From Armatimonadota bacterium (GTDB lineage Bacteria > Armatimonadota > UBA5829 > DTLH01): a stretch of DNA of 15,573 nucleotides. The notes below the pieces were generated by a model that was not told the origin of the DNA, searched no databases, and saw nothing but the letters and a program-made list of their open reading frames with translations. Positions 1 through 15,573 of the stretch are shown one piece after another (the stretch's first letter is position 1; every line of letters begins with the position of its first letter). The position numbers were made by a program, and so were the translations under genes. Location of the stretch: positions 1 through 15,573 of the forward strand of contig JBDKSP010000053.1 of assembly GCA_039680575.1 (NCBI GenBank). Reading direction: 5' to 3'.

Positions 1-121
1 CGTGCCAAAGAGAGGCGGCACGCCGTGGGCGGCTCGGGAGCCTGCACCATCCGACCGCTACATAGCGTTCAGACTCTACGGAAGACTACGTAGAATGGCG
101 CACTACATGACAATTGACCCA

Positions 122-1084
122 CTAGTAATCTACGACTGCGCGTTCGCGGTCCTGCAGTATCTTCTCGATCTGCAGGAACTCCTCTTCGGATATACCTAAG
201 TCGGATGCGGCGGCATTTTCTTCTATCTGCTCTATTCCGGTCGCTCCCGTGATACAGGAAGTGATTTCACGATGGCTGAGCACCCAGGCAAGCGCAAGCT
301 GGGACAAAGTCGCTTTCTTTGAATGAGCAACGTCGGCAAGTAACTGGAGCGCCTTAACATTAGCCGGGTTGAGCCAGCGGCGGCCTTCCTCCGTACCGTA
401 AAGCCTCGATCCGGGAGGCGCTTCACCGGACAGATACTTTTCGGAAAGCAGTCCCTGCTCCAGAGGACTCCATACAATGATACCGATACCCTCTTCTGCG
501 CAGTGGGGTATCAGCCCAAACTCTATATCCCGCTGGAACATATTGTAACGTGACTGAAGCGAAGCAAACCTCGGCAGACCGAGCGCATCAGACACATCGA
601 GCGCATCGTCCAGCTCATTGTCTCTGTAGTTCGAGCACCCGGCGTACAGGACCTTGCCCTGGATCATCAGTATATTCATAGCCTCAAGAGATTCCTCCAT
701 GGGGGTTTCTTCATCCGGCCAATGAAACTGGTAGAGATCGATATAGTCCGTCCCAAGCCTCTTCAGACTGAGGTTTACGGATTCCATGATGTGCTTTTTG
801 CTCAGACCTTCGCCATTTGGTCCTTCCCACATCCAGCCCCGGCACTTCGTCGCGACCACTACCTGCTCACGGGGTTTAGTTTTGAGCCATGATCCCAGTA
901 TTTCCTCAGCGCGGCCATGCGCATATACATCCGCTGTATCGTAGAAGTTGATTCCGAGTTCCCAGGCTCGCTCACAAATGGCATGAGCCGCATCTTCATC
1001 CAGTGTCCCGCCCGATGTCAGCCAGTTCCCGAGCGATATCTCCGAGACTTTCAGCCCGGCTTCTCCTAGTCGTCTGTAGTTCAT
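122..1084 (-). CDS. Aldo/keto reductase (Kv-beta/YajO-like), ~320 aa
   Basis: MNYRRLGEAGLKVSEISLG N-terminus, DTADVY, VVATK, SLKRLGTDYIDLYQFHWPD, WSPLEQGLL and SQLALAWVL motifs. Start moved to ATG 1084, which follows a GGAGG SD; the longer ORF would overlap the divergent promoter and gene. Confidence 0.95.
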   Translation of the reverse strand: MNYRRLGEAGLKVSEISLGNWLTSGGTLDEDAAHAICERAWELGINFYDTADVYAHGRAEEILGSWLKTKPREQVVVATKCRGWMWEGPNGEGLSKKHIMESVNLSLKRLGTDYIDLYQFHWPDEETPMEESLEAMNILMIQGKVLYAGCSNYRDNELDDALDVSDALGLPRFASLQSRYNMFQRDIEFGLIPHCAEEGIGIIVWSPLEQGLLSEKYLSGEAPPGSRLYGTEEGRRWLNPANVKALQLLADVAHSKKATLSQLALAWVLSHREITSCITGATGIEQIEENAAASDLGISEEEFLQIEKILQDRERAVVDY

Positions 1085-1190
1085 TCTGCCTCCGATCCTG
1101 CAGGCTGAGGGGTTAACCTGCTCAGGATGTATAATACCCACGAACAACCGGCAAATCACATCCTTGATATTTTCATTTTGAACTCCATTC

Positions 1191-1219
1191 TTGACGAGCT
1201 GACATGGCCATGCTAAACT
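1191..1219 (+). promoter_or_regulatory. Sigma70-type promoter for the STAS fusion operon
   Basis: TTGACG-N17-TAAACT with extended -10 TG at 1211-1212, just upstream of ATG 1236. Confidence 0.65.
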
Positions 1220-1235
1220 TAGTTGGGTATGTAGC

Positions 1236-2027
1236 ATGTTAGCACTGGCCAATTGTATTGTAACAGTTCAACCAGGCCAACCGCCGCTTGTGACGTTGAC
1301 CGGCGAAGTCAATTACGAGTCCACGGATAGCATAAAGGAAGCTATCGAAGGTCTTCTGCACGATGGCCTGACTCGCATAGCAATGGACTGCAGCTCGGTC
1401 GATTTCATAGATTCGAGCGGGATCGGCACAATCATACGCTGGGCTCAAAAGCTGAGGGCTGCAGGCGGTGAGCTTGTTTTGCGCTCCGCAACGCAGCAGA
1501 CCGTACATGCGCTTCAGATATCCGGCTTTGCCGATTTACTGAATATAGAGCATGTATATGATAGCCCGAGACCAGAGCGAAAGCCCTGTGTAAGCGGGCT
1601 TTGGCAGCAGGTCAAGTTCAGCATTCCGCTTCCGGCTGATAAGAACGGGTTGATTCGGCAGCGCGTGACCGAACTTGCAGAGTCGATGCCGTTTTCTCGA
1701 TACCAGATCGATGATATCAGGCTTGCGGTAGGAGAGGCTGTCTCGAATGCTATCAGGCATGGGTGTAATGGTGGAGAAAGCGACCGGCTTAGCGTCAATT
1801 GCACTGGTGATGAGGAGAAACTGGTAATCAGGGTCCGCTATCCTGGGGATAAGTTCGACCCGGATGCCGTTCCGATTCCCGATCCATGCAACCCACGTGA
1901 AGGCGGGATGGGCATTTATTTCATGAGAGCGTCGATGGATAGTGTCGATTACACCTTCGACGAGACCGGAACAACGGTAACAATGACTAAATATATAGGG
2001 GCAAGAATCAAAAATAATGGCAACTGA
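1236..2027 (+). CDS. Fusion of STAS anti-anti-sigma domain and RsbW/SpoIIAB-like HATPase_c domain
   Basis: N-terminal LTGEVN...VDFIDSSGIG (STAS phospho-Ser motif). C-terminal LAVGEAVSNAIRHG (N-box), EGGMGIYFM (G2 box) and GTTVTMTK. Confidence 0.9.
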   Translation: MLALANCIVTVQPGQPPLVTLTGEVNYESTDSIKEAIEGLLHDGLTRIAMDCSSVDFIDSSGIGTIIRWAQKLRAAGGELVLRSATQQTVHALQISGFADLLNIEHVYDSPRPERKPCVSGLWQQVKFSIPLPADKNGLIRQRVTELAESMPFSRYQIDDIRLAVGEAVSNAIRHGCNGGESDRLSVNCTGDEEKLVIRVRYPGDKFDPDAVPIPDPCNPREGGMGIYFMRASMDSVDYTFDETGTTVTMTKYIGARIKNNGN

Positions 2028-2619
2028 AGCTAGTTGGATAGTTAAATCAAGGTCTTTACTCCAGTGGTGGAGAGTACCGCTGATGATTCTGTTCGTAGCC
2101 GTGGGCGTTTATCTCATAAACCGAAAGACTGACTGGCTTTGGGTTGGGATGGTCGTGACATTTTTTGGAGAACTGATGCAGTTATGGGCTGCATCTCATT
2201 TAAGGAAGGATAAAGCGCTTGCAACATCCGGTCCTTACTCCTACATCAGAAATCCCATGTATTTTGGCCGGTTTTTTGTGCTGCTCGGCTTTATCATAAT
2301 GATCCAGCAGGCATGGTGGACGAACACTCAGATAATGAACATCCCTACCCTTGTGGTCGGGTATATCGTCCTCTTTGCGCTGTATGTATACAGCCGGGTT
2401 GGCCGAGAAGAAGACAGGCTGAGAGGGATATTCGGCGAGGATTACATCAATTACTGCAAGGAAGTCCGAAGGTTCTTACCCAGGCTTACTCCGTATCCAA
2501 AAGCCGCTACCCAAAGGCTGCAGTGGTCTCGGATAGTCGCCAATCACGAATATCTTAATATGGTTGCAGTGGTCTTCGTTTTCGGACTGATCGTAATCCG
2601 GCTTAATCTGAAGTTCTAA
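2017..2619 (+). CDS. ICMT/PEMT-family integral membrane methyltransferase
   Basis: Several hydrophobic segments; LATSGPYSYIRNPMYFG and REEDRLRGIFGEDYINYCKEVRRFLP motifs; overlaps the upstream stop codon. Confidence 0.88.
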   Translation: MATEASWIVKSRSLLQWWRVPLMILFVAVGVYLINRKTDWLWVGMVVTFFGELMQLWAASHLRKDKALATSGPYSYIRNPMYFGRFFVLLGFIIMIQQAWWTNTQIMNIPTLVVGYIVLFALYVYSRVGREEDRLRGIFGEDYINYCKEVRRFLPRLTPYPKAATQRLQWSRIVANHEYLNMVAVVFVFGLIVIRLNLKF

Positions 2620-2647
2620 GTAGTCTCCGTTTCTAGTAGCAGCTATG

Positions 2648-2699
2648 GTAGAGTCCGGCTCTTGCAGAGCCGATGGCCGGCACGGAGACCGGCCACTAC
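2648..2699. repeat. Inverted pair of GTAG-type REP palindromes
   Basis: GTAG (2648) + hairpin CGGCTCT-tgc-AGAGCCG, then hairpin TGGCCGG-N8-CCGGCCA + CTAC (GTAG on the minus strand). Confidence 0.65.
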
Positions 2700-2801
2700 G
2701 TCAAGCTGGCCTGCTATTAAGACAGGATGTTACTTAGTTATATAAAAGCAGCTTTCCCGCAGGTTATTTCAGCCTCTACGGGGCAATTTCGTTCCTTTAC
2801 G

Positions 2802-2829
2802 TGAACATTGCAGCAGCTTTGGTCGTCTA
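2802..2829 (+). promoter_or_regulatory. ECF sigma-type promoter candidate
   Basis: TGAAC-N17-CGTCTA; same spacing as the motifs at 12920 and 14542. Confidence 0.55.
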
Positions 2830-2919
2830 TTATTACGGGGCGCAGGCCTGCATAGGTTTTTTGTCCCAGGAGGTGAAAACTTTGGGGTTCGGGAGAAGGA
2901 ATTCCACTGTAAAACGTGG

Positions 2920-2941
2920 AAATTGTAATCGATTGCAATTT
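2920..2941. promoter_or_regulatory. LacI/CcpA(cre)-type operator candidate
   Basis: AAATTGTAATCGATTGCAATTT, a 22-bp palindrome with one mismatched pair and a central CG, 6 nt upstream of an AAGGAG SD. Confidence 0.6.
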
Positions 2942-2962
2942 GTAGCAAAGGAGCAGTGCCTG

Positions 2963-3652
2963 ATGCTGACATCTAGAAGGGTGATAAGTACCCTCTTGGT
3001 TTTCGTTCTTGTTTTTGGCGCGAGTATTTCAGCGCTCGCGGTTGAAAGGACCCTAGCTGGAATTAGACTCGGTTCCCGCGCGGAAACAGTATTAAAAAAA
3101 TATGGTAATCCCACCAGAATCACAACTCCACCGCCCGCTACCGCGGATGGGCAGCAAGGCCAGCCTGCCGGTAACTATATGCCCGGTCAGCCAGGTTCAC
3201 AGCAGGCAGGACCAATCGGCCAGTTAGGACAATATTCCAGCGGAATGATGGGCGGTTATGCTCTTCTTCCTGGCATTGATACGCCGGGTGCTACCGGAGC
3301 TACCGGGACTAACAACGGCACGCAGCAGAACCAACCCGCTGAGGGTACGGTCACTTGGACCTACGATCTGCAGAGCGGTACGACACTGGAGTTCATGATT
3401 TCCGAGAGCGGACGCATAATCCAGATAACAGTCGGCGGCGATCAGCCGTTCGCGCTTTCAAAAACATCCAAGGGCATTAAGATCGGCAGTTATTATAAGG
3501 ATGTTATCTTTAAGTACGGTTATCCTGAAAAGCAACAAACACTCGGACGTTTTCTGATAGCTAAATATACTGACAAGCACAGGTGTGTATTCATCTTTCT
3601 CGAGAAGAAACTTGTAGGTATTACCATTGCTTTCAATCCGGATGACGAGTGA
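2963..3652 (+). CDS. Secreted hypothetical protein with two GIx(L/I)GS...KYGxP repeats
   Basis: AAGGAG SD; Sec-type signal MLTSRRVISTLLVFVLVFGASISALA. Alternative in-frame TTG start at 2882 behind AGGAGGT. Confidence 0.8.
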   Translation: MLTSRRVISTLLVFVLVFGASISALAVERTLAGIRLGSRAETVLKKYGNPTRITTPPPATADGQQGQPAGNYMPGQPGSQQAGPIGQLGQYSSGMMGGYALLPGIDTPGATGATGTNNGTQQNQPAEGTVTWTYDLQSGTTLEFMISESGRIIQITVGGDQPFALSKTSKGIKIGSYYKDVIFKYGYPEKQQTLGRFLIAKYTDKHRCVFIFLEKKLVGITIAFNPDDE

Positions 3653-3723
3653 AGCTGAGCTAATATTTATACTGCCCTAATACGGCAGTATCCACAGGTT
3701 TATCATAATGAGGTGAGCTAATA

Positions 3724-5514
3724 TTGGTTTCTTCCCGCTACCCGCTGGAGGATATTCGGTCAAGATGCGATATCGTCGAGATTATATCTCCCTATGTCGC
3801 ATTGAAACGAAGCGGGAAGAACCTTAAAGGCGCTTGCCCGTTTCATTCGGAAAAGACGCCGTCATTTGTAGTCAACCGTGATACCCAGAGATGGATGTGT
3901 TTCGGATGCGGTGCAAATGGCGACGTGTTTTCTTTTTTAATGCGTATTGAGGGATTGACATTCCCCGAAGCAGTCGAGCAACTGGCTGCCAAAGTAGGTG
4001 TCGAAATAACGCACTCGGCAAATGATATACGGTCGGCAGGAGAACGTGATGTCGTATTTCACATCAACAATCTGGCGACCGTTTATTTTCGCAAGACACT
4101 CGAGCACAGTAAAGTAGCGCGGGACTATATACAAAAAAGAGGTATATCACCCGACGCTGTAGAACAATTCAAAATAGGGTTCGCTGCGCCGGAGTGGAGC
4201 ATGCTGGCGGACTATCTCAGAACCCAGAAAGTAAAGCTTGCAGACGGAGCCAAAGCAGGCTTGCTTATTGCTCGGGAATCGGGTCAGGGCTACTATGACC
4301 GGTTCCGCAACCGGCTGATATTTCCTATATTCGACATCCAGAACAGGGTAGTCGGGTTCGGCGGACGTGATCTTGGAGGCAGCGAGGCGAAGTATATCAA
4401 TTCGCCTGAGACACCGGTATTTATCAAAAACCGGACGCTCTATGCGCTGAGCTTTGCCAGGAAACCGATTATTGACCAGGGCTGTGTGATACTTGTAGAG
4501 GGCTATATGGACGCTCTCACCGCGCATGCCGCGGGATTTACGAATGTAGTCGCTACATTGGGAACCGCCCTCACTCCCGAACACGTAAACGTATTGTCTC
4601 GATATACGAAGACGGCTGTTCTGGCATTCGACTCCGATTCCGCCGGTATGTCAGCTGCGATGAGAAGCGCGCCGATGTTCGAGGAGGCGGAGTTCGAAGT
4701 CAAAGCGGCTCCATTGCCTACGGGAGAAGACCCGGACAGCTTGATCCGCCGCGGAGACAGGGCAGTATTCTCTGAGTTGGTGGAAAGCGCCATACCGGTC
4801 CCGGATTACAGACTAAAGATTATTGCTGCAAAGCATGATACCGGCACTCGTGCCGGCCAGTTGGCGCTTCTAAAGGAAGCAATACCTGTTGTTGCGGAAG
4901 TGACAAGACAGGTCGAAAGAGAACGGTTGATAGCTCTCCTTGCGCCGTATCATCCGAATTTCAGGAGCGGCACGGTACCGGCAGAGGTACATATACGGCA
5001 GGAGATCGAGGCCAGGCGAGCCCGTATTGCGACGAAATCATCGTCTTCTGAGAAAAAAAGGATACCTCCGAGGGTTAATTTGATCTCAGAAGAAGGAAAA
5101 GCTGTCAGAAAAGCAGAAAGAGAGCTTTTGGGTAATATATTATGTCATGGACTGGGCGCAGCAGATGTATTTTCCCAGATTCCACCAGACAAGTTACTGA
5201 GCGATGATGTAAAGGCCGTTGCAGCGGCCATGCAGGAAGAATTGAACGGCAGTGGAACACTTAATATAGATTCACTTGCTGCAAGACTTGCAGCAACGCC
5301 CGGAGAGCAGCTTTTAAACGAACTGCTCGTCACTGGGTCCGAAGCGTCGGGCACACCGATCGAGGACCTTATAAGTACGATTAAAATATATCATAAAAAA
5401 GAGTTGGAAAAACGCTTCAGGACCCTCGCTGAGAGATTTGAGCGAGGGGATATTAAGCGTACCGATAGCGAATTTGCAGAATATTGGCAGTTGGTACAAG
5501 AATTGCACAATTAG
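3724..5514 (+). CDS. dnaG: DNA primase
   Basis: CHC2 zinc finger CPFHSEKTPSF...CFGC, YDRFRNRLIFPI, GFGGR, KYINSPET, TOPRIM VEGYMD and FDSDSAG; GAGGTG SD with TTG start; adjacent to rpoD. Confidence 0.98.
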   Translation: MVSSRYPLEDIRSRCDIVEIISPYVALKRSGKNLKGACPFHSEKTPSFVVNRDTQRWMCFGCGANGDVFSFLMRIEGLTFPEAVEQLAAKVGVEITHSANDIRSAGERDVVFHINNLATVYFRKTLEHSKVARDYIQKRGISPDAVEQFKIGFAAPEWSMLADYLRTQKVKLADGAKAGLLIARESGQGYYDRFRNRLIFPIFDIQNRVVGFGGRDLGGSEAKYINSPETPVFIKNRTLYALSFARKPIIDQGCVILVEGYMDALTAHAAGFTNVVATLGTALTPEHVNVLSRYTKTAVLAFDSDSAGMSAAMRSAPMFEEAEFEVKAAPLPTGEDPDSLIRRGDRAVFSELVESAIPVPDYRLKIIAAKHDTGTRAGQLALLKEAIPVVAEVTRQVERERLIALLAPYHPNFRSGTVPAEVHIRQEIEARRARIATKSSSSEKKRIPPRVNLISEEGKAVRKAERELLGNILCHGLGAADVFSQIPPDKLLSDDVKAVAAAMQEELNGSGTLNIDSLAARLAATPGEQLLNELLVTGSEASGTPIEDLISTIKIYHKKELEKRFRTLAERFERGDIKRTDSEFAEYWQLVQELHN

Positions 5515-5570
5515 TGTATGAGTATTAAATATTATAATTGTAAAATTGCCTCCAAAAGTGTTGAAGGGAG

Positions 5571-6692
5571 TTGAGTTTAGTGGCTGTGGACCAGTTGAAG
5601 GGTAGCGCAGATATACAGACGCTCATAGATGAAGGAAAACGTAAGGGAGTCTTAACTTACGAAGAGATAACGGATACCCTCAGCCATCAAGAGGAACTGG
5701 ATGCGGAGCAATATGACGACCTTCTTCAGACATTCGCCGATGAGGGAATTCGAGTCGTAGAGAAAGCTAAAGAATTCCCTGCGTTGGTAGAAGGTGCCGG
5801 CGGAGCAGATGACGCTCATCATGAGGCAGAGGCTGTAGAGGACCTCTCCGCAATGGAAGGTATGCCTCTTGATGACTCTGTTCGAATGTGGCTTCGAGAG
5901 ATAGGCAAGACACCTCTTCTCACGACCGAGAAGGAGGTATCTCTTGCAAAGCGAATAGAAGCTGGTGACGAAGAAGCCAAAGCGACTCTGACCGAAGCGA
6001 ATCTTCGGTTGGTCGTAAGCATTGCCAAACGCTACAGTGGTAGAGGAATGTCCTTCCCGGACCTTATCCAGGAGGGTAATATAGGCCTTATACGAGCGGT
6101 CGAAAAGTTCGACTACCGGAAAGGTTACAAATTCAGCACGTACGCTACCTGGTGGATCAGGCAGGCTATTACACGTGCAATCGCGGACCAGGGACGCACG
6201 ATCAGAATACCTGTGCATATGGTCGAAACGATCAACAGGCTGATCAAGACCTCAGGACAGCTTTTGCAGGACCTCGGAAGAGAGCCTACGATCGAGGAAC
6301 TAGGAAGAGAGATGGGACTTCCGACCGACCGGGTGAGCGAAATCATCCGAATCGCCCCGGAACCGCTGTCACTCGAAACCCCTATCGGGGAGGAAGAGGA
6401 CAGCCACTTGGCTGACTTTATCGAGGACCAGGAAGCGATCTCCCCAGCGGAGGCTGCGTCCAATATGATCCTTCGTGAGAAGATAGAAGAGGTGCTGAAC
6501 AACCTGACGCCGAGAGAGCGTGATGTTCTGAAGATGCGCTTCGGGTTGGATGATGGATATTCGCGGACACTTGAAGAGGTCGGGCGGCATTTCAAAGTGA
6601 CGAGGGAGCGCATCAGGCAGATCGAGGCAAAGGCCTTGAAGAAGCTGCGCCATCCGAACCGAAGCAGGAAGCTGCGGGATTATCTGGAGTAG
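5571..6692 (+). CDS. rpoD: RNA polymerase primary sigma factor (SigA/RpoD, no large non-conserved region)
   Basis: [64 protein letters not shown] and [18 protein letters not shown]. True start may be GTG 5580, which has better SD spacing. Confidence 0.98.
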
Positions 6693-6718
6693 ATCATCCC
6701 CAAATAATATAAATACAT

Positions 6719-6755
6719 ACGGCCCCTCGCCCTTAAGAGCGAGAGGCCGTTTCTG
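6719..6755 (+). terminator. Intrinsic terminator after rpoD (possibly bidirectional)
   Basis: ACGGCCcCTCGC-loop-GCGAGaGGCCGT followed by TTCTGT, between convergent genes. Confidence 0.75.
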
Positions 6756-6763
6756 TATCTACT

Positions 6764-6817
6764 GAGTTTCTGGTGCAAGCGTATAATCAAAAGATGCAGC
6801 AGCATCAGGGACCGGTT
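6764..6817 (+). repeat. Degenerate direct repeat, left copy (partner at 15516-15569)
   Basis: 42 of 54 positions identical without gaps by manual alignment. Confidence 0.75.
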
Positions 6818-6853
6818 ATATGCTCGTAATACTGTTACATCATCACCTGAAAG

Positions 6854-7486
6854 CTACTTAACTGCTTCGCTTTTCTTCTTCAAGTCATCGAACAGCTTTT
6901 CGAGCCCTTCGCGTCTTTGCCCCTTCATTCCCGGAGGTCCACCCGCCGGTTGATTGAGCGGGTTGAAGTTCTTCATACCACCCGGACCACCTGCTCCACC
7001 AGACGGAGGACTGGAAGGACGTTTTCCTCCTACTGCTGCTCCTGGAGGCGGGCCGCCTTGCCGGAACTGCTTCTCTGCAGGAAGTGCGCTGATTACGGCA
7101 CGCTGTTTATCCGTTATTACGGCCTGCAATGCCTTGATAGCTTCATTTGCGCTTGTCTCATCCAGAGACTCCTTCTTACGCAAGGGCTGAACTATCACAA
7201 GGACAGCCTTTGCCTGATTCTTTGTGAGCGGCTCTTTGCCGCTCTCTTCCAGACGCCTGACGTTATTGAGCATCTTAAGCAACTGGAACGCATATTTATG
7301 CTCTTTCTGTAACTCTTCAAACCGGCCTGCACCCGAAGATCCGCTCATCATCTGCCCGCCGGAAGCTGCAGATCCATGTGGAGCGGTTGATGTAGAACTC
7401 TTTACCGTTTCGGAACTGTATGTGTACGCAAAGTATCCACCTACAAGAACAATCAACACGATAATACAAGCTAAAGCGCGTTTCAT
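6854..7486 (-). CDS. Membrane-anchored/exported helical protein with LTxxQ-like motifs and Gly/Pro-rich segments
   Basis: AAAGGA SD before MKRALACIIVLIVLVGG (TM or signal); LTKNQ and ITDKQ motifs; last gene of the efflux operon. Confidence 0.8.
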   Translation of the reverse strand: MKRALACIIVLIVLVGGYFAYTYSSETVKSSTSTAPHGSAASGGQMMSGSSGAGRFEELQKEHKYAFQLLKMLNNVRRLEESGKEPLTKNQAKAVLVIVQPLRKKESLDETSANEAIKALQAVITDKQRAVISALPAEKQFRQGGPPPGAAVGGKRPSSPPSGGAGGPGGMKNFNPLNQPAGGPPGMKGQRREGLEKLFDDLKKKSEAVK

Positions 7487-7505
7487 TGCAGTTTTTCCTT
7501 TCGTT

Positions 7506-8726
7506 TTATTCATAACGCAGCGCTTCTATAGGATCCAACTGTGATGCGGCACGAGCCGGATAATAGCCGAAGAAAACTCCTACAAACGCAGAGAAGCCGA
7601 ATGACAAGAGAATAGACCCAAGCGAAACAGTCGCTTTGAATGATGTCGAAATGCTGCTGATGATCGACGATCCGACCATTCCGAGCAGTATTCCTATCAC
7701 TCCGCCTGCCATCGAAAGCACAAGGGCTTCGACCAGAAACTGCAGTTGAATATCCCTATTTCGTGCTCCAAGAGCTTTTCTTATGCCGATTTCTCTGGTC
7801 CGCTCGGTAACGGAGACTAACATGATGTTCATAACACCTATGCCTCCGACCAGAAGCGAGACGCTCGCTATACCGCCAAGAAGCAGAGATAAGATTTTCG
7901 AGGTCTCACTGGCCATCTCCATAATCTCTGCCTGGTTACGGACGACAAAGTCGTCCTCGGCGCTGTCAGCCAGCCTGTGACGCTTACGCAGAAGCTTTGT
8001 GATCTGGCTGGTTGCCTTGTCCATCTGGGCCATAGTAACAGCCTGAGCATCGATCATGCGGATATACTGCAGACCGAACAGCCTTTGCATTGCAGTCGTG
8101 ACCGGAACCATTATCTGGTCGTCAGGATCGCCGAACCCGCCTGCAGTCCCCTTGCTGGCCAGCACACCTATCACCTGGAACCGGATACCCTTTATACTGA
8201 TCTTCTTACCGACCGGGGACATTTTCCCGAAAAGAGTCTCCGCGGTCGTCGGACCGATGACCGCGAGCGTTCTCATCGCCTTGACATCCCGCATCCTGAA
8301 GAATCTCCCCTTCTTTACGTGATAGTTGCGTATATCAAGATAATCCGGAGTAGTGCCGAGTATAGTCGTATTGGTATTGTTATTGCGAAACTCGGCCTGT
8401 GCCGATCCCGACACTTCTGGAGCTACCTTTGCAATGGCAGAGCATTTTTCGACAACAGCATCCGCATCATCAAGCGTAAGTGTATCCATGCTGCCGAAAC
8501 CGCCCCGGACCGCTCCGCTCTTGGACTGGCCTGACCTGACGATAAGCACGTTAGTGCCCATCTGCTTGATCCGGCTCATCATCTGGCTGCTCGCGCCTCC
8601 CGCAAGAGCCAGCATAGTGATAACCGCGGATACGCCGATGATAATACCAAGCATAGTGAGCGCTGAGCGCATTTTATTTGCGACCAGGCCTTCCAGCGCG
8701 ACAGATATACTCTCAAGAATGTTCAT
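7506..8726 (-). CDS. MacB/FtsX-family ABC transporter permease
   Basis: NKMRSALTMLGIIIGV, VGGIGVMNIMLVSVTERTREIGIRKALGA and YPARAASQLDPIEALRYE. Confidence 0.96.
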   Translation of the reverse strand: MNILESISVALEGLVANKMRSALTMLGIIIGVSAVITMLALAGGASSQMMSRIKQMGTNVLIVRSGQSKSGAVRGGFGSMDTLTLDDADAVVEKCSAIAKVAPEVSGSAQAEFRNNNTNTTILGTTPDYLDIRNYHVKKGRFFRMRDVKAMRTLAVIGPTTAETLFGKMSPVGKKISIKGIRFQVIGVLASKGTAGGFGDPDDQIMVPVTTAMQRLFGLQYIRMIDAQAVTMAQMDKATSQITKLLRKRHRLADSAEDDFVVRNQAEIMEMASETSKILSLLLGGIASVSLLVGGIGVMNIMLVSVTERTREIGIRKALGARNRDIQLQFLVEALVLSMAGGVIGILLGMVGSSIISSISTSFKATVSLGSILLSFGFSAFVGVFFGYYPARAASQLDPIEALRYE

Positions 8727-9451
8727 GACTCTTCCTCCACCGGCAGCTTTGCCAGTACATCCCGCGCTCCTGTCGGATGATCGACCTTCTGATCGGAGAC
8801 GATGTGTCCATCTTTAAAGCGAATTACGCGCTGTGCATGCTTCGCGATGTCTTCCTCGTGAGTGACTATTACAACAGTCTTGCCTTCGGCGTGAAGCTCC
8901 TGGAATATCACCATGATCTCTTCACTTGTCCTGGTATCCAGGTTGCCGGTAGGCTCGTCACCCAATATGATAACCGGGTTGGTGACAAAAGCACGCGCAA
9001 TAGCTACGCGCTGCTGCTGTCCGCCTGAAAGCTCGTTAGGCTTATGGTCTATCCTATCGCCGAGTCCTACACGTTCCAGTGCTGCCCTGGCCTTGGCCTC
9101 AGTGTCGGCAGCATCGGGGTCGTAGAGCATCGGAAGCATCACCTGCTTCAAGGCCGGACGCCTCGGTATCAGGTTGAATGTCTGAAAAACGAACCCGATC
9201 TTGCGATTGCGAACTGCAGCAAGCTGATCGTCGTTCATTCCGGCTACTTCCTGTTTGTCGAGAATGTACGAACCTTCGGTAGGCTTATCGAGGCATCCAA
9301 TGATATTCATGAATGTCGATTTACCGGAGCCGGACGGACCCATAATCGCCACAAACTCTCCTGGCTTGACGTCAAGCGATACTCCCTTTAGGGCGTGGAC
9401 CGCGATGTCACCCATATAGTATGTTTTATGGAGATCTTCTACGTGAATCAT
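8723..9451 (-). CDS. MacB/LolD-family ABC ATP-binding protein
   Basis: Walker [10 protein letters not shown], signature LSGGQQQR, Walker [13 protein letters not shown] and H-loop VTHE; ATGA overlap with the permease gene. Confidence 0.97.
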
Positions 9452-9463
9452 AGTAATTCTCCC

Positions 9464-11137
9464 CTACATTGGTGGTGGTCCGCCGCCGCCAGGACCTTTA
9501 CTGGAGTTACTCTTTGTCGTCGTTTCCTCTTCAGGTATAACAACTTTCTCGCCTTCTTTGAGACCGCTCACGATTTCGCAGTTGTCATTGCCCATCAGTC
9601 CAACCTCGACTTTGCGAACAGACTGCGTCTTTCCGTCATGTCCGATTACTGTAACCTCTGTACCTGCATCCGTCTCGGTGACTGCCTCTACCGGCACAAA
9701 CAACACATCCTCTTTTCGATCGATCACGAAGTCGCAGGCAGCGTTCATCTCAGGCTTTAACCGCGAATCCGCCTGCTCCAGCTCGACCGTTACCGGGACA
9801 GTAGTTACATTGGAATTGACCTCCGCTTCCGGCGCAATCCTGATGACCTTTGCCTGGAACAACTCATCGGGACACGCATCGACACTGACATCGACAGCCT
9901 GGCCGAGTGTTATCTTTCCGACATCTGTCTCGTCGACATCCACGACGACCTGCATCTTGCTTATATCAGCTATATCTACGATAGTGACTCCTGATCCGCT
10001 TCCAGCCATGGCCTGCCGCCCAGCAGTGATGATTGAACCAGACTCAACATATTTCTTGACTACGACACCATCTCTTGGCGCAACAACAGTCGTATAGCCG
10101 AGCTGGGTCTGCGCGTTCTCCAATGCGGCTTTCGATTTCTTCAACTGCGATTGAGCCTGAAGCACTGACTCGCTTTTCATCTGGTCCTGATATGCTGCAG
10201 CGCGGGTGGATGCAAGTGCAGCTAATGATTGTTTCAAAGCTGCCCTTGCGGAAGCCATTTCTCTCTGTTTCAGGTCATCCTGTACTCCATTGGCACGGGC
10301 AGACTCAAGTGCTGATCTGGCCTGCGCTACTTTGGCTTCAGCGGACTTCAAATCCTGGTCGGACTCTTCCTTTATCGTGTCATATTTGCTTTTTGCGCTG
10401 TCAAGCTGGGCTTTCGCAAGCGAATATTGCGCTTCGGCGTCATCTACGTTGCTTTGTGAGACGAATCCCTTCTCCAAAAGGGCCTTCTGGCGTTTAAGAC
10501 TCTTCTCCGCGTTATTATATGACGCCCTGGCCTCGTCATAAGAGGCTTGAGCTGATGACAGCTTCTGCGGGACAGATGCCGACTTCGTTTGCTTCAAGCT
10601 GGCAATAGCCGACTCCAGCGAACTCTGGGCCTGGTTTATCGACTCTCTTGTAAGCTTGGGTTGGACCTTCGCTTCCTGCTCCGCCTGCAGTAACTTCTGC
10701 CTGCTCGACTCAAGCGCCTGCTCTGCGCTGGCTATGTTCGCAACTGTCTGAAGGCGCTGCATGGAAAGCGCCTGTTTGGCTGAGTTTACCTGCGCCTCCG
10801 AGCTCGAATAATCGGCTTTTGACTGCTCCAGGCTCGATATTGAGTCTGAAGGATCGATCTTGGCTATCAACTGACCGGCTTTGACATAGTCACCTTCGTC
10901 CACCGCCAGTTTCATTATCTGGCCGCCAACGTTCGACTTGACTTCCACCGTAGTCACCGGCTGCAGCACTCCATTGCCCGAAACACTGGATAGCACTGTC
11001 CCTCGTGCAACAACAGTAGTCTCAGGCATAACTGTCTTGTTGCCTGATTTTTTCATATGCACTATTACAATAGTGATAATCAGGAGTGCGATCACAGCTA
11101 TTATCAAATATTTTCGGCGCGGCTTTTTACCTTTCAT
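9464..11137 (-). CDS. MacA/HlyD-family periplasmic adaptor with very long alpha-helical hairpin
   Basis: N-terminal TM; lipoyl halves (VDEGDYVKAGQLIAKID and TTVVAPRDGVV); hairpin tip RQKALLEKGFVS; LKPEM and SGLKEGEKV. Confidence 0.93.
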   Translation of the reverse strand: MKGKKPRRKYLIIAVIALLIITIVIVHMKKSGNKTVMPETTVVARGTVLSSVSGNGVLQPVTTVEVKSNVGGQIMKLAVDEGDYVKAGQLIAKIDPSDSISSLEQSKADYSSSEAQVNSAKQALSMQRLQTVANIASAEQALESSRQKLLQAEQEAKVQPKLTRESINQAQSSLESAIASLKQTKSASVPQKLSSAQASYDEARASYNNAEKSLKRQKALLEKGFVSQSNVDDAEAQYSLAKAQLDSAKSKYDTIKEESDQDLKSAEAKVAQARSALESARANGVQDDLKQREMASARAALKQSLAALASTRAAAYQDQMKSESVLQAQSQLKKSKAALENAQTQLGYTTVVAPRDGVVVKKYVESGSIITAGRQAMAGSGSGVTIVDIADISKMQVVVDVDETDVGKITLGQAVDVSVDACPDELFQAKVIRIAPEAEVNSNVTTVPVTVELEQADSRLKPEMNAACDFVIDRKEDVLFVPVEAVTETDAGTEVTVIGHDGKTQSVRKVEVGLMGNDNCEIVSGLKEGEKVVIPEEETTTKSNSSKGPGGGGPPPM

Positions 11138-11147
11138 ATACTCCTCC

Positions 11148-12413
11148 TTACTTGCCTACCGCATACTCCATCTGGGCAACGGCAATGTAATAATCGTAGC
11201 GGGCTTGAACATCATCGCTCTGAGCGGTTATAACCTGCACTTCGGCGTTGAGCAAGTCAAGTGTGGTTCCCAACCCTTGAGAATATCTTTCTTTCTGCGC
11301 CTGATAGTTATTATCAGCAGCATTGAGGCTGAGGTTACTTGCGGTTACCCGCTCCTTGGCGTTCGTCAGATTATAATAGGCCTCTTCCACATCCGAGCGG
11401 ATGTCTCTGCCCACCTGTTCTTCCTCCAACTCCGCATTAGCCTGGTTTATCTTGGCTTCTTTGTAAGCGGCACGATTGGCTCCGCCGTTGAAAATATCGA
11501 ATACCATCCCGCCGACCATTTGAGAACCGCCCGTCGTGAACCCGCCGGACACTTTTCGCTGATATTCAGCGGTTATTGTCGGACGAGGATAAAGGGATAT
11601 CTTTGCGGATTTGACCGATGCCTTTGCCGATCCTATTGCCGCCTGGCTCTCCATAATATCCGGACGAGCCGTGAGCGCCGTGGTCATATATTCATCCAAA
11701 GGCTTTGACTCAACAGCCGGTGTCCCGTCCACCTCAGCTACATCGAACCCGGGCTGCGATGAGAGCCCCATGACATTCTGCAGTTGGATGGTAGATGTGC
11801 GGACGGTATTTTGAGCCGATAAGAGGCTTACGCGCGCGCTTGCAAGCTGTGCTTCTATGGGAAGGATATCTACTTTTGCTGCCGCACCCACTTCGGCACG
11901 GGCTTTCACCTGGTCAAGCAGACCCTCGTTGTAAGTCACGTTCGCCTCTGCCACCCCGGCAAGATGCCGCGCGCGGAGGACTTCATAATAAGCCTTACTC
12001 ACGTTATACTCCACAGTCTGCACAGTACGCGTCAACTTGGCTGTATTCTGCGTCATACCATACTTCGCCGACTGCACATTTGTCTCACGCAGCCCACCGT
12101 CGAATATATTCTGGCTCACGGTAAGGGCAGTCCCTGTGGTCGTCTTGTTGAGTACCCCGTCAGAACCCCATGTGAAAGCGTTGTTCTGTACCGACATCTG
12201 CGGAAGATAGTCGCTTTTTGCGCTGATGGAACGGTTTTTAGCTGCCGTAACGTTGTTTTTTGCGGTCAGAACATCTACATTGCTGCTCATCGCAATTCCG
12301 ATGCACTCCTCTAGTGAAAGCGGCTTGCTTTTCTGCACTTCTTCCGCTGCAGTGCAAAAAGTGGATACCGCAAGCAGTGCAATAAGCCAAAATAAGAACC
12401 TTGCTATCCTCAC
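11148..12413 (-). CDS. TolC-family outer membrane efflux protein
   Basis: Signal peptide, LSLEECIGIAMS, DYLPQMS, IFDGG/IFNGG repeats and ERYSQGLGTTLDLLNAE; GTG start behind AAGGAGG overlaps the marR stop. Confidence 0.93.
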   Translation of the reverse strand: MRIARFLFWLIALLAVSTFCTAAEEVQKSKPLSLEECIGIAMSSNVDVLTAKNNVTAAKNRSISAKSDYLPQMSVQNNAFTWGSDGVLNKTTTGTALTVSQNIFDGGLRETNVQSAKYGMTQNTAKLTRTVQTVEYNVSKAYYEVLRARHLAGVAEANVTYNEGLLDQVKARAEVGAAAKVDILPIEAQLASARVSLLSAQNTVRTSTIQLQNVMGLSSQPGFDVAEVDGTPAVESKPLDEYMTTALTARPDIMESQAAIGSAKASVKSAKISLYPRPTITAEYQRKVSGGFTTGGSQMVGGMVFDIFNGGANRAAYKEAKINQANAELEEEQVGRDIRSDVEEAYYNLTNAKERVTASNLSLNAADNNYQAQKERYSQGLGTTLDLLNAEVQVITAQSDDVQARYDYYIAVAQMEYAVGK

Positions 12414-12898
12414 AGCTTATATACCTCCTTCTCTGTCAGCTTCTCGACAGGATTGAGAAGACAAGTCGAAAGCGCTTTACGAAGGAGATCCATTACAAGG
12501 TTCACCATCAAGCACTCATTTGGCGTAAAAACCGATAGTTTCTCTTTGAGAAGCGACATACTGCTATTACTGATGACGTTTAAAGCCTCTTCACCCTCGC
12601 CGGTGAGCGCTAACGTCAACTTTCTTCTATCATGTTCGGCTGTAGCGCGGACAACATAGCCGCGTTCCACCAAACCATCCAGCAATTTCGATGCCGACGA
12701 AATAGTGCAGCCAATATGTCCAGATAGAATGGAGAGCGACGTACCCTGCTGATCTCTGATGGTCATCAGCGCTGCTACCTGGCGGATAGACAGCGCTGTA
12801 GGGGTGCGCCTGTTCATCTCTGTTCCGATTGATTGCAGGACCATATGGCAAGTTTCCATTACTTTTGCCGCGCATTGGTCTATAACATCATTTGACAT
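12410..12898 (-). CDS. MarR-family transcriptional regulator, 162 aa
   Basis: SSASKLLDGLVERGYVVR...HDRRKLTLALTGEG winged-helix motif; start set at ATG 12898 behind AAGGAGG. Confidence 0.93.
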   Translation of the reverse strand: MSNDVIDQCAAKVMETCHMVLQSIGTEMNRRTPTALSIRQVAALMTIRDQQGTSLSILSGHIGCTISSASKLLDGLVERGYVVRATAEHDRRKLTLALTGEGEEALNVISNSSMSLLKEKLSVFTPNECLMVNLVMDLLRKALSTCLLNPVEKLTEKEVYKL

Positions 12899-12916
12899 AG
12901 ACAGCCTCCTTCCTAT

Positions 12917-12935
12917 TATTTGACGATTGCAACTA
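12917..12935. promoter_or_regulatory. Candidate MarR operator 1
   Basis: TATTTGA-N5-GCAACTA, an imperfect inverted repeat overlapping the -10 element of the marR promoter. Confidence 0.5.
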
Positions 12936-12947
12936 TTTCTTTGTTCC
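12920..12947 (-). promoter_or_regulatory. ECF sigma-type promoter of the marR-efflux operon
   Basis: Minus strand GGAAC-N17-CGTCAA just upstream of the marR SD. Confidence 0.65.
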
Positions 12948-13006
12948 ACTAATTATGGCATTTAATCAGCGTTTCCGTATGTTTTTCTTTGTATTTTGCT
13001 AATTAA

Positions 13007-13035
13007 CTAAAGTCTTTGACGTGTTGTGTCGATAT
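13007..13035 (+). promoter_or_regulatory. Sigma-28 (FliA/SigD)-type promoter
   Basis: CTAAA-N16-GTCGATAT versus consensus TAAA-N15/16-GCCGATA(A/T). Confidence 0.6.
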
Positions 13036-13049
13036 ATTTCATGGCACAA

Positions 13050-13068
13050 TACTTGACTCATTCAAGTA
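13050..13068. promoter_or_regulatory. Candidate MarR operator 2
   Basis: Perfect inverted repeat TACTTGA-N5-TCAAGTA, same architecture as operator 1. Confidence 0.55.
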
Positions 13069-13094
13069 AGTGACCCTTTCCAGGAGGAAAATCC

Positions 13095-13589
13095 ATGAGC
13101 GTAAGTGCATTAAGCAACAGCTCCATAGCGAGCCTTACCGAACTCTACGGGACGCAAGAAACCAGTTCTGTGTCGTCTTCGACATCGACAACTGCTTCAA
13201 GCATCCTTGACCGGTCCGATTCTCTCGACATATCGGGGCCGGCAGAAATGTTCAGTAAACTTCAGGAACTGGCAGAGTCCGACCCTGAAAAGTTTAAAGA
13301 AGTCTGCTCCGACATAGCCGACAAACTTAAAAGCGCGGCAGAGGACCAGACCGGGAAAGACGCTGAAATGCTGACCGATATGGCAAATAAGTTCGAAAGC
13401 GCTGCCGAAAGCGGCGACGCATCTGAACTCCAACCTCAAGGCCCGCCGCCTCCGCCTCCCCCCGCGGGAGGTGCTCAGGGAGCAGCCAACGAGTACTCGC
13501 AACAGCAGGATGAAAGCAACAAGCCCAGCAGTGATATACAAGACCTGATGTCCAGTATATTCGACGAAATAAGCGAAGCAATTGCTTGA
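13095..13589 (+). CDS. Acidic Ser-rich hypothetical protein with poly-Pro tract and no Sec signal
   Basis: AGGAGG SD; 164-aa ORF; Ser/Thr-rich N-terminus and DSLDISGPA motif. Confidence 0.85.
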   Translation: MSVSALSNSSIASLTELYGTQETSSVSSSTSTTASSILDRSDSLDISGPAEMFSKLQELAESDPEKFKEVCSDIADKLKSAAEDQTGKDAEMLTDMANKFESAAESGDASELQPQGPPPPPPPAGGAQGAANEYSQQQDESNKPSSDIQDLMSSIFDEISEAIA

Positions 13590-13593
13590 TCAC

Positions 13594-13751
13594 AGATTTT
13601 CGGCTGTTCTATTACAACCAATCGTATATAGCCGAAAACCTTCCGATGAGTTTCAGGCGTGACTCACGCCTGAAACTCACTAAAGAATTTTGGGCAATAG
13701 AGTTTTGGCTGAAATGATATTGCTTACTCATACATCAACCGCCAAAACTCT
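13594..13751. repeat. Triple-hairpin intergenic element
   Basis: AGATTTTCGGCT...AGCCGAAAACCT; perfect 16+1+16 palindrome at 13647-13679; AGAGTTTTGGC...GCCAAAACTCT. The left part is homologous to 15453-15528. Confidence 0.8.
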
Positions 13752-13964
13752 TTAGGTATCAAGCGCCATGCGCAGGATTTCCATCGCAAGATTAGTCATT
13801 TCACACTCACCGGGCGTCAATATCTCCAGTTTTTCCTTGAGATACGCCGCCGATTCAGCGCTTATGTCCGCTGGTGTGCAATCACCAGAGTCGGTAAGAC
13901 TAAGGATCAGGCGATGCACATCCATTACACTGGCTGTGCATTGAGCCACTAAATCCTCTTTCAT
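13752..13964 (-). CDS. Mini-MarR, 70 aa: MarR dimerisation helices without the winged helix-turn-helix
   Basis: AAAGGA SD. Residues 1-18 align to MarR 1-18 (7 identical); residues 19-70 align without gaps to MarR 94-145 (26 of 52 identical). Confidence 0.75.
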   Translation of the reverse strand: MKEDLVAQCTASVMDVHRLILSLTDSGDCTPADISAESAAYLKEKLEILTPGECEMTNLAMEILRMALDT

Positions 13965-13984
13965 GAAAGCAGTCCTTTCACTGA

Positions 13985-14497
13985 TCACCTGTTCATACCA
14001 GGAGGCGGTCCAGCCGGTCCCTGTCCCTGTGGAGGCTGGTCCATTTTCATCGCTTTCTGCAGTTTGGCCGACTGGCTTGCCGTCAGCACCAACCTCATCC
14101 TGGTCCAGGTGTCGATACTTGCAGTCACAATCTTGGCCTCAGCCTTCTCTGCCTTAGCCGCAATGATTTTGACGTTTTTAGAGTTGTATTTGGACGCCAG
14201 CATTGCTGAACGCAGCGCATTGGATGACTTCGCGGCACTCGACCGGAGCGGACGCAGGGTCTTATCGCCATCCGCGGCAATTTTCTTCAGTTTTGCCGTC
14301 TGGGTTTTAGTAAGCTTAAGCGTTTTGGACATGTGATCGATCATACCCGCCTGCGGCGTTATCACCGCTGACTGAGGACATGCTGCCATACTCGCCATCA
14401 TACCACCGGGACCGCCTCGACGACCGCTTTGGCTCCAGACAGCCACTGCGGAAATCACTATCGCCAGTACTGCTGCTACCAATACTATTTTTTTCAT
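13985..14497 (-). CDS. Spy/CpxP-like LTxxQ periplasmic protein (basic paralog)
   Basis: AGGAGG SD, signal peptide ending VWS-Q, LKLTKTQ and VLTASQ motifs. Confidence 0.82.
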   Translation of the reverse strand: MKKIVLVAAVLAIVISAVAVWSQSGRRGGPGGMMASMAACPQSAVITPQAGMIDHMSKTLKLTKTQTAKLKKIAADGDKTLRPLRSSAAKSSNALRSAMLASKYNSKNVKIIAAKAEKAEAKIVTASIDTWTRMRLVLTASQSAKLQKAMKMDQPPQGQGPAGPPPGMNR

Positions 14498-14541
14498 TTC
14501 ATATTCCTCCTATTGAAGGATTTAGGATGCTACTACTTATA

Positions 14542-14570
14542 TTGACGGTATAACCTCAAGGGCGGTTTCC
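14542..14570 (-). promoter_or_regulatory. ECF sigma-type promoter of the LTxxQ/mini-MarR unit
   Basis: Minus strand GGAAAC-N17-CGTCAA. Confidence 0.62.
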
Positions 14571-14641
14571 CTGAACAGTCACAGCCGCATCGCAGTTCAA
14601 TTTAAGTATTGTCGCGGCCTATGTCATGATTCTAGAATTGG

Positions 14642-14673
14642 AAAAGCCCCTGCAGGGATGCTTACAGGGGCTT
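14642..14673 (-). terminator. Intrinsic terminator after the 14728-15264 gene
   Basis: Minus strand AAGCCCCTG-loop-CAGGGGCTTTT. Confidence 0.75.
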
Positions 14674-14727
14674 AGTCGGGAAATTGACCTGATCGGCTGC
14701 ATGGTGTATCGCAGCTAACTTTCCTGA

Positions 14728-15264
14728 TTACCGCTCCGGTGCAGGCGGTGGTGTAGAGTCGTCCGCACCAGGTGGGGGGCCAGACGGTCTCTGTCCCGAA
14801 CCTTGTCTAGTAGTCATAGTCTCCTGCAGCGTTTTGACCTGATCCGTGGTAAGGATCGCCCTGATCTGCACCCATTCATCTATGATCGCGCTGACCACGG
14901 CAGATTCAGCCTTCTCCGCTTTCTCTGCAAGAGCCTTTACGTTCTCAACACTGAAATCTTCAGCCAACACTGCTGTTTTGAGCGCTTTTGAAGCCTCGGT
15001 TGATTTCTTGGAAAGCGCACTTACAGTCTCTTCGCTTTTTGTCAGGACCGTTTTGAGTTTCGATGTCTGATCTTCAGTGAGCTGAAGCGATTCAGACAGG
15101 CGGTCAAGCGATGCTGACTGGGGAGGCATTACCGCCATTAATGGGCAGGACATAGCGGATCCGCCCCTTCCTCCCGGACCACCGGAGCCTGGCCCCTGGC
15201 TCCATACCGGTGATGCACACACGCCTATCGCCAGCGCCACTGCAACTAAAATAGTGTTCTTCAT
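14728..15264 (-). CDS. Spy/CpxP-like LTxxQ periplasmic protein (near-neutral paralog)
   Basis: AAGGAGG SD, signal peptide ending VWS-Q, LQLTEDQ and ILTTDQ motifs; colinear with the 13985-14497 protein (shared KAEKAE, IDxW). Confidence 0.82.
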   Translation of the reverse strand: MKNTILVAVALAIGVCASPVWSQGPGSGGPGGRGGSAMSCPLMAVMPPQSASLDRLSESLQLTEDQTSKLKTVLTKSEETVSALSKKSTEASKALKTAVLAEDFSVENVKALAEKAEKAESAVVSAIIDEWVQIRAILTTDQVKTLQETMTTRQGSGQRPSGPPPGADDSTPPPAPER

Positions 15265-15452
15265 CTCAGGTTCCTCCTTACGAATAACGCTTGGATTGAC
15301 ATTTGGTTACTGCCTGCTCCTTTTACATGTTACCACGAGAGCTCAGCAGCAAAGATCACAAGAACATCATAATTCCGTTTAATGAGTTTCAGTTGATCAT
15401 GATTTCCGCCCCCGCATCATCGCGGGGGCAGACAAACGTGATTTCTACCTAT

Positions 15453-15569
15453 AGATTTTCGGCTGATTAATTAACAGCCAGTCATATATTGGTTGTTGCC
15501 GAAAATCTTCCGGAAGAGTTTCAGGTGTAAGTGTAAAATCAACAGATAAAGCTACATCAGAGAACTGTT
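15453..15569 (+). repeat. Longest copy of the hairpin + GAGTTTCAGG repeat element
   Basis: Perfect 11-bp arms AGATTTTCGGC/GCCGAAAATCT. The 5' part matches 13594-13660 and the 3' part matches 6764-6817. Confidence 0.75.
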
Positions 15570-15573
15570 TATA

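Follow-up and report, generated by a model that had tools for sequence, protein, structure and literature searches.

In the SinI/SinR system, SinI binds SinR through residues that are conserved between the two proteins, and this interaction abolishes DNA binding (PMC3163267). SinR belongs to the Xre-type helix-turn-helix (HTH) proteins and has a distinct domain for multimerisation at its C-terminus, and SinI matches a single contiguous end of SinR. Two further examples are of the LuxR type. Specifically, TrlR of Agrobacterium, which lacks a DNA-binding domain, forms inactive heterodimers with TraR (PMC13043044), and CerN of Cereibacter, which lacks an HTH, counteracts CerM (PMC11655674). Both proteins are paralogues that are dominant-negative through protein-protein binding. 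Both are shortened at the C-terminus and retain a ligand-binding domain of ~170 amino acids. Finally, eukaryotic microProteins are small single-domain relatives of transcription factors that have the interaction domain only (PMC9638782). Such proteins, for example of the LITTLE ZIPPER or ID type, mostly belong to families such as bHLH and HD-ZIP.

The window considered here, by which we mean the whole stretch of 15,573 nucleotides from an Armatimonadota bacterium that was analysed, encodes a 70-amino-acid relative of an adjacent MarR protein, hereafter called mini-MarR. Like SinI, mini-MarR is a small homologue of the oligomerisation helices of a repressor and is encoded nearby; SinI is under control separate from that of its repressor, and the same may hold for mini-MarR. 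It differs from SinI in belonging to the MarR family and in combining non-contiguous parts of its parent, an N-terminal helix and two C-terminal helices, through an internal deletion. Like TrlR and CerN, it is a paralogue that lacks the DNA-binding part, whereas those proteins keep a large ligand-binding domain and mini-MarR has only 70 amino acids left by an in-frame internal deletion. The microProteins are eukaryotic, whereas mini-MarR is bacterial and derives from MarR. Its characteristics match the truncated-paralogue type of anti-regulator, in that it is homologous only to the oligomerisation part of its presumed target, coexists with that target, and is under selection.

The presumed target is an ordinary efflux-operon repressor, comparable to ST1710 (2eb7), MepR and MprA/EmrR, with a PF01047 domain and palindromes in its own promoter region. 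A literature search for MarR proteins without a winged helix, or for MarR microproteins, found no such paper in the library searched with the phrasings used. What is new in mini-MarR is the family (MarR), the size (70 amino acids) and the way it was made, in that interface helices from separate parts of the protein were brought together by an internal deletion and not by truncation at one end, whereas the proposed logic is already known.

A short MarR relative downstream of two LTXXQ genes

The coding sequence of mini-MarR (13752..13964, reverse strand; 70 codons plus the stop) runs from an ATG at 13964 to a TAA at 13752-13754 on one contig (C53) of a 2.97-Mb genome in 122 contigs (G000). This ATG is the best-fitting start, as judged by correspondence with the MarR N-terminus and by the Shine-Dalgarno sequence AAAGGA (13973..13978, reverse strand), which lies 8 nt 5' of it. 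Two GTG alternatives remain. The first, at 13988, would yield a protein of 78 amino acids and forms a GTGA overlap with the stop codon of the upstream gene, whereas the second, at codon 6, corresponds to a 65-amino-acid database record (P0001). The stop codon of the upstream LTXXQ gene occupies 13985-13987 and thus leaves 20 nt to the mini-MarR ATG, so that both the ribosome-binding site and the spacing given in the original prediction are borne out.

The gene directly upstream of mini-MarR (13985..14497, reverse strand) encodes an LTXXQ / Metal_resist periplasmic protein of the Spy/CpxP-like type, and a second LTXXQ / Metal_resist gene (14728..15264, reverse strand) precedes it in the same strand block. 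Both proteins carry signal peptides and are weakly similar to Spy (24.9 bits) and CpxP. Downstream of mini-MarR, a hairpin with a 16-bp stem (13646..13680) lies between the convergent mini-MarR and 164-amino-acid genes. Its predicted stability (-28.6 kcal/mol, z -7.1) is not equalled by any of 200 shuffled sequences, and it is conserved in a second genome of the same genus (G001). This hairpin is a candidate bidirectional terminator; a terminator consensus scan reported no terminators by its own rule, and the hairpin was identified by other means. A promoter consensus scan reported 3 promoter-like sites versus 3.4 expected, and the window has no Rfam match at the gathering score. Between the hairpin and the mini-MarR gene lies one copy (13699..13755) of a dispersed repeat of ~57 nt that has 40 matches in G000 and that abuts and overlaps the mini-MarR stop codon. 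The same site is empty in G001, and comparison of the two genomes indicates that the repeat inserted between hairpin and stop codon in G000.

The full-length MarR gene (12410..12898, reverse strand; 162 amino acids from the ATG) is the first of a marR-tolC-hlyD-macB block and encodes the presumed partner. It is followed on the same strand by genes for an outer-membrane efflux protein of the OEP/TolC-like type (11148..12413), whose start overlaps the marR stop, for a HlyD-type membrane-fusion protein (9464..11137), and for an ABC ATPase (8723-9451) and a MacB-type permease (7506-8726), which together occupy 7506..9451. Divergent from marR and convergent with mini-MarR is a gene on the forward strand (13095..13589) for an acidic protein of 164 amino acids with a run of prolines, which is conserved in G001 and for which no family could be assigned. 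Mini-MarR is therefore in a transcription unit apart from marR: it comes last after the two LTXXQ genes, has its own Shine-Dalgarno sequence, and is followed by the hairpin.

The relationship between the two proteins is evident from BLASTP comparisons. Residues 15-70 of mini-MarR align with residues 90-145 of MarR (27 of 56 identical, 48%; E 2e-14), and a second, weak block aligns residues 1-44 of each protein (E 2e-4), although the real N-terminal similarity is confined to the first 14-18 residues, where 7 of 14 columns are identical. The two blocks are collinear and residue 70 of mini-MarR corresponds to residue 145 of MarR, a difference of 75 that confirms the single in-frame gap of 75 codons originally proposed; in the alignment this gap spans MarR residues 15-89. 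Overall, the two proteins are identical at 28 of 55 shared positions. When the entire 2.97-Mb genome was searched in six frames, mini-MarR matched itself and this MarR only (E 8.7e-10), and with a four-row profile the N-terminal block gives a separate match to the N-terminus of MarR (E 2.9e-4). Because these separate N-terminal and genome-wide matches agree, the similarity is not due to chance.

The adjacent MarR passes the PF01047 cut-off of 24.6 bits with a score of 36.6, and its best solved relatives are 2qww (E 5e-6) and 2eb7 (E 9e-6). In contrast, mini-MarR matches no Pfam family at E <= 0.1 and no winged-HTH model of Pfam or NCBIfam. Mini-MarR has kept the hydrophobic pattern of helix 6, TPxECxMxNLxMxxLRxAL, nearly intact. 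As expected from the original prediction, the winged helix is gone, but the claim that the gap removes the HTH and the DRR wing motif needs to be qualified: the second wing strand is retained in the sequence (LTLALT in MarR, LILSLT in mini-MarR), and the junction is ambiguous over ~4 residues, such that DVHR of mini-MarR could correspond either to ETCH of helix 1 or to DRRK of the wing. Judged by these alignments, mini-MarR is a MarR paralogue that keeps helices 1, 5 and 6 and lacks the winged helix. With helices 2-4 and the wing gone, it is not classifiable as a MarR-type DNA-binding protein. In the MarR family, helices 1, 5 and 6 form the dimer interface.

Distribution of the short forms and selection on them

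The second genome of the genus, G001, carries a syntenic 70-amino-acid form (P0002) that is 88% identical to mini-MarR. Gene order in G001 is as in G000, with LTXXQ genes, the 70-amino-acid frame, a convergent gene for 168 amino acids, and marR-tolC-hlyD, and in both genomes mini-MarR and the full MarR are ~1 kb apart. Upstream of the mini-MarR operon, G001 has a third LTXXQ gene and then, divergently oriented, an OmpR-type regulator and a HAMP/HisKA kinase; the G000 contig ends short of the equivalent region. We take this combination of a two-component pair with LTXXQ genes to recall the cpxRA/cpxP arrangement.

A search of 5.8 billion proteins yielded three short records, namely the record of mini-MarR itself, P0002, and a protein of 90 amino acids (P0003) that is 70% identical over all 70 residues of mini-MarR and has a differing tail. 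P0016, a full MarR, is 80% identical to the local MarR. Since P0003 and P0016 have the same contig count (2) and the same longest contig (7634), we infer that they reside on one contig. The search of relatives for the short form beside a full MarR, suggested in the original prediction, thus succeeds in G001, where it occupies the same place, and further short forms exist in P0003 and in the distant P0009 described below.

Beyond these records the short form is scarce. Among 61 relatives and 401 Armatimonadota genomes, a short frame matched from its first position occurs only in G000 and G001. In 15 of the 16 other genomes with matches, the frames are 154-219 amino acids long and are matched from profile position 11-22; these are taken to be full-length MarRs, and the one inspected, in G004, is a MarR of 170 amino acids. 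In G004, which belongs to the same family, marR-tolC adjoins hemB, and the block of LTXXQ genes and mini-MarR is absent there. The remaining match (G083; a frame of 126 amino acids with 2 stops, profile positions 6-78) is a chance similarity to an acyl carrier protein gene between fabG and fabF. Similarly, two loci from a metagenome scan with mini-MarR (L023 and L024) are chance matches in an IS3-type transposase region. A scan of genome contigs found the G001 record only, and a search for longer homologous proteins gave 26 candidates, none of them at E <= 0.001. As a separate observation, the short form occurs in no more than 2 of the 401 phylum genomes searched and so defines a narrow family, and this counts against the explanation we prefer below.

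A profile search of 1.84 billion representative proteins returned 11 matches at E <= 0.001, including P0002. Five are full-length MarR-like proteins of 147-160 amino acids that are matched over their C-terminal 50-65 residues, and three are long proteins (602-2482 amino acids) with repeated matches. P0012 (115 amino acids) begins at helix 2 and retains the HTH, and may be a 5'-truncated MarR. Finally, P0009 (83 amino acids) has the same architecture as mini-MarR, and its BLASTP alignment with the full-length P0007 likewise splits into an N-terminal and a C-terminal block. Over 55 common columns, P0009 is identical to the short forms of the mini-MarR lineage (g1) at 20-21 positions and to full MarRs at 15-25, and is thus no nearer to the former. 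In a maximum-likelihood tree, P0009 groups with P0007, P0008 and P0010 (support 83/90, unstarred), whereas the three g1-type short forms constitute a 99/99 clade with a stem of 0.68 and short tips. None of 200 bootstrap trees unites the four short forms, yet two origins are not required by the starred branches taken alone. Taken at face value, the tree and alignments suggest two independent winged-helix deletions, one in the g1 lineage and one in the P0009 lineage, a scenario that is favoured but not established.

If the short form were decaying, its coding sequence should show relaxed constraint. Between G000 and G001, mini-MarR has 15 synonymous and 10 non-synonymous differences (Sd and Nd by the Nei-Gojobori method, NG86), which correspond to a dS of 0.40 and a dN/dS of 0.16, values obtained from a single pair of genomes that differ at 25 sites of the gene. 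The non-synonymous share of 10 in 25 compares with a neutral share of 0.77 (binomial p = 7e-5), and the differences fall on codon positions 1, 2 and 3 in the ratio 6/4/15. For the same pair of genomes, dN/dS is 0.21 for marR, 0.28 and 0.22 for the two LTXXQ genes, 0.15 for the 164-amino-acid gene, and 0.10 for both tolC and hlyD. The marR codons that are homologous to mini-MarR yield 0.155, the same constraint as in mini-MarR itself. In three lineages, with identities as low as 70%, the frame has neither indels nor stop codons, and 25 of the 26 nt that precede the ATG are identical in G001. In DNA run X2, from a near-identical strain, mini-MarR has one change (position 13776), which is read as synonymous at Ile63.

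These data bear on two readings in which mini-MarR would have no function as a protein. The first, already raised in the original prediction, holds that it is a slowly decaying, functionless remnant of a duplicated marR gene whose reading frame has survived solely owing to its shortness and recent origin. The narrowness of the family is consistent with decay, as is the mobile repeat that landed against the stop codon in G000. The three contigs from RNA libraries (X4, X6 and X7) would also fit, as they map to marR only (12425-12900) and do not touch mini-MarR, but because these data are contigs, the missing cover shows neither absence nor presence of transcription. Against decay stand a dN/dS far from the value near 1 that had been named as evidence for it, the third-position bias, the conserved Shine-Dalgarno region, constraint equal to that on the homologous parts of MarR, and frames that remain intact in three lineages. 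Moreover, G001 has the 70-amino-acid form at the position where a full-length MarR might have been found in relatives had the deletion been private to G000. Low dN/dS, synteny and an intact frame together make a decaying remnant unlikely, and we regard this reading as very improbable.

The second reading is that conservation of the region has a non-coding cause, for example as a 3' untranslated region or RNA element of the LTXXQ operon, with an open reading frame that is not translated. The strong downstream hairpin does demonstrate that RNA structure is present in the region. However, substitutions are concentrated at third codon positions, the two-block similarity to MarR is a similarity of proteins, no Rfam family reaches the gathering score, and the other five frames are either interrupted by stops in one or both genomes or have no known similarity. 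This reading is scarcely credible. We conclude that the mini-MarR frame is a real gene, and the codon comparisons indicate that it is kept by selection in related bacteria.

Predicted pairing with MarR and proposed control of the efflux operon

AlphaFold2 models mini-MarR as three helices (residues 2-24, 36-46 and 51-69) with no strand, at a mean pLDDT of 87.4 and a pTM of 0.73. The model of MarR has helix 1 at residues 2-24, the winged helix at 38-98, helix 5 at 100-121 and helix 6 at 126-148. Helix 1 therefore spans the same residues in both models, and the former second wing strand is modelled in mini-MarR as a continuation of helix 1.

When mini-MarR is modelled together with MarR, the ipSAE is 0.56 (three runs, 0.55-0.56) versus 0.01 for the best of 3 controls, a score in a band that is more often wrong than right unless the pairing is likely beforehand. 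Specifically, the mark for a pass is attained for 116 of 157 solved complexes, compared with 2 of 215 mismatched pairs, whereas scores at the mark and no higher than 0.60 come from 18 of the 157 solved complexes and from both passing mismatches; these calibration counts apply only roughly because our own alignments were used. At least 84% of contacts recur between runs, and the pLDDT of the partner is at least 71. Because MarR homodimers have already been solved, the pass may reflect likeness to these rather than binding. The modelled complex, a check suggested in the original prediction, should be taken as weak support for pairing.

A three-helix monomer that is predicted confidently and is closed might be self-sufficient without a MarR partner. 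Mini-MarR could then be a stand-alone protein that acts independently of MarR, for example as a homodimeric bundle with some other partner, or as a thiol sensor or buffer that is co-produced with the LTXXQ envelope-stress proteins. The confident fold of the partnerless model agrees with this idea, and so do the long stem of the short-form clade with its short tips, which could reflect remodelling after the deletion, the identity with MarR at just 28 of the 55 shared positions, the extra conserved cysteine (Cys29), and the location of the gene in the LTXXQ operon rather than in the marR operon. Nevertheless, what has been kept is precisely the set of separate segments that build the MarR dimer interface, with the helix 6 pattern preserved, and mini-MarR always has as its neighbour a full MarR from the same clade (in G000 and G001, and by inference for P0003 and P0016).

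Fold searches also yield no specific alternative family. Foldseek with the mini-MarR model gave no match in the PDB at E <= 0.001. VIA-align against 48,161 chains, a search that is uninformative for a helical protein of 70 amino acids, gave generic helical bundles (best Z 6.8) with no MarR among the best 50, and the top clusters from ESM Atlas (0.90-0.91) are unnamed and gave no usable lead. On balance we consider a MarR-independent function rather unlikely.

The cysteines of the protein invite another variation. Mini-MarR has three, Cys9, Cys29 and Cys54. Across 12 MarRs of the subfamily, two cysteines are nearly invariant, one in helix 1 (Cys9) and the other where helix 6 begins (Cys129), and Cys9 and Cys54, the latter equivalent to Cys129 of MarR, are invariant in all four short forms. 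Conservation of this pair in the alignments suggests redox chemistry at the interface. One could imagine that mini-MarR serves as a co-sensor, in which a heterodimer forms disulfides between its Cys9 and Cys54 and Cys129 and Cys9 of MarR, such that inactivation occurs only when envelope and redox stress coincide. A sensor of oxidative, electrophile or metal stress would fit the cysteine pair of the 12 MarRs and the four short forms, and the LTXXQ / Metal_resist neighbours suggest a stress context. In regulators of the 2-Cys OhrR type, a helix 1 cysteine and a C-terminal cysteine form an intersubunit disulfide, which is likewise in favour of a co-sensor. In addition, one oxidised active site suffices to inactivate dimeric OhrR (PMC2651793).

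However, on the OhrR model of NCBIfam (NF052638) the local MarR reaches 16.9 bits, well short of the cut-off of 200, and mini-MarR does not match this model. No ohr or peroxiredoxin gene is seen in the window, and conserved cysteines can be structural. By the curated model this MarR is not an OhrR, and we judge the co-sensor scheme decidedly unlikely.

Two palindromes in the marR intergenic region are candidate MarR operators. The first, TACTTGA-N5-TCAAGTA (13050..13068), is perfect, and the second, TATTTGA-N5-GCAACTA (12917..12935), is an imperfect copy of the first with 3 mismatches. In G001, the arms of the second are identical and those of the first have one change, and the spacers of both differ, a combination of conserved arms and changed spacers that would fit operators; at the same stringency, 26 of 200 shuffles also gave at least two matches in the palindrome scan. 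Both copies with no more than 3 mismatches in the window are in this intergenic region and none is upstream of the LTXXQ genes, so that no feedback loop from MarR to the LTXXQ operon is visible.

The explanation we prefer draws these observations together as follows. A copy of the local marR would have lost ~75 codons in frame, which encoded helices 2-4 and the first wing strand, to generate mini-MarR. The remaining protein would consist of helices 1, 5 and 6, with the former second wing strand linking the first to the other two, and would thus amount to a dimerisation module. It would be produced as the last cistron of the Spy/CpxP-like LTXXQ operon. When this operon is induced, mini-MarR would pair with newly made MarR protomers through helices 1, 5 and 6. 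Because Cys9 and the equivalent of Cys129 are kept in every short form, this pairing may be redox-sensitive. The resulting heterodimer would have one winged helix rather than two, and should bind poorly to the candidate operators at 13050-13068 and 12917-12935. Repression of marR-tolC-hlyD-macB, and of the divergent 164-amino-acid gene, would then drop.

MarR dimers are generally stable. Poisoning of such stable dimers would need co-synthesis of the two proteins or high levels of mini-MarR. We give the full proposal, in which a dimerisation-only paralogue would join MarR in one-winged heterodimers and thereby lift the repression of marR-tolC-macAB upon induction of the LTXXQ operon, about equal prospects of proving right or wrong.

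Significance for MarR regulation

Among the regulators that bacteria use for efflux, stress and virulence genes, MarR repressors rank with the most common, and their switching is thought to act on the dimer itself by means of small ligands, oxidation or metals. If mini-MarR functions as proposed, then the poisoning of subunits by a paralogue would add a protein-level switch to this family. A bolder version would have mini-MarRs arise recurrently, with at least two origins, would have the local protein link two-component and LTXXQ envelope stress to derepression of a MacAB-TolC-type efflux pump through poisoning of MarR subunits, and would make Cys9 and Cys54 the basis of a covalent, redox-gated trap. 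We consider this combination unlikely.

Even in its simpler form, the proposal would mean that microProtein logic, as represented by eukaryotic examples and by SinI, TrlR and CerN, can also emerge when an internal deletion brings together interface helices from separate parts of a protein. Such a protein would also constitute a compact, genetically encoded MarR antagonist for use in synthetic circuits.

The marR intergenic region and the divergent gene

Two palindromes sharing the consensus TAnTTGA-N5-TCAAnTA (positions 12917-12935 and 13050-13068) lie between marR (12410-12898, minus strand) and a divergently transcribed gene for a 164-amino-acid acidic protein (13095-13589, plus strand). Both are candidate MarR operators: their arms are kept in G001, a relative of the same genus, and their 5-nucleotide spacers diverge between the two genomes. 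No copy of this palindrome was found upstream of the LTXXQ genes, which encode Spy/CpxP-like periplasmic proteins. The divergent gene is likely under MarR control. Its product begins with a segment rich in serine and threonine, carries a PPPPPPP run, and had no match above cut-offs in the family search. The G001 counterpart is 88% identical, with a dN/dS of 0.15.

The alignment of the MarR subfamily reveals a nearly invariant pair of cysteines, Cys9 in helix 1 and Cys129 where helix 6 begins, that resembles a 2-Cys redox-sensing pattern. The score of this MarR against the curated OhrR model falls far short.

Surroundings of the mini-MarR gene

In G001 (5567-7532, minus strand, and 7727-10212, plus strand, of locus record L022), the three LTXXQ genes and the mini-MarR gene face away from genes for a response regulator of the OmpR type and a kinase with HAMP and HisKA domains, a layout similar to that of cpxRA and cpxP. 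The contig under study stops short of the matching region. A short ORF between LTXXQ genes is conserved in both genomes (15445-15573, minus strand; 8286-8486, minus strand, of L022); it encodes 66 amino acids in G001, is cut by the contig end here, and overlaps repeat-like sequence.

A dispersed repeat of about 57 nucleotides (13699-13755), with related pieces near 15444-15530, has 40 matches over the contigs of this genome. One copy is inserted between the candidate terminator hairpin and the mini-MarR stop codon, whereas G001 lacks the repeat at this site. Many contigs begin or end at the repeat in X2, a DNA run containing a near-identical strain.

Elsewhere, a STAS domain and an RsbW-like kinase domain of the HATPase_c_2 family share one ORF (1236-2027, plus strand), whose architecture is that of an anti-sigma antagonist fused to an anti-sigma kinase.

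A distant short form

Within a library of 1.84 billion proteins, P0009 (83 amino acids) has the same helix 1-helix 5-helix 6 architecture as the mini-MarR. Because its sequence groups with P0007, P0008 and P0010, a MarR clade other than that of the mini-MarR, P0009 may be a second mini-MarR of independent origin.
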